Below, in pieces: positions 1 through 64,000 of a stretch of 64,000 bases of DNA; position 1 is the stretch's first letter, and every line of letters starts with the position of its first letter. This DNA comes from an uncultured Acidobacteriota bacterium. Its GTDB lineage: Bacteria > Acidobacteriota > Blastocatellia > RBC074. The position numbers and the translations under genes were made by a program. The notes under the pieces were generated by a model. It saw nothing but the letters and a program-made list of their open reading frames with translations, was not told the DNA's origin and did no database searches. The stretch is taken from the NCBI GenBank assembly GCA_963796275.1, contig CAWCKY010000003.1, positions 320,001-384,000 on the forward strand, written 5' to 3'.

Positions 1-4
1 CGCT

Positions 5-1600
5 ATGATCACCGTCACGCCACAGAGCTGCGACTGGGACGAGATCGCCCGGATCACGGGTGACTCGACGTGGCGCGCCGACTATATGAACCGGTACTTC
101 GCCCGGCTCGAAGACTGCGGCTATCGGCCGAGGCCGGGCAGCGCGAAATATATCGTTCGCGGCCTGCTCTGGTCGGCCATCGCCCTTCTGCGGGGGCGCA
201 AGGATTGGCGTGACTGGGCGCACGGCCACGGGTTCAACGGTTGGCTACCGACGAGCGAAGCGGACCCGCGTCTCATCCTCAAGGATGGAGCGCTCCTGGG
301 TCTGCTGCTCAATGCGATCAAGTTCGCGTTCAAGACCGGGATCGAGAATCCGATCGCCAGCCTGCTCACCCGGCTCGACCCTAACGATCTGCGTAACGGC
401 ATAGACATGCGGGAAGGTCTGGCTTTCACGCCGCTTGCCGTGGGGCAGGGAAAACGGAAGGGGCCGCGGGAGCTGCTGCTCGCCACCCGCCAGACGCACC
501 CGAACAATCTCACTATTCAACTTCATTCGCTCGCAACCAGGATACTGTTCGAGAAGAATCGCGCGGTTGGCGTGGAGTTCTACGAGGGCGAGCACCTTTA
601 CGAAGCCGATTCCCATGCGAGGAAGCGGCGCAGAGATGTGGCGTTGGGGCGGCAGGGCGATGGAGAATTCCCGCCTTTCATCGTCCGCCAGGTCTTCGCC
701 GCACGCGAGGTCATCGTCGCCGCCGGCGCATTCAACAGCCCGCAGCTACTGAAGCTTTCGGGAATAGGGCCGAAACAGGAGTTGGCGCAGTTCGGAATCG
801 ACCTGGTGGCCGATCTGCCGGGTGTGGGAGAGAACCTGCAGGACCGTTATGAGGTCGGCGTGGTCTCGGAGTTTCCCCAACCATTCGGACTCCTGGAGGG
901 CGCCACTTTTGCGCCGCCCAAAGCGGGAGGACCGAAAGATCGATTCTTCCTTATGTGGGAGAAGGGTGAGGGCATATATGCATCGAACGGAGTCCTGCTC
1001 GGAATACTTAAACGTTCGGACAGGAAGAGAGCAGAACCGGATCTCTACATCTTCGGCTTGCCGGGATACTTCGCCGGGTATGAGCCCGGATACTCGGAAT
1101 TGTTCGAGCGCCAGCGCAACCGCTTCACCTGGGCGATCCTGAAAGCATATACACATAACACAGCCGGACGTGTGACGCTTCAATCAAAAGACCCCAGAAA
1201 GTGGCCGCGCATTGACTTTCATTACTTCACCGAGGGCAGCGACCAGCAGGGCGATGACCTGGATTCCATTGTTCACGGCGTGCAATTCGTACGCGAGATG
1301 AATCAGAACCTGGGCGCCGTCCAGGAGATATGTCCCGGTCCGGCATACGATACGCCGCAGCGGCTGCGCGAATTCATTCAGAACGAGGCCTGGGGCCATC
1401 ATGCTTCATGCACCAATAAGATCGGAAGCGACCACGACGAGTACGCGGTGCTGGACAGCCGTTTCCGCGTGCGAGGCACGCAGGGGCTGCGCGTCGTGGA
1501 TGCTTCGATCTTTCCCAAAATACCCGGCTATTTCATCGTCTCCGCCATCTACATGATTAGCGAAAAGGCATCCGATGTGATTATCGAAGACGCGGATTAG
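5..1600 (+). CDS. GMC oxidoreductase (choline dehydrogenase-like), 5'-truncated by window edge
   Basis: Motifs EVIVAAGAFNSPQLLKLSGIGP, LPGVGENLQD, WGHHASCT and GLRVVDASIFP; the N-terminal GxGxxG lies outside the window. Confidence 0.9.
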   Translation: MITVTPQSCDWDEIARITGDSTWRADYMNRYFARLEDCGYRPRPGSAKYIVRGLLWSAIALLRGRKDWRDWAHGHGFNGWLPTSEADPRLILKDGALLGLLLNAIKFAFKTGIENPIASLLTRLDPNDLRNGIDMREGLAFTPLAVGQGKRKGPRELLLATRQTHPNNLTIQLHSLATRILFEKNRAVGVEFYEGEHLYEADSHARKRRRDVALGRQGDGEFPPFIVRQVFAAREVIVAAGAFNSPQLLKLSGIGPKQELAQFGIDLVADLPGVGENLQDRYEVGVVSEFPQPFGLLEGATFAPPKAGGPKDRFFLMWEKGEGIYASNGVLLGILKRSDRKRAEPDLYIFGLPGYFAGYEPGYSELFERQRNRFTWAILKAYTHNTAGRVTLQSKDPRKWPRIDFHYFTEGSDQQGDDLDSIVHGVQFVREMNQNLGAVQEICPGPAYDTPQRLREFIQNEAWGHHASCTNKIGSDHDEYAVLDSRFRVRGTQGLRVVDASIFPKIPGYFIVSAIYMISEKASDVIIEDAD

Positions 1601-1700
1601 TTTTCAGTTTTTAGTTTTCAGTATTCAGTATTTTCGAATAACTGAAGTGCGCGAGATGCTCGATGCCTTGATGAGAGCTCTGAAAACTAAAAACTAAAAA
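1601..1700. repeat. Heptamer-based imperfect palindrome (TTTTCAG-like)n...(CTAAAAA-like)n between convergent genes
   Basis: ttttcag ttttTag ttttcag tattcag on the left; ctgaaaa ctaaaaa ctaaaaa on the right; each arm abuts a stop codon. Confidence 0.75.
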
Positions 1701-2492
1701 CTATTCGATGAGCGGAGGAGTAAAGTTATAAGGCGGCCACGGGCCGGTGATCTCAAAGGTCAGCCCTTGTTCAGCCAGTTCGGCAGAGGCCCACTCGACG
1801 CGCCCGCGGAGATCGGCCCGGACGATTTTCGGAGTCAGGAAGGCCCAGTTCAAAACGATCTCCGCGGCGCCTTCTGAGTTTGCGGTTGCTATCACTTTGC
1901 GAGCACGGAGATCGGTGGCAAACCCGCGCAAATCATCTGCTACTCGGGCACAGGTCTTCTGCAGCCATTGATGCAGTTCCTTCTCAGCCGACACTCGCGC
2001 CCGCTGCTCCAGCAAATAACGCATCCCTGGAGGCAGGGAGGCGGGGTCCATTCCGGCCTGTTGACTTGACTGAAGCCCCTGCAGTGCTCTCTCCCGGTTC
2101 AGCATACCCTTGATGCCCCACTCCTCGTGATCTGTCATCCGATCAAGGAACTGAGATATGGTGCTCCCGTGTTTTCGCTGCAGCCCTTCCAAATTCTCCA
2201 GCGATGAGAAGATGGTGCCGAACCGGGCTGGAAACACAGGGGAATGAGCCATCGCCTGTTCGATAACTGCTTCGTGGCGCCAGGCTCGGATCCCCAGCCA
2301 GGAGATATCCTCCATTTTGGCCTCGGCTGCCGGCCCGGAAAAATCCGCCACCATAACGGTGCTCAGAACTGCCGCGAGACCGGCAAACCTCCGCACTTGA
2401 AGCGGCTGCTCGCCATCCACACCGGTTCCGCTGAGCTCCGGCAGCAGGCCGGACCGGGCGAAACAGAAGAGATAATAGGCAGTATTTGACAT
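1701..2492 (-). CDS. gvpL: GvpL/GvpF family gas vesicle protein
   Basis: YYLFCF N-terminus, HEAVIEQAM..PVFPARFGTIF, EEWGIK, LNWAFL and C-terminal TGPWPPYNF. Confidence 0.85.
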   Translation of the reverse strand: MSNTAYYLFCFARSGLLPELSGTGVDGEQPLQVRRFAGLAAVLSTVMVADFSGPAAEAKMEDISWLGIRAWRHEAVIEQAMAHSPVFPARFGTIFSSLENLEGLQRKHGSTISQFLDRMTDHEEWGIKGMLNRERALQGLQSSQQAGMDPASLPPGMRYLLEQRARVSAEKELHQWLQKTCARVADDLRGFATDLRARKVIATANSEGAAEIVLNWAFLTPKIVRADLRGRVEWASAELAEQGLTFEITGPWPPYNFTPPLIE

Positions 2493-2494
2493 AT

Positions 2495-3976
2495 TTATTT
2501 CGCGCTCTCAGCCGCCGTTTCGCCATCGCTCCACGAAGCCGCGTCCCCACGTCGCCGCGTCGCTTCTCCAGACTTCTCCAGACTTTCTTTGATGGCAATA
2601 CCATATTCTTTGAGCTTCGACTGGATCGTCTTATAGTCGATTTGAAGCAGGCGGGATGCCTTTGCTTTATTGCCCCTGGTGAGGGACAGCACCTGGATCA
2701 AGACCTCGCGCTCGACCGCGATAGTACTGCGGCGCACTATCTCTTTCAGGGGAAGCTGGCGCCAGGGTAGCACAGGCGGCGGGGAATGGCGCGCCTGGCA
2801 GGGCTGCTGCACTAGGTTGAGATGCTTATCGGTGATGATGTCATCGGCCAGGAGCGTTGCCCGGCGAATTGTGGAGCGAAGCTGTCTCACGTTTCCCGGC
2901 CAGTTGTAAGCCAGTAGTGCCTCGGTTGCAGCTCTCGAAAAACCGCCGACGGATTTTTTTAATTCCGCATTGGTCAGTTCCAGAAACCGGTTGGCCAAGT
3001 AGAGAATGTCTTCACTCCGGTCCCGCAGTGGTGGGATAACGATGGTAAATTCGTTCAATCGGAAGAAGAGATCCTCCCGAAACGAGCCCAACGCCGCCAG
3101 GGTCTGGAGGTCCTGGTTGCTGGCAGCCAGGACGCGCACATCGACCGCCATCGGCTTGGAACCTCCGACGCGATTGATCACTTTCTCCTGCAGCACCCGG
3201 AGCAATTTAGCCTGCGCTGCCAGGGAGAGATTGGGGATCTCATCGAGTAACAACGTCCCCTGCTGGGCCTGTTCAAAGCGCCCGACCTTTCGGGCGTGAG
3301 CGCCGGTGAAGGCTCCTCGCTCGTGCCCGAATAGTTCACTCTCGAGCAGCGTCTCCGGGATGGCCCCACAATCGATCGGGATGAAAGGCGCCCGCGCTCT
3401 CAGACTCGCCTGATGAATAGCGCGGGCGACCAGCTCCTTGCCGGAACCGGTCTCGCCGATGATGAGCACGCTGAAGTTCGATCTTGCCACCCGATCGACA
3501 TCGGCGATGAGACGGCTGATGACATTGCTGGTTCCCATCATCTCCCGGAGTGAACTTTGATCACTCGTTTGGTAGCGGGGCTTGAGTTGGCGAGGGCGAT
3601 TCCGCTCCTTCAACGCCTTAGAGACCAACTGAATGACTTCATCGAGATCGAAAGGTTTGGCCAGATAGCTGTATGCTCCAGCTTTCATAGCTTCGACCGC
3701 GTTCCGCACTGCCGCATAGCCGTTGAGTAAGATGACCGGCAGCCCCTCATCCATATCCCTAACGTGCCGCAGCACTTCCAATCCGGTCAGGCCCGGCATC
3801 CTGTGGACGACAAGCAGGAGATATGGAGTCTCGCTGCGTATCATCTTCAATGCCGTCTCCCCATTAGACGCCACCAACGGGGTCAGGCCCTCCATCTCGA
3901 TGAGGTGAGCCAGCAATTCACGCGTGCTCTCCTCATTGTCCACGATCAGGATCTTGCAATTGACTGTAGTCATCAC
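2495..3976 (-). CDS. Sigma54-dependent NtrC-family activator (receiver-AAA+-Fis HTH) with atypical receiver
   Basis: GETGSGKE Walker A, ESELFGHERGAFTGA, FREDLFFRLN, WPGNVRQL and GNKAKASRLLQI HTH; the receiver Asp site reads LLLVVHRMP. Confidence 0.92.
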   Translation of the reverse strand: MMTTVNCKILIVDNEESTRELLAHLIEMEGLTPLVASNGETALKMIRSETPYLLLVVHRMPGLTGLEVLRHVRDMDEGLPVILLNGYAAVRNAVEAMKAGAYSYLAKPFDLDEVIQLVSKALKERNRPRQLKPRYQTSDQSSLREMMGTSNVISRLIADVDRVARSNFSVLIIGETGSGKELVARAIHQASLRARAPFIPIDCGAIPETLLESELFGHERGAFTGAHARKVGRFEQAQQGTLLLDEIPNLSLAAQAKLLRVLQEKVINRVGGSKPMAVDVRVLAASNQDLQTLAALGSFREDLFFRLNEFTIVIPPLRDRSEDILYLANRFLELTNAELKKSVGGFSRAATEALLAYNWPGNVRQLRSTIRRATLLADDIITDKHLNLVQQPCQARHSPPPVLPWRQLPLKEIVRRSTIAVEREVLIQVLSLTRGNKAKASRLLQIDYKTIQSKLKEYGIAIKESLEKSGEATRRRGDAASWSDGETAAESAK

Positions 3977-4367
3977 TTCCTCCTTACAGACAGATCGATT
4001 TGCACATTCATATTTGGTGATTGTCGGCTCAGATCGGCCAAGAATGAGCTTATGCTGAGAAGTCTTGGCAGGCTCAACGGTGGTTCTTGAATCTGAAACA
4101 CCAATCGAGCGCTCGGGTGATTGCCGCGCGGCCTGAGGTTGCAGGACAAGAGCCTGCTCTTATCGTGATTGTCTCCTCAAGGATGGTTTTGCCATCTAGG
4201 TGGTGGGCCCGGTAGAACGATTCATATATCGATGATTAGCCCGCACCGGCATATCGTTCTCCTAACCTGGGCCGTCGAGCGAAGCACCAATGCCCGACGA
4301 TGGCGGCTGAGGATACTTTTAATTCTACGGCCACTGAAATCGGTTATCGTTAGTTCAGCAATATATT

Positions 4368-4599
4368 CTCAACTCCGCGATACCAACTCTATTGAAGAAT
4401 GTTATTGTTATGCTCTCCCTTCAAATTCTATGTTGTAACTACTTGTATTACGTCAAACCACATAGCATCAGATTCGAGTTCAAATGTAACCACCATCCAA
4501 CAGCACAAATCATAAATCAATAGAGCTTTGATAAGCTTAAAAGCTCTGGAATAAAGTGAACAAAGGCCGATAAAAATTTCATAAAAACGGCGAGAATTT
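4368..4599 (+). repeat. Diverged direct repeat copy A of the region upstream of the wHTH-AAA_35 gene (copy B 8568-8791)
   Basis: Colinear shared blocks: accaact, gttattgt, agcatc..ttcgagttcaaa, atcataaa, gccgataaaaat, cggc.agaa. Confidence 0.8.
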
Positions 4600-4624
4600 A
4601 AATCAAAGCAATAAAGGTTGATAC

Positions 4625-4719
4625 AAACTACGAGGAAATAAAGAGTAAGAGAAGGAAGAAAAGGAGAAGATCAAATGGGTTGCCCACTTTTCTTGGTTCT
4701 CTTCATTTCTTCGTAGTTT
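4625..4719. repeat. Imperfect intergenic inverted repeat (REP-like)
   Basis: aaactacgaggaaat ... atttcttcgtagttt. Confidence 0.6.
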
Positions 4720-4792
4720 TAATTATCTGCCCCAATGTCGTCTACCCGGTATATTGAAAACCATCACCTGTGAAGTATGATAATCTTCCTTA

Positions 4793-7223
4793 CTAATGCC
4801 GCAATGCCACTAGCGGATCAAGCTTCATTGCTCTGCGCGCGGGCAAATAACAAGCGAGCAACGCAACACTCATCAACAATAGCGCAACGCCCCCGAACGT
4901 CAGCGGGTCAGTTGCACTCACCTCGAAGAGCAACGTCTTCATCAACCGAGTCAATGCCAATGCGCCGCCCAGACCAATTAGTATACCGATGAGCGTCAGT
5001 CTCATTCCCTGTCCGATAACAAGTTTCATTACGTCGCCCCTGTGCGCGCCGAGCGCCACCGAATCCCGATCTCGTGCCTGCGCTGCGTGACTGTATAACT
5101 CAGCAAGCCATATAGCCCCACGCTGGCGAGCGTCAGTCCCAACAGCGCGAACGCGCCGAGCAACACCAGATTGAACCGGCGTGACGAAGCAGAGTTGGCC
5201 ATCAGTTGTTCGATAGTCTGAATGTTGGAGATAGATTGATCTTTGTCTACGGCCCAAACCCGATCGCGCACTGAGGCAATCATCTGAAGCGGGTTGCCGC
5301 CGGTGCGCACTACCAGGGTCATATAGTTGTTATTCTGGATTTGCGCCAGCGGGAAATAAACTTGGGGATTGGCTTCCTCGTCCAATGCGGAGTGTTTGAT
5401 ATCTTTTAAGACGCCCACGATCTCGCGAGAGACGCTTCGAAAGCCGATGCGCTTGCCGAGCGAGTCTTCTCCGGGCCAGAAGTATTGCGCCGCCGCTTCA
5501 TTGATAACAACCACTGGCGGCGCATTGACGCCGTCGCTTTCAGCGAGCAGTCGGCCTCTTTGCAGCGGGATGCGCAGCGTCTTGAAAAAGTCCGAACTGA
5601 CTTGACAGATTCCGGCGTTGAAGCTTTCACCGGGCGGCAGCGGCCTGCCTTCGATAGCAAAGTCTGCGCTCCACAATGCGCCACTGAGCGGCAGTGGATA
5701 GGCCGCTGCTGTGGCTTCCACACCTGGTAATGAGCGCACGGGTTCCAGTGTCTGTTGAAAAAAGTTTGCCCTCTGGGCGCCCGCGTATTTTCCGCGAGGC
5801 AGTTGGATATCCATCGTCAAAACGCGCTGTGGATCGAGTCCCGGATCAACCCTGATCATCCGCTCAAAACTCCTGAGCAGCAATCCCGCTCCGATCAGCA
5901 ACACAAAAGCCAGGGCCACCTCGCTAACAATCAGCATGCTTCGTAAACGATGGTGCGGCGCTCCGGTAGCACTGCGCCCCCCCTCTTTGAGTGTCTCGTT
6001 GAGGTATGGTCGCGAAGCCCGAATGCCAGCAGCAGGCCGAAAACAATCCCGGCTAGCAGCGAGATGAGGAAGGTGAAACACGCTACACTGGTATCCAGTC
6101 GGATATCGTCCGTGCGCGGCAGATTAGCGGGGCTGAGCACCGGCAGCAGCTCAATACCCCACCAGGCCAGACACAGACCAAGCGTGCCCCCGCTGACAGC
6201 CAGCAGCAGGCTTTCCGTTAGCAACTGCCGCACGACACGCCAGCGGCCGGCGCCGATAGCTGCGCGAATCGCCAACTCCTTTTGCCGCGCGGCGGCGCGC
6301 GCCAGCAAGAGATTAGCGACATTCGTGCACGCAATCAACAAGACGAACCCTACAGCTCCCAGCAACACCAGTAAAGCCGTCTGAACCCTGCCGACGATCT
6401 GTCGTTGCAGGGCTACTACCCGCACATTTCCGCCGTTATTGGTCTGCGGATATTGCTCAGCCAGACGGCGAGCGATATCCTCCATCTCAGCTTGCGCACC
6501 TGCGATGCTGACGCCCGCTTTGAGCCGCGCCAGCACGGTCAGATAGCCTCCCTGGCGGCTGCTCAATTGCCCAGGCGTGAAAGCGGTAGGCAGATAAATA
6601 TCAACTTGATCGGCGAACTGGAAAGCTGCTGGAAGATAGGCTTTGCGCGGGAAATGGAAATCGGGCGGCAGCACGCCAATAACAGTGTGGACTTCATTGT
6701 TTAGCGTGATCGTCTGCCCAACGAGTTTTGGGTCTAAGCCGAAGCGCCGCTGCCACAACCCGTGACTGATGAGCGCGACGCGAGGCGCACCTGGCTGCTC
6801 TTCTTCAGGCAGAAACGTGCGCCCAAGCATAGCGCTGATGCCCACCAACGAGAAGAGACTGGCCGAAGCGCGCACGCCGCCCACGAACTCCGGCTCGCCA
6901 CTGCCTGTCAGGTTGATGTTATGCGAGTGCAGGGCCGCCATTCGCTCAAAGACATGATTTTGATTGCTCCAATCTACGAAATCCGCTACGCCCACTGGAA
7001 ATACGGGCAAGCCATACCTTGCCTCATGAATCGGATAATGTATCCAGACCATCACCAACGCTGCAGGATCGCGGTACGGCAGCGTGCGCAGTAATACACC
7101 GTTGACGACGCTGAAGATGGCCGTGTTTGCGCCAATGCCCAGCGCCAGCGTGAGGACAGTAATCACCGTGAATCCGGAATTTTTCAGCAACATTCGTATG
7201 CCATAACGCAGGTCTTGAAACAT
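4793..7223 (-). pseudogene. ADOP family (MacB/FtsX duplicated) ABC permease with two frameshifts (real or sequencing error)
   Basis: [12 protein letters not shown]...[13 protein letters not shown] through to LPARRAMKLDPLVALRH, split over three frames; apparent 1-bp deletions near 6024 and 5060 (IR[M]ALGA). Confidence 0.85.
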
Positions 7224-7243
7224 ATCGTCCTCAGTACATCAAG

Positions 7244-7273
7244 AAAAAGGAAGGGCGGCCACCGCCACCCTTT
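7244..7273 (-). terminator. Probable intrinsic terminator after the 7335 ORF
   Basis: aagggcggc-cacc-gccaccctt hairpin with a T-run on the minus strand. Confidence 0.5.
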
Positions 7274-7334
7274 CGAGACCTATTTCTTGCTCTGCTTGGG
7301 TGAGTAAGCAGAGCAGGATAATTTTTGCTAAAGG

Positions 7335-7676
7335 CTACGCCTCAATTCCTTTGCCCTCTGATGACATTGTCATTTGGTCAACATGGTTCTTCAGCCAACT
7401 ATCGAATAGAGCGGGGTCGGTTGATGAAACAGGATTATCAGTTAAGAAAGAAAGTTCGCTTTCTTTGGCAGATTCTTCAGAAATGCTAAGGTCGGGACGT
7501 GACCTCATAATGAAAAACTGACTGGATTCGACAAGCTCCTTAAGTTGTGGCTGCCAGTGCTCGGGACCTGACATTCGACCACTGGCAATAATCTCATTGA
7601 CGATGGACTGATTGGGAAGTGGAATGAGAATCATTACTTGATAGTCTTCTCCGCTCTCCATCGACCAGACTTTCAT
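7335..7676 (-). CDS. Small hypothetical protein; probably extends upstream to ~7730
   Basis: 113-aa ORF; open frame continues upstream (KNKIIPKLLGYGFRQ); GGGAGG RBS near 7740; similar to ORF 8097-8351. Confidence 0.5.
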   Translation of the reverse strand: MKVWSMESGEDYQVMILIPLPNQSIVNEIIASGRMSGPEHWQPQLKELVESSQFFIMRSRPDLSISEESAKESELSFLTDNPVSSTDPALFDSWLKNHVDQMTMSSEGKGIEA

Positions 7677-8096
7677 CTGTCGAAAGCCATATCCAAGTAG
7701 TTTGGGAATGATCTTGTTTTTAAGTGGTCAACAAAAGCCTCCCAATTATATGACTTGACGCTATAGTGTTTAGAATAACACCACTGTTGATTGGCTGGTT
7801 GCGTAATTTGATCGGTTATTGACTCTGGTGATTGGCTCATATTTCGTAACTCCTTGATGGATGATAAGCGTAATATGAGCTTGTAAGCATTGAAATTCCT
7901 GAGCTAGCAAGCTCGCGGGTAAGCAAAGACGGCTGTGATTTTACCATACCTCTGTTTAAAGCCAATTGAAACCCTATACGCGGCAAGCGCCATACTAATC
8001 AGAGAATATGCCTACTCCTCAACTACCCTAATAGCTGAGGACGTAATGGCTGAGGACGCTGCTAAATGGCTGGTCGGTATATCGAGAGAGCTCAAA

Positions 8097-8448
8097 CTAT
8101 GTCGATGGAACTAATTCCGACTCTTCTTCAAGAAAAATGTGGAGCTCTTTAGTCGTTATCAAGGCCGGTTCCCAAACCCTACTCAATGCCCTGCTCACGC
8201 GTTCTTGGTCTACGAAAGGAATAAGCACGATGATATTGTAGATGCCTTTTTGGTCGGTTCGGTTTGCAGAAAAAACTTTGACCTGCCTTTTCTCTTGATC
8301 AGTCAACCTTGAATTTGCATTTGTATTTGGATTCGTTGGATTAAAAATCAATTCCAGGGTATCTTCGTGTGTTTTCCCTGAGAGCTTCTTCCCGGCCTTC
8401 CCCTACCACCACCTCATAGCTCACCATTACATATTTAGTGAATCCCAT
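8097..8448 (-). CDS. Small hypothetical protein, possibly frameshifted near 8345
   Basis: GAGGTG RBS plus ATG at 8448 gives 35 aa ending in a T-run adjoining the 84-aa ORF 8097-8351; shares an RQ(V/M)KV(F/W)S...Y..(I/M).LIP pattern with the 7335 ORF. Confidence 0.45.
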
Positions 8449-8567
8449 TTTTCACCTCAATCGAAGGGGTTAGTAATCAGATGCGATTCAATCTGTTTCG
8501 CATCGCTATGTTGCAGTCTTCCGAATGTCGGTTGGGTTCCGGGGTACGGGTTGAGGGCAATCTAAGC

Positions 8568-8791
8568 CTCAACCCGCGTCACCAACTTTTTTGAAAAAGT
8601 TATTGTCACGCTATCTCTTCTGTTTTATGATGCGATTACTGTCATCTCAAACAGCTCAGCATCGAGTTCGAGTTCAAACGTGACCATCACTTAAGTACGC
8701 GGATCATAAAACAAGAGGGTTTTGATTAGCATAAAAACTCGGAAAAAGTTCAATAAAAGCCGATAAAAATCCAATAAAGTCGGCAAGAACT
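8568..8791 (+). promoter_or_regulatory. Regulatory region (repeat copy B) with helically phased ATAAA-like direct repeats
   Basis: ATAAA or similar at 8731, 8742, 8753, 8763, 8774 and 8784 (10-11 bp period), directly upstream of the wHTH gene. Confidence 0.55.
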
Positions 8792-8793
8792 CG

Positions 8794-10172
8794 GTGAAAA
8801 CTATGACTTATGAATTTGGCCTGTATCGCTTCGATCCAAGTACCGGTAAGTTATTTAGTTCCGGCAATCCGATAGATATTGGACCACGGCTGGCCGAACT
8901 GCTAACGATCTTTATGCAGCACCACGGACAGGCGCTGGGAGACGAAGAGTTACTGGAGATGCTCTGGCCTGGCGACCAGAACAAGGGTGGAGAGAATCTA
9001 GCTGCTAACATCTTTAATCTGCGGAAGAAGCTCGGCGCAGGGCAATATATTGAAAGGATTGCCGGACGCGGATATCGTTTTGTCGGCGCCGTGAAAATGA
9101 TCGATCCAGATGCTTCGCCGCAGAGCTATCCGCTGCCGCCGGGCGGTGCCGTACCGCTCGATTCACCGTTCTACATTGCGCGGAGAACGGATGATGAGTT
9201 TTATAAGGCGATTGCGCGCCGCGACAGCATCGTCCTGGTCAAAGGTGGGCGGCAGGTAGGCAAAACCTCTTTGCTCGCCCGCGGGCTGCAAATCGCTCGC
9301 GAATCCGGAGCCACCGTCATCCTGACGGATTTGCAGCATCCGTCAGGCGAAGCTTTCTCAAGCGTGGAAAAGCTGCTGCTCGAGCTGGGAGAACGAATCG
9401 CTGGCCAGATGAATTTGAAGACCAGACCTCACGATGTGTGGAGCAGTCTGCTCAGCGCCAGCGCCAATTTTCACAATTATCTGCAACGCGAAGTGTTAGG
9501 CAAGATATCCTCTCCACTGGTTTGGGGGCTTGACGAAATAGACCGGCTGTTCGGATTTGATTACGCAAGCGAAGTGTTCGGACTGTTCCGGTCCTGGCAT
9601 AACTTGCGCGCACTGGAACCCTCAGGACCGTGGCGGCGGATGACGCTGGCCATGGCCTATGCAACGGAAGCCCACCTGTTCATCACTGATTTGAATCAAT
9701 CGCCATTTAACGTCGGCACCAAGCTTGTACTCGAAGACTTGACCTACGATCAAGTCGCCGAACTCAACCGGCAATATGGCGCACCACTCAAAGACGAGTC
9801 GGAGATCGCGCGATACATCGCTATGGTTGGCGGGCACCCTTACCTGGTGCAGCGGGGCCTTTACGAAATGACCGAGCACGGTTTAGACCTCGCTTCAATC
9901 GAAGGGAATGCCGATTACGATGAGGGAATATTCGGCGAACATCTGCGACGGATGTGGGTTTCACTGACCCGCGACGCTGATTTGTGTAATGCCGTGCGCG
10001 ATCTGTTGCAGGCCAAGCGGGGATTGGCGATCACCAACTTCTACCGACTGCGCAGCGCAGGGGTGCTGGTCGGTGATTCAGCACACATGCGCAGTTACGG
10101 TGCCAACTTTACGCCAAGTTTTTGAAGAAGCATCTTTTCTCCCCCGACAGCCCGGAGGTTTTTGATGATTGA
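8794..10172 (+). CDS. OmpR-type winged-HTH + AAA_35 (STAND-like) ATPase, frameshift near 10087
   Basis: YEFGLYRFD...[10 protein letters not shown]...[11 protein letters not shown]; [41 protein letters not shown]; the expected tail [13 protein letters not shown] is in another frame ending TGA 10170-10172. Confidence 0.85.
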
Positions 10173-13100
10173 GTCTCCTCGCTTTTTTCGTGATTTGAGC
10201 TTGACCGATCGCGTTGAGTTCTTCGTCACTGGCGGGACAATGATGCCTGACGCGCCATCTTATGTTGAGCGGCAGGCCGATTGTGATCTGTATGACAGTC
10301 TCCTCGAGGGAAAATATTGTTATGTGTTGACCGCCCGCCAGATGGGGAAATCGTCGCTCACTGCGCGCACGGCGGCGAAATTGCGCCAGGTTGGCATCGG
10401 TGCTGTCGTGGTCGATCTGGCGGCGATCGGGCGCAACCTGACTGTCGAGCAATGGTATGGGAGCGTCTTGAGCTGGATTGGGAGAGGCATTGAGTTATCG
10501 GAAGGCGAGCTGGAAGAATTCTGGCAGTCGAGGCCGCTGCTCGGCCCGGTGCAAAGATGGATGTGCGCATTGCGCGAAATCATTCTTCCTCGCTATCAAG
10601 CTCAACTAGTCGTTTTCGTGGATGAAGTCGATTACCTGCTGGATTTGCCGTTCCCGATGGACGAGTTTTTCGCAGCGGTCCGCGAATGTTACAACATGCG
10701 CGCGGAAGACGCCGTGATGCATCGATTGACGTTTTGTCTGGTAGGTGTGGCGACGCCATCGGACCTCATCCGAAACAAGCGCACTACGCCATTCAACATC
10801 GGCCGGCGAATTGAATTGCACGATTTTACGGTGGCGGAGGCCGCACCGCTCGCGCGCGGGCTGAGACGCGACGATAAATTGAATGACTCCCTGCTCAAAC
10901 GCGTGTTGTATTGGACAAACGGTCATCCTTTTCTTACCCAACGTCTGTGTCGAGCTATAGCTGATGATGCTGGCGTCGAAGGTAAAGGTGACGTTGATCG
11001 TTTATGTAATGACTTATTTCTCACGCGCCGCGCACAGGAGTTAGATGATAACCTGCTTTTTGTGCGAGACAGTATACTTCGCAGCGAAGAGGACAAGGCT
11101 GCTCTGCTCGACTTGTACGGGAAAGTGAGAAGGGGCAAACGTGTGGAAGATGATAACACCAACACGCTTGTCATTATTTTACGTTTGTCGGGGGTCACGC
11201 GAACAGCAGACAATTACATTAAAGTTCGCAACCGCATCTACAAACGCGTTTTCGATCATGAATGGGTTGAGAGAAACATGCCTGATGCGGAATTGCGGCG
11301 GCAGCGCACGGCATACCGCCGAGGTCTATGGCGAGCCGGATTATTTGGTGGCGTCATCCTCTCTCTCATCGTGGCACTTGCAATCAATGATGTCAGAAGA
11401 CAGAAGGCCGCGCGAGACGTTGCCCAGAGCCTGCTATTGGCAGCGCAACCGCAGATATTACCGGATGAGATCGAAAAAGCTTATGCGTCCAGGGCTAAAG
11501 CGGAGAATCTGATTCGGATGGTTGCTTACAAAAATCATATCAAACAAGCGCAGGAGGCGTGGGAAGAATCCAATGTTGCTCGGGTCGAAGAGCTGTTGAA
11601 CTTCTGTCGACCGAAGGGTGGAGAGCAAGATCTCCGCGGGTTTGAGTGGCACTACCTTTGGCAAGCGAGCCATCAGGAAAGCCGATCTCTGAAACGTGAG
11701 AATCCGGTTGTAGCGTTACAATTCGCGCCGGACGGCAAGCGAATTGCTATTGGTGAATCTTTACAACCGGTAGATAGTGAAAAGTCAAAATACAGGATTG
11801 AATTCCTAGATTTGGATCGGGCAGTAACAATTGATTCGTTTGAGACGCAGTCAAGAGGTGATTTCAACAGAATGATCTTCACTCACGATTCGCGCAAAGT
11901 TCTGGTCGATGACGACCAGAATAGGGCCAGCTTATTGGATATGAAATCCGGCAAGAGCCTGGCTATCTTCAAAGGTCATGATCAGTCGTTGTCAGCGATT
12001 AATATATCAAGTGATGGACAAAGGATTGTGACGGGGGATACGCGAGGAAGGCTGCAATTTTGGGAAGTAGCAAAAGAGCCAAAGAGCAGAAGGCAGGAGA
12101 AACAGCAGCAGAACGTTACCTGGGTCGACCTCTCGCGGAATGGGAACCGGGTTGCGAGCGCAACAGGATCTAACGCGGTGAAAATATGGGATTTCTCTAC
12201 CGGGCGTGAACTGATGTCGCTGGAAACCAAAGAAGGAGTCTTCACGGTTGCTGCCTTCTTTCCGGATGGTCGCCATCTTCTGACCGCGACAAAAGACGGA
12301 GCTATGCAGGTCTGGGATCTTCGTGCAAGGGCAATCACGGCCAAATTAACGGGACATTTTGGTTCGCTTGTAGCGCTTGCATTCTCTCCTGACGGAGCGA
12401 AACTGGCAACAGCCAGCGACGACAGAACCGCCAGACTTTGGGATCTCGCAGCCCGGCGCGAACTCATCTCAATCAAAGGACACGGCTAATGGGTTTCTGC
12501 TATTTCCTGGTCACCTGATGGCAAACTACTCGCCACGGGCAGCGCAGACAGGTACGTCAAGATTTGGGATGTCGAAACGATGCTCAAAGAGGGCGTCGCA
12601 GTTGAGGGATCACGCGTAGAATCTTATTGGGCATCAGCGTTTTCTGAAGACGGCTTCCCCCTGGCGGTCGCCAAGACCAGCGATGGGAAAGTGAAGATAT
12701 TGCGCGTGCCATCTGGCCAAGAGGTGTCAACATTGTATGAATCGTACAACGACCTCCAGTTCGCGGTCTTCTCTCCTGATGCCGAAAGGGTAGCAACCTC
12801 TGGGATAGGGCCTTCGATAAGTATCTGGGATGTCCGGAGCGGAAAGAAAATAGTGTCATTGGCCGCGAAGACCGAGAATGTTTTTACGGTGGCCTTCTCA
12901 CCCGATGGGAAAAAGCTAGCTTCCGTTTACGATAACGATCGTACGTTGAAATCATGGGATACGACGACAGGGCAGGAATTATCTTCGCTCAAAGCCGACA
13001 ACAAGCTCTCATATCGGATAGCATTCTCGCCCGACGGGACGACCCTGGCTGCCGCTTGCGACAATGGCAATGTTATCCTCTGGAATATCGATACTGGTCA

Positions 13101-13474
13101 GTCAGTGCCTATCAAAGCACACAATGGCGTTGTCAGCACCATTGCCTTCTCATCAGACGGATTGAAACTTGCGACCGGGGGAAAAGACAACGCCGTCAAA
13201 TTGTGGGATGTGAAAACGGGGCGGAAATTGCTTGATATGGGACAGGCGGAATCTATTATATCGCGCAACCTTTTCACCCGACGGCAAAAATCTGATCACC
13301 GGCAATACTGAAGGTACAGTGATTATATGGAATGTCCTAACAGGACAGGAACTGATGATCCTGCATAAGCACGCAAGTTATGTGACTTCGATAAATTTCT
13401 CCAACGACGGAAGAGGTTTGGTTACTAGTGGCGAAGATGGGTCGGTAAAAGTCTGGCGGTTAACCGAACAATAG
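10162..13474 (+). pseudogene. AAA_35 ATPase - TM - WD40 repeat protein with in-frame TAA (12487) and frameshift (~13255)
   Basis: SYVERQAD, ARQMGKSSL, FVDEVD, TPFNIG, TM GLFGGVILSLIVALAI, DLRGFEWHYLW and many GH..FSPDG..WD repeats continuing across the lesions. Confidence 0.85.
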
Positions 13475-13488
13475 TAGTAACCCGTGAG

Positions 13489-13566
13489 TAGTTGATAGGT
13501 TGATAGTTGATAGTTCGTATACACTGTGGTAACAACATATACAAACTATCGACTATCGACTATCTT
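13489..13566. repeat. Heptamer palindrome (GTTGATA)n...(TATCGAC/TATCAAC)n
   Basis: gttgataggttgatagttgatagtt ... aactatcgactatcgactatc; related copies at 26011/26425 and 28465. Confidence 0.8.
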
Positions 13567-13600
13567 ATCGGAAGCCATTCCTCATCGATCGGGAAGTCAC

Positions 13601-13622
13601 GCTAGGGAATTGAATCCCTAGC
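13601..13622. promoter_or_regulatory. 8-bp inverted repeat ~100 bp upstream of the candidate sigma54 site (possible UAS or REP)
   Basis: GCTAGGGA-attgaa-TCCCTAGC. Confidence 0.35.
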
Positions 13623-13702
13623 TATCACCCTTCACCGAATCTCACACAGCAAAATCATTGCAAACACAGGATCGACTGGCAGGCCGCGGCGGCGGCGTGT
13701 TG

Positions 13703-13717
13703 TGGTCCAGGCCTTGC
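13703..13717 (+). promoter_or_regulatory. Candidate sigma54 -24/-12 promoter for the gvp operon
   Basis: TGGTCCAGGCCTTGC = TGG-N8-TTGC (GG-N10-GC), ~70 bp before the gvpA start. Confidence 0.55.
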
Positions 13718-13786
13718 CTTACTGAAGACCGGTTAGCCAGGACACTCCCTGCCTGGCCGCGATATTTTATTTTGAAAGGAGAGGTA

Positions 13787-14060
13787 ATGATGGCGAATGT
13801 AGCCAGAATCTTCTATTGAATCTCCCAACCTGGCGGAGATGCTCGAACGCATCCTGGACAAGGGTATAGTGATTGATGCCTGGGTCAGGGTGACGTTGAT
13901 CGGGATCGAACTGCTCGCGGTGGAAGCGCGAGTGGTGATCACTTCGATCGACAGATATTTGCAATATGCTGAAGCTATCGGCCTCATAGTACCAGTGGCG
14001 CGGCCTCCGGTAATTGACACACCGGAACCGGCAGCGACACCGACACCAGCACCGGCATAA
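13787..14060 (+). CDS. gvpA: Gas vesicle structural protein GvpA (apparent +1 frameshift near 13808; open ORF from 13839)
   Basis: [53 protein letters not shown]; strong RBS and ATG at 13787 are out of frame by 1. Confidence 0.9.
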
Positions 14061-14066
14061 ACCAGG

Positions 14067-14156
14067 CCATTAGCCATTGGTCATTGGCGGTAATGATGTT
14101 GAGACGCAATGACCAATGGCAGATGGAAAATGACAGATGACAAATGAAAAATGGAG
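14067..14156. repeat. Heptamer palindrome (CCATTGG/TCATT...AAATGAC family)
   Basis: gccattggtcattg ... caatgaccaatggc agatggaaaatgacagatgacaaatgaaaaatgg; similar to 59601-59733. Confidence 0.7.
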
Positions 14157-14163
14157 GAGCCAT

Positions 14164-14922
14164 ATGCAGAGTGAAGCCGCTTTTCAGAACGGACAATATC
14201 TCTATGCCATTATTGGTAACAGACAAAAGCAGGAGTGGAACATCTGCGGCATCGATGGCAATGCCGTCCACAACATCACCGAAGGGGGGGTATCTGCTGT
14301 CGTCAGCGACATCTCCTACCAGCGGATACGCCAGGAACGCCGCCATCTAGCAGGCCATCGGCAGGTCCTCAAGCTCTTGATGGAAAAGACCACACTGCTC
14401 CCACTGCGCTTCGGAACGATCGCCGAGAACGCGGATGATGTGCGCCGCATCCTCTCTCTCAACGGGGAGCGATTCCTAGCCCAGTTGAACCGTGTGTCTG
14501 GTAAGGTGGAGATGGGGCTGCGCGTGAGATGGGATGTACCGAACGTCTTCGGATATTTCGTCACCCGGGAGCCGGAACTTCGCCACATGCGCGATCGATG
14601 TTTCGACGCAAAGGACCAACCCACAGAAAAAGATAAGATCGAGATCGGGCAGTACTTTGATCGTCTTCTCAACGGCGAGCGTGAGGTCTGCATGCGGCGA
14701 GTCGAGGAGATCATCGCCTGCTGCTGCGCGGAAATCAAATCGAATCCCTGCCGCAATGAGCGAGAGGTGATGAACCTCGCTTGCCTGGTAGAGCACGGCG
14801 CTAGCGCGGAGTTCGAGGCTGCCGTCATGGAGGCAGCTCGGCTCTTCAACGACGATTTTGCGTTCGACTATAACGGACCCTGGGCCCCACACAACTTCGT
14901 CGAACTCAACCTGGAACTTTGA
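14164..14922 (+). CDS. gvpF: GvpF/GvpL family gas vesicle protein
   Basis: GQYLYAII, LLPLRFGTIA, GKVEMGLRVRWD, MNLACLV, GPWAPHNFV; GGAGGAG RBS. Confidence 0.88.
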   Translation: MQSEAAFQNGQYLYAIIGNRQKQEWNICGIDGNAVHNITEGGVSAVVSDISYQRIRQERRHLAGHRQVLKLLMEKTTLLPLRFGTIAENADDVRRILSLNGERFLAQLNRVSGKVEMGLRVRWDVPNVFGYFVTREPELRHMRDRCFDAKDQPTEKDKIEIGQYFDRLLNGEREVCMRRVEEIIACCCAEIKSNPCRNEREVMNLACLVEHGASAEFEAAVMEAARLFNDDFAFDYNGPWAPHNFVELNLEL

Positions 14923-14946
14923 AACAGGGGGGACCTCAGAAAGCTG

Positions 14947-15204
14947 ATGCTGCTCGTTGATGACATCCTGCTATCTCCTATCACCAGTTTCTTCTGGATA
15001 CTGCGGGAGATTGGAAAGGCCGCGCAACAAGAACTGGCCAGTGAGAGAGAGGCGGTCACTGCTGAATTGGGGTATCTGTATATGATGCTGGAGACCGGAA
15101 TGATAACCGATGCGGAGTTCGATGCGCGGGAGCATGAGTTGCTCGATCGACTCGATCAATTGCAGGGGCAGCCTGCTGAGGATGATTCAGAGGAAACGAG
15201 TTGA
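14947..15204 (+). CDS. gvpG: Gas vesicle protein GvpG
   Basis: MLLVDDILLSP...LYMMLETGMITDAEFDAREHELLDRL. Confidence 0.85.
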   Translation: MLLVDDILLSPITSFFWILREIGKAAQQELASEREAVTAELGYLYMMLETGMITDAEFDAREHELLDRLDQLQGQPAEDDSEETS

Positions 15205-17168
15205 GAATGACCAATCGAACCACACCATTTTTTCTAACCAGTTGCGGGGCGCAGCTACTGTTCTTTGGAGGCAAAGGCGGTGTGGGCAAGACAACCTGTG
15301 CAAGCGCCACTGCGCTCCATTTTGCGAAAGCGGCCCCTGAAAGCTCTTTTATGCTGGTCTCGACCGACCCTGCGCACTCGCTCGCTGACAGCCTGGCGAA
15401 CACCGCCGTCCCCCCCAACCTGACTGTTCTCGAACTCGATCCGCAGCGGGCTCTGGCCGATTTCAAGGCCGAAAATGGTTGGAAACTGGAGGAGATCGCA
15501 CGACACGGCACCTTTCTCGATGATGACGACATACGGAAATTTCTCGATCTCTCGTTGCCCGGATTGGATGAGCTCATGGCTTTTCTGGAGATCACCCGGC
15601 ACGTCGAAGAGAAGGCCGGCCAGTATATCGTCATCGATACGGCTCCCACCGGGCATACTCTGCGACTGCTGGCGATCCCGGCTCTCATCCGTAAATGGCT
15701 GGCAGCGCTCGATACATTGTTGGCCAAGCACCGCTATATGAAAAAGATATTCAGCGGGACCTATCGGCGCGACGAGGTGGATCTTTTTTTGGCGTCGATG
15801 ATGGCCTCGCTCGAGCACATGAAGAATTTGCTGAGCGATCCGGATCGCTGCCGCTTTGTGCCTGTCATGCTTGCGGAAGCGCTGAGCGTCAGCGAAACGG
15901 TGGCGATGGTTCGTGAGCTGGAGAGTTTGAAAGTGCCGGTCGTCGAGATCGTCGTCAACAAGCTCTATCCCTCAAACCCATGCCCGGTCTGTACTGAAGG
16001 GCGAAGGCGACAGATGCGGGAACTGGAGAAGCTTCAAGCCCAGGATCTCTTGTCGGGGTATACATTCTGGGGCATGCCGCTCCACCCACGCGAAGTGCGG
16101 GGCGAGGAATCGCTCGGCACGTTCTGGGGAGACCTCACCGCCCTGACCGAGCCTGATCCCACCCCGTTCCGCCCGTCCGCGCCGGCCTCGCAACAGGTGG
16201 AAGTGGTCGATCAGGCTCCTTCGCCCATGGCTTCATTCTTGATCTTTGCCGGTAAGGGAGGTGTGGGCAAGACCTCGCTGGCCTGCGCGACGGCGCTCCA
16301 GCTGGCGAGCGGGCCTCAGGAGCGGAATATCCTGCTGGTCTCGACTGACCCAGCCCACTCCCTGGCTACCTGCCTGGCGGTTCCGATAGGACCCAGCTTG
16401 ACACGCCTGACCCCCGGGCTGGCGGCAATCGAGACAGATGCCGTGGCCGAGTTCCAGGCGCTGAAGACGGAGTATGCCGAAGAGGTTGAGCAATTTCTGG
16501 GCGCCTTGATGAATATGGATCGAATTGATCTGGTCTTCGATCGCCAGGTGATCGAACGCCTCTTGGACCTCTCACCGCCTGGCCTGGACGAAGTGATGGC
16601 CCTGACCCGGGTAATGGAGTTGATGGCGGAGGAGCGCTTCGATCTCCTGATCCTGGACTCGGCGCCGACCGGGCATCTGCTCCGTCTTCTGGAACTGCCG
16701 GAGGTGATCGATAAGTGGCTGAAAGTGATTTTCGAGTTGTTGCTCAAGTACAAACATCTCTTCCGTATGCCGAAACTTTCACGGCGATTGATCGAGATAT
16801 CTCGAAACCTCAAACGACTGCGCATCATGCTGCGCGATCCGGCCGGCGCAGCCCTCTATGCGGTCAGCATCCCAACCGAGATGGCATTCGAGGAGACCAG
16901 GGACCTGATCGCCGCCTGCAAGCGAATGGGCATAAGTGTCCCCGTGCTCTTCCTCAATCAGGCGACTCCTCCAAGCCAGTGCTCGCTCTGCTCGGCACTG
17001 TATGAGGAAGAGTCGACCGTCAGAGAGAAGTACCGGCAGGTTTTTACCAGCCGGCACCAGACCCTGGTCTATCGCTGCGGCGAGTTGTCCGGCATAGAAC
17101 AGCTGGGAGAGTTGGGAGCGGCGCTCTACCAACCTGAACTTAAGGATCGGAGGGCCGATGTTCTCTGA
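15201..17168 (+). CDS. Tandem two-domain ArsA/Get3-family ATPase
   Basis: Two GKGGVGKT P-loops, two STDPAHSL, DTAPTGH/DSAPTGH, PGLDE in both halves, CPVC and CSLC motifs. Confidence 0.92.
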   Translation: MRMTNRTTPFFLTSCGAQLLFFGGKGGVGKTTCASATALHFAKAAPESSFMLVSTDPAHSLADSLANTAVPPNLTVLELDPQRALADFKAENGWKLEEIARHGTFLDDDDIRKFLDLSLPGLDELMAFLEITRHVEEKAGQYIVIDTAPTGHTLRLLAIPALIRKWLAALDTLLAKHRYMKKIFSGTYRRDEVDLFLASMMASLEHMKNLLSDPDRCRFVPVMLAEALSVSETVAMVRELESLKVPVVEIVVNKLYPSNPCPVCTEGRRRQMRELEKLQAQDLLSGYTFWGMPLHPREVRGEESLGTFWGDLTALTEPDPTPFRPSAPASQQVEVVDQAPSPMASFLIFAGKGGVGKTSLACATALQLASGPQERNILLVSTDPAHSLATCLAVPIGPSLTRLTPGLAAIETDAVAEFQALKTEYAEEVEQFLGALMNMDRIDLVFDRQVIERLLDLSPPGLDEVMALTRVMELMAEERFDLLILDSAPTGHLLRLLELPEVIDKWLKVIFELLLKYKHLFRMPKLSRRLIEISRNLKRLRIMLRDPAGAALYAVSIPTEMAFEETRDLIAACKRMGISVPVLFLNQATPPSQCSLCSALYEEESTVREKYRQVFTSRHQTLVYRCGELSGIEQLGELGAALYQPELKDRRADVL

Positions 17169-17430
17169 GGAATCTCTTCTGGAGAACCAGAAAAAAGAGG
17201 CGGAGCGGGACGCGCCAACCGCGCTGGTCTGTTCCGACACCGAGCGTGTCTCGCTCTGCGAACTCCTCGACCGAATCCTTAACAAGGGGGTGGTGATGGC
17301 GGGAGCAGTGACGATCTCAGTGGCGGACGTAGACCTGCTCTCCCTCGATCTGCGCATGGTTCTGACATCCGCCGCGATACTTAGCAAGAAGTGGCAGCCG
17401 GAGTCCGTAACAGTATCAGGTGATAAATGA
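17158..17430 (+). CDS. GvpA/J/S-family accessory gas vesicle protein
   Basis: VSLCELLDRILNKGVVMAGAVTISVADVDLLSLDLR. Confidence 0.85.
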   Translation: MFSEESLLENQKKEAERDAPTALVCSDTERVSLCELLDRILNKGVVMAGAVTISVADVDLLSLDLRMVLTSAAILSKKWQPESVTVSGDK

Positions 17431-17792
17431 AACCGATCGAAGAACTCAGAGTCGAGTTTGAAACTGTCAGTGATTTTGCCCGCGTCATGCAGGCCGGAGC
17501 ACCGGCGGTGGCGACTACCTCACAGGCCGGTCCCCGGATCAACCTTGATCCCGATCAAGTCAAGAACGGGTTAGGCCAGTTGGTACTTACGCTGGTCAAA
17601 TTGCTGCATGAACTCTTGGAGCGCCAGGCCTTGCGGCGCATCGAAGCCGGTACTCTGACTCCGGACGAGATTGAGCGGATCGGGATGACTCTCATGAGAC
17701 AGACGGAGGAGATTAAACGTCTTCAGCGAGAGTTCGGCTTGAACGACGAAGACCTCAACCTCGACCTGGGGCCGCTTGGTACTCTGTTTTGA
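17427..17792 (+). CDS. gvpK: Gas vesicle protein GvpK
   Basis: GLGQLVLTLVKLLHELLERQALRR...EDLNLDLGPLGTL. Confidence 0.92.
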   Translation: MKPIEELRVEFETVSDFARVMQAGAPAVATTSQAGPRINLDPDQVKNGLGQLVLTLVKLLHELLERQALRRIEAGTLTPDEIERIGMTLMRQTEEIKRLQREFGLNDEDLNLDLGPLGTLF

Positions 17793-17796
17793 GGCA

Positions 17797-17913
17797 GGTT
17801 TCAGTTTTCAATCAAGTGATCTCGAGCGAAAACTGAGGAGTTACAACCTAAAACCTGAAACTGATAATTTGAAAAGACTTGAAACTGAAAACTGAAAACT
17901 GAAAACTGATAAC
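17797..17913. repeat. Heptamer repeat array (CTGAAAA)n with short inverted arm
   Basis: gtttcagttttca ... aaactgaaaactgaaaactgaaaactgataact; same family as 1601-1700. Confidence 0.75.
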
Positions 17914-17922
17914 TTATACAAG

Positions 17923-18249
17923 ATGCAAAATAAAGGCATATCACATTTTGGCCCGCCTTCCACCATGCAAATGTTTGATGTCCTGGAGCGCGTGCTGGAC
18001 AAAGGAGTCATCATTGCGGGTGATATCAGGATCAAGCTGATAGACGTCGAGCTACTCACTATTCAAATCCGGCTTGTGATCTGCTCCATCGATAAAGCCC
18101 GAGAGATAGGGATGGATTGGTGGGCTGACCACCCGCTCTTCAGCAACCGCCGAGAGGCGGAGTTGCAGGCAGCTACACTTGGCCGGATTGAAGAGAGATT
18201 AACGAAGCTGGAAGCCTCCCTGAAACACGCGCCTCACCGCGAGGAATGA
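17923..18249 (+). CDS. gvpJ: Gas vesicle protein GvpJ
   Basis: DVLERVLDKGVIIAGDIRIKLIDVELLTIQIRLVICSIDKAREIGMDWW. Confidence 0.88.
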   Translation: MQNKGISHFGPPSTMQMFDVLERVLDKGVIIAGDIRIKLIDVELLTIQIRLVICSIDKAREIGMDWWADHPLFSNRREAELQAATLGRIEERLTKLEASLKHAPHREE

Positions 18250-18296
18250 GCTTTCCTCTGTGTCTTTGTATTTTTTCGGATTCTCGTGGTTATTTG

Positions 18297-19604
18297 TTAT
18301 TTCTTCTTCGTCTCTTCTATCTTTTCAGTCAGCATCGCAACGAAATCTTCGCGCGGATTATAGCCGGCCTGGCGGAATGACACCTGCCCCTTACGATCGA
18401 GGATGATCGTTGTCGGAATCGAGGTTATGGCAAAAAAGTCATCGAGATATTCTGCATGTGAGACCGGAATATTGAATTTATATTGTTTCAGATACGGTGC
18501 GACGAGTTCTCTATCTTCGTCCGTCGTTAAAGCCAGAAAGACGACGTCTTTATCATCTTTAAATTTGGTGATGGTCTTCTCAAACAAAGGCAGCTCTGTC
18601 AAACACGGTCCGCACCATGTCGCCCAGAAATTTATGACTATAACCTTTCCGCGGTGATCGCTCATCTCCATGGTCGAGCCGTCGACCTTCGTCAGTTTGA
18701 ACAGGAGCGCATCTTTTACCCCTTCGTTCAGATTGGGCCGCTCGAGCATGGCCAGCCTCTCACTGCGGTCTTTGATAAAGGCATCATATGCATTTAGCAC
18801 CCGGTCGCCCAGCCCGGTTTCGGAGCCGTGCTTTGCGGTGTAGATCTCTGTCAGTTTTCTTCTAATCGCCTTCACATCGAGCTCTTCACCGGTAGCGAGC
18901 ACGATGGCAAACGCCTGCAGGTAATAATCAATCGCGCCGTCGGGGTTCTTACGCTTTTCGGCGATCTCGGCCAGCGTGATGGCCGCTCCCGCGAGCCGTG
19001 CCGTCCCGTAACTCTTGAGCAGATCAGCCTCCGCTTTTTCATAATTGTTCAGGTCGGAATGAACTTTGCCGCGCACCAGATAAACGGATGCGATGCCGCG
19101 CTCCTTGCGATCCTGCCATTGTGCCTGACTGATACGTTTAGGCTTGTTGTTTCCCGAGAGGATCGTTTCCACCTGCTTGACCAGCAGGTCTGCGTAGCCC
19201 AGAGCTTTGTTCAGATCGCCCTCCGCTTTTCGCTCCCGCAGCATTGTGACGAGGTTCGTCAGCACCTCAACGCTATCATCGTCGCCGGCGGAAAGTTTCT
19301 CGCCATACATAATTGCGCGATTGCGGTCGCGCACTTTTATGCTCAGCCGGTAAATCTGCCGTTCGATCTCGAAGCGGTGCGCGCTCTTGGGATATTTTTT
19401 CAGATATAGTTCGAGATTATCGATGATCCCGGTCTCGCTGCCACCCGAACTCTCGATTGCGCGCCGCAATTCGTCATCGGAATCTTCGGCATTCGCGCCG
19501 GGTTTGTCCGGACCCGCCTGCTGGGCATTTGCCGGAAGGTTAAATATCGCCGCGCCGAATAAACAGAGGATGAGTATATAAGTTTTCACGATCTTACACT
19601 CCAA
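18297..19604 (-). CDS. Secreted TPR + TlpA/ResA thioredoxin-like protein
   Basis: Signal peptide, helical repeats, GKVIVINFWATWCGPC, SIPTTIILD. Confidence 0.85.
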   Translation of the reverse strand: MECKIVKTYILILCLFGAAIFNLPANAQQAGPDKPGANAEDSDDELRRAIESSGGSETGIIDNLELYLKKYPKSAHRFEIERQIYRLSIKVRDRNRAIMYGEKLSAGDDDSVEVLTNLVTMLRERKAEGDLNKALGYADLLVKQVETILSGNNKPKRISQAQWQDRKERGIASVYLVRGKVHSDLNNYEKAEADLLKSYGTARLAGAAITLAEIAEKRKNPDGAIDYYLQAFAIVLATGEELDVKAIRRKLTEIYTAKHGSETGLGDRVLNAYDAFIKDRSERLAMLERPNLNEGVKDALLFKLTKVDGSTMEMSDHRGKVIVINFWATWCGPCLTELPLFEKTITKFKDDKDVVFLALTTDEDRELVAPYLKQYKFNIPVSHAEYLDDFFAITSIPTTIILDRKGQVSFRQAGYNPREDFVAMLTEKIEETKKK

Positions 19605-19704
19605 TCGGATGCCTTACATTAAATTTTATCTACCATGCTGAAACATCAAGTGAGACTATGAAACAATCGAGATGGCGAAACAAACGAAATATGCCGGCCT
19701 TTCG

Positions 19705-20538
19705 TTAGTTTAGGCTTTTCTCATCCTTCCCGATCACACACATCAATCTTCCGACGGGTTTTCCCGCGCCATTTTCCTTGCGATAACTGAAGAACAGGTC
19801 ATTGCGGCACACTGTACACATGCCGCAATCGTAAATCCTATCAACCTGTACCCCGCAATCGATCAGTTGTCGTCTGTTCGCATATCTTATATCCAGATGA
19901 ACTTTGCCGTTCTCCTGGTGCTTCGAGATCAATTCATCGGCATATAGATATTTCTCGCGAAATTGAGCCATAACCTCGGGACCGACTTCAAAACAACATG
20001 ATGCGATAGCCGGTCCGAGAGCCGCGCGCAGGTCTTCGGCGCGCGTATCATAACTCATTTGCATCTGCTCTACGGTTCGTGCGAGGATGCCTGCGAGAGT
20101 GCCGCGCCAACCGGCATGGACGGCCGCAAATGCGCCGGTGCGCTCATCAGCGATAAGGATAGGGAGGCAATCGGCTGTTTGGGCTGCCAGCAACACGCGT
20201 TCAATGTCGCTCGTAAATGCGTCGCAGACCGGATGTTCGTGCCGGGCGTTTTCGGCGTCTCGAGCGTCGATGACGCGGCGAACGTTCGCGGAATGGATCT
20301 GCATTGCGGTAATGATAGGCCACCCTTCAGTCCCAAGCGCATCGAGGAACCTGCGGCGGTTTTCAATGACATATTCGCGCTCGTCCTTCCTGAAATTTCC
20401 CAGGTCGAGTGCGTCCGCGGGAAGAGGGCTGACGCCTCCTGATCGCGTGCTGAAGCCATTTATAAAACCGGCTTCCTTGATCGGGTCGCATACGAGCACT
20501 TGTAATTCCCCGTGTTTACGTAAAGTGAAATGATCCAT
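19705..20538 (-). CDS. pgeF: Peptidoglycan editing factor PgeF / YfiH family
   Basis: GFSTRSGGVS, QIHS, TADCLPILI, AVHAGWRG, GPAIASCCFEVG, CTVC...FFSYR. Confidence 0.9.
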   Translation of the reverse strand: MDHFTLRKHGELQVLVCDPIKEAGFINGFSTRSGGVSPLPADALDLGNFRKDEREYVIENRRRFLDALGTEGWPIITAMQIHSANVRRVIDARDAENARHEHPVCDAFTSDIERVLLAAQTADCLPILIADERTGAFAAVHAGWRGTLAGILARTVEQMQMSYDTRAEDLRAALGPAIASCCFEVGPEVMAQFREKYLYADELISKHQENGKVHLDIRYANRRQLIDCGVQVDRIYDCGMCTVCRNDLFFSYRKENGAGKPVGRLMCVIGKDEKSLN

Positions 20539-20573
20539 CTCAGGTCTCGAACTACGAATCTAGAATCTTATTT

Positions 20574-20957
20574 ATGATCGTCGGTATTGGCGTGGACATC
20601 GTGGAAATCTCGCGCCTGGAGCGCGCGCTTGCTCAGCATGGTGAGCGATTTCGCGATCGCGTCTTCACGCCTCGTGAGATCGCCTATTGCGAGATCGTGG
20701 CGCACAGTGCCGAGCGTTATGCCACCCGTTTTGCCGCAAAGGAGGCCGCGCGGAAGGCAATCGGCGCCGCCACGCCCGTCGCCGCGCTCGCATGGCACGA
20801 CGTGGAGATAATAACATCAACTGAGGGCGCGCCGAAGCTGGAATTTCATGGGCGCGCCGCCGAACTTCTGGTACAGCTCAGGGTCACTCGCACGCACGTC
20901 ACACTTTCGCACGAGCGGCAACATGCAGTGGCGTTTGTAGTTTTAGCGAGCGAGTAG
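20574..20957 (+). CDS. acpS: Holo-ACP synthase
   Basis: MIVGIGVDIVEI...RVFTPREI...RFAAKEA...TLSHE. Confidence 0.93.
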   Translation: MIVGIGVDIVEISRLERALAQHGERFRDRVFTPREIAYCEIVAHSAERYATRFAAKEAARKAIGAATPVAALAWHDVEIITSTEGAPKLEFHGRAAELLVQLRVTRTHVTLSHERQHAVAFVVLASE

Positions 20958-20967
20958 GGGGAAGAAT

Positions 20968-21912
20968 ATGGCCGATTCCTTGATCGAAAAACGCAAGCTG
21001 AACTGGAAGCGTCTGGAAGAGCTGATCGGAGAGGCGCGAAGCGTTCGCGATCTGCGTAAATTGAGCCGTTACGAGGTGCGCGAGCTGGGGCGCAGCTATC
21101 GCCGCGCGGCTTCCGACCTGGCGATCGTCCGCGTCGAATCGCGCGACCAACGATTGATCAGCTACCTGAATAATCTGGTCATCCGCGCGCACGGCAAGAT
21201 CTATCGAACCGAATCGAAAGGGTTCCGCCATATCCGTGATTTCTATTGGCACGATTTCCCCGCGATTTTCCGGAGGACTTATCTTTATACGCTTGCCACA
21301 TTCGCAATTTTTCTGGCGATCGCCCTCTGTTCTTTCGTTGCAACCTGGCGCAACAACGATTTCGCCGATCATGCCTATGTGCCGCAGCACTTAGTCCAGA
21401 AGATCAAAAACAACCAGAGCTGGTGGGATGTTCTCAATAATCAGGCTCCGGTCGGAGCGGCTGAGATTATGGCCCGTAACATCGGAGTCAGTTTTATAGT
21501 ATTTGCGCTCAGCATCATCCCGGTGATAGGGACGGTCCATACTCTGATGCCGTCGGCCCTGCAATTCGGGGCGATAAATGCATTGATCGTCAAACATCGA
21601 ATGACCCTCAAGCTCTGGGGCTTTGTCAGCGGCCACGCCGTGCTGGAACTGATGGCGATCTTCATTGCCGGCGGCGCGGGACTCATGATCGGTCTGGCGT
21701 TGCTTGTGCCGGGCGAGAGGACGCGCCGTGAGTCGCTGGTTGAGCGCGGAACCGTGGCTATTAGGCTGATGGCCGGCTGCATTCCATTGCTCGTGATCGC
21801 CGGCTGCATCGAAGCCTTTATTTCTCCTCTGCCTATACATTATGGGTATAGATTTGCCGTATCGGCCGCGACAGCTATCGGGCTGATAGCGTATTTATTC
21901 AAAAAGAAATAG
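20968..21912 (+). CDS. Stage II sporulation protein M-like membrane protein (DUF95)
   Basis: YRRAASDLA, YLNNLV.RAH, NIGV, HAVLELMAIFIAGGAGL, AGCIEAFISP. Confidence 0.88.
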   Translation: MADSLIEKRKLNWKRLEELIGEARSVRDLRKLSRYEVRELGRSYRRAASDLAIVRVESRDQRLISYLNNLVIRAHGKIYRTESKGFRHIRDFYWHDFPAIFRRTYLYTLATFAIFLAIALCSFVATWRNNDFADHAYVPQHLVQKIKNNQSWWDVLNNQAPVGAAEIMARNIGVSFIVFALSIIPVIGTVHTLMPSALQFGAINALIVKHRMTLKLWGFVSGHAVLELMAIFIAGGAGLMIGLALLVPGERTRRESLVERGTVAIRLMAGCIPLLVIAGCIEAFISPLPIHYGYRFAVSAATAIGLIAYLFKKK

Positions 21913-21944
21913 GCAAAAAGAAATAGGATTGAAGTCAGCTTCAG

Positions 21945-22050
21945 GATGAGCGGATTAAGTCAAGCAGGAACGCCGTGAGTATGAGGGTCCGATCCACGGT
22001 AAGCGACGCCCCTGGATGGTGGTAGGCGGTTAGCCAAGCCCTTAAATTCC
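21945..22050. ncRNA. Candidate structured ncRNA (strand uncertain, minus favoured)
   Basis: GC-rich intergenic segment with ccgtg/cacgg and cgcc/ggcg stems, ttaag/cttaa closing pair, and a tgaag-tcag-cttca hairpin plus T-run downstream on minus. Confidence 0.35.
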
Positions 22051-22083
22051 AGATATGCGGACCGGATTGCAATTTACAATTTC

Positions 22084-22698
22084 TTAGTCGGTAACGGGGA
22101 TTCGATGATCCAATGCATTGCTGACGATGCGGGCTGCGGTCTCGCTGATGTGCGAGCGCCAGACTTTGCGGTCTTCCTCCTGGGCCCCGCTCAGCAGCAA
22201 CAACCGCTTAAGGATTTCGGTCGTGACGGCAACGAGGAATGCCCCCTGGGTGCCTTGCTGGCGTAATTGTTCGTTATCGCGGAGTGCGCGATCGCGCTCT
22301 CCTTCCTGCTCAAACCGCGGAATTTCACGATCGAGTATCTCGAAGGCGACGACTGCGGGTTTCTGTTTTCTGGCCGCGGCGAAGTCGGAAAGCCGAGAAC
22401 GTAATTCTGCGGTTAATGGAAGTTCGATAAGAGGAGACGCCATGCTCAGCGCATGAATGGCCTTTCTGTGGCGTAAAACGCGCGTCGCGATCACAAATAT
22501 GATCATCCAGTATAGGGTGAAGATGAGCCCTACGATGACCAGGTCCTTGAAGACCAGGCTATCTTTTCCGCTCAAGAAAAAGTAGATAACCGGAATCAGC
22601 GCCGGAATGATTATCAATAGTATCCGGTACCAGTTCCAGGGCGGTCCGCTCCTTCGGCCCTTATCTGCCTTTTTGTCGACGGCGTTGTTTTGTTCCAT
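22084..22698 (-). CDS. Hypothetical membrane protein (2 TM) with possible ribbon-helix-helix-like C-terminus
   Basis: Two hydrophobic helices followed by IELPLTAELRSRLSDFAAARKQKPAVVAFEILDREI. Confidence 0.6.
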   Translation of the reverse strand: MEQNNAVDKKADKGRRSGPPWNWYRILLIIIPALIPVIYFFLSGKDSLVFKDLVIVGLIFTLYWMIIFVIATRVLRHRKAIHALSMASPLIELPLTAELRSRLSDFAAARKQKPAVVAFEILDREIPRFEQEGERDRALRDNEQLRQQGTQGAFLVAVTTEILKRLLLLSGAQEEDRKVWRSHISETAARIVSNALDHRIPVTD

Positions 22699-22854
22699 TT
22701 CGATTCCTTAGTGCCTCAGTCAAGTTCGGATATTATAACTCAATCCCCGAACTAGGCCAGTAGATGATTCATTTATCTCTACCGTGAGGCTTTTCGGAAA
22801 CGTGTCCCTGACAAATCGCGTCTCTGCTAGCGTCAGCAGCGATCGAAGAATCTT

Positions 22855-22928
22855 CAGACAGGGTTTATAGGATTTTTAGAATTTTTCCCAATCCTTTAAA
22901 TCCTGGAAAATCCTGTAAATCCTATCTA
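22855..22928. repeat. AATCCTG-type repeat palindrome
   Basis: agacagggtttataggatttttagaat ... aatcctttaaatcctggaaaatcctgtaaatcctatct. Confidence 0.6.
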
Positions 22929-22948
22929 AATCTCTGAGGAGATAAACG

Positions 22949-25900
22949 ATGAGTAAAAAAATACTTCTCCATTCACCCTCCTACCGCATTCGCACATCGA
23001 GAGTGGTTCTGATCATCTGCGCGCTCTACCTGGCCTACCCAAATTTTATTACCAGCCAGGCTCAACAAACCGCACCCAAGCGGGCGTTAACGCATCAGGA
23101 TTACGACGACTGGCGTGCGATCCAGGGAGAACAGATTTCGCGGAATGGCAAATTCATAGCTTATTCTCTCACCCCGCAAGATGGGGATGGAGAACTCGTC
23201 GTACGGAACCTGGCGACAGGAACGGAGTATAGGCACGGTCGCGGTTGGCGTCCGCCCGCGCCGAGGCCCGATTTCGATGATCCGGCGGCGGCGCAGGCAT
23301 TCATCGGCAGGATGAATCGACTTACCAGACCAACCTTCACGGCCGACAGCCGCTTCGTCGTCTTCTCGATTGAGCCGAACAAGACAGATATTCTCAAAGC
23401 CCGGAGAGAGAAGAAGAAGCCGGAGGAGATGCCTAAGATCGCACTGGGCATTATGGATTTATCGAGCGGTCAGGTAACGCGCGTCGAAAAAGTCAAAAAT
23501 TTCCAGGTCCCCGAAGATGGAACGGGATTTATCGTTTATCTGTTAGAACCACTGCCGGAAGGGACGGCTGACCAGAAGAGAACAGATGGGGCAGGAGCGA
23601 AGGCCGGGCCAAGGGCAGGGGTAAGGGCAACGGGGACGGCGACGGCAACGGCACCGGCAGGTGCTCGGGCCGCTTCTGAGAGACCAGCCGGTGTGGGGGC
23701 GAAAAGGTCGGGCGAGCGGAAAAAAGAGTATGGCTCGGACCTGGTGGTGCTTAATCTTTCCAATAACAGCGAACGAACGATCGCAGACGTCCTCGAATAC
23801 AGTTTCAGCAAAGATGCGAAGAATGTGGTTTACACAGTGTCGGCCAAAAAAGAAGAGGGCAATGGCATCTACACCGTCACACCGGAGAGCGATGCCGCGC
23901 CGGTTGAGCTACTGGCGGGGAGGGGCAAGTACGATAGGATAACGTGGGATGAAGACCAGACGCAGTTGGCTTTCATCAGCGACCGCGACGATGCTTCTGC
24001 CGATCAACCGAAGTTCAAGCTCTATCATTGGGATCGCCGATCGCCGAAAGCTGCGGAGATCGTTTCTGCCGCGAGTCCCAATTTTCGTTCGGGCATGGTC
24101 ATCAGCGATAAGGCCTCGCTCAGCTTCTCGCTAGATGGCAGCCATTTGTTCTTCGGGGTTGCGCCTCTGCCGGAAAGCGAAAAAGAGCGGGATGCGGAGG
24201 AATCGTCCGACGAAAAAGTCATCGTCGATCTCTGGCATTGGAAAGACGATTACATCCAACCGATGCAGAAGGTGCGTGCTGAACGGGATCGCAATCGCTC
24301 GTATCGCGCCGTCTATCACTTAATAGAGAATAAATTTATTCAGCTTGCGGATGAAACTTTGCAGGACGTCAATACATCGGCTAACGGGTTGTGGGCGATC
24401 GGACTCGATGATCGCGACTACCGCACAACCATCGGATGGGAGTCGTTCGGCGGAATTGCTGATATCTATCTTGTAAATACGCGCGACGGATCGCGCAAGG
24501 AAGTGCTGAAGAAGAACAGGTCCAACGTGGCGCTATCGCCGAACGGCAAGTACGGGCTTTTCTTCGACGGCAAGGACTGGAATACATTCTCCACAGCAAA
24601 CGGCAAAATTACCAACATAACAAAGAATTTGACGGTTGGGTTTTGGCGCGAAGATAACGATGTTCCAAATACGCCGCCGCCATACGGAAATGCCGGATGG
24701 GCCAAGGACGATAAATATGTGCTCCTGTACGATCGGTACGACATCTGGCAGGTTGCACCCGACGGCTCATCGGCGAAAAATCTGACTGACGGTGTGGGGC
24801 GCAAGGAGAGCATAGAATTCCGTTATGTTCGCCTCGACCCTGATGAGAGGTGGATCGATCCGTTCAATCCGATTTTGCTCCGCGCCGAAAACCAGTCGAC
24901 ATTCGACTCCGGTTTTTATCGCGACCGCATCGACGGCGGAATGCCGGAGAGACTTTTCATGGCGGCGAAGAGCTTCGCGCAGCCTACCAAAGCGAAAGAC
25001 GTCGACACGCTCATGCTCACCGCCACGCGTTTCGATGAATTCCCCGATATTTACATCACCGATTCGAATTTCAAGGAGTTGAAGAAGTCCAGCAACGCGG
25101 GCGCGCAGAGGGAGAAATTCCTGTGGGGCAAAGCGGAGTTGATTCGATATAAGAACACTGACGGAGTTTTATTGAGCGGGATACTGATCAAGCCCGAGAA
25201 TTTCGACCCGACGGAGAAGTATCCGATGATGGTCTACATCTATGAGAAGCTTTCGGACAGCCTGCATCGCTTCGTCAATCCTTCTCCCGGTACGTCGATC
25301 AATGCCTCGTTCTATGCAAGCAACGGTTACCTGGTTCTGATGCCCGACATCGTCTACACGATCGGCTATCCGGGGCAAAGCGCGCTCAAATGCGTGCTGC
25401 CCGCGATCCAGTCGATCATCGATAAAGGCTATGTCAAGGAAGACGCCATCGGCATTCAGGGTCACAGTTGGGGCGGTTATCAGATAGCGTATATGGTGAC
25501 ACAGACGAACCGCTTTCGCGCTGCCGCGCCCGGCGCGTTGGTTGGAAATATGACGAGCGCCTACAGCGGCATTCGATGGGGCACCGGGTTGCCGCGCCAA
25601 TTCCAGTACGAACATACGCAGAGCCGCATCGGCGGAAATCTCTGGGAATTCCCCATCCGTTTTATCGAGAACTCCCCGGTCTTCCACGCACAACGGGTAC
25701 AGACGCCGATCCTCTCGCTGCACAATGACAACGATGACGCGGTGCCTTGGTATCAGGGCATTGAGTACTACCTCGCGCTGCGCCGGCTCGGCAAAGAGGT
25801 CTATCTGTTCAATTACAACGGCGAGTATCACGGTCTGCGCAAGAGGCATAACCAGAAGGATTACACTAGGCGACTGCAGGAATTCTTCGACCATTACCTG

Positions 25901-26017
25901 AAGGGCGCGCCCAAGCCCGAATGGATGGAGAAGGGCATCCCATATCTAGAACGGGAGAAAGAGAAGGATAAATATAAGACCGCTTCGGATAATAAGGAAA
26001 AAGCGCAGAATAATTGA
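22949..26017 (+). CDS. S9 prolyl oligopeptidase family serine peptidase (secreted)
   Basis: GHSWGGY nucleophile motif, DDAVP, GEYHGL, N-terminal propeller region and signal peptide. Confidence 0.92.
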   Translation: MSKKILLHSPSYRIRTSRVVLIICALYLAYPNFITSQAQQTAPKRALTHQDYDDWRAIQGEQISRNGKFIAYSLTPQDGDGELVVRNLATGTEYRHGRGWRPPAPRPDFDDPAAAQAFIGRMNRLTRPTFTADSRFVVFSIEPNKTDILKARREKKKPEEMPKIALGIMDLSSGQVTRVEKVKNFQVPEDGTGFIVYLLEPLPEGTADQKRTDGAGAKAGPRAGVRATGTATATAPAGARAASERPAGVGAKRSGERKKEYGSDLVVLNLSNNSERTIADVLEYSFSKDAKNVVYTVSAKKEEGNGIYTVTPESDAAPVELLAGRGKYDRITWDEDQTQLAFISDRDDASADQPKFKLYHWDRRSPKAAEIVSAASPNFRSGMVISDKASLSFSLDGSHLFFGVAPLPESEKERDAEESSDEKVIVDLWHWKDDYIQPMQKVRAERDRNRSYRAVYHLIENKFIQLADETLQDVNTSANGLWAIGLDDRDYRTTIGWESFGGIADIYLVNTRDGSRKEVLKKNRSNVALSPNGKYGLFFDGKDWNTFSTANGKITNITKNLTVGFWREDNDVPNTPPPYGNAGWAKDDKYVLLYDRYDIWQVAPDGSSAKNLTDGVGRKESIEFRYVRLDPDERWIDPFNPILLRAENQSTFDSGFYRDRIDGGMPERLFMAAKSFAQPTKAKDVDTLMLTATRFDEFPDIYITDSNFKELKKSSNAGAQREKFLWGKAELIRYKNTDGVLLSGILIKPENFDPTEKYPMMVYIYEKLSDSLHRFVNPSPGTSINASFYASNGYLVLMPDIVYTIGYPGQSALKCVLPAIQSIIDKGYVKEDAIGIQGHSWGGYQIAYMVTQTNRFRAAAPGALVGNMTSAYSGIRWGTGLPRQFQYEHTQSRIGGNLWEFPIRFIENSPVFHAQRVQTPILSLHNDNDDAVPWYQGIEYYLALRRLGKEVYLFNYNGEYHGLRKRHNQKDYTRRLQEFFDHYLKGAPKPEWMEKGIPYLEREKEKDKYKTASDNKEKAQNN

Positions 26018-26029
26018 TAGTTGATAGTT

Positions 26030-26424
26030 TTTAAGGTTGGCGAATTCATTCGCCGAACGGCCATCACGTCGATGGCGAAATGGATTCGCGCTTGCGTCCG
26101 CGGCATTTGCTTCAGACATAGCTCCCGCAGCTCTTTAACATCAATCGACCCGTCGGCGAGCGCGCTATAAAGGCTAGGCCACTTCCTGGTGAAGGCAGGA
26201 GCTAGCGAGAGTTCAGCATAGGAGCGCGCGGCCGGTGTCTGGATTACTGCATCCATGATTTCAAACAACGCATCGTGCTGATTTTCAAAGAGCGCGTAAA
26301 CTTGCTGACGAAAGTCCGTCAGTGAATTAATATGTTCTTGGGTTGGTTTGTTGATGGTCACGCATAACAACTAACCCTGGCGCGGCTGTGGTGGAAGCCC
26401 CAGCCGCGTTTATCTAAAGTCGAG
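26030..26424 (-). mobile_element. Truncated DDE transposase remnant (IS701-like / DDE_5-type N-terminus) between heptamer repeat arms
   Basis: FRQQVYALF..DALFEIMDAV..RSYAELSLAPAFTRKWPSLYSALADG...FAIDV, cut off after the first catalytic Asp region. Confidence 0.7.
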
Positions 26425-26443
26425 AACTATCAACTATCAATTA

Positions 26444-27058
26444 TCAATTACTAAGGTATGGTCTTTGAGCCCTGGCCTCTCGCAGCGCGTATCCCCACCA
26501 CGCGAGCTGGTCGAGCATAGATTTTGCCATTCTTTCATAGCCGTCAGGAGTCTTCGGCTGACCTTCGGCGTCGAATTGCGCCCATGCACTGTGAAAGCTA
26601 ACCGTATTGCGGACGGTGACTGCATGCAGCTCCGCGTATATCTGGCGAAGCTGTTCCACCGCTCGCAAACCTCCGCTAATACCGCCGTATGAGACGAATC
26701 CGATCGGCTTGGCTAGCCAAACTCGGGAGTGCCAATCGATGGCGGTTTTGAGTGGTGCGGGAAAGCTGTGGTTGTATTCCGGGGTCACGACGACGAACGC
26801 ATCGGCGTGCGTAAGCCGAGGCGTGATGGCCGCCACCTCGGGGGCTGGTTGCTCAGATAGAATGTCGGGCAATCGGGCCTCTGCCAGATCGATGACGTCT
26901 ACGGTCATATCGTCCCGCTTTCCAGCCTGGCCGGCGAACCAATTGGCCACGGTCGGCGCGAAACGGCCCTGCCTGGTGCTGCCAATAATGATCGCCAGAT
27001 GAAGGATGTTATCGTCGCCTGTGGTCGCTATTGGTGAATGCTGTTCCGTCATCTCCAT
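26444..27058 (-). CDS. NAD(P)H-dependent FMN reductase
   Basis: IIGSTRQGRF, VTPEYNHSFPAPLKTAID, SYGGISGGLRAVEQLR. Confidence 0.92.
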   Translation of the reverse strand: MEMTEQHSPIATTGDDNILHLAIIIGSTRQGRFAPTVANWFAGQAGKRDDMTVDVIDLAEARLPDILSEQPAPEVAAITPRLTHADAFVVVTPEYNHSFPAPLKTAIDWHSRVWLAKPIGFVSYGGISGGLRAVEQLRQIYAELHAVTVRNTVSFHSAWAQFDAEGQPKTPDGYERMAKSMLDQLAWWGYALREARAQRPYLSN

Positions 27059-27090
27059 TATCGTGTCTCCTTTCTCTTTTATGCGTCTCG

Positions 27091-27792
27091 TTAGTTTGCT
27101 GGTTGGCTCGCCAGACTGCGCGCGAGGCGGTATCGCTTATATCCGCTCGATTTGATTCCGGAGAAGTTGCGCACATCGCGCCACTTGGAACCCGATCCGA
27201 TGCTGTCTTGACCTGACCGGTCAATAGCATCGCGGTGAGACCCTTCATCGGTCCACTCCGCATAATTGAGTACGCGCGCGCCGTCGATGCTGATGTGGAA
27301 GTGTCCGGAGATTCCGCCGGGATGCAACTCGGTCTCGGACTCCAGCGCTTCGAAGACAGCATCGACCCATCGCTTCTGCCGCCGCTCGTCGGGTCCATCG
27401 AACTCTACCGAGACCATAACGACGCACCCGGGAACTGGCGCATCGAGCCTGACGCCGCTTCGGTACAGCCGGTAGTTGGCCGGTCCGCTGCGCTCGATCC
27501 CCGTAACGGCGCGGTCGATCTGCTCGACCCGTAAACGGGAGTTGGTCTTCTCAAAGATGTGGTAGGCATCGTCCCCGGTCCACTGGGCGTAGTTCAGGAC
27601 TGTTTCGCCATCGGTGCTCAGGAAGAGGTTTACCGACAGCAGGCCCTGTGGCCACGGCGCATCTTCCCATGCGGTGACGAAAGCTTCGACAAGAGCCTGC
27701 TGCCGCTCAGGCGTATCAACCTTCCATTCGCTGACCAAAATAGTGCGAGCGTCGGGCCGGGCGATGTCGGGCAATTTTGCGCTGACGATCAT
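27091..27792 (-). CDS. Two-domain antibiotic biosynthesis monooxygenase (ABM)-like protein
   Basis: Duplicated motif GLLSVNLFLSTDGETVLNYAQW / GGISGHFHISIDGARVLNYAEW. Confidence 0.85.
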   Translation of the reverse strand: MIVSAKLPDIARPDARTILVSEWKVDTPERQQALVEAFVTAWEDAPWPQGLLSVNLFLSTDGETVLNYAQWTGDDAYHIFEKTNSRLRVEQIDRAVTGIERSGPANYRLYRSGVRLDAPVPGCVVMVSVEFDGPDERRQKRWVDAVFEALESETELHPGGISGHFHISIDGARVLNYAEWTDEGSHRDAIDRSGQDSIGSGSKWRDVRNFSGIKSSGYKRYRLARSLASQPAN

Positions 27793-27914
27793 TGCGATCT
27801 CCTTCGGGTCAGAGCACGCACTCGCGCGGCGGTGGCCAGTAGTTGATAAACGACATTTCGACCGATTTTGCCGGTCGCCCCCGCGACCAGGGTCGTCTTT
27901 ATCTCATTGCTCAT
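27789..27914 (-). pseudogene. Truncated NAD(P)-binding (NmrA/SDR-like) gene fragment, 41 aa
   Basis: MSNEIKTTLVAGATGKIGRNVVYQLLATAARVRALTRR; GGAGG RBS; ATGA overlap with the ABM gene. Confidence 0.7.
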
Positions 27915-27960
27915 ATTTTCCTCCCTCCATTTTTCACTGCTCGATTTTGAAGACAATTGC

Positions 27961-27991
27961 ATCCTACAAGTTCAAGTGAACTTGAAGTCAA
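27961..27991 (-). promoter_or_regulatory. SoxR-activated promoter with soxbox
   Basis: Minus strand TTGACT-N19-TAGGAT; palindrome TTCAAGT-GA-ACTTGAA at 27971-27986. Confidence 0.88.
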
Positions 27992-28017
27992 TAGGGGTAA
28001 TGTAATATTTTTTTGCT

Positions 28018-28467
28018 ATGTCATTACTTCTCACAATCAGCGAGGTTTCGCGTCGCAGCGGCGTCGCGGCATCGGCTCTGCGTTACTACGAAGAGAAGGG
28101 GCTAATCAAGTCTGAACGGATAGGATCGGCTGGCCATCGCCGTTATCCGCGGGCGGTTCTGAGAGTAGTTGCGTTCATAGTTTTCGCGCAGCGGATTGGG
28201 CTAAGTCTTGAAGAGATAGGAGCTGAGCTGGCCAAGCTGCCGGACGATCGAGTGCCAGAGGGCTCGGATTGGGCCAAGCTCTCAAGTGGCTGGACCGGCC
28301 GCATCGACGAGCGAATAGCCGAGCTAGAGCGGCTGCGGGCGGGCCTCACACAATGCATCGGCTGTGGCTGCCTGTCGCTGGAAAAGTGCAAACTTGTGAA
28401 CTCCGGCGACCGTGCGGCGCGCGGCGGCCCTGGCCCGCGCTATTGGCTTGGCGACCAACGAAAATAA
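28018..28467 (+). CDS. soxR: Redox-sensitive transcriptional activator SoxR
   Basis: MerR HTH SGVAASALRYYE and [2Fe-2S] motif CIGCGCLSLEKC. Confidence 0.95.
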   Translation: MSLLLTISEVSRRSGVAASALRYYEEKGLIKSERIGSAGHRRYPRAVLRVVAFIVFAQRIGLSLEEIGAELAKLPDDRVPEGSDWAKLSSGWTGRIDERIAELERLRAGLTQCIGCGCLSLEKCKLVNSGDRAARGGPGPRYWLGDQRK

Positions 28468-28541
28468 TTGATAATTGATAGTTGGTAAACACTGTGTCAA
28501 CAATCTATACGAACTATCAACTATCAACTATTAATTATCAA
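28465..28541. repeat. Heptamer palindrome (TTGATAA/G)n...(CTATCAA)n
   Basis: taattgataattgatagttg ... aactatcaactatcaactattaattatcaa. Confidence 0.8.
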
Positions 28542-28544
28542 ATT

Positions 28545-29252
28545 ATGATGAAATCTACAGTTGAGCAAATCCGGGAGCGCTTCGATCGCGACGTCGAACG
28601 CTTCTCGAACCTGGAGACCGGGCAATCTGCCACGGTGGACGCACCGATCACCTTGGATCTGATCGCTAGCGTGGCGGCGGTGAGCACACCATCCGCAACT
28701 CATCTACTAGACATCGGATGCGGCGCCGGCAACTACGCGCTGAAGATTCTGCAGAACCTGCCGAACCTCAACATCACTCTCGTTGACCTGAGCAGGCCAA
28801 TGCTCGACCGCGCTGTCGAGCGAGTGCGCCCGGTGACAGAGGGCGAGATCAAGACGGCGCAGGGTGACATACGTGAACTCGACCTCGGCGAATCGCAGTT
28901 CGACATCATCGTTGCAGCGGCCGTGTTTCACCACTTGCGAGAAGATAGCGAGTGGTCGAGCGTCTTTCGCAAATGCCATCGCGCACTGAAGCCGGGAGGG
29001 GCGATTTGGATATCCGATCTCGTGGCGCATCCGAACCCGGATGTGCAAGCCGTGATGTGGGCGCGATACGGAGCATATCTGGAGCATTTGCGCGGGCCTG
29101 AGTATAGAGAGCACGTGTTCGACTACATCGAGCAGGAGGACACGCCGCGATCGGTGACTTATCAAGTCGACCTGCTGCGCGCGGTCGGCTTCCGGGAAGT
29201 GGAGATTTTGCACAAGAACGGTTGCTTCGCCGCCTTTGGCGCCATCAAGTGA
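28545..29252 (+). CDS. Class I SAM-dependent methyltransferase (CmoA-like)
   Basis: LLDIGCGAGNY, LVDLSRPML, FDIIVAAAVFHHL, LKPGG. Confidence 0.9.
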   Translation: MMKSTVEQIRERFDRDVERFSNLETGQSATVDAPITLDLIASVAAVSTPSATHLLDIGCGAGNYALKILQNLPNLNITLVDLSRPMLDRAVERVRPVTEGEIKTAQGDIRELDLGESQFDIIVAAAVFHHLREDSEWSSVFRKCHRALKPGGAIWISDLVAHPNPDVQAVMWARYGAYLEHLRGPEYREHVFDYIEQEDTPRSVTYQVDLLRAVGFREVEILHKNGCFAAFGAIK

Positions 29253-29262
29253 CGGAGCCAAT

Positions 29263-30285
29263 ATGCGCATTCTCGTGATCGGCGGGACGGGGTTCATCGG
29301 TGCTCGTGTGCTGCGCCATCTGCATGTCGAAGGACATGAGGTGATGGTCTTCCATCGCGGGCAGACGGAGACTTGATTGCTGCCGACAGTCCAAAACATC
29401 TCGGGTAACCGGCAAGCATTGCCATCGTTCGCCGCGGAGTTCCGGCGATTCTCGCCACAGGTGGCGCTCGATGTCATTCCCTATTCGGAACAGGACGCGC
29501 TGACGCTGATGCAGACCATGCGTGGGATTACCGACCGCGTGGTGGCGCTCAGCAGTCAGGATGTCTACCGCGCTTATGGCATCTTCACACGGCTCGAGGA
29601 GGGATTACTCGAACCTACGCCATACGATGAGAACGCGCCGCTGCGATCGCGCCTCTATCCATATCGCGCACTCGCCCTGGGGCCCGATGAATTGAGCTAT
29701 CACTACGAGAAGATTCTGGTCGAACGGGCAGTGATGAATGAGCCGGATTTGCCCGGGACGATCTTGCGCCTGCCACAAGTATATGGCCCTGGTGACTCGC
29801 ATCATCGTCTGTTCGACTATTTGAAACGGATGGATGATGGCCGGCAATGGATTCTGTTAGGCGATACGCAGTGCGAGTGGCGCTGGACGCGCGGTTATGT
29901 CGAGAACGTCGCGGCGGCGATTGCGCTGGCTGTGACGGATGAGCGGGCGGCCGGGGGAATTTACAATGTGGGCGAACCAAAAGCGTTGAGCGAAGCGGAA
30001 TGGGTGCGAGTTGTAGGTGATACCGCCGGATGGAATGGCGCGATCGTTGCAATGCCAGAAGAGATACTGCCGGCGCATCTGGCCTCACCATATAATTGGC
30101 GGCAATCGCTGGCGGCGGAGACGAGCCGAATCAGAACAGAGCTGGGTTATCAAGAGAAGATTCCACCCGAGGAGGCACAACAGAAGGCTGTGGAATGGGA
30201 GCGGGCCAATCCGCCGGTGGAGATTGATGCAAAGCGTTTCGACTATGCTGCCGAGGATTTGGCGCTATCGAGGTTAATCGACTGA
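29263..30285 (+). pseudogene. NAD-dependent epimerase/dehydratase with in-frame TGA at 29374
   Basis: MRILVIGGTGFIG from 29263 is in frame with ORF 29377-30285 (YEKILVE, LPQVYGPGD); a single stop lies between them. Confidence 0.85.
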
Positions 30286-30778
30286 AGAGTACGTGAATAA
30301 TCCAGGGTCCCGCCTGGTTGTGATTAGTCGGCGCCAGAGATCAGGATGAAACTTTTTTGCAGATTCAGCGTTCTATGTCCACAATGGCTGGCGATCTGAT
30401 CTATGAAGTGCACAGTATCCGCCTGCGACCGGAATGAGTCCATCATAAAATAGGTAAGTAATCGGTAGAGGTTGAATCTCAAATAGCTTAACTTGATGCC
30501 GTTAAATGCATAAATCAAAAGTTTCTCACTTACCCTGACATTATTTTTGTCATGTTTCGCCAAATTCTTTCACTTCTCAGTGAAAGAAGATACCGGTCGA
30601 TATTATAAACTTCCGGTCCTGTCTCTAGCGCTACACAGCCGAGTTATGAATCGTTAAAACACTCGCCACCCCTCAGCGCAGAGCCTTATATCAAATAAAA
30701 GCGAATGTCTTCGCTGGAATACCTTTCAAGGAAGCGAGCGCGAAGTTTGCGCTGGCGTAAGGAAGGAGTGCGCGGAGG

Positions 30779-32095
30779 GTGCAAGCGGCAGCACGATTAA
30801 ATGATCCGATAGCTCATACCAGCGCGATGGAGGGATTGATCGGGGGAGCGATAGCCGGCGCCGTAATAGGCGCAGGACTGATGGTTGGTGCTGCGCTCAT
30901 TATCGGGACAGGCGGATTGGCAGCACCGGCCTTGATCGGCGCAGCGCTCGCCGGTGCAGCAATGGGCGCGTGGGTCGGCGAGTTCGCAGGATCGCTTTCA
31001 TTCTTCAACAACGAAACTGGGAATATCGCCACTGGATCGCCCGACATCTTCGTCAATTTCAAGCCGCTGGCGCGGGCGATAGCAGACACGGGGAAATGCA
31101 ATAAAGACGGACCAGAGCCGACACAGATCGCGACAGGCTCGAGTAACGTATTCATCAACGGATTCCCGGCGGCCCGAGTCGATGACAAGCTGATTTGCGG
31201 AAGCTTTATCGTCGAAGGCAGTCCCAATGTCTTCATTGGCGGGGGACAGGTAACGTTCAAGACTGTTGAGGAAGAAGTGCCGTGGTGGCTTCACGGCATA
31301 GTGATGGGTGGCGGAATAGCGGGGGCTTTGTTACTGGGCGGGTGGGCGGTGATTCCGGGCATGGTGGGCGGGTTTGCCGCAGGCTATGTGGGTGGCGGAG
31401 TGATGGGATGGGTGGGACGACAAGCAGGGGATTGGTTGAGTGAAAAGGTTGGCGGGACGCCATCGGATTGGGAGAAGGCGGGTGCGTTCGTGGGGCAGGC
31501 GGTAGGCGGGTGGCTTGGAGCGAAGGGTGGGCCGAAGGCATCGGAATTAGCCAGGCGGATCGAGGTCGAGCCGAACACGCTGGGGATGAATGGTGGTAAC
31601 ATTCGTATCCCACCTCGGCAGAGGCCGTTGAAAACTAAAGAGATGCAACGTGCTTACAAAGGTGAGGAAATACCGGATAATCCGAACAACTGGCTTGGGG
31701 GAAGTAGCACGGTCGAATACCTTAACGAGGCTGGGAGGGCAGAGAAACTTTTGACCGTCAAGGATGGAAAGCTCTACGGCGCCGATGGAAAATTATTTGA
31801 CACATCAGAGGCCTCGGCTATTTTCAGTGATAGGGCAATATACGTTATGGACGAGAATGGAAACTTTTATGCATCTCTTAGACAAGAGCGTGGTGTATTT
31901 CATCATTCCAGCATTCTTGCAGGGAAGCCGGTCGCCGGGGCAGGCGAGATTGAAGTCGCCAGAGGAGAAATTCAATATATCAATCGCAGCAGTGGACACT
32001 ATCGACCTACTCCAGAAATGTTGCAACAAACAGTCGACGAACTCAGAGTGAAAGGCTTGCGATTCGGAGATTGGGTAATCGATGATGGTTTTTGA
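30779..32095 (+). CDS. PAAR-domain polymorphic toxin with TM linker and HSS...SGHYxP C-terminal domain
   Basis: AARLNDPIAH, GSPDIFVN..PLARA, GSSNVFINGFPAARVDD..CG..GSPNVFIGG, LGMNGGNI pre-toxin-like motif, FHHSSILAGKPVAGAGE...SSGHYRP. Confidence 0.88.
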   Translation: MQAAARLNDPIAHTSAMEGLIGGAIAGAVIGAGLMVGAALIIGTGGLAAPALIGAALAGAAMGAWVGEFAGSLSFFNNETGNIATGSPDIFVNFKPLARAIADTGKCNKDGPEPTQIATGSSNVFINGFPAARVDDKLICGSFIVEGSPNVFIGGGQVTFKTVEEEVPWWLHGIVMGGGIAGALLLGGWAVIPGMVGGFAAGYVGGGVMGWVGRQAGDWLSEKVGGTPSDWEKAGAFVGQAVGGWLGAKGGPKASELARRIEVEPNTLGMNGGNIRIPPRQRPLKTKEMQRAYKGEEIPDNPNNWLGGSSTVEYLNEAGRAEKLLTVKDGKLYGADGKLFDTSEASAIFSDRAIYVMDENGNFYASLRQERGVFHHSSILAGKPVAGAGEIEVARGEIQYINRSSGHYRPTPEMLQQTVDELRVKGLRFGDWVIDDGF

Positions 32096-32122
32096 AGCAG
32101 AAGCGAGATAGGAGAAGATGAT

Positions 32123-32713
32123 ATGTTAGAAGATCTACACGACTGCATGGCAAATATCTGCTTTTGGGCGATGTATGAAAAGACCATCGATCGCGCAACG
32201 GACCGCATTCTTGGTAAATACATATACGACCCCATCAGCAGAGTGTCTCCGAAGGAGCGGGTGAGACAAATACATGAAGCGCTTGCAAGCAATGAAAAGT
32301 TGAGCGAAAGCGATATAGGTGTACCTCAAGACTACAGATGGTCAGAGGAAGCATTTCGAGAGCTATTAACTCAATTAGTCGATCGGATCGAATTTTATGA
32401 GTCGAACGGATTACCTAAAATTCAAGATGTCAGCAAGCTGACCGAAAGACTAGAAAAGTTGCGCCCTCTAGTGCAACCCCTAGCGGAGACAACCACGTTA
32501 TCCGCTGCCATCAAAAAATTTGAGGAAAAAGTGCTGCCCAATCTCGGTGATTACAACGCTCGTATGGATACTAGGGAATTACTCCGCAATGTATTATGGT
32601 TTGATACTAGCAAAATCCTACCAGTGTTTTTTACTCCAGATGTTACTGATTCTACATTTCGAGAATATTTACGAAATATCGCCTGGAAAATAGAGGATGC
32701 TAGAAGATCTTAG
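32123..32713 (+). CDS. Probable cognate immunity protein (internally duplicated)
   Basis: Immediately downstream of the toxin, lower GC; repeated SEEAFRELLTQLVDRIE / TDSTFREYLRNIAWKIE. Confidence 0.65.
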   Translation: MLEDLHDCMANICFWAMYEKTIDRATDRILGKYIYDPISRVSPKERVRQIHEALASNEKLSESDIGVPQDYRWSEEAFRELLTQLVDRIEFYESNGLPKIQDVSKLTERLEKLRPLVQPLAETTTLSAAIKKFEEKVLPNLGDYNARMDTRELLRNVLWFDTSKILPVFFTPDVTDSTFREYLRNIAWKIEDARRS

Positions 32714-32928
32714 ATAGTTATAGCTGAAGCCATATCAGGCGATATCATTTAATTGCATCGAGTAATCGCATCGAGATCATCCTGGTAGACCGCATGGATA
32801 TTAACCCCCTCTCCCTATTCCAGACCGGGATAAACAGATATGCACTTGCCTCTCAAACGCCGATTGCGTTTAATTGGCTCGCCAAATCAGGCGAAATGCA
32901 CGCAACAAAACTTTGAGGGCCAGGGAAA

Positions 32929-34353
32929 ATGAGCGAATATTTCATCTCCGGAGAACGCGGAACGAAGAGCACGAGCTCCATTTTGCTCGACGACACAAGC
33001 AGCGGGGGCAAAACGAGCGCAAGCGAAAAGAGCTACAGATATAAGAAACGCGGGTTCATATGGCTGGCGGCGACGCTGATGTTGGTCTCTTCTTACTCAT
33101 TCGTCACGCTATCCCAGACGACCGAAAAGAAAGAGACGCCCAAGCGCGTCGCCATCAAAGCCGGGCGAATGTTCGATGCTAAAACCGGCGCAGTCGCGAA
33201 CGGCGCGGTCATCCTGATCGAAGGCGATAAGATCACCGCCGCCGGCCCCGACGTGAGCCTTCCAGCTGGAGCCGAGGTCATTGACCTGAAAGGGATGACA
33301 ATCCTGCCGGGCCTGATCGATTGCCACACGCATATCACGGCGCAGCCGGGCAATTATTACGAAGACAAATTCCGCAGAAGCCCGATCGACGTTGCCGTTA
33401 CCGCTCATGTTTACGCGCGCCGCACGCTTGAAGCCGGCTTTACGACCGTGCGCGACGTGGGCGCAGGCGAATTTATCGACGTGGCGCTGCGCAACGCCAT
33501 CAACAGTGGTGACGTAGTTGGCCCTCGAATGCAGGTCGCTACACTCACCGTGGGTGCGACCGGCGGGCACGGCGACACCACTGGCTTTTCGCCTTATCTG
33601 AAATTTGGCAGTTTCTCAGGCCTCGCCGACGGCGTTGACGAAATTCGCAAGCTGATCCGCTTCGAGGTCAAATACGGCGCCGATCTGATCAAGATGATCG
33701 CGACGGCTGGCGTGCTATCAGAAGAAGAGTCGGTCGGGGCGCCACAATTTTCGCAAGAGGAGATGAACGCCATAGTCGAGGAGGCAAAGATGTGGGGCAA
33801 GCGCGTCGCCGCTCACGCTCACGGCCCAGAAGGCATCAAGCGAGCCGTTCGAGCCGGAGTGACCTCGATCGAACACGGCAGCCTGATCGACGACGAAGGC
33901 ATCAGGATGATGAAAGAGCGCGGAACTTATCTGGTCGCCGACATATATAACGACGATTATATTCTGGCTGAATTCTCAAAGCTCGGCTATCCCGCCAAGA
34001 TCATCGAAAAAGAGCGATTGGTCGGTCGCACACAGCGCGAGAATTTCCAGAAGGCTGCTAAAGCCGGAGTGAGGATCGCTTTCGGCACGGACGCCGGAGT
34101 CTATCCGCACGGTTGGAATGCCAAACAATTCGCCCATATGGTCAAGTGGGGATTGACACCGGCGCAAGCAATTCAGGCGGCGACGGTAAACGCGGCTGAT
34201 CTGCTCGGCTGGAATGACAAGATCGGGGTAATTGCACCCGGCACCTTCGCCGACCTCATCGCGGTTGACGGCGATCCGCTGAAAGACGTGACCGAGCTCG
34301 AGCGGGTGAAGTTCGTGATGAAAGGTGGAAGAGTATATAAAGCAGCAAGGTAA
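32929..34353 (+). CDS. Amidohydrolase family (Xaa-Pro dipeptidase-like)
   Basis: PGLIDCHTH, GFTTVRDVG, AAHAHG, SIEHG, FGTDAG, ADLIAVDGDPL. Confidence 0.92.
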   Translation: MSEYFISGERGTKSTSSILLDDTSSGGKTSASEKSYRYKKRGFIWLAATLMLVSSYSFVTLSQTTEKKETPKRVAIKAGRMFDAKTGAVANGAVILIEGDKITAAGPDVSLPAGAEVIDLKGMTILPGLIDCHTHITAQPGNYYEDKFRRSPIDVAVTAHVYARRTLEAGFTTVRDVGAGEFIDVALRNAINSGDVVGPRMQVATLTVGATGGHGDTTGFSPYLKFGSFSGLADGVDEIRKLIRFEVKYGADLIKMIATAGVLSEEESVGAPQFSQEEMNAIVEEAKMWGKRVAAHAHGPEGIKRAVRAGVTSIEHGSLIDDEGIRMMKERGTYLVADIYNDDYILAEFSKLGYPAKIIEKERLVGRTQRENFQKAAKAGVRIAFGTDAGVYPHGWNAKQFAHMVKWGLTPAQAIQAATVNAADLLGWNDKIGVIAPGTFADLIAVDGDPLKDVTELERVKFVMKGGRVYKAAR

Positions 34354-34533
34354 CATCTTCGCGTGCGCGTATGGGTGAATGCGCTTCGGCAAATACGCCG
34401 GCTCCCTATGGCCATCGGGGTTTGCCGATCCTACAGTGATAAGCCCAATGACGAAAATCGGACTTCTCAAACTGTTTTTTTCGTTCTTGTGCAAGAAGCA
34501 ATACTTATCAACGAGTATTTGCGTGAGTGTAAT

Positions 34534-35382
34534 ATGAATGAAGATAGGGATGTCCAGGGAATTATAAGTTTGCAGAGCATACCGGCAGATCCTGACTCTC
34601 CGGCCGGTGGTGGAGGTCCAGGTCGGTTCCGTATGCCTGGACCACTCGGCGCTGATATGCGGTCACCGATTTACCCGGCAGACCGGATTGAGTCAGCATA
34701 TCAAATATCTTCATCGGCGAGGGCGCCCAGGCTTTCATTCAGCCAGTGGGCGGAAAAGAAGATGTGGGATCTGTACAAAGATCATGCCCATGAAGTTGGG
34801 TCGCATTATGCCGGTGATCGAACGGGTAAACAGGCAACAGATTGTATAACCTATATTAAACACGTACTGATGTACGCTTATGGAAAGATTGGTAAGCGAG
34901 ACGTTGCGGATCAGATTCTGAAAATTTGGCAGGATACAAGAAGTGGCACTGATCTGGGAAAATATCTCGTGAGCATCGACTGGCACGCCTATTACTGGAA
35001 CCCCGATGTCAGGCTCTCGAAAGACGGACAATCCGAACATCCGAGTAGCTACAAAAACATGGTAAAAAAGACTGGTTTGTACTACGGGATCCCGATTAAC
35101 GGATGTATCATCAACTATAACCCTACGCCGGGATCAGCCACTAACCAATCTAAAAAAATGGGCGCATTCGAAAGATTCTCGCGGGTAAGGTTTGCCTATG
35201 CAATTGCCAGGGGGGGACTTCATACCTTCATGTGTTCTTACGGCATGGTGTTTGAAGTCCATTGGGACGAAATCGGAGAAAAATTGTATGAGACATCAGC
35301 GTTCTATTACTATCAATATCTATCTGGATTAGTATTCATTCCACCGGATACGAACTTTGAAGCCGACCCCGTCGATGGGTAG
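34534..35382 (+). CDS. Hypothetical protein, possible Cys-His (papain/NlpC-like) hydrolase
   Basis: ATDCITYIKHVL, YYWNPD, GGLHTFM, VFEVHW; lower GC than flanks. Confidence 0.55.
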   Translation: MNEDRDVQGIISLQSIPADPDSPAGGGGPGRFRMPGPLGADMRSPIYPADRIESAYQISSSARAPRLSFSQWAEKKMWDLYKDHAHEVGSHYAGDRTGKQATDCITYIKHVLMYAYGKIGKRDVADQILKIWQDTRSGTDLGKYLVSIDWHAYYWNPDVRLSKDGQSEHPSSYKNMVKKTGLYYGIPINGCIINYNPTPGSATNQSKKMGAFERFSRVRFAYAIARGGLHTFMCSYGMVFEVHWDEIGEKLYETSAFYYYQYLSGLVFIPPDTNFEADPVDG

Positions 35383-35398
35383 GTCGATAGGTAGATTG

Positions 35399-35887
35399 AT
35401 GAAGATAATGAGAATGAAATCTTATGGTTTGAGTTTCTGGTCTTGCTGCCTACTGATATTGCTCGGATGCCAGCAGCGCGATGATTATTTCAAGCGCCAG
35501 GAAGAGGCGCTTACCTCCTGGGGCTATCGAATCCAGAAGCAACCCGATGCCGCGCCAACGGAATGGGAAAAAAAGATGTTCAACCTGGAGCAGAAGAGAA
35601 GCATTTATGCCAAGAGTGTCACCCCGGTACCCGGATCTACTGATACCTATTACCGCTACACGCTGACCGAAGAGCAGTATCCGGATAAGGAAAAAGCAAA
35701 GCATAGGCTGGACCATCTCTTCGAGAAACCGCCGGATTTCGACATGCAGAACATGTACAGCTTTACATTACGGAAAGGATATCAGCGTCATAACTTCGTA
35801 TTTGTGATTGGAACAGATGCAGCAATGTTTGAAAGCGAGATGCATAAGGTGGCAGAGAAGCTTCAGTCGATTACAGAGGGACACTGA
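35399..35887 (+). CDS. Hypothetical lipoprotein
   Basis: Basic N-terminus, hydrophobic stretch and lipobox LLGC. Confidence 0.65.
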   Translation: MKIMRMKSYGLSFWSCCLLILLGCQQRDDYFKRQEEALTSWGYRIQKQPDAAPTEWEKKMFNLEQKRSIYAKSVTPVPGSTDTYYRYTLTEEQYPDKEKAKHRLDHLFEKPPDFDMQNMYSFTLRKGYQRHNFVFVIGTDAAMFESEMHKVAEKLQSITEGH

Positions 35888-35951
35888 TTGCCTGAGAGGG
35901 GCATGGCTCAACTGGCGACAAGCATATCCAATGTAGCAGATACTCAAATCC

Positions 35952-37184
35952 TCACGAGAAGGCGGGTATGAATTTCAAACAGACTGGTGTCGGTACCTCG
36001 GTCACCAGCCCTGCCGGCTTCAGTTTTCCGCTCTTTTGATCTATCAGGAACGTCACAACCGTATCACTATTTTGATTCGCGGCGAGCAAAAACGCTCCAG
36101 TCGGATCGATCCCGAAATTACGCGGCGTTTTGCCTTGGGTTGATTCGTGGGCGAGGTAATTGAGGTTGCCTGTGCGTTCGTCAATTGTGAAAGCGACGAT
36201 GCTATCGTGGCCGCGGTTTGAGCCATAAAGAAATTTACCCGATGGATGTACATGCAGATCTGCGCAGCTGTTCTTACCCTGAAACCCTTCCGGCAGAGTC
36301 GACACTGTTTGCCGTTCTTTCAGTACGCCTCTGGAATTGTCGTAAGCAAATGCGGTCAAACTTGAGTCGAGCTCGTTGATGAGGTAAGCGTATTTTCCGT
36401 CGGGGTGAATGATGAAGTGACGCGGACCCGCCCCAGGTTTGGTCGGTGCAAACGGAGTTGAGTTAGGCGTAAGTTTTCCCGTCTTTCCATCGAAACGATA
36501 GATCATTACCTTGTCGATCCCGAGATCGGCGGCGAAGGCATACCTGCCCGACCGGTCGAGTACGATGCAATGTGCGTGAGGCCCTTCCTGACGGCTGGGA
36601 TCTTTGCCCCTACCCTGGTGTTGAACTACATCTGCCGATTCTCCCAAACTGCCATCGCTTTTAATCGGCAGGACGGCCAGGCTGCCGCTGCTGTAATTAG
36701 CTACCAGCACAAATTTTCCAGATGGATCGACAGTGATGTAACAGGGCGATGTTCCCTGCGAAGCTTGCTGATTCAGCTTTCTCAATTCTCCTGAACTCTG
36801 ATCGATTGCAAATGCCGTCACCGCGCCTGTCGGTTTCCCCGAGAATTCGGCGACTTCATTGACTGCATAAAGATGCGTATGGTTCGCGTCGATGGCCAGA
36901 TACGACGGATTGACGATGTCCCGTGCGATGCCCAGAGGTTTCAACTCCCCCGAGGACCGATTCATGCGATAAAGGTAGATGCCCTCGCTATTTCCGCTGG
37001 TGTATGTGCCAACATATAAAATCAAATCCTGTGTTGAAAAGCCCAGAGCCTTTTTGTCGATTGGCAGTGAAAGTGTGAGCCCTGCCAATCCGGCAGCTTT
37101 GATCAATTCGCGTCGAGAATAGCTTCTATTTGAATGCGACGCATCCTTATTCGATTTGAGAGAATATGGTTTGTTGTATTTCAA
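35952..37184 (-). CDS. Lactonase (6-phosphogluconolactonase-like beta-propeller), Tat signal
   Basis: SRRELIK, YVGTYT, NPSYL, ANYSSG, PHAH, DLGID, GAGPRH, SNRGHDS, GKTPRNF. Confidence 0.9.
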   Translation of the reverse strand: MKYNKPYSLKSNKDASHSNRSYSRRELIKAAGLAGLTLSLPIDKKALGFSTQDLILYVGTYTSGNSEGIYLYRMNRSSGELKPLGIARDIVNPSYLAIDANHTHLYAVNEVAEFSGKPTGAVTAFAIDQSSGELRKLNQQASQGTSPCYITVDPSGKFVLVANYSSGSLAVLPIKSDGSLGESADVVQHQGRGKDPSRQEGPHAHCIVLDRSGRYAFAADLGIDKVMIYRFDGKTGKLTPNSTPFAPTKPGAGPRHFIIHPDGKYAYLINELDSSLTAFAYDNSRGVLKERQTVSTLPEGFQGKNSCADLHVHPSGKFLYGSNRGHDSIVAFTIDERTGNLNYLAHESTQGKTPRNFGIDPTGAFLLAANQNSDTVVTFLIDQKSGKLKPAGLVTEVPTPVCLKFIPAFS

Positions 37185-37226
37185 TAGAGTTCACCTGTCG
37201 GTCTTAATTTGCTTACTATCTCCGCA

Positions 37227-38591
37227 TCAAATCAAATCCCAGGGTTTGCGAGCCTGTCGCCCAAGTAACTTCGACGCCTCCGGTTCGCCCGCGAAATTTT
37301 CTTTAGCAGCATCCCAATGTAATTTTCTCCCGGTCTTGTATGCGATGTTGCCGAGGTGTGGCACGATCGTCGATCGGTGGCCGATCTCTACATCGGCATT
37401 GGGCGTCTGGCGCGATCGCACGCATTCGATGAAGTTCTTTACATGCAAATCTGTGGCATCTTTTGAAGAGATTCTCTTCGCTTCCATGCGATGACCTGTG
37501 ATCGGCGCATTCAAGTCCTGTGAGCCGTCTTTACGTGCGATGGCTTTCCGCTCAGGGTAAATCTCGAAGCCGATCCGATCGGCGATCAACGTTCCGTTTG
37601 TGCCGTAGTAGGCTTCGCCGTGAGGCCGGTCGTCTTTGTCGCGCATCTGGTAATAAGACATACCCGGCGTGCGGCCTCCCATCCCGTGCGCGTTGATATT
37701 GCAGGCCTCATAGCTCAGGATGAATCCCTCGTATTCGTAGGTTACCTGCAGCACATCAGGCATCTCGCCTGAATCTTTCAAAAAGAACCGGCCGCCTGAA
37801 GCCGAGACCGTCTTCGGTGCATCGACGCCCATAATCTGATGCACAGTGTCGAAGCGATGAGTACCGAAGTCTGTGATAGATCCTCCGGCATAATCCCAGA
37901 ACCAGCGAAAGGTCCGCAGGAAACGGCTTTTATTGAATGGCCGCATGGGTGCCGGACCGAGATACATGTCCCAATTGAGCCCTTCCGGCACCGGCGAATC
38001 AGGGGGCTTGCCTATGCCGTTTGGCGTCATGTTGCTGTAGTTCCAGACGCGCACGAATCGTACTTCACCCAGTTCCCCGGATTGAACGATCCGCTGCACC
38101 TCACGGTAATGTGGCGCCGATCGATGTTGCACGCCCGCCTGCACTATGCGGTTGTATTGCCGCGCAGCCTTCACCATCGCGCGTCCTTCTTCGACGTTGT
38201 GCGCGAGCGGTTTTTCGACGTAAACGTCTTTGCCGGCCTGACACGCCAGAATAGTCGGGATCGCGTGCCAATGGTCGGGCGTTGCGATGTGCACGGCGTC
38301 GAGCTCTTTCTGTTCGAGCAGTTTTCTGAAATCTTGATAAATGCGTGATGACGGCCCGGCCCATACCTTGGCAGCACTGGCATTCGGTTCATAAACATCG
38401 CAGACGGCTCCATATTCCGCGCCGGGAACTTCGCGCATCTGCCGTGCCACCCCCATTCCGCGGCCCCCGCATCCGATCAGACCGATGATCACGCGGTCAT
38501 TCGCTCCCCGTATCCTATTGGCGGATAGAGCGGTGGTCGAGATGACCGCCGTCTGTTGAAGTGTCTGTTTGATGAACTCGCGCCGCTTCAT
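37227..38591 (-). CDS. Gfo/Idh/MocA oxidoreductase, Tat signal
   Basis: KRREFIK, IGCGGRG, ATPDHWH, DVYVEKP, WDMYLGPAP. Confidence 0.92.
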   Translation of the reverse strand: MKRREFIKQTLQQTAVISTTALSANRIRGANDRVIIGLIGCGGRGMGVARQMREVPGAEYGAVCDVYEPNASAAKVWAGPSSRIYQDFRKLLEQKELDAVHIATPDHWHAIPTILACQAGKDVYVEKPLAHNVEEGRAMVKAARQYNRIVQAGVQHRSAPHYREVQRIVQSGELGEVRFVRVWNYSNMTPNGIGKPPDSPVPEGLNWDMYLGPAPMRPFNKSRFLRTFRWFWDYAGGSITDFGTHRFDTVHQIMGVDAPKTVSASGGRFFLKDSGEMPDVLQVTYEYEGFILSYEACNINAHGMGGRTPGMSYYQMRDKDDRPHGEAYYGTNGTLIADRIGFEIYPERKAIARKDGSQDLNAPITGHRMEAKRISSKDATDLHVKNFIECVRSRQTPNADVEIGHRSTIVPHLGNIAYKTGRKLHWDAAKENFAGEPEASKLLGRQARKPWDLI

Positions 38592-38641
38592 CGTTTCACT
38601 CCGTTTCTGACTTTTTTAGTCTTTGGTGGTTTAAGGGAGAA

Positions 38642-38733
38642 GAGAAAATGCGAAATATAGAAAAATAACGAAACATACCAAGTATTTTAGGCATTCGTAT
38701 GTCTCGTTATTTTTCTATGTTTCGTATTTTCCC
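38642..38733. repeat. Long AT-rich imperfect inverted repeat
   Basis: aaaatgcgaaatatagaaaaataacgaaacatac ... gtatgtctcgttatttttctatgtttcgtatttt. Confidence 0.75.
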
Positions 38734-38760
38734 TTATATTTCCTGATGCAGGATCATCTT

Positions 38761-40236
38761 TCATTTATCGTTCTGGGCTCCCAGCTCGCGCAGTGCGATG
38801 AGCGAGATAGTAGTAGGTATCCCATTTTCGACACCTACCTTGAGGAGCACCTGGAAAGCGCGGGGCGGACCGTTATTCCTGCCCATCTTGAGGAGACGAC
38901 GATTGAGGTCGCTCAGATGATTATTGCTGGTGACATACTCCGCTGCGGCTTCAGTCCCGGCGCTCCGCAGCCCTGCCAGTATCATCACGACGTTCGGACT
39001 CGAGATATTCGGCTTGATGGTGACGAGCGCGTAGTCTTCCACCAGCTTGCCCGTCGATTCGTCAAATTTCGAACGATACTCACGTTCTTCTCCCGGTTGC
39101 GGATTGGGATTGTTTATCGTCGCCTGGCCGGTGATCTGGAAACCTTCAACCACCGGCAATTTGCCCGACCACTCGTTCGCCCACACACTGCCGAACAGAA
39201 CGACGTGATGTTCTTTCATATCTTCAGCGCTAACTGTCCGGCTGCGCTTAACCGAGACAGTCCTACCTGCTGTGCGCAAAAGATCGGTGACATGCGTTAC
39301 GCCAATCGCCTCTCCCAAACCGGTATACGTGTCGATAGAGAGCACTAGCCGTGGGCTGGGCGGGCTGTGTAGGACCGCGAAGTGATCTCGCATGACTTCA
39401 CTTAATATATTCGCTTTGTCGGGCGGGAGTTCGACCGAATTTTTTATGCTTATCTCATTGTCGCCCGCATTCAGCAAACGATATACAAGCGGATTGCTCA
39501 AGACAAGCAGGATCGAGGCGTCGCCTTTCAGAAATGGTTCCCACACTGAGCCAAGGTTTGCAAATGCATTCGGTGAAATGGCGCCCGAGACCTGTTGTCT
39601 CGACCAGAGGTGAGGATACGCGAGGATGCTGACAACTACCACGAGCACGGCGATCAGCGAATAGAGCAGTCGCAATCGGCTATTCAGGGTTGAGATGATA
39701 TTTTCGTGCGCTATATTTGCCGCTCTGATAGCCTTCCTTACTCCCGGTCCCCCCGCTGTCCCCATCGCCTCCGTTTCAATCGCCCTTTCTTCCGGAGACG
39801 ATGCTTGGAGAGATGAAGGTTGGTCGACACTTTTTTGATCCGGTTGCTCTGACGATGCCTGGGGCTTGTGTATTCGAATGAAGATCGGTTCGTAGCTGCC
39901 GATCGGGATGTCGAGCCTGATCTCATCGTTTGTCCCGTCGCGTTGGTAATAAAGGTCGAGTTTTTTGCGTACGTCGTGTGCGCCTACTCGAACAATCGGG
40001 TCGGACGCCGGATTGTAGCCCTCATCGCGATCGAAAACTTCACGCCCGATCAGATATTCATTCAATTCCCCCGCGCGCCCGTTCAAATAGAAGTCGCAGA
40101 TGAGGCGAAGGAATTTCTGTTTTTTGGGAGCGTGAACGAAATATTTGCTGCTCAGGACACGCGATAAGACCTGATCGACATCCTCCTTATTGGCGGCCGG
40201 CAGAATTTGATGGTCTGGGGTTGATAAAACTGCCAC
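38761..40236 (-). CDS. Acidobacterial membrane-anchored HTH-like regulator
   Basis: VLSSKYF...FLRLIC...EYLIGREVFDR..YNPASDPIVRV.AH.VRKKL..YY...IPIGSYEP.F, one TM, extracytoplasmic domain. Confidence 0.75.
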   Translation of the reverse strand: MAVLSTPDHQILPAANKEDVDQVLSRVLSSKYFVHAPKKQKFLRLICDFYLNGRAGELNEYLIGREVFDRDEGYNPASDPIVRVGAHDVRKKLDLYYQRDGTNDEIRLDIPIGSYEPIFIRIHKPQASSEQPDQKSVDQPSSLQASSPEERAIETEAMGTAGGPGVRKAIRAANIAHENIISTLNSRLRLLYSLIAVLVVVVSILAYPHLWSRQQVSGAISPNAFANLGSVWEPFLKGDASILLVLSNPLVYRLLNAGDNEISIKNSVELPPDKANILSEVMRDHFAVLHSPPSPRLVLSIDTYTGLGEAIGVTHVTDLLRTAGRTVSVKRSRTVSAEDMKEHHVVLFGSVWANEWSGKLPVVEGFQITGQATINNPNPQPGEEREYRSKFDESTGKLVEDYALVTIKPNISSPNVVMILAGLRSAGTEAAAEYVTSNNHLSDLNRRLLKMGRNNGPPRAFQVLLKVGVENGIPTTISLIALRELGAQNDK

Positions 40237-40639
40237 GAACTTCTCCCTGACTTAGTTTGGGTGCTGTTTTAGACGACGGATTCTCCGTAGAGTTTACGGA
40301 TTGCACTAATGAACTCGATCATGGATTAATCTCCGAACGATCGGTCCATCTGCAATTATTCCAAAGTGTATTCCACCAAGTCGAACCCAGCAGCTAGTAG
40401 CGATAAGTGTGGCTCCCAGACGAGCAGACCTCATTCGGGTCTTACTCTACTGTCGGAAGTAAATTCAGGTGTTAAGAGGTTCACCTAACTGTTAACAGTA
40501 ATGAATTGCGTGAGCCTTTTGTAAAGCAATTTTAAGGCGGACATCTAATCTCAGCATCCGCTTGAGGATTATAATCCTAAAAACCTCAGCGAACAAAAGA
40601 TCTTGTGGAAATCCAGTCGCGGAATTTTTATCTAGGATT

Positions 40640-40708
40640 GGTAAGACGGCGTTAATAACCCGTGCCTAACATACTGATAACCGTAAACCTGACGTAAATA
40701 GCCGTAAT
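40640..40708. promoter_or_regulatory. Helically phased CGTAA-like direct repeats
   Basis: CGTAA at 40682, 40693 and 40703; degenerate copies at ~40640, 40650 and 40661. Confidence 0.4.
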
Positions 40709-41407
40709 GTTATTGACCTTTCATTTTTGAATGTCTAAGATTTTGGAAATTTTAGACATAATAGTAATAGTCTATATTTTAACGTCAACATAGAGCGGCG
40801 GATACGAATGAGTAGTACGGAAACAAAGTTTCTCGCTATTGTTTCTAGCCCGCGAAGCGGGCTATCAAAAAACTTAGTTTCCAGAGCTAGGATAATAAAA
40901 GACCGCTGGAAACTACTTATCAATAGCTTTGGTGGGATTCACTGAATTACCGAGAAGCTATCGAGCTGGCCCTGAAGTTCACCTTCTGAACTTCACCAGG
41001 TTGAGAATAAAGAATAGACGCAAGTAACGGATCAAATGGAATTTCGCTGAAATTTCCGTCTGTTCCGTTATTTGCATTTATCGGATGCAGGCGTGATAGA
41101 GAGTCGCATTGCAACGGACTGATAGTTGATAACATCGCATTCGATAAGTCATCGGGCTCTTCAGTTTGTGACCATCTTCGCAGCGATGCTATACTTTCAG
41201 TCTCAAGTTTAACACTTCGCCTGTTTAACCAATTACCGAAGACAATCGGGAAGCAATTCTATGCTCGTTATTCCTGAAATTATTATCGTGTTGCTGCTCA
41301 TCCCGATTCAGGAGCGCGAAACGGTCCGTCAATCCGAGCAACATTTTGCTCGCGGCGCGCATTTCAAATTTACTGATCAACCATATCCTTATTGACAAGG
41401 GGCAAGT

Positions 41408-43120
41408 TTGAAATACCTGCAATTTATTTCCATATTCGTAATAGCTCTGTTAATGCGTATGCCAATGCAATTGCAGGATGCTTCCGATCCCAAGCGCGCA
41501 ACGTTTAGGGAAGTTCCTGCTAAAGAAAGCGGCATAGCCTGGACCCATGACAACGGCCATTCGAATGCACGACATTTGCCCGAGACTTGCGGCGGTGGCG
41601 GGTTGTTTTTCGATTATGACAATGATGGATGGATAGATATATATCTGGTTAACAGCGGGCCCTCGGATTTTTACAAGCCTGCGAAACCGATCCGCAACGC
41701 CCTCTATCGCAACAACGGCGACGGCAGATTTACCGATGTTACTGAAAAGGCGGGCGTCGGGTGCGGTCAGGAGGGCGATTTCGGGATGGGGGCTGCTGCC
41801 GGCGATTTCAATGGCGATGGCTGGCAGGACCTGTATGTAACGAACTACGGGAGTAACCGGTTGTTTCAAAACAGCGGCAACGGAGGTTTCACCGATATCA
41901 CGGCGAAGGCGGGAGTCGCTGCGCCGAACTGGTCTACTTGCGCCACATGGTTCGATTACGATAACGATGGTAAGCTCGACCTCTTTGTTTCGAGTTTCGT
42001 GCAATACAGCGCATCTGGCAGCATCTTCTGCGGCGATAATCGCCTCGGCCGGCGCTATTACTGCATTCCGCGAGTATTCAAACCCCGTCCAAGTTTTCTC
42101 TTCCATAACGAAGGCGAGGGAAAGTTCACCGATGTCAGCAAACCATCGGGTATCGCCTCGGCCCTCGGCAAATCGTTTGGGGCCGTGGCTACAGATATCA
42201 ACAACGATGGGTTGATCGACCTTTTTGTGGCGAACGACACGCTGGCCAACTTTCTTTTCGTCAATAAAGGCAGCGGAAATTTTGAAGAGATCGGTCTGGC
42301 CTCGGGCGTCGGCTATAGCGATGCGGGCAGCCCCCGTTCGGGCATGGGCGTTGATGCGACGGATTATGATGGGGATGGTTGGCAAGATTTATTCGTCGCC
42401 AATATCGACCAGGAACTTTTCAGCCTTTATCACAATGAAAAAGACCTGACATTTATCGATCAGGCGGGCGAGATCGGCCAGGCCACCAGGTTGCTAAGCG
42501 GTTGGGGATTGAAATTTGTCGATTATGACAACGACGGCGACCCGGATCTGTTTCTGGCCAACGGTCACCCTGACGACATGGTCGAGTCGCAAGCCTCAAA
42601 AGTGAAGTACAGAGAGCCGCTGTTGGTTTTTGAAAATATCGACGGAAAATACAAGAATGTCAGCGCGCAATCAGGTGAGATTTTCAAGAAGGATTTCCCC
42701 GCTCGCGGTATGTCGGCTGGCGACTATGATAATGACGGAGACATAGATCTTCTCATAATAAACAACGGTGACGCCCCGATCCTCTTGCGCAATGAAGGAG
42801 GCAATCGCAACAACTGGCTCGGTTTGAATCTGGCAGCTACCAAGAGCAATCCAGCCGCTGTCGGGGCAATCATCACGTGGACGGCGGGCGGAGTTAAGCG
42901 AAGCCGGCTGAAAACCAGCGGCGGCAGCTATCTCTCCTCGCATGATCCGCGCGAAATTCTCGGCATCGGCAAAACTGCAAAGATCGACAGCGTAGAAATA
43001 AAATGGCCGAGCGGGAAGGTGGATAAACTAGCGAACCTACCTATAAACGCTTACGTCAAGGTGGTTGAAGGTGAAGGGATGGTTAAGGGCTCGGCATCAA
43101 CTGCATCAAAAACGAAATAA
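41408..43120 (+). CDS. CRTAC1 family protein (FG-GAP repeats + ASPIC/UnbV)
   Basis: Multiple DYDNDG repeats; C-terminal [18 protein letters not shown]. Confidence 0.92.
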
Positions 43121-43321
43121 CTCATTTTTAGTTAACGGAGGGCGAGGAAGAATCAGAACCGCGAGCGGTATTGCGCGAGCCTCATTAATGATTGTTTGAT
43201 GATGTTCCGCTCGCTCCCCTTCACGGGAATGATAATATCGCAATAAGCATGAGGAATGGAAAAGCCGTGAATTTCATATGCCCCCCATCCTGAGAGTGTC
43301 GATTTAGAGCCGGTGGCAGAG

Positions 43322-44098
43322 TTACTGCATTCCGCCAAATGGACTGGTGGGTTCGGGCGGCGGCAATTGATCGACCTTTTCCGGCGCAAGTTCCGATAAC
43401 CGATCGATCGCTGTCGAACCCAAGCGGCTGCTGCGCCAATCCTTGTTATTTGCTACGCCGAAGTAGAGGTCGACTGCCTCCTTATTCTTTCCCTGCGTCT
43501 CATAAATTTTCGCTATATTGATATCGATCAATGCGAGAGGGATATTATATGGCCTCGATTTCAGTTTTTGATATTCGCCGATCGCATCATCAGATTTGCC
43601 GGTTGCCTCGTACCGTTGAGCCAGCGCTAGTCGCGCTCGCGCTCCGGTCTCTGAATCCGTTTGGGCAAGTTCTTTCAATGTGGCTTCGGCTTTTTCGGGC
43701 TCGAAATACATCTGATGTGTGGCGGCGAGGAAACGGCCGATCTCCCCATTATATGATGGATAGTCGCTCGCAGCTTTCTGGAATGCCTCATAAGCTTTGC
43801 GGTGCTTTTCATCTTCCGTCGTGAACGCTGCGCTGCCCGGACTCAGATTCGCCGGGAGCGGATTCTGAACTATCGCGTCGTGGTAGCGGAATCCCGTTGA
43901 CATCGCATCGGCCGCATTATTTGAGCGGTTCGACAAAAACGCCCACACGATCAGAATCAGCGAAATCACGGCCGCTGATACAGCCAACCAAGTCAGTATC
44001 GGATTTGAATGTCCCTTTACCCACGTGGATGTGTTCATGTATTGTTGCATTAATGGATCGCGCTTCAGTGTTTGCGCGGCAATTCGCTTTTTGGCCAA
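43322..44098 (-). CDS. Membrane-anchored TPR protein (YfgM-like)
   Basis: LKRDP N-terminus, one TM, TPR-like helices. Confidence 0.7.
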
Positions 44099-44198
44099 TC
44101 TGGTGCTCCTTCAGCTGAAAATTACTTGGATTAATCTGAAGTGGAAAAAATAGCGGTTAGTGGCTCTCAATGTCAAGGTCGGTTATAATTGCTGAGCA

Positions 44199-44320
44199 GG
44201 ATAAGTTAGGTTCTTTGGAAATGGTTCTGGTGGGGGACCGAATGTCCTGAGGCACGTGTTGAACATTCTGAATCAATTTCCCATTGCCATTTCCAAAGAA
44301 CCGTCAAGTTCCACTTATCC
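44199..44320. repeat. Imperfect inverted repeat
   Basis: ggataag..ggttctttggaaatgg ... ccatttccaaagaacc..cttatcc. Confidence 0.7.
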
Positions 44321-44839
44321 CGTGATAAGTGGCCGATCTGATTTCTTCTAGGTTTCCTTGTATTGACTATATAAATATCAATTCTCAGCCGAACGGGTTA
44401 TTCGTAATACTTCGGGATTTTATGAGAAAAGTTACTTAATTCTTAGATGCTGTTGTAAACGCACAGAATTAGAAATATGCAGAGCGATGTAACGTTGAAG
44501 ACGATCAAAAAATTGATCAGGCTCTGCTCATCCCTCTTCTCCTGTTCTTTGCTGATTCCCGCCATTTCAGTCTCCTAAATGTATATTTTTTTATCACAAG
44601 CGTGACTTTTGTCATGTCGCAGAACACAAGTGCAACAGGCGTGCCTTTATAGCGTACGTTATAGGTTCTCGTTAAAATGTGCGGTTAGAGCGAATTCTGT
44701 ATCGATTGAAACCTCTATCAGATCAGGCAATTTAAACTTTGCCTCAGTAGCGGCGCGGACCGCGGGAGCGCGATTTATCGGAACAATCGATGATCGAAAT
44801 GGTTTGTAGGAGGGCTTAAAGCGCACGATATAGTGCGCC

Positions 44840-45961
44840 TCAATCTTGCGGGGCGCGGTATCCCGGTTTGGATTGGACTGAAAATCCAGGTTGTTTTATG
44901 GCGACACGCAGCGTACGCCATTTGCCATCATGCTTATCATTTGTCGGGTAATACGCGAGCGAGTATTGCGTGCCCAATTCGGCAGCGATCTGTTTATAGG
45001 CGGGTTCGAGCTCGCTCAGGTCTCTGATCGGATAAACGCGGCCGCCCGTTCTCTTCGCGACTTCGCGCAGTTCGCGCCGGGCAGATTCATAAAGACGGCG
45101 ATTGATCTGCATTCGCTCCAACGATGGCAATGAACAATGATTATCGTAATCTGCTTCATCACTGCCAGGCATATATTCCTTCACATATTTTTTCAATTGC
45201 TTTGACGAAAATCTAAAATGTTCTCTTTCTTGACAATCGCGCATCATCCCCGCCTGAGTGAAGCTTTCCGTATTCAGTTCGAGAAAGTATATGCTGGCTC
45301 CCGCCTTTTCGAGCGCCGGCATCATCTGTTCGAATGTCGCCGTGCCGAAGGAATCTACTCCATCAGTCAGCGCGACGATGGCTTTTCGGCCCCCTACTTT
45401 TAAGGCATCGGTTACCGCCGTTTGCATGGCGTCGTAGAATGATGTGCCGCTCCCCAATTTGAGCCGGTTAAGGCCGGTTTCGAGCTTGAACCGGTCAGAA
45501 GTCAGTGGAGTTGTTATCTCGATTTCCTTGTTGAATTGAACGAGTGTAATGCGGTCCTGCAGGCGTAGGTCATCGATAAATCGGCGAGCTGAGCGGCGAA
45601 TGAGCATAAGTTCGTCGCGCGTGCTGGCTGATGTATCGATCATCAGTGCAAGGCTGAACGGAATATCGGCCGTGGAAAAATTTGTGATCTTCTGCCGCAC
45701 GCCGTCTTCATAGACAACGAAGTCTGTTGCCTTCAGACCGGTCACGGTACGATTTCCCTTGCGATCGGTTACGCTGATATCGACCGACACCAGATCGGTA
45801 TCGAGCCTGATCGTTGTTTCCTGTTCTTCCTTCTGCTCCTCTTTTTGCCCCTCTGCTTGCCCCTTCTTCTCTTGTTCCTGCGCGGAAACGAGCGAAAAGC
45901 AGAGGAGCAATGCCGAGATTGCCGATAGGATAATAGGATGGTAAAAACCGGTTATTCGCAT
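44840..45961 (-). CDS. Acidobacterial VWA domain protein
   Basis: [25 protein letters not shown]-like [27 protein letters not shown]. Confidence 0.9.
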
Positions 45962-46004
45962 GAGATACTTGCCCCGGCCACATGGAAACAAAAAAGACAA
46001 AAAA

Positions 46005-46064
46005 AGGCAAAACGGGGCAATCGGGGCAAACGGGGCAACCGGGGCAACCGGGAGGGAACGGGGG
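46005..46064 (+). repeat. 9-bp tandem repeat (CGGGGCAAN)
   Basis: cggggcaat cggggcaaa cggggcaac cggggcaac cgggag, between divergent genes. Confidence 0.8.
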
Positions 46065-46069
46065 AAAAA

Positions 46070-46825
46070 ATGTCCGAAGATAATTGGCGCCGCCCATTAA
46101 ATAGGATCGAATTGGTCAAAGATGAAGTGCACGTTTGGCGAGCGTCGCTAACTCAATATCCAGCTGCGATCTCGGAACTCTCGGCTCTCCTTGCGCCGGA
46201 TGAGCGCCACAGGGCCGAAAAATACTTTCGCCAGGTGGACCGCGATCATTTCATAGTAGCGCGCGGGATACTGCGGAAGCTAATCTCCCTCTATCTAGCG
46301 ATCTCGCCCGGCGCTCTGCAATTCACCTACAATGAATACGGGAAACCGGACATCGCCGGCCATCAGAATGACCGCAATTTAAATTTCAACCTGTCTCATT
46401 CCAAAGATCTGGCCTTATATGCGTTCAGGCTCGAGGGCGGCCTGGGGATCGATATCGAATATATGCGCGATGATTTCGCATCGCTTGAAATCGCCCAACA
46501 ATTCTTCGCCGAAGATGAGGTCCATGCGCTCAGCTCCCTGCCTGTCGAGCAACGGGTGAACGCTTTCTTCAATTGCTGGGCTCGTAAAGAATCGTACATC
46601 AAGGCTCTGGGTATGGGTGTTTCCTTTCCGCTGGACAAATTTGTGGTTTCATTATCTCCGGGTGACGCCCCGGCGCTCCTGAAAGTTGAAAATAATGACG
46701 GCGAAGCTGATAGATGGAAGATGTACGAGTTGAGACCCGGAGACGGTTACGCAGCCGCTATTATTATAGAAACGCCTCCAGTTATTCTGAGACAGTGGCA
46801 TTGGGATGGAATCGTAATGCGTTAA
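46070..46825 (+). CDS. Sfp/HetI-type 4'-phosphopantetheinyl transferase
   Basis: [33 protein letters not shown]. Confidence 0.92.
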
Positions 46826-46866
46826 AACATTGGCCATTGCGAATTGACAATAGGAACGGGTCGCAG

Positions 46867-49509
46867 TTATTCGTGCCGTATCGCCACCAGCGGATCTACC
46901 TTCGTTGCTCGTCGCGCAGGCAAGTAGCACGCCAGCATCGCTATCACCGCTAGTGACAAGGGAGTAGCAATAAATGTCATTGGATCGGTGGCCGTCACGC
47001 CAAACAATAAACCGGTCAGAACTCGGGTTAAGCCATAAGCGGCCAGCAAGCCTACTCCAATACCGCATAGTGCCAGGCGCATTCCCTGGCCGACAATCAG
47101 CCGCAGAATGTCGCGCGGCTGTGCGCCGAGGCTCAAACGCGTACCAATCTCGCGCGTGCGCATGAGGACTGATTGATGCATCAGACCGTAGATGCCAACT
47201 GCCGCCAGCAGCAACGCCAGCACGGAGAACAGCGTCAGCAGCCATGTTTGGAAACGCCGCGGGGCCATGGCCCGGGCGAGTTGGCTCTCCAGGGGGGAGA
47301 TGCCGTACACCAGGACAGTTTTATCAAGCGCGCGAATCTCATTGCGTATGATGGTGGCGAGCCGGGTTGGATCCCCCGTTGTGCGGATCAAGAAGTTCAT
47401 TCCGCGCTCCGGGCGTTGCAGATGGGGCACGAAGATTTGCGCGATGGGTTGGCGTTCCAAACTCTGGCGGCGCATATCACCCACGATTCCGACCACGGTT
47501 AACCACGGACCTGGTGATCGTGCCGGTCCTTGTTTGAATCGCTTGCCCAGCGCCTCCTCTCCCGGCCAGCACCGGTATGCCATCGTTTCATTGATAATGG
47601 CTACCGGCATAGCTCCCTGATTGTCCTGTGCGTTGAAGAAGCGCCCTTTGCGTAAGGGAACGCGCAGGGTTTGAAAGACCCCCCCGCTGATCACATCTCG
47701 TCTAAATGGGATGCGCGCCGTTTCTGCAGCTTCCGCTGAAGCGCTTTCAATGGTGAGCAGCCCGTTGGAATTATCGCTGATGAAAATCTCCTCGCTTAGA
47801 CCGACAGCTTCAACGCCTGGCAGCGCCGCGATACGTTCGCTCACCTGTTGATAAAAGACGCGCCATTGATCGGCCGTGCTACTTAGCGCAGGTGCAGTCT
47901 GGAGGACCAGAACCCTCGTGGCATCGAACCCGTGATCAACCGCTTGCAGTTTGCTGAAGCTGCGCAGGAGCAAGCCGGCGCCTGAAAGCAGCAGCACCGC
48001 CAGCCCGAACTCAGTGATCACCAGCAGCCCGCGCAGGCGGCGGCTACCGATCCCGCTGCTCGAGCTACGGCCATCTTTGAGCGCCTCGCCGGGCTGAGCC
48101 CTGGAAATCTTCAAAGCCGGCGCCAGACCGAATAGCAGTCCGGTCATTAACGAAACAACGGTAGTGAAGGCCAGCGCCCTGGTATCAAGCGCGACGCTGT
48201 CCAAATGAGGAATGTTCGGGGGGCCGAGGCTCTTGAGCGCCTGGATGCCCCCCACCGCCATTAAAAGACCGATCCCCCCACCCAACAGGGCCATCAGGCT
48301 GTATTCCGTGAGCAGTTGTCGAACGAGTCGCATTCTGCCCGCTCCCAGCGCCATACGAATCGCGAGCTCGCGTTCTCTTGCAATCCCACGCGCCAGCAAC
48401 AAATTGGCGACGTTCGTGCAGGCAATGAGCAGGACGCAAAACACCGCGCCGAATAAAATCCACAAAGCTAAGCGCACATTCCGGCCAGTAAGCTGAACAT
48501 AGAACGGAACTACATTGACGCGCAGGTCTTTGTTCGAGTCGGGATAAGCTTGTTCCAGCCGCTGCGCAATGGCGTTCATTTCCATTTGTGCTTGCAGCAG
48601 CGAGACAGAGGCTTTGAGTCGCCCGAGCACCTGCCACGACCCCTGACCGCGCTGGGCCTTTTGGGCCTCCCAGAAGGCAAAAAGCGTATGTGGCTCCCAT
48701 ATTCGATTTTCTTTACCGGCTAAAAAGCTCTCCGGCATCACCCCGATCACTTGCGAGCTTGTGCCATCAATTTCCACCATTTGCCCCAGGATGCCGGGGG
48801 ATGCGCCGAACCGGCGTTGCCATAAGCCGTAACTTAATACTACGACCCGCGCCTTTTGTTGCACTTCGTCAGCAGTGAAAGTGCGACCCAGCGAAGGCGC
48901 CACGCCCAGTAGCGGAAAAAGATTGGCCGAGGTGCGGATGCTCATGACCCGCTCCGGATCTGCCGCGCCGGTTAACGTCACCGAAGTGGGATCAAAGACT
49001 GCTAAATCGTCAAACGACGTGTTCTGTTCGCGCCATTCTGAAATAGTGGCATAGGCTGAAGCCGTCTCTTTGATATTCTGCATCGGCACTGCGGACCAGA
49101 GATAGACGAGTCGATCAGCATCGGCGTAGGGCAGCGGGCGCAACAGAACAGCATTGACCACACTGAAGATGGTAATGTTCGCTCCAATGCCCAAAGCCAG
49201 GGTGAACAGCACCGTCGCGGTAAATCCAGGTCTTTTGAGCAACATTCGCGCGCCGTAGCGCAAGTCATGCCACGTCGTTTCCAGCCAGCCCCCGCCGCGG
49301 ATGTCATAGCTGAGGTCTGCGTTCCGGCCGAGCTGGCCAAAACTTTTCCCGGCGGCGGTCTGCGCCTCCTCTGGCGGCATACCGCGCTCGATGTTCCGCT
49401 CCGTCTCCATCTCAACGTGGATTCGCAGCTCTTCTTCAATGTCCCGCAATACTCTTTCGCGCCGAAAGAGGGCGCGCAGCCGCGCCATAAGAATGTTGAT
49501 CCATTCCAT
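46867..49509 (-). CDS. ADOP family ABC permease (full length with prefix domain)
   Basis: [54 protein letters not shown]. Confidence 0.92.
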
Positions 49510-49553
49510 CAGACTACCTCAGACTGTTTTTCTGACCTTTGCCTGGAGCGGCG

Positions 49554-49625
49554 CTAAGCTTTGAGTTTGAGGAGGATGAGCAGGTCGAGCGTCCATTGTA
49601 GGATATCCGCCTTGGGTCGAGTCAA
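49554..49625 (-). pseudogene. PadR-family regulator remnant (acidobacterial type)
   Basis: GGAGGTG RBS, then TTG-TRPKADILQWTLDLLIL followed by an early stop; resembles the usual DLLQGTLDLLIL N-terminus upstream of ADOP genes. Confidence 0.65.
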
Positions 49626-49865
49626 AACTTCACCTCCAAATCTGGGTTGCTTATTGGTCAGACTTAGTATTTCTAGGTATAGGTTAAGAAGGGAGACCTA
49701 GTATGTCAAGGCGTAGCCGCGTGAGATCGTCTGCGAGTTCAGTCTCGTTTCATCGGCAAGATTACGTTTCTGGGGCGGGTCCCAGGTTTTATCCATCATA
49801 TATGCCCATGATGGTCAGTCATGAGATGACTGATACTGCGAGAACAGTTAAGACGCACCCGGCAC

Positions 49866-52304
49866 TCACTCGTGGTGTAAAACTGTTATTGGATCTACCC
49901 TGGCGGCTTGGCGCGCGGGGAGCCAGCAAGCGAGGATGGCTACCACTATCAGTAAAACTGGAACCGCCAGAAATGTCAGAGAGTCGGTCGGCTTGACCTC
50001 ATATAGCATGGTCGTCAGGATGCGGGTGAGCGTCCAGGCGCCGGCGAGGCCGATCACGACGCCGATGCCCACCGGTTTCAACCCTTGCCGCAACACGAGA
50101 GCGATCACATCGCCTCGCTGTGCGCCCAGCGCGACGCGAATGCCCAGTTCGTGGGCGCGTTGGACGACTGAAACAACCATCACGGCGTAAAGGCCGACCA
50201 CTGCCATCGCCAGCGCGAGCGAGGCAAAGACTCCTAGCAAGACAGTTCGGAATCGTGGCTGGGCTATCGACTCGGACAATCTCTCTTCCATCGTACGGAC
50301 TTCAAAGACGGGCAAGCTCGCGTCAATGGCAGACACGGCGCGGCGCAATGCCGTCTCGAAGCTGGCTATTTCTGTCTGTGTGCGCACCGCCAGATTTAGG
50401 GTCACGGCGGGAACCTGGCTCCATGGCACGAACATTTCCGGCCTCGGTTCTTCTCCCCTGCCACTGTGACGCACGCTGCCGACGACGCCTACTATCTCCC
50501 GCCAGACTGCTCTGTAGTAGGTTTCCTTGATACGTTGCCCAATCGGATCAGCACCCGGCCAGTATCGCTTGGCCATCGTCTCGTTGATGACTGTCACCAT
50601 TGGCGCGTGCTCCTGGTCAGCGCTCGAAAATTCGCGCCCTTCGAGCAGCGGAATGCCCATCACCTGGAAATAGTCTGGGCTAACCGAACGGAAGTCGGCG
50701 ACTGGCATGCGCGGACTGATTTCCTCTTGGCCGTTCATGTAAATGCCAAACCCCTGATTACCTGTGGCAAACGGCAGAAAAGAAGTCAGCGCCGCCTCTC
50801 GTATCCCCGGCTGACGGCGAACCTCTTCGAGCAGCCGCTCAGCGAAGTTCAGTCGCTGCGGCGGCGTTGAATATGCGTGGCCCTGCAGTTGGACGCGCGC
50901 CGTCAGAATGCGTTCGGGCCGGAAGCCCAGCGGCGTTTGCTGTAGTAGCACAAAGCTTTTGATCAGCAAGCCCGCGCCCGTCAGCAACACCACCGTCAAC
51001 GCTACCTGTGACACGACCAGCATTGAGCGCAGACGTCGAGAGCCGAAAGCGCCGTCCAGAGTTCGACTACCCGCCTTCAAAACCTCGGTCAGCGCCGTCT
51101 GCGAAGCGCGCAGCGCCGGCAAGGTCCCAAACAGCAGACCGGCTGTTACAGTTAACGCGAAGGTAAACCCCAGCACGCGCCCATCCACACCGATCTCGCC
51201 GATGCGCGGGATCGCGCTTGGGAGCATCGCGTTGATTAGTGACATCCCACAGTAGGTGAGCAACAGACCGGAAACTCCGCCCAAGCCAGCCAACAACAGA
51301 CTTTCGGTGAGGAATTGCCGCACGATGCGGCTGCGTCTGGCGCCGAGACTCAGGCGCACGGCGATCTCTTTCTGTCGCTGCACGGAGACAGTCATCAATA
51401 AATTCGCCAGATTCGCGCAAGCGATCAACACAACGAACCCGACCGCACCCATCAACGCTAGCATCATCGTGCGAACGTCGCCCACCAGCGCCTCTTGCAA
51501 GCCTATTACTCGCACACTCTCAAACCGGGGGCCTTCCTCATCCGATTTCTTGATAATCGTCGCCACTTCAGTGTTGGCCTGCGTAAGTGTCATTCCTGGC
51601 TTCAACCGGGCAATGAGCGAAAGAAAATAGCCGCCGTAGTCGCTCAGATCAGAGACGCTCAGGACTAGAGGCACGAACAGGTCTTTATCAAGCGGGAAAT
51701 TAAGCGCCGGCGGCAGCACTCCGATCACTGTGTAGCTCTGCCCGTCCAGCCCAATCGCGCGCCCCACTACACCCGCATCCCCGCCAAACTGTCTTTGCCA
51801 TAATCCTTGACTGAGCAGGACAACCTTTTTGCCGCCATCCTGATTTTCTTCTATTGTCAGATTCCTACCCTGGATAGGCTGCACGCCGAGAGTCGGCAGC
51901 AGGTCGGCCGAGATGCACGCGCCCTTGACACGCTCCGGCAAATTGCCGCCAGACATGTTGAACGTGACGTCCGTATAGGCGCTGAGGTGCGAGAAAGAGC
52001 GGTTCTGAGTTGCCAGGTCGCGAAAATCCGGGGCAGCGAAGCTAGCGGGATTCTTCGCCTCGAAAAACAAGAGGCGTGCGGGTTCGGGAAAAGGCAATGG
52101 GCGGAGTAAGACACCACTGACGACGCTGAACATCGCGGTGTTGGCGCCGATACCCACCGTCAGTGTGAGCCAGGCTATCAAGGTGAAGCCGGGCTTCTTC
52201 ATCAACATTCGCGCGCCGTAGCGCAGGTCCTGCAGCAGGTCCTCCAACCAACGTGTCCCGCGGGCATCGCGGCACTGCTCCTCCTCCATGCTGGGGGGTA
52301 TCAA
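49866..52304 (-). CDS. ADOP family ABC permease, N-terminal prefix largely missing
   Basis: [27 protein letters not shown]...[10 protein letters not shown]. Confidence 0.9.
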
Positions 52305-53587
52305 GACAATACCTCTTTTGATCCTTTCAAAAGGCCAGCCAAATCTTTGATCCCGACACCCGGCCCACTCGGAACCGACATTTTTCCGTCGTTCACCGTG
52401 ATCGGAGGATCGAACCAGTTCCCGTACTTCTCCGTCCCGAGTTTATATTCCTGATATCTCCCAATGTCCGGAACGCAGGAAGCGAAATGGAGCATGTAAA
52501 CGAATCCGAACCCGCCCGAGATATGAACGGTCGTCGGCATCTTGGCTACCTGGGCCATCCTCGCAACGCGCACCGAGCGGATCATACCGCCGTAATAATG
52601 CAGATCCGGTTGAACGATATCCACGCCGCGATTGGCGATCATCCACCGGAAACGCCAATCGCTGTACTCCTGCTCTCCCCCCGCTACGGGGATTGTCAGG
52701 GCGTCAGTCACGACCTTGGTCTCTTCCAGATGATCGAACTGGCATGGTTCCTCAAAGTAGACCGCTTTAACTTCCTCCAGCATGCGTCCTATTCTGATCG
52801 CATGCTGCGCGTCGTATGAGCTGTTGGAATCGGCGTGAATATCGATCCCATCCCCGAGAGTCTTGCGCACGAGCGGAATCAGCGTTTCGGTCCGACCCGG
52901 CATCGAATCCGCATTACGGCTCATCCGTCCGCCAACGCGGAATTTCACGGCCTTCGCTCCCGATTGCGCCACCAATTTCTGCAGGTACTCGACCTCCTGT
53001 TCGGGCGTGGTGTCCCTTCTTCCGCTGGCCACGTAGAATGCAACATCTTTCCGCAGTATGTCTCCAAGCAGCGCTCCCATCGGCTTACCTGCGATGCGCC
53101 CCAGCATATCCAGGATCGCGAACTCCACCCACGCTTGCGGACTCCACAACGCCAGGCCATAGAGCTTGTAGTTGTCCCGGGCGCGATAGAATTCCCACAG
53201 CAGGTCCTCCAGGTTTCGTGCATCCTTACCGATGAAAAAAGGGATCACCAGCTGGTTGAGTATCTTGTCCAAATATTGTTCGCGCGGCGGATTGGTCAGA
53301 GCTACGCCTTCAGCCCCATCTTTAGAGCGCACGTGTACGAAGTGTTCATTGTCCTTCTTTACCAGCTTGATCGATTCGATGATGACCGGTGAATTCAGCC
53401 CATCGAGTTTCAGCACCGGCAGGGCGGCAGCTTTGTCTAATTCCTCGAGATTTGGGCCAGAAGCGGATGTTCTCCTGAATGGTTCATTGCTCGTGCATGC
53501 GGAGTTCAGCCCAACGACTCCTGCACCCACCGCGCTTATCAGAAAACTACGACGGTTAAAACGGGTCATTATTCGCCTCCTTAACAT
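52301..53587 (-). CDS. Mandelate racemase/muconate lactonizing enzyme family, Tat signal
   Basis: [36 protein letters not shown]. Confidence 0.9.
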
Positions 53588-53594
53588 ACGGTTA

Positions 53595-54833
53595 CTAGTT
53601 TTCTAAACACTTTGCCACTATTAGAGTGAGGTCGTCGTGTTGTTCGTATGGTGCGAAATTCTGAACCTCATCGACGATTGATGCGAGTAAAGCTTCAGCA
53701 GATAAATTACAGCCTCGCCGCAATGATTCGGCTAGGCGCTTTTCTCCAAACTCTTCTCCTGCCTCGTTGAACGATTCGGTAATGCCGTCAGTATAGAGCG
53801 TGAGCGTGTCTCCGGGGAATAGCTGGTGTTCTCTTATTACGCAATCCCATTCCTTGAATAGTCCGAGTACGGTGCAAGTGGAATCGAGCCTTTCGAGAGT
53901 GCCATCGCTCCTGAGAAGGAGTGCGGATAGATGCCCGCAATTCACGTAGCGCAAGCTCCGAACATTGTCGTCGTATTCAGAAAAGAAAAGGGTGGCGTAG
54001 GAACTCTCGGCCGTGTTTTCGTAAAAGAGCCGATTCGCGGATTGCAAAAAGCGCTGCGGTTGATCCGACGCGATCGCCACCTGGCTGCGCAGATTCGCCT
54101 GTAAATTGGCCATCATCAGGGCAGCGGCGATCCCCTTGCCTGAGATGTCCCCGATAACAAGCCCGAGCCGTCCCCGACCCAGATCGAGGAAATCGTAATA
54201 ATCTCCGCCGACTTGGCGGGCCTGAATACAGCTCCCGGCATAATCGAGTGTCCGGAGAGGCGGGAGCGTCTGGGGGAAGAGCCTTGCCTGCACCTGTTTC
54301 GCAATCTCCAGTTCCTGTGTTGCGCGCCGTTCGATTTCCAGTTTCTCGGCGATCGCCCGGCGCTTCGCTTCGACTTCCTTTGTCATCTCATCGGAACCTA
54401 CGAGCGCAAACCGGTTCCCGTCTACATCCTCGAAGGTGGTGAACTTTCCGCCCCAGATAGGGGTGTGCGGCGGGTGGTGAAAGCGAACGCCGCGTTCTGA
54501 CCAATCGCGAAACTTGGCGTCTATGTCTTCTGTAACAAATACGACCTGCCGGGCTTGACCGATGAGCTTGTATTCTTCTTCGTGAGGTTCGGGAGCGACA
54601 AGCGCAATGATCGCCGTGCCATCCGGAGGAGTCACCCCAACCCAGCGGCCGGAGCCTTCAAATCGATTATCCGCCACCAGACTGAATCCAAGCTGGTCGA
54701 CGTAAAATCGTATGCTGCGATCCTGATCGCGCACGAAAATGGTGGTATGTAAAAGCCGGAGGTAAGGAGCCTGGCCATGATTCGGATGAACAGATAACTG
54801 ATTCGCCCATAGTGATACAAGAGGGTCGCTCAT
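53595..54833 (-). CDS. VOC (glyoxalase-like) - SpoIIE/PP2C phosphatase fusion
   Basis: FVRDQDRSIRFYVDQLGF...FEDVDGNRF, then VGGDYYDF, GDISGKG, LYTDGITE, HDDLT. Confidence 0.9.
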   Translation of the reverse strand: MSDPLVSLWANQLSVHPNHGQAPYLRLLHTTIFVRDQDRSIRFYVDQLGFSLVADNRFEGSGRWVGVTPPDGTAIIALVAPEPHEEEYKLIGQARQVVFVTEDIDAKFRDWSERGVRFHHPPHTPIWGGKFTTFEDVDGNRFALVGSDEMTKEVEAKRRAIAEKLEIERRATQELEIAKQVQARLFPQTLPPLRTLDYAGSCIQARQVGGDYYDFLDLGRGRLGLVIGDISGKGIAAALMMANLQANLRSQVAIASDQPQRFLQSANRLFYENTAESSYATLFFSEYDDNVRSLRYVNCGHLSALLLRSDGTLERLDSTCTVLGLFKEWDCVIREHQLFPGDTLTLYTDGITESFNEAGEEFGEKRLAESLRRGCNLSAEALLASIVDEVQNFAPYEQHDDLTLIVAKCLEN

Positions 54834-54908
54834 GAGCGCGATTATAAAAAAGGTAGGACAGGTTACCAACCGGTGAACCTGTCCAGCCAAATTTTCATTT
54901 TTTGTTTT

Positions 54909-55061
54909 TCAACGTGTCGCGGCGTAATTCGACGGGTTCTCCTGCGCCTTCTTTGCGCAGTCGTCGCAGCAGACGGTGATCTCTTTGCCGGCGACCTTCA
55001 CTTTAATCCCTTCATCCTTGATCTCCCAGTCGCATACCGGACATTTCTTCGTCTTGTTCAT
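54909..55061 (-). CDS. Small (50 aa) TRASH/YHS-like Cys-rich protein, absent from the ORF track
   Basis: MNKTKKCPVCDWEIKDEGIKVKVAGKEITVCCDDCAKKAQENPSNYAATR; AAGGA RBS. Confidence 0.75.
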   Translation of the reverse strand: MNKTKKCPVCDWEIKDEGIKVKVAGKEITVCCDDCAKKAQENPSNYAATR

Positions 55062-55164
55062 AATCAATCCTTTCGTATGAGGTTCGTTGACACTGAAACA
55101 CTACAACAGTCGCTCCGACTATTGCGGCAATTCCAACGAAAACAGGATAGGTGAAAGGGGAAAA

Positions 55165-56127
55165 TCAGACTTCCGGATTCTTGCTAATTTCGCGGAGCAT
55201 TCGGCTGCCGGCCGCGCGCACTTCGGATGGGGTGCGGTCGAATTCACGGCGGAATGCACCGGTGAAATGGCTATGGCTGGCGAAACCGAGTTCGAGGGCG
55301 AGGGCGGTAAGATCGTCCGCGCCATCGGCGAGTCGTTCGAGCGAGGCGCGGAGCCGCAGTCTGGTCAGATAGCGATGGATAGGCATTCCGGTTCGTTGTT
55401 GGAAGATACGTGCCAGATGAAATGGCGAGGCATATACGGCTTGAGCTACGTCATCGAGCGTGATGCGATCAGACATGCGACTCGCGAGGTAAGATTTGGT
55501 CGCCTCGGTTAGCTCTGCGTGATCGGCCGCAGTGCCGTCCCGCCGCGGCCTGCACGGCATCCCACTTAGCGCGAATGCTGCTTCTACCACCTCTGTGATG
55601 ATCTGAAGCGACATCTCTTCAACCCTGAGCGGGTCGAGCTGATCGTCGCCGGCATCTTTAACGTTCTTCAACTGCAACACGAGTTCGTAGTGCCGCCAAA
55701 AGACGCCGGAATTGCACGGTCCGGTGACGAATGGGAACGTCCATTGGGAAGCGTCGTCGACAGTCGGATCGAGTTCGCGGATGATGTCGCCCAGAGCTCG
55801 CGGTGATGGCGTGAAAATAGTGCCGCGATCGCCGCAATCGGCCGGATGGCTCACGTGGTAGGTCGATTCCTTGGAAAAGAAGACAGCCTGATTGACGTCT
55901 GCGGTAACAGTCCGACGCCCGAGATGCTTGCTGAATGCGCCGCTGCGCATTAGAACGATCTGGTTCAAGCTGGAGTATTCCTCATCCTGAGGGCCGCCGC
56001 GACCGATGGAGCAGGAGTAATCGCTCACGCTCAGGATGGGGCCGTCATAGACCGACTGGAATGAAATCATGTTATCGACCGGACGCGACATCAATTGCAT
56101 CCTACATGATCGGCGGGCGCGAATCAA
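55165..56127 (-). CDS. AraC family transcriptional regulator
   Basis: ITLDDVAQAVYASPFHLARIF...LALELGFASHSHFTGAFRREF..TPS. Confidence 0.92.
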   Translation of the reverse strand: MIRARRSCRMQLMSRPVDNMISFQSVYDGPILSVSDYSCSIGRGGPQDEEYSSLNQIVLMRSGAFSKHLGRRTVTADVNQAVFFSKESTYHVSHPADCGDRGTIFTPSPRALGDIIRELDPTVDDASQWTFPFVTGPCNSGVFWRHYELVLQLKNVKDAGDDQLDPLRVEEMSLQIITEVVEAAFALSGMPCRPRRDGTAADHAELTEATKSYLASRMSDRITLDDVAQAVYASPFHLARIFQQRTGMPIHRYLTRLRLRASLERLADGADDLTALALELGFASHSHFTGAFRREFDRTPSEVRAAGSRMLREISKNPEV

Positions 56128-56147
56128 AAGCAGACAGCCGGCAGATG

Positions 56148-56999
56148 CTATGATTTCAAGAAGAGACTATTTACCTCGGCGGCTGAAATCATGGTCTCGG
56201 TCATCGCCGTATACGTCCCTTGGTTAAGCGTTTCCGTGGCTATGCGCAGAGCGAGCGCGAGCGCAGCTTGCAGTGGTCCACACCCAAGACTGATTCGCCG
56301 GACCCCCGCGCGTTCGAGAGCAGCGACCGGCGGGAGTCCGGCGTAGCCCGCATAGATGTTTAGCGGCAACGCCACCGCGCGCGCCATTCGTTCCATTTCC
56401 TCCAGGCTTTCAAGCCCCGGCACGAAGATTCCGTCGGCGCCGGCTTCGCGGTATATCAAAGCGCGTCTAACCGCTTCGCCATAGCGTGCGGCAGGGTCAT
56501 CGGCAGGAACGAAATAAGTATCGGTGCGCGCATTGATGAACAAAGGTACGCCGGTCTTTTCCGCTACAGCTCGGATGGCGGATATCTTTTCTGCCAGCAT
56601 GACTGGCTGGACGAGTTCGGTTGTTCCCGATGCCACGCCATCCTCAATGTTAACTCCCACGACACCCAGTTCAATGAGGGCGCGCACCGTCTCGCAAACT
56701 TCCGCCGCTGTTCGACCGAAACCGCGCTCGATGTCGACGCTTACGGGCACCGTCACAACTCGACATATGCGCTCGCACGCCTGTATCAGTTCACGTTTAT
56801 CTATTCGCTCGCCGTCGGAATAGCCGAGCGACCATGCGAGGCCTGCGCTAGTAGTTGCAATCGCAGGTGAACCGGCTTGCTCGAAAAGTCGCGCACTCGC
56901 TGCATCCCAGGCGTTCACCAGCACAAGGGGTTTGTCGCCGGCATGAAGCCGGTGGAATTGCTCGGCTCGTTCCTGTTGTAGCGTCAGTTGCATTGCCAT
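56148..56999 (-). CDS. Isocitrate lyase/PEP mutase family protein
   Basis: NAWDAASAR, ATTSAG, VDIERGFG, NIEDG, INARTD, AGADGIFVPG. Confidence 0.92.
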   Translation of the reverse strand: MAMQLTLQQERAEQFHRLHAGDKPLVLVNAWDAASARLFEQAGSPAIATTSAGLAWSLGYSDGERIDKRELIQACERICRVVTVPVSVDIERGFGRTAAEVCETVRALIELGVVGVNIEDGVASGTTELVQPVMLAEKISAIRAVAEKTGVPLFINARTDTYFVPADDPAARYGEAVRRALIYREAGADGIFVPGLESLEEMERMARAVALPLNIYAGYAGLPPVAALERAGVRRISLGCGPLQAALALALRIATETLNQGTYTAMTETMISAAEVNSLFLKS

Positions 57000-58498
57000 T
57001 GACTCCTTTTATTCGAATTGTCGTCACTGCTGCGGCTCGTCCACAGATGCATCGCGGCATAAGCGCGCCAGGGTCGCCATGCTTCCGCGGCATCTACCAG
57101 TTGCGCCGCCGAGAGCAACCCGTTTCCATTACTCAGCGCGCGGCGAAGCCAAAGATCGTCCGCCGGGAAAGCATCTGTCTCTCCGAGCGCGCGCATCGCG
57201 ATGTAATTCGCCGTCCAGGGGCCGATCCCCGGGATTGCGCATAGACTCGCAATCACGTCGGGCAAGCCCTGTGATGCATCGAGCACCAGTTCGCCCCGAT
57301 GGATCCGCCGAGCCAGCGTGCAAATAGTCTTTGCTCGCGCCTTTGGTATCCCGAACTGAGAAAGTTCGGCCTCGGCCAGCACTTCAGGTCGTGGAAACAG
57401 ATGCGTGAGACCAGCCAAACTATAACCTTCCAGCGGCCGCCCGAATGCTTTCGTCAGGCGCCCTGCCAGCGTTGCTGCGCCTTTCATGGAAATTTGCTGT
57501 CCGAGCACGGCTCTAACAGCGAGCTCAAAGCCATCCCACGAGCCTGGGACTCTCAAACCCGGCGCGTCTTCGACATGCCTGCGCAGGATCGGGTTGCGGC
57601 GCAGGTGCTCGGTGATCTGTAATGGATCGGCGCCTAGATCGAATAAACGCCTGGCGCGCTCGATCACCAGAAGCAACAAATCGTAACTGGGTAACTGCAC
57701 GCGCATCGTCAAAGAGCCCTCGACTTGGCCCCGGTTCAGCTCAATGGTTCCTGCCAAATCTCCAATCTCGATAGTTCTCTGGTAGGATTCCCCCTGAACC
57801 AGCTCGATCCCTTGTATGGCGCGCGCTTTGAGAAAGCGCAGCGTCGCTGCCCAGTCCAAAGGCGGCCGGTAGGGCAGTCGCACGACCAGGCCGCTACCAT
57901 TCTGCATCTGAAGCGAGCCGCCTTTTTTGCTCTTCAATCCATATCGCCGCCGCCGTTCCGTCGGAGACTGCCCGAATGTCGTGCGCACCGAGTGATTGAA
58001 TTGGCGTATGCTGCTGAAACCTGCAGAAAAGGCAATTTCAGTAATCGGGAGCATCGTCTCTTCGATCAACTTGACGGCGAAATGTACGCGGCGGGCGCGG
58101 GCAATGGCACCAGGCGAAGCGCCCAGGTGCTCGGCAAACAAACGGCGAAGCTGGCGCTCGCTGATGCCGAGTCGATACGCAAGCGCCTCGATATTACTTT
58201 CGTCCAGGGCTCCATCGGAGATCAGCCTGAGGGCACGGGAAACCACGGCCGAACTGCCAAACCAGGCGGGGGTTCCGGGGGCCGTTTCCGGATGACAGCG
58301 CCGGCAGGGACGAAATCCAGCCGCCTCGGCGGCAGCCGCGCAGGCAAAGAACCTCATGTTCTCAAATTTCGGCGGATGAACCGGGCAGATTGGCCGGCAA
58401 TAAATACCGGTCGTGATCACGCCGGTGAAAAAACGGCCATCGAATCGCCGATCACGGCTCAGGATCGCTTTGTAGCAAATTTCCGGATCAAGTTTCAT
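56984..58498 (-). CDS. alkA: Ada-AlkA bifunctional regulator / DNA-3-methyladenine glycosylase
   Basis: TTGIYCRPICP, GFRPCRRCHP Zn site, AraC HTH, VLGQQIS, PGIGPWTANY, WRPWRAYA. Confidence 0.92.
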   Translation of the reverse strand: MKLDPEICYKAILSRDRRFDGRFFTGVITTGIYCRPICPVHPPKFENMRFFACAAAAEAAGFRPCRRCHPETAPGTPAWFGSSAVVSRALRLISDGALDESNIEALAYRLGISERQLRRLFAEHLGASPGAIARARRVHFAVKLIEETMLPITEIAFSAGFSSIRQFNHSVRTTFGQSPTERRRRYGLKSKKGGSLQMQNGSGLVVRLPYRPPLDWAATLRFLKARAIQGIELVQGESYQRTIEIGDLAGTIELNRGQVEGSLTMRVQLPSYDLLLLVIERARRLFDLGADPLQITEHLRRNPILRRHVEDAPGLRVPGSWDGFELAVRAVLGQQISMKGAATLAGRLTKAFGRPLEGYSLAGLTHLFPRPEVLAEAELSQFGIPKARAKTICTLARRIHRGELVLDASQGLPDVIASLCAIPGIGPWTANYIAMRALGETDAFPADDLWLRRALSNGNGLLSAAQLVDAAEAWRPWRAYAAMHLWTSRSSDDNSNKRSQWQCN

Positions 58499-58632
58499 AC
58501 AGCCTTGCGGAATCAGCTCAGGATGATTTTCCCCTCTTGTGAAATCAAAATTCTCGTACTCATATCCTTCCTCCATGCTTATAAATCTTTTGTCCGCTCC
58601 TGGCTAGCAACTTTCGGACACCATCCTTTTGG

Positions 58633-58709
58633 CTCACGCAAAGCCGAAATGGCGCGAAGAAACAAAGAAGCAGAGCATACTTCTTCGCGAATTTGCGGAT
58701 TTGCGTGAG
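58633..58709. repeat. REP-like palindrome
   Basis: ctcacgcaaa..cgcgaagaa ... ttcttcgcg..tttgcgtgag. Confidence 0.7.
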
Positions 58710-58748
58710 ATTTCCTATCTCAAATGTCGCATCTTTGTATAGTTCGAT

Positions 58749-59573
58749 TTAGCGAATCCGGCCGCCGGCTTTGGCAACGAACATCAGGTTCTCCGGCGGT
58801 TCAATCATCCGAACGGTACTATTACGTACCTCAACGAGGTCCTGAAACCCACGCTCCTCCATGACATTCAGAACATTAACTCTTTCATTGCTCTTTTCTA
58901 GAAATTGCACAAAACCGGACAAAGACTTGTTCTTGCGCAGGTACTCATCCAGCCTCCGCCAGAGCTTGGGCCAGATGGGGGGTACCGTGGCGAGGTTGGC
59001 CCGGCTTTTAACCGTAACGCCCTGCGTAGTGCGGTCGGTCGGCCAAAGCCCGGCCTTGTCCTCCTTCGCCAGATATATCGCCTCATCAAATTCTTTACGG
59101 AGTTCGGCGAACAGTGTGTTGTAATAGAGCGGATAGGCGAATCCGGCTCGGGCTTGATGGATATTAACCGACTCTCGAATCAATGGTCCGTCAGCGTATA
59201 CAGTCGCGCCATCGGTCCTCCTTGTCGTGCCGGCGAACGCCAATGTAATTGGGCGACCGGCCACATCATCGGTCATACGAGTGAGGACAAATCCGCGCGG
59301 TTCCGGATTACTGTTTTCATCAAAACCAATCACTTTGATCAAGCTGTCACGAGCTTGTTCAGCAAGTGGTTTGGTTGCGTCCTTTTCAAGTGTATCGACA
59401 CCATCGAGCCGAAGCTGCGTGGTGTTCCTGGTCTCTGGCCCCGTTCCGAGTTCGACAGGCCTTCCCTCAAGGTTCTTCCATAGTTTTATATCGTCGGCGA
59501 GAAAGCGGATCGAGTCTCCATCGGGTGTCCCCGCCATAGGCTTGAAGCGGCCTTTAATTAATAGATACGGCAT
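58749..59573 (-). CDS. Thermonuclease (SNase-like) protein
   Basis: PDGDSIRF, QLRLDGVDTLE, D..GR, SVN...G.AYP, GLW. Confidence 0.8.
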   Translation of the reverse strand: MPYLLIKGRFKPMAGTPDGDSIRFLADDIKLWKNLEGRPVELGTGPETRNTTQLRLDGVDTLEKDATKPLAEQARDSLIKVIGFDENSNPEPRGFVLTRMTDDVAGRPITLAFAGTTRRTDGATVYADGPLIRESVNIHQARAGFAYPLYYNTLFAELRKEFDEAIYLAKEDKAGLWPTDRTTQGVTVKSRANLATVPPIWPKLWRRLDEYLRKNKSLSGFVQFLEKSNERVNVLNVMEERGFQDLVEVRNSTVRMIEPPENLMFVAKAGGRIR

Positions 59574-59600
59574 ACTTTCCTCCTGTTAAAGTTGAAAAAA

Positions 59601-59733
59601 AGGCCACCGAGACACAGACCATTCTTCATTTTTCATATGACATTTTCATTTGTCGTTGAATAAACGCGTCCCAACCAATGACAAATGAAGAATGCCAAAT
59701 GGAAAATACAAATGTCTTGTGTCTCGGTGGCCT
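59601..59733. repeat. Palindromic element with 16-bp perfect terminal IR and inner heptamer repeats
   Basis: aggccaccgagacaca ... tgtgtctcggtggcct enclosing tttcatt/aaatgaa repeats. Confidence 0.8.
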
Positions 59734-60106
59734 AGTCCTGTTATCTAGAAATGAGTACAAGGGGCAAATGATCATCAAGGTCGATGCAAGTGGAATCATT
59801 ACCTTTTTTGCCTTTAAAGATCAAGATGATTGATCGTCAAACTTGGATAGCTAATCAACGAGCAGAATGTAATACTCGGCGAGTCTACTGAGAATCACAT
59901 CTGCGCCAGATCGCTGGCTCGTCAAACGCTGCTCGACTGGTCCTCAATAGTCGCAACCGTTCTAAATCGGGATGACGATGCGCCAAATCAGATTCCATCT
60001 GCCGCACATTCAAGATAATTTGGCTATTACCGTAATTTGCCGACTCCCCATATAATGGTGGGAATGTTGCCCCTGTTGTGAACATCACAAATAAGGTAGG
60101 TAGAAC

Positions 60107-61261
60107 GTGGAAAAGACTGGCGACGCGCAATCACAGGCGGCAGGTGTCTCCCGCCGCTCATTTATCTCAAAGGCATTAGTCGCAGCTGTTCTGGTTGCGG
60201 GTGTTTCATTATTCCTTCACACAACCACGATTAATCTAACCAGTCCCGGTGCCGCTGCGGCTAAAACCGCGGTAAAGATCGAGTGCGTTGCCGGATGCGG
60301 CACTGGTCCATTCGGCGGGCCAGCTCGAGAGGCGAAGTTGATTGAACCTTTCGGAGTAGCATTCGACAAAGGGGGCAATTGGTATATCTGTGAGTACAAG
60401 GGACAACGAATCACGAAGGTCGATGCGAAGGGAAGCATCACCTTTTTTGCGGGTAACGATCAGCATGATTTGCAGGGGACCGAGGGCAATAAGGCCAACC
60501 AGTTGAAATTTAACGACCCTCACGGATTGGTGATCAGCAAGGACCAGCAGATGTACATCGCCGACACAATGAATCACCGCCTCATCAAGATCGCGATGAA
60601 GACGGGCGTTGCGGCGACCATCGCCGGTACGGGGCAGCCCGGCTATTCAGGGGATGGAGGCCCTGGCGTTAAAGCTGCGTTCAATCAGCTATACGCCATA
60701 GATATCAATCTGACTGGAGATAGCATATATATCACTGATCTTCGCAACCGGCGCATAAGGGTATTGGATTTGAAAACCGGCATCGTGAATACGATAGCGG
60801 GGAATGGGGACAAGGGCATTCCGGATGATGGAGCGGACGCCGTTAAAAGTCCACTGGTAGACCCGCGTGCAGCTGCCATCGATTCCAAAAGCAACCTATA
60901 TATTCTGGAACGAGCCGGCAATGCGCTCCGTGTGGTTGATAAGAACGGCAAAATCCGGACGGTTATTGCTCCCGGTTCTAAAATCGAAAAGGATTTAAAC
61001 GGACCCAAACATCTCTGTTTTGACCGGCAGGATCATGTGCTCATCGCCGATACGGAGAATCATTTGATCCGTATGTATAATCCGAGAGATGGGAAGTCAG
61101 TTGTCATCGCTGGTACCGGAGAGAAAGGGGACCGGCTGGTTTCGGACGACCCGCTGAAGACACAGTTGAATCGTCCGCACGGAGTCTTCGTGCACCAATC
61201 GGGCGCTCTCTATATTTCCGATAGCGACAATCATCGCGTGTTGAAAATGTCGAACTGGTAG
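60107..61261 (+). CDS. NHL repeat protein
   Basis: PFGVAFD, FNDPHGL..YIADTMNHR, GYSGDGGP, LNRPHGV..YISDSDNHRV. Confidence 0.9.
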   Translation: MEKTGDAQSQAAGVSRRSFISKALVAAVLVAGVSLFLHTTTINLTSPGAAAAKTAVKIECVAGCGTGPFGGPAREAKLIEPFGVAFDKGGNWYICEYKGQRITKVDAKGSITFFAGNDQHDLQGTEGNKANQLKFNDPHGLVISKDQQMYIADTMNHRLIKIAMKTGVAATIAGTGQPGYSGDGGPGVKAAFNQLYAIDINLTGDSIYITDLRNRRIRVLDLKTGIVNTIAGNGDKGIPDDGADAVKSPLVDPRAAAIDSKSNLYILERAGNALRVVDKNGKIRTVIAPGSKIEKDLNGPKHLCFDRQDHVLIADTENHLIRMYNPRDGKSVVIAGTGEKGDRLVSDDPLKTQLNRPHGVFVHQSGALYISDSDNHRVLKMSNW

Positions 61262-61319
61262 TCTGCCATCTACTTTATGCGTGGGCGCAGAGGTAATCGA
61301 GGCATCTGTTATCCTATAT

Positions 61320-62684
61320 TCAGGCGATCACATCCCGCACCACATTCCCATACACATCGGTCAGACGAAAATCCCTTCCGGCATATCGGTATGTCAGTTT
61401 CTCGTGGTCGAGTCCAAGCAGATGCAGCACTGTTGCGTGGAGATCGTGGATCGAGACCTGTTTCTCGACCGCCTTGAACCCGAATTCATCGGTGGCTCCA
61501 TAGACCATGCCGGCCTTTACTCCGCCGCCGGCCAGCCACATCGTGAAGCCGTAAGGATTATGGTCGCGGCCATTGCCCTTTTCGGAGACTGGCGTGCGCC
61601 CGAACTCGCCGCCCCAGATGACCAGCGTCTCATCCAGCAGACCACGTCGTTTTAGATCGCGGATCAACGCCGCCGAGGCGCGGTCCATATCCGGGCATCG
61701 TTGGCGGAGCCCTTTCTCGAGGTTTTCGTGGTCGTCCCATTGCTGCCCCGGCCCGTGATGCACCTGGACGTAGCGGACACCGCTTTCGACCAGCCTTCGC
61801 GCCATCAGGCAGCCATTAGCATATGGCGTCGTCCCGTACTCGGCCCGCACAGATTCGGGCTCTTTGCGTATGTCGAAAACATCCGAGGCGGTGAACTGCA
61901 TACGGTAGGCCGTTTCCATGCTCTTGATCCGGCCCTCGAGGAAATCGTCAGCGCCAAAGGACTCGGCGTGCGCCCGGTTCAAAGTCTGGATCGCGTCCAA
62001 CTGCGCTCGCTGCGCCGTAACGTCCAGATCTTTGTTGCGCAGGAATCGGATCATCTTTTCAGGATCAGATTCGGTATTGTTGAAGAGCGTGCCCTGATAT
62101 TCAGCCGGGAGAAACCCGGAACTCGTCCACAGGCTGTTAGCGGTGGGGCTCAACACTATGAATGCGGGCAGGTTCTGATTTTCTGTGCCCAGGCCATATG
62201 AAACCCAGGCGCCGATGGTCGGGCGCATCGAGGTCATGATCCCGCTGAAGAAGAGATTTCGGCCCGGCTCATGGTTTGGATTGAAACTATAGACCGAACG
62301 GATGACGCACAGATCATCTATTGTGGAAGCGAGGTTGGGCAGCAACTCACTGACTTCGATCCCGCTCTGTCCATGCTTCTTAAACTTGAACATGGATGGT
62401 AGCAGGCCGCCAGTCTTGCGCTCCGTTCGCAGGTTCACTCCCGCAGGCCTCTGGCCTTCATATTTTTTGAGCGCCGGCTTGGGATCTAGCAGATCAACTT
62501 GCGAAGGTCCGCCCGTCATGAACAGCAATATGATGTGCTTGGCCTTGGGCGCAAAGTGCGGCCCTGCGTCGTGCGACAACTCAGCGCCGAACGTTTTGCC
62601 GGCCAAAAGGTCGGCCAGGACAAAGGAACCTAACCCGCCGCCCAGAGATGAAATGAACGAACGCCTTGAAAAATTGTCTGTCAT
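61320..62684 (-). CDS. DUF1501 domain protein
   Basis: SRRSF, FMTGGPSQVDLLDPKP, ARRLVESGVRYVQ, WDDH, GEFGRTP, GRDHNP, FRLTDV. Confidence 0.92.
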   Translation of the reverse strand: MTDNFSRRSFISSLGGGLGSFVLADLLAGKTFGAELSHDAGPHFAPKAKHIILLFMTGGPSQVDLLDPKPALKKYEGQRPAGVNLRTERKTGGLLPSMFKFKKHGQSGIEVSELLPNLASTIDDLCVIRSVYSFNPNHEPGRNLFFSGIMTSMRPTIGAWVSYGLGTENQNLPAFIVLSPTANSLWTSSGFLPAEYQGTLFNNTESDPEKMIRFLRNKDLDVTAQRAQLDAIQTLNRAHAESFGADDFLEGRIKSMETAYRMQFTASDVFDIRKEPESVRAEYGTTPYANGCLMARRLVESGVRYVQVHHGPGQQWDDHENLEKGLRQRCPDMDRASAALIRDLKRRGLLDETLVIWGGEFGRTPVSEKGNGRDHNPYGFTMWLAGGGVKAGMVYGATDEFGFKAVEKQVSIHDLHATVLHLLGLDHEKLTYRYAGRDFRLTDVYGNVVRDVIA

Positions 62685-63991
62685 GGCCAGAAGACCTCCT
62701 CATTGGTTGCCAGCAATACCTGCGCGTACTGTTCGACCGTTGCGCTGCCGAGATAGTTCACGCCTAGCTCGATTTCCGCAGGGGTCGGGGCACGTGAGAA
62801 TATCTTGCGATACAGAGAGCCGACCCGTGCCGCAGCGTCGCTCTCCTGTTGTACCGATTGGGCGAGCGCTCCGCTCAGTTGCTTCATAAACGGACTGTTC
62901 ATCACGAAAAGTTCTTGAAGCGGCGAGATGGTGAGATTACGAGCCGGGCTGTGCTGAAACGGATTGGGGAAATCGTAAAGACTGAGGAAGTCGCTCATTC
63001 GTCCCCTGTTGATCCTTCCATACACTGTGCGGCGGGTATTTCCCAGGGCGTCCACATCAAGCGACGGGCCGTACATCTCGAGAAACAGAAGCCCGGCAGC
63101 CTGCAGCAGCGAGTCGCGATAACTTTCGGCATCCAGGCGCCGCGGATTCATGCGCCAGATCAGCTGATTTGCCGCATCAACCTCGGTTGCATCTGCCCGG
63201 GGATGGCTCGATTGGCGATATGCCGCCGAGAGCATGATCTCCCGATGCAGCCATTTCAGCGACCAGCCATGTTCGATAAATCTGGCAGCCAGATCGTCCA
63301 GCAGCTCGGGATGTGAAGGTCTATCGCCCCGGTCCCCGAAATCGCTCGGAGTGCCGACCAGATGCTTGCCGAAATGCCAACCCCAGACACGGTTTACGAT
63401 GACACGCGCTGAAAGCGGTGCGGCATCGGTCAGTATCTTCTCGGCCAGTTCCAGCCGGCCCGATCCTTTTCTGAAGACCTCATCCGGGTTTTTTGACAGA
63501 ACGGCGAGGAATCGCCGTGGAACGATCTCTCCCGGAGAAGTAGAGCTTCCCCGCGCGAAGACAGGCAGGTCTCGCGCCTCACCCGGTTTTGCGACGATCG
63601 AGGTGAAGTCCGGATGCGAGCCGTCAGCCCACATCGCCGCGTCATAGACCGCGTTGATGAATGGCGCAGTTGGGTCTTCTTCCCTCTTCTTGCTTTTATC
63701 TGCCGCGGCGTCCTTGGGTGCGCCGATCCGGTCAATAATTTCGACCAGTTCCGGATAGCGTTCTTTCGCAAAGCCCATCTCCGCCTTGAGAGAGGCGATC
63801 TCCGTACGGCATTCTTCGACTTTCTGAAGCGACTCTTTCGGATTGCGACTTTTCTCTTTGGTCAGATAGTTCGCGAACGATGTCAGCTCCGCCACGCGCT
63901 GCCTCGCAAAGAGAAAGCGAGTCTCGGTCTCCGCATCCACTTCTCGCAGCGGCCTGATCGCCGGAGATGTGGACGCGAAGACGCCGGCCAT
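62681..63991 (-). CDS. DUF1553 (PSD1) domain protein, 5' part outside window
   Basis: GSGRLELA, ARVIVNRVW..HFG..LV.TPSDFG, PSHPELLD.LA, RRLDAE..RD. Confidence 0.9.
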   Translation of the reverse strand: MAGVFASTSPAIRPLREVDAETETRFLFARQRVAELTSFANYLTKEKSRNPKESLQKVEECRTEIASLKAEMGFAKERYPELVEIIDRIGAPKDAAADKSKKREEDPTAPFINAVYDAAMWADGSHPDFTSIVAKPGEARDLPVFARGSSTSPGEIVPRRFLAVLSKNPDEVFRKGSGRLELAEKILTDAAPLSARVIVNRVWGWHFGKHLVGTPSDFGDRGDRPSHPELLDDLAARFIEHGWSLKWLHREIMLSAAYRQSSHPRADATEVDAANQLIWRMNPRRLDAESYRDSLLQAAGLLFLEMYGPSLDVDALGNTRRTVYGRINRGRMSDFLSLYDFPNPFQHSPARNLTISPLQELFVMNSPFMKQLSGALAQSVQQESDAAARVGSLYRKIFSRAPTPAEIELGVNYLGSATVEQYAQVLLATNEEVFWP

Positions 63992-64000
63992 CGCGTAATA

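Follow-up and report, generated by a model that had tools for sequence, protein, structure and literature searches.

The window, that is, the whole 64-kb stretch of DNA analysed here, from a soil acidobacterium, carries a gas-vesicle cluster of a known type with an embedded tandem ATPase. We consider it probable that this protein, a pseudo-dimer of the Get3/TRC40 branch, is a conserved and translationally coupled core member of the cluster that chaperones hydrophobic Gvp proteins, and that gvpN has been lost. The genes occupy positions 13790-18249 of the plus strand (Table 1). Open reading frames and Pfam families give the order gvpA-gvpF-gvpG-ATPase-gvpS/J-gvpK-gvpJ, which is the order claimed in a sequence-only reading that preceded this analysis. 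The overlaps of the ATPase gene with both neighbours, described there at 15201-15204 and 17158-17168, are likewise borne out by the open reading frames: the gene starts with a TTG codon at 15201, inside the end of gvpG (15204) and with the next ATG at 15207, and its end at 17168 overlaps the start of the downstream gvpS/J gene at 17158 by 11 nt. Of the canonical set, the window has gvpA, with one frame break, F/L, G and K, together with two minor genes related to GvpA. According to PMC9501494, gvpA, gvpC and gvpFGKLN are common to all clusters. GvpO and GvpC gave no Pfam match in the assembly (7 contigs of 9.46 Mb in total, 94.7% complete), but the same searches matched no control genome either, which makes this absence weak evidence.

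Table 1. Coordinates of the gas-vesicle genes and associated elements in the window.
Feature	Position	Strand	Evidence and remarks
Second gvpF/L paralogue	1701..2492	-	Pfam GvpL_GvpF 2e-46; genome search
NtrC-type response regulator / sigma-54 activator	2495..3976	-	Pfam Response_reg + Sigma54_activat (1.4e-66) + HTH_8
Sigma-54-like -24/-12 element, TGG-N8-TTGC	13703..13717	+	regex scan; tentative
gvpA, major shell protein	13790..14060	+	one-base frame break around 13805-13808 as assembled
GvpA family, Gas_vesicle	13839-14060	+	Pfam 1.5e-13
Strong RNA hairpin between gvpA and gvpF	14067..14126	+	folding -31.7 kcal/mol, z = -6.0
gvpF	14137..14922	+	Pfam GvpL_GvpF 1.5e-61
gvpG	14947..15204	+	Pfam GvpG 4.9e-15; stop overlaps ATPase start
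Tandem Get3/ArsA-family ATPase, 655 aa	15201..17168	+	Pfam ArsA_ATPase x2, 1.3e-113
GvpA-family minor protein (gvpS/M/J-like)	17158..17430	+	Pfam Gas_vesicle 6.5e-17
gvpK	17427..17792	+	Pfam GvpK 3.5e-33
gvpJ-like GvpA-family protein	17923..18249	+	Pfam Gas_vesicle 1e-15

The 655-residue ATPase consists of two PF02374 stretches, one at residues 18-312 and one in the C-terminal half. Each half has a P-loop, a PGLDE motif, a switch-II motif (D[TS]APTGH) and a CxxC motif. The motifs on which the sequence-only reading was built are found at residues 120-124 and 460-464 (PGLDE), 261-264 (CPVC) and 594-597 (CSLC). An HSP20 (alpha-crystallin) domain is absent among the 14 Pfam matches of the protein. 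Its AF2 model has a pLDDT of 91.6 and a pTM of 0.92.

Judged from its sequence, this ATPase is Get3-like and not the subunit of an arsenite pump. It reaches 382.6 bits with TIGR00345 (cut-off 135), while it remains below the cut-offs of the ArsA equivalog TIGR04291 (180.7 versus 650 bits) and of NF041417 (254.4 versus 800 bits). The best relative by sequence in the PDB is ArsA1 of C. reinhardtii (5zme, 1.5e-53, both halves aligned), followed by Get3 proteins (around 1e-40) and then by E. coli ArsA (1f48, 7.8e-37). In the alignment, CPVC occupies exactly the columns of the zinc-binding CxxC of Get3 (3ibg and 2woo, both from fungi), and CSLC takes the equivalent place in the second half. Pairwise, Cys115 and Cys423 of the E. 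coli plasmid ArsA, which we take to be its metalloid-binding cysteines, fall on a gap beside G121 and on G461, at the two PGLDE motifs. ArsA is described as having three essential cysteines (PMC6593721). Helical inserts of 14 and 19 residues follow switch-II of the respective halves, where the one ArsA compared has gaps. In the phylogenetic tree, the ATPase stands apart from the E. coli ArsA branch (support 100/100), in line with what had been proposed on the basis of the motifs.

A genuine arsenite- or antimonite-stimulated ArsA that merely happens to lie beside gvp genes is, in view of these data, hardly credible. It would agree with the Pfam family name, ArsA_ATPase, and with the full-length Foldseek search, in which closed ArsA structures rank first (TMq 0.68). 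The latter is because ArsA structures are also two-domain chains, and fold alone was discarded as a discriminator between ArsA and Get3, as it fails for a two-domain query. Each half compared with Get3 chains gives a TMt of 0.73-0.80 at 29-31% identity. No ars family (arsB/acr3/arsC/arsD/arsR) was found in the window among the 18 + 37 open reading frames scanned, a greedy choice from which small genes may escape; the absence of arsB, arsC, arsR and arsD noted earlier stands to that extent. The reference plasmid arsA locus (L070) reads arsR-arsH-arsD-arsA. The synteny of the ATPase with gvp genes across phyla also argues against an arsenite function. It is the TIGR04291 score, the missing metalloid cysteines, the position of CPVC, the invariance of all four cysteines among orthologues and the lack of nearby ars genes that uphold the earlier preference for a Get3-like protein.

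In certain aspects, the ATPase is reminiscent of several known proteins. E. coli ArsA (1f48, and the plasmid arsA of L070) has the same two-domain, single-chain fold (TMq 0.56-0.60), but at 22-27% identity the window's protein differs from it by the missing metalloid cysteines and ars operon and by its extra helical inserts. C. reinhardtii ArsA1 (5zme/5zmf) is also a single-chain pseudo-dimer with PG[LV]DE; however, it is a eukaryotic organellar protein of about 24% identity, without CxxC at the aligned positions. Yeast and other fungal Get3 and mammalian TRC40 share the P-loop, the switch motifs, PG[IV]DE and a CxxC at the aligned position, whereas Get3 is a single-domain homodimer and the protein described here a fused tandem. 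Get3 works together with Get1/2/4/5, and to our knowledge none of these partners is to be expected in bacteria.

Both the link to gas vesicles and the tandem Get3 type with CxxC motifs have been published, in 2010 and 2019 respectively. The sequence-only reading was right in mentioning annotations of ArsA-family genes close to gvp genes in other taxa, but it understated the prior art, since the association was analysed in 2010 (PMC2963123). According to that study, gvp-associated two-domain ArsA homologues of about 640 residues (600-650) are encoded in gvp clusters without arsR or other ars genes, as is the case here. One acidobacterial cluster listed there has L/F, J, K and M but lacks N, and the ATPase is proposed to energise a step of biogenesis. 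The proteins are treated there as ArsA homologues energising transport-like steps; neither the CxxC pair nor the likeness to Get3 is mentioned. The order A-F-G-ATPase-S/J-K-J in the window is that of the GvpN-bearing cluster type, minus gvpN. Co-evolution of ArsA with eight gas-vesicle proteins in cyanobacteria is reported in PMC5464585. The 2019 review, 'The natural history of Get3-like chaperones' (PMC6593721), describes a Group 8 from Myxococcales and some Proteobacteria, tandem proteins with a TRC40-insert and a CxxC in each domain. The window's ATPase has the features given for this group: two Get3-like domains, a CxxC in each, helical inserts and no alpha-crystallin domain. In this review, the term 'gas vesicle' does not occur, Acidobacteria are not listed in the group and tail-anchor targeting is predicted as its role. 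No experiment on gvp-linked members of the ArsA/Get3-type family was found in the literature.

The association with gas-vesicle genes is conserved. Six of six orthologous loci have the order F-G-ATPase-S/J-K seen in the window. gvpG lies directly upstream of the ATPase gene in the window, in all six of these loci and in a further one (L052), and a GvpA-family minor gene directly follows the ATPase in the six orthologous loci as well. The gvp synteny is kept across phyla, one close orthologue (L020) being from Myxococcota. All four cysteines and both PGLDE motifs are invariant in seven of seven orthologues of 50-57% identity. A count over 125 full-length family members gives 86 with CxxC in each half, 30 without the motif and 9 with it in one half only, as expected if the four cysteines form one shared site. 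In the 401 genomes sampled from the phylum, the ATPase occurs only where gvp genes are present: each of the 18 rows of the gvp-type clade belongs to a gvp-positive genome, and the tandem CxxC clade is mostly found inside the gvp cluster. In the genome of the window, the gvp-cluster ATPase is the only clear ArsA-family gene.

This distribution makes it very unlikely that the protein is a general targeting factor for tail-anchored membrane proteins without a specific role in gas vesicles, as a housekeeping factor should be widespread, and the translational coupling to gvpG and gvpS/J argues in the same direction. Such a role would be in accordance with the function of Get3 and C. reinhardtii ArsA1, both tail-anchor targeting factors, and with the prediction for tandem bacterial homologues in the 2019 review (PMC6593721).

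For the reading that we prefer, a gas-vesicle chaperone, the following mechanism could be imagined. Within the core gvpF-gvpG-ATPase-gvpS/J-gvpK, the single-chain pseudo-dimer of the Get3/TRC40 branch would be clamped by its four cysteines, which may hold both halves together through one zinc ion. ATP-driven closure of the two helical subdomains would then create a groove for a hydrophobic segment of GvpA/J/S or GvpG, and the Gvp client would be kept soluble and subsequently passed to the vesicle during its growth. This Get3-like activity would, in most lineages, exist beside the AAA+ protein GvpN and not substitute for it. From the motifs and the gene context we infer an ATP-driven chaperone of hydrophobic Gvp proteins, with GvpA/J as putative binding partners. 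Conservation in the helical subdomain peaks at KHRYMK (residues 176-181). This stretch is charged, which is more readily reconciled with a specific partner than with a groove for greasy segments in general. A complex prediction for the ATPase with GvpG, from alignments of 91 and 10 rows respectively, scored 0.02 against a mark of 0.32 in a run without controls, which speaks neither for nor against such a pairing.

The major shell gene gvpA is present, but not as a single open frame from 13787 as the sequence-only reading had it. The ATG at 13790 opens MANVARIFY followed by a stop codon, and GvpA-like sequence resumes around 13803 in the next frame, the Gas_vesicle domain extending from 13827 in a frame differing from that of the MANVA N-terminus. 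In a soil-metagenome contig of about 90% identity, which lacks one base at 13808, the gvpA frame is restored and gvpA leads directly into gvpF; nine of the 14 listed differences from the window's gvpA are at third codon positions. An assembly error, rather than decay, is the most probable cause of the break, since rpoB and rpoC are also fragmented in the same assembly, into 10 and 8 pieces; the frameshift was therefore dropped as a sign of decay, but it could be real in the organism. None of the sequencing runs covers the window; two soil metagenomes match 0.05-0.06 of its words, and there was no matching RNA run. That the whole locus is a decaying remnant, with a frameshifted gvpA, a deleted gvpN, a regulator and a second gvpF/L gene 11 kb off and an ATPase devoid of a present function, is quite improbable. 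The frame break, the missing gvpN, the broken genes neighbouring the cluster and the MacB/FtsX and STAND/WD40 genes that interrupt it (Pfam) would all be in keeping with such erosion. However, with rpoB and rpoC equally broken, the frame breaks here are for the most part artefacts; gvpF, gvpG, the ATPase gene, gvpS/J, gvpK and gvpJ are all open; and the gvpA of the metagenomic relative is in frame, with mostly third-position differences.

GvpN, the usual AAA+ ATPase of gas-vesicle clusters, is thought to drive shell growth. It is, like the Get3-like ATPase, a dedicated NTPase of gvp clusters, but it has an unrelated fold. The absence of gvpN from the window, as first described, extends to the whole assembly, where no sequence scores higher than 40.9 bits with TIGR02640 (cut-off 266.8). 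As stop codons are read through in this search, a broken gvpN would have shown. The gene might still lie on the missing 5% or so of the genome. A bona fide GvpN, scoring over the cut-off, occurs in six of the six genomes with the closest ATPase orthologues (50-57% identity), and the window's ATPase is nested inside the clade of these orthologues (supports 99/98 and 100/100). This nesting among GvpN-bearing orthologues indicates that gvpN was lost here, and not that the ATPase evolved as its replacement. The phylogeny therefore suggests that gvpN disappeared secondarily in the window's lineage, after which the cluster would have had no dedicated NTPase other than the Get3-like protein. Small open reading frames that flank gvpN in relatives had no family match and no counterpart in the window; they look like spurious arginine-rich frames.

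The loss seemed at first a one-off oddity, a view that was softened by a survey of the phylum. In 12 of 21 gvp-positive genomes, genes of the ArsA and gvpA families lie no more than 5 kb apart, and GvpN is absent from 10 of these 12. Both proteins are found together in all genomes with the closest orthologues, and the linked ATPase mostly occurs without GvpN in the sampled Acidobacteriota. The alternative assembly route proposed in the sequence-only reading is supported in part only: the GvpN-bearing closest orthologues and the nested tree speak against it, the ten GvpN-less clusters for it. That shell growth is powered by the Get3-like ATPase in place of GvpN, allowing GvpN-independent assembly, is in our opinion unlikely, but a number of observations speak for it. 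GvpN is missing from the genome while the six other genes of the cluster are intact, and the relative of about 90% identity keeps the gvpA-to-gvpF junction with gvpA in frame. Besides the ten GvpN-less genomes, three gvp-positive acidobacterial genomes show the reverse, GvpN present and a linked ATPase absent, and the GvpN-less state requires at least two changes on the ATPase tree. Furthermore, gvpN mutants elsewhere form small bicones only (PMC4982088), so that a GvpN-less cluster would need a substitute for making full vesicles. Against replacement stand, apart from the six co-occurring orthologues, the gvp clusters of Bacteroidetes/Chlorobi, Geobacter and cyanobacteria, which according to PMC2963123 carry both an ArsA-type gene and gvpN (four other groups). 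Two gvp-positive acidobacterial genomes (G245, 83% complete, and G365) have neither GvpN nor a linked ATPase, and the S. coelicolor cluster is listed as gvpOAFG-JLSK, without gvpN (PMC9501494). The fold classes are unrelated, SIMIBI P-loop versus AAA+, and the genomes are not independent samples, as five of the ten GvpN-less ones belong to one family (f35). It is doubtful that gas-vesicle assembly in Acidobacteriota has a zinc-clamped tandem Get3-like ATPase as its one dedicated motor, able to do the job of GvpN. If this were true, the window's lineage would have become GvpN-less on its own, through loss of gvpN from a type of cluster that normally has both genes, and two unrelated ATPases would be functionally redundant for the insertion of GvpA into the growing shell.

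Returning to the chaperone reading, its interest lies in the nature of the putative client. GvpA is very hydrophobic and prone to aggregation, and the need to keep it soluble and feed it into the growing vesicle limits how far gas vesicles can be engineered into acoustic reporters. A Get3-type holdase or targeting ATPase inside gvp clusters would be a concrete candidate for this step. The window may be regarded as a natural experiment, in which a cluster of the type with both ATPases has kept only the Get3-like one, in line with the other acidobacterial clusters that have the ATPase and no GvpN. Should full vesicles be formed by these clusters, the minimal gene set would have to be reconsidered together with the role ascribed to GvpN; should they yield bicones only, they could be useful for small acoustic agents.

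Some further elements of the locus deserve mention. No sigma-70 promoters and no intrinsic terminators were found in 13300-14200 (0 sites each), and no repeats in 13440-13800. The hairpin between gvpA and gvpF was not equalled in any of 200 shuffles; it has no T-run and is not called by the terminator scan. A second gvpF/L gene, 11 kb from the main cluster, adjoins an NtrC-type activator gene on the same minus strand; both are absent from the earlier reading. The former is 27.5% identical to the GvpL encoded upstream of gvpA in another locus (L050). The latter is probably a gvp regulator, as suggested by its 53.5% identity over 469 residues to a regulator within the gvp cluster of L021. The sigma-54-like element is located 87 nt upstream of the gvpA start; as the pattern occurs 10 times on the two strands of the window, one occurrence carries little weight. 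Upstream of gvpA in L050, TGGCAG-N5-TTGC is found at -105.

The cluster comprises seven same-strand genes at 13.8-18.2 kb of the window, all with high-confidence Pfam assignments, and is a genuine feature that the sequence-only reading had described correctly as a gas-vesicle cluster with an embedded ATPase. The ATPase gene indeed overlaps both neighbours: the gvpG stop codon (15202-15204) runs into the TTG at 15201, with the next ATG at 15207, and the ATPase, ending at 17168, shares 11 nt with the following gene, which starts at 17158. The PGLDE motif is present in both halves of the protein (residues 120-124 and 460-464), as is a C-terminal CxxC (CPVC 261-264, CSLC 594-597). No ars-type families occur among the ORFs scanned over the whole window. 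In the assembly (9.46 Mb, 7 contigs, 94.7% complete), whole-genome searches gave only three Gas_vesicle matches, all from this cluster, and the window ATPase as the sole clear ArsA-family gene. The absence of GvpN claimed for the window extends to the assembly, where the best match to the GvpN model TIGR02640 scores 40.9 bits (cut-off 266.8). Whole-genome Pfam searches for GvpO and GvpC, both lacking a positive control, found no match.

Features of the gas-vesicle cluster and other regions of the window
Feature	Position	Strand	Evidence
GvpA family	13839-14060	+	Pfam
GvpF/L	14137-14922	+	Pfam
GvpG	14947-15204	+	Pfam
655-aa ATPase, two ArsA_ATPase domains	15201-17168	+	Pfam 1.3e-113
GvpA-family minor protein (gvpS/J)	17158-17430	+	Pfam
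GvpK	17427-17792	+	Pfam
Second GvpA-family minor protein	17923-18249	+	Pfam
Second gvpF/L	1701-2492	-	
NtrC-type sigma-54 activator	2495-3976	-	
Sigma-54-like element	13703-13717		TGG-N8-TTGC
Hairpin between gvpA and gvpF	14067-14126		-31.7 kcal/mol, z = -6.0
MacB/FtsX-type permease gene	4793-6081		
AAA_35/STAND-WD40 gene	10162-13474		
prePAAR/PAAR-domain protein and 196-aa ORF	30779-32713		

The proposal that the ATPase is Get3-like and not an arsenite pump is borne out by several features. The protein scores 382.6 bits on the broad TRC40/GET3/ArsA model, above the cut-off of 135, and fails the arsenite-pump equivalog (180.7 bits, cut-off 650). Among solved structures, Chlamydomonas ArsA1, a tandem protein in a single chain, is the best sequence match (5zme, 1.5e-53), followed by Get3/TRC40 proteins at about 1e-40 and then by E. 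coli ArsA at 7.8e-37. In the alignment, CPVC occupies the exact position of the CxxC in two fungal Get3 proteins, whereas Chlamydomonas ArsA1 has no cysteines there. The reference for arsenite pumps was the bona fide E. coli plasmid ArsA from an arsR-arsH-arsD-arsA locus; its cysteines 115 and 423 align to a gap beside G121 and to G461, at the two PGLDE motifs, and in the helical region after switch II it is shorter than the ATPase by 14 residues in one half and 19 in the other. These extra helical residues, found in both halves, correspond to the "TRC40-insert" as defined in a 2019 review (PMC6593721). An AlphaFold2 model (91-row alignment; pLDDT 91.6, pTM 0.92) was compared by Foldseek: at full length it matches closed ArsA (TMq 0.68, 22-24% identity), while each half matches Get3 chains (TMt 0.73-0.80, 29-31% identity). 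Since both are matched, the fold alone cannot tell ArsA from Get3, and the two are discriminated by sequence features. Judged on these, the ATPase is a Get3-type tandem with its nucleotide motifs intact in both halves.

Relatives of the ATPase numbered 7322 at E <= 1e-3 and 715 at E <= 1e-30 in an exhaustive profile-free search. The four cysteines and the PGLDE of each half are retained in seven of seven orthologues of 50-57% identity, which belong to Acidobacteriota, Thermodesulfobacteriota (including Desulfocicer vacuolatum) and Myxococcota. Among the best 150 relatives, 124 of 590-740 aa were kept and 26 shorter or longer ones dropped; together with the query, CxxC is present in both halves in 86 of 125, in neither in 30 and in one in 9. 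Such a both-or-neither pattern would be expected of one shared four-cysteine site, and is inflated by the relatedness of the sequences. In an IQ-TREE phylogeny of 22 tandem ATPases, from which two single-domain rows, one locus in which no ORF was found and duplicate or unexamined loci were excluded, the clade of the window ATPase stands apart from the E. coli ArsA branch (100/100), which also includes three tandem proteins from Acidobacteriota that have no CxxC. A lone in-frame TGA occurs in each of two acidobacterial genes for tandem ATPases, at L031 (G189:C2:978819-980747) and L049 (G147:C6:27540-29018).

All six orthologous loci share the order gvpF-gvpG-ATPase-gvpS/J-gvpK, and the ATPase is tightly coupled in the operon to gvpG and gvpS/J. 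Loci with available context read gvpA-(orf)-gvpN-(orf)-gvpF-gvpG-ATPase-... in full. Their AAA_5 proteins score 337-355 bits on TIGR02640, and GvpN is above the cut-off in 6/6 (five of five genomes searched and the Desulfocicer locus). The suggestion that the ATPase occurs instead of GvpN therefore fails for its own clade. In the tree the window ATPase is nested among these GvpN-bearing relatives (supports 99/98 and 100/100), most simply because its lineage has lost gvpN. In the metagenomic relative whose contig is described below, gvpA runs directly into gvpF, as it does in the window across a gap of 76 nt, so the gvpN-less arrangement is common to the two, which are about 10% diverged. Among 14 listed differences between their gvpA sequences, nine fall at third codon positions, and the arrangement thus looks to be still under constraint.

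The survey of gvp-linked ATPases against GvpN, as the reading had proposed, covered 401 genomes including that of the window; a gene was considered linked if it lay within 5 kb of a Gas_vesicle match on the same contig. Gas_vesicle matches over the cut-off were found in 21 genomes, 12 of which have a linked ArsA-family gene (G000, the window's own, G310, G040, G056, G083, G147, G189, G239, G305, G341, G383 and G384). Only two of the 12 have GvpN, namely G147 and G239, which carry the close orthologues. Four further gvp-positive genomes (G070, G107, G168, G238) have an ArsA-family match on another contig and no GvpN, three (G227, G257, G377) have GvpN, their only ArsA-family gene being single-domain and unlinked, and two (G245, 83% complete, and G365) have neither GvpN nor a linked ATPase. 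The GvpN-less clusters differ in gene order (F-G-ATPase-F/L-A-F/L-K-J-J plus histidine kinases), and their ATPases are more distant (30-42% identity). The counts are descriptive and no test, because the genomes are kin (5/10 from one family). What survives of the replacement idea is this phylum-level pattern: gvp clusters with the ATPase and without GvpN are the prevailing type in the sampled phylum. Within this sample, the gvp-type ATPase is restricted to gvp-bearing genomes.

In the proposed mechanism, one zinc ion would clamp the two ATPase halves and ATP binding would bring the helical subdomains together to form a client site, presumably for a hydrophobic stretch of one of the Gvp proteins. 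The ATPase would serve as a holdase or in delivery; most lineages would use it together with GvpN, and the window's lineage without. Charged residues make up much of KHRYMK, the helical stretch with the highest conservation, and this favours a specific partner over a generic greasy groove. Some gvp clusters of relatives hold additional genes (L019:5-1606, L019:13335-13673 and L021:2647-3954). These encode Cdc48-type AAA proteins and, directly after gvpK in Desulfocicer, a DnaJ-type CXXCXGXG zinc-finger protein, none of which has a counterpart within the window. In a Thermodesulfobacteriota MAG (L018:3295-3588), the ATPase-gvpS/J adjacency conserved in other loci is interrupted by three ORFs, one for a GIY-YIG nuclease and two small unknown ones.

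Both the gvp-ATPase link and the tandem CxxC protein type are already published. According to a 2010 paper (PMC2963123), two-domain ArsA homologues occur in gvp clusters of four phyla. The clusters of Bacteroidetes/Chlorobi, Geobacter and cyanobacteria also contain gvpN, and for the acidobacterial one only L/F, J, K and M are listed; the ATPase and GvpN, in the authors' proposal, "energize distinct but related functions". A cyanobacterial ArsA was described in 2017 as co-evolving with eight gas-vesicle proteins (PMC5464585). In 2019, tandem bacterial Get3 homologues with the TRC40-insert and CxxC in both domains were called unique and of unknown function in PMC6593721, from which the term "gas vesicle" is absent. 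In the literature searched, no paper combines "gas vesicle" with "Get3", and "gas vesicle" and "TRC40" occur together only in the 2010 paper. In Serratia and haloarchaea, gvpN mutants form small bicones (PMC4982088 and PMC9501494).

The gvpA gene is not one open frame, a point that the sequence-only reading had missed. A good Shine-Dalgarno sequence precedes the ATG at 13787/13790, from which the frame reads M(M)ANVARIFY and then stops; the Gas_vesicle domain lies in the next frame, beginning at 13827 and thus before the ATG at 13839. GvpA of three relatives starts MAKVQK...SSSLAEVVDRILDKG, matching MANV... of the window in one frame and a 15-residue continuation in the other, which places one extra base at about 13805-13808. 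A soil-metagenome contig of 706 nt that covers 13583-14272 at about 90% identity is short of just one base, at 13808. It also has A for the T of ATG 13787, so that 13790 is the likely start codon. Outside the window, rpoB appears in 10 matches and rpoC in 8, across frames with internal stops (G000:C6:1266086-1274588). Such fragmentation of essential genes is impossible in a living cell, so the rate of indels or other errors in this assembly must be high; the gvpA break is thus most probably an assembly error. The WD40 gene, with an in-frame TAA (12487-12489) within a WD40 repeat and a frameshift near 13230-13310, and the permease gene, frameshifted between 5029-6081 and 4793-5257, are probably broken by assembly errors as well. 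Frameshift, pseudogene and split-gene calls in this genome consequently need read-level confirmation.

The sequence-only reading had missed the second gvpF/L and the adjoining NtrC-type activator, which shares 53.5% identity (469 aa) with a regulator within the gvp cluster of an acidobacterial relative. The -24/-12-like element, 87 nt upstream of gvpA, is a mere hint, as the window has 10 such matches; together with the activator it suggests sigma-54 control of the gvp cluster. Comparable sigma-54 control of gvp genes is exerted by GvrA in Serratia. The hairpin between gvpA and gvpF has 13-nt perfect arms and no T-run, and could set the ratio of gvpA to downstream-gene expression, as described for other gvpA transcripts. 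Further upstream of gvpA, 13488-13565 holds runs of GTTGATAG units followed by CTATCGAC units in an imperfect inverted arrangement. A repeat search of the gvpA upstream region at seed 9 reported no repeat; in metagenome run X2, the bin 13500-13560 reached a depth of 151 from 14 contigs, which means that the motif recurs in other genomes. Elsewhere in the window, the PAAR-domain protein (438 aa) and the 196-aa ORF without a family match that follows it may form an effector-immunity pair of type VI secretion.
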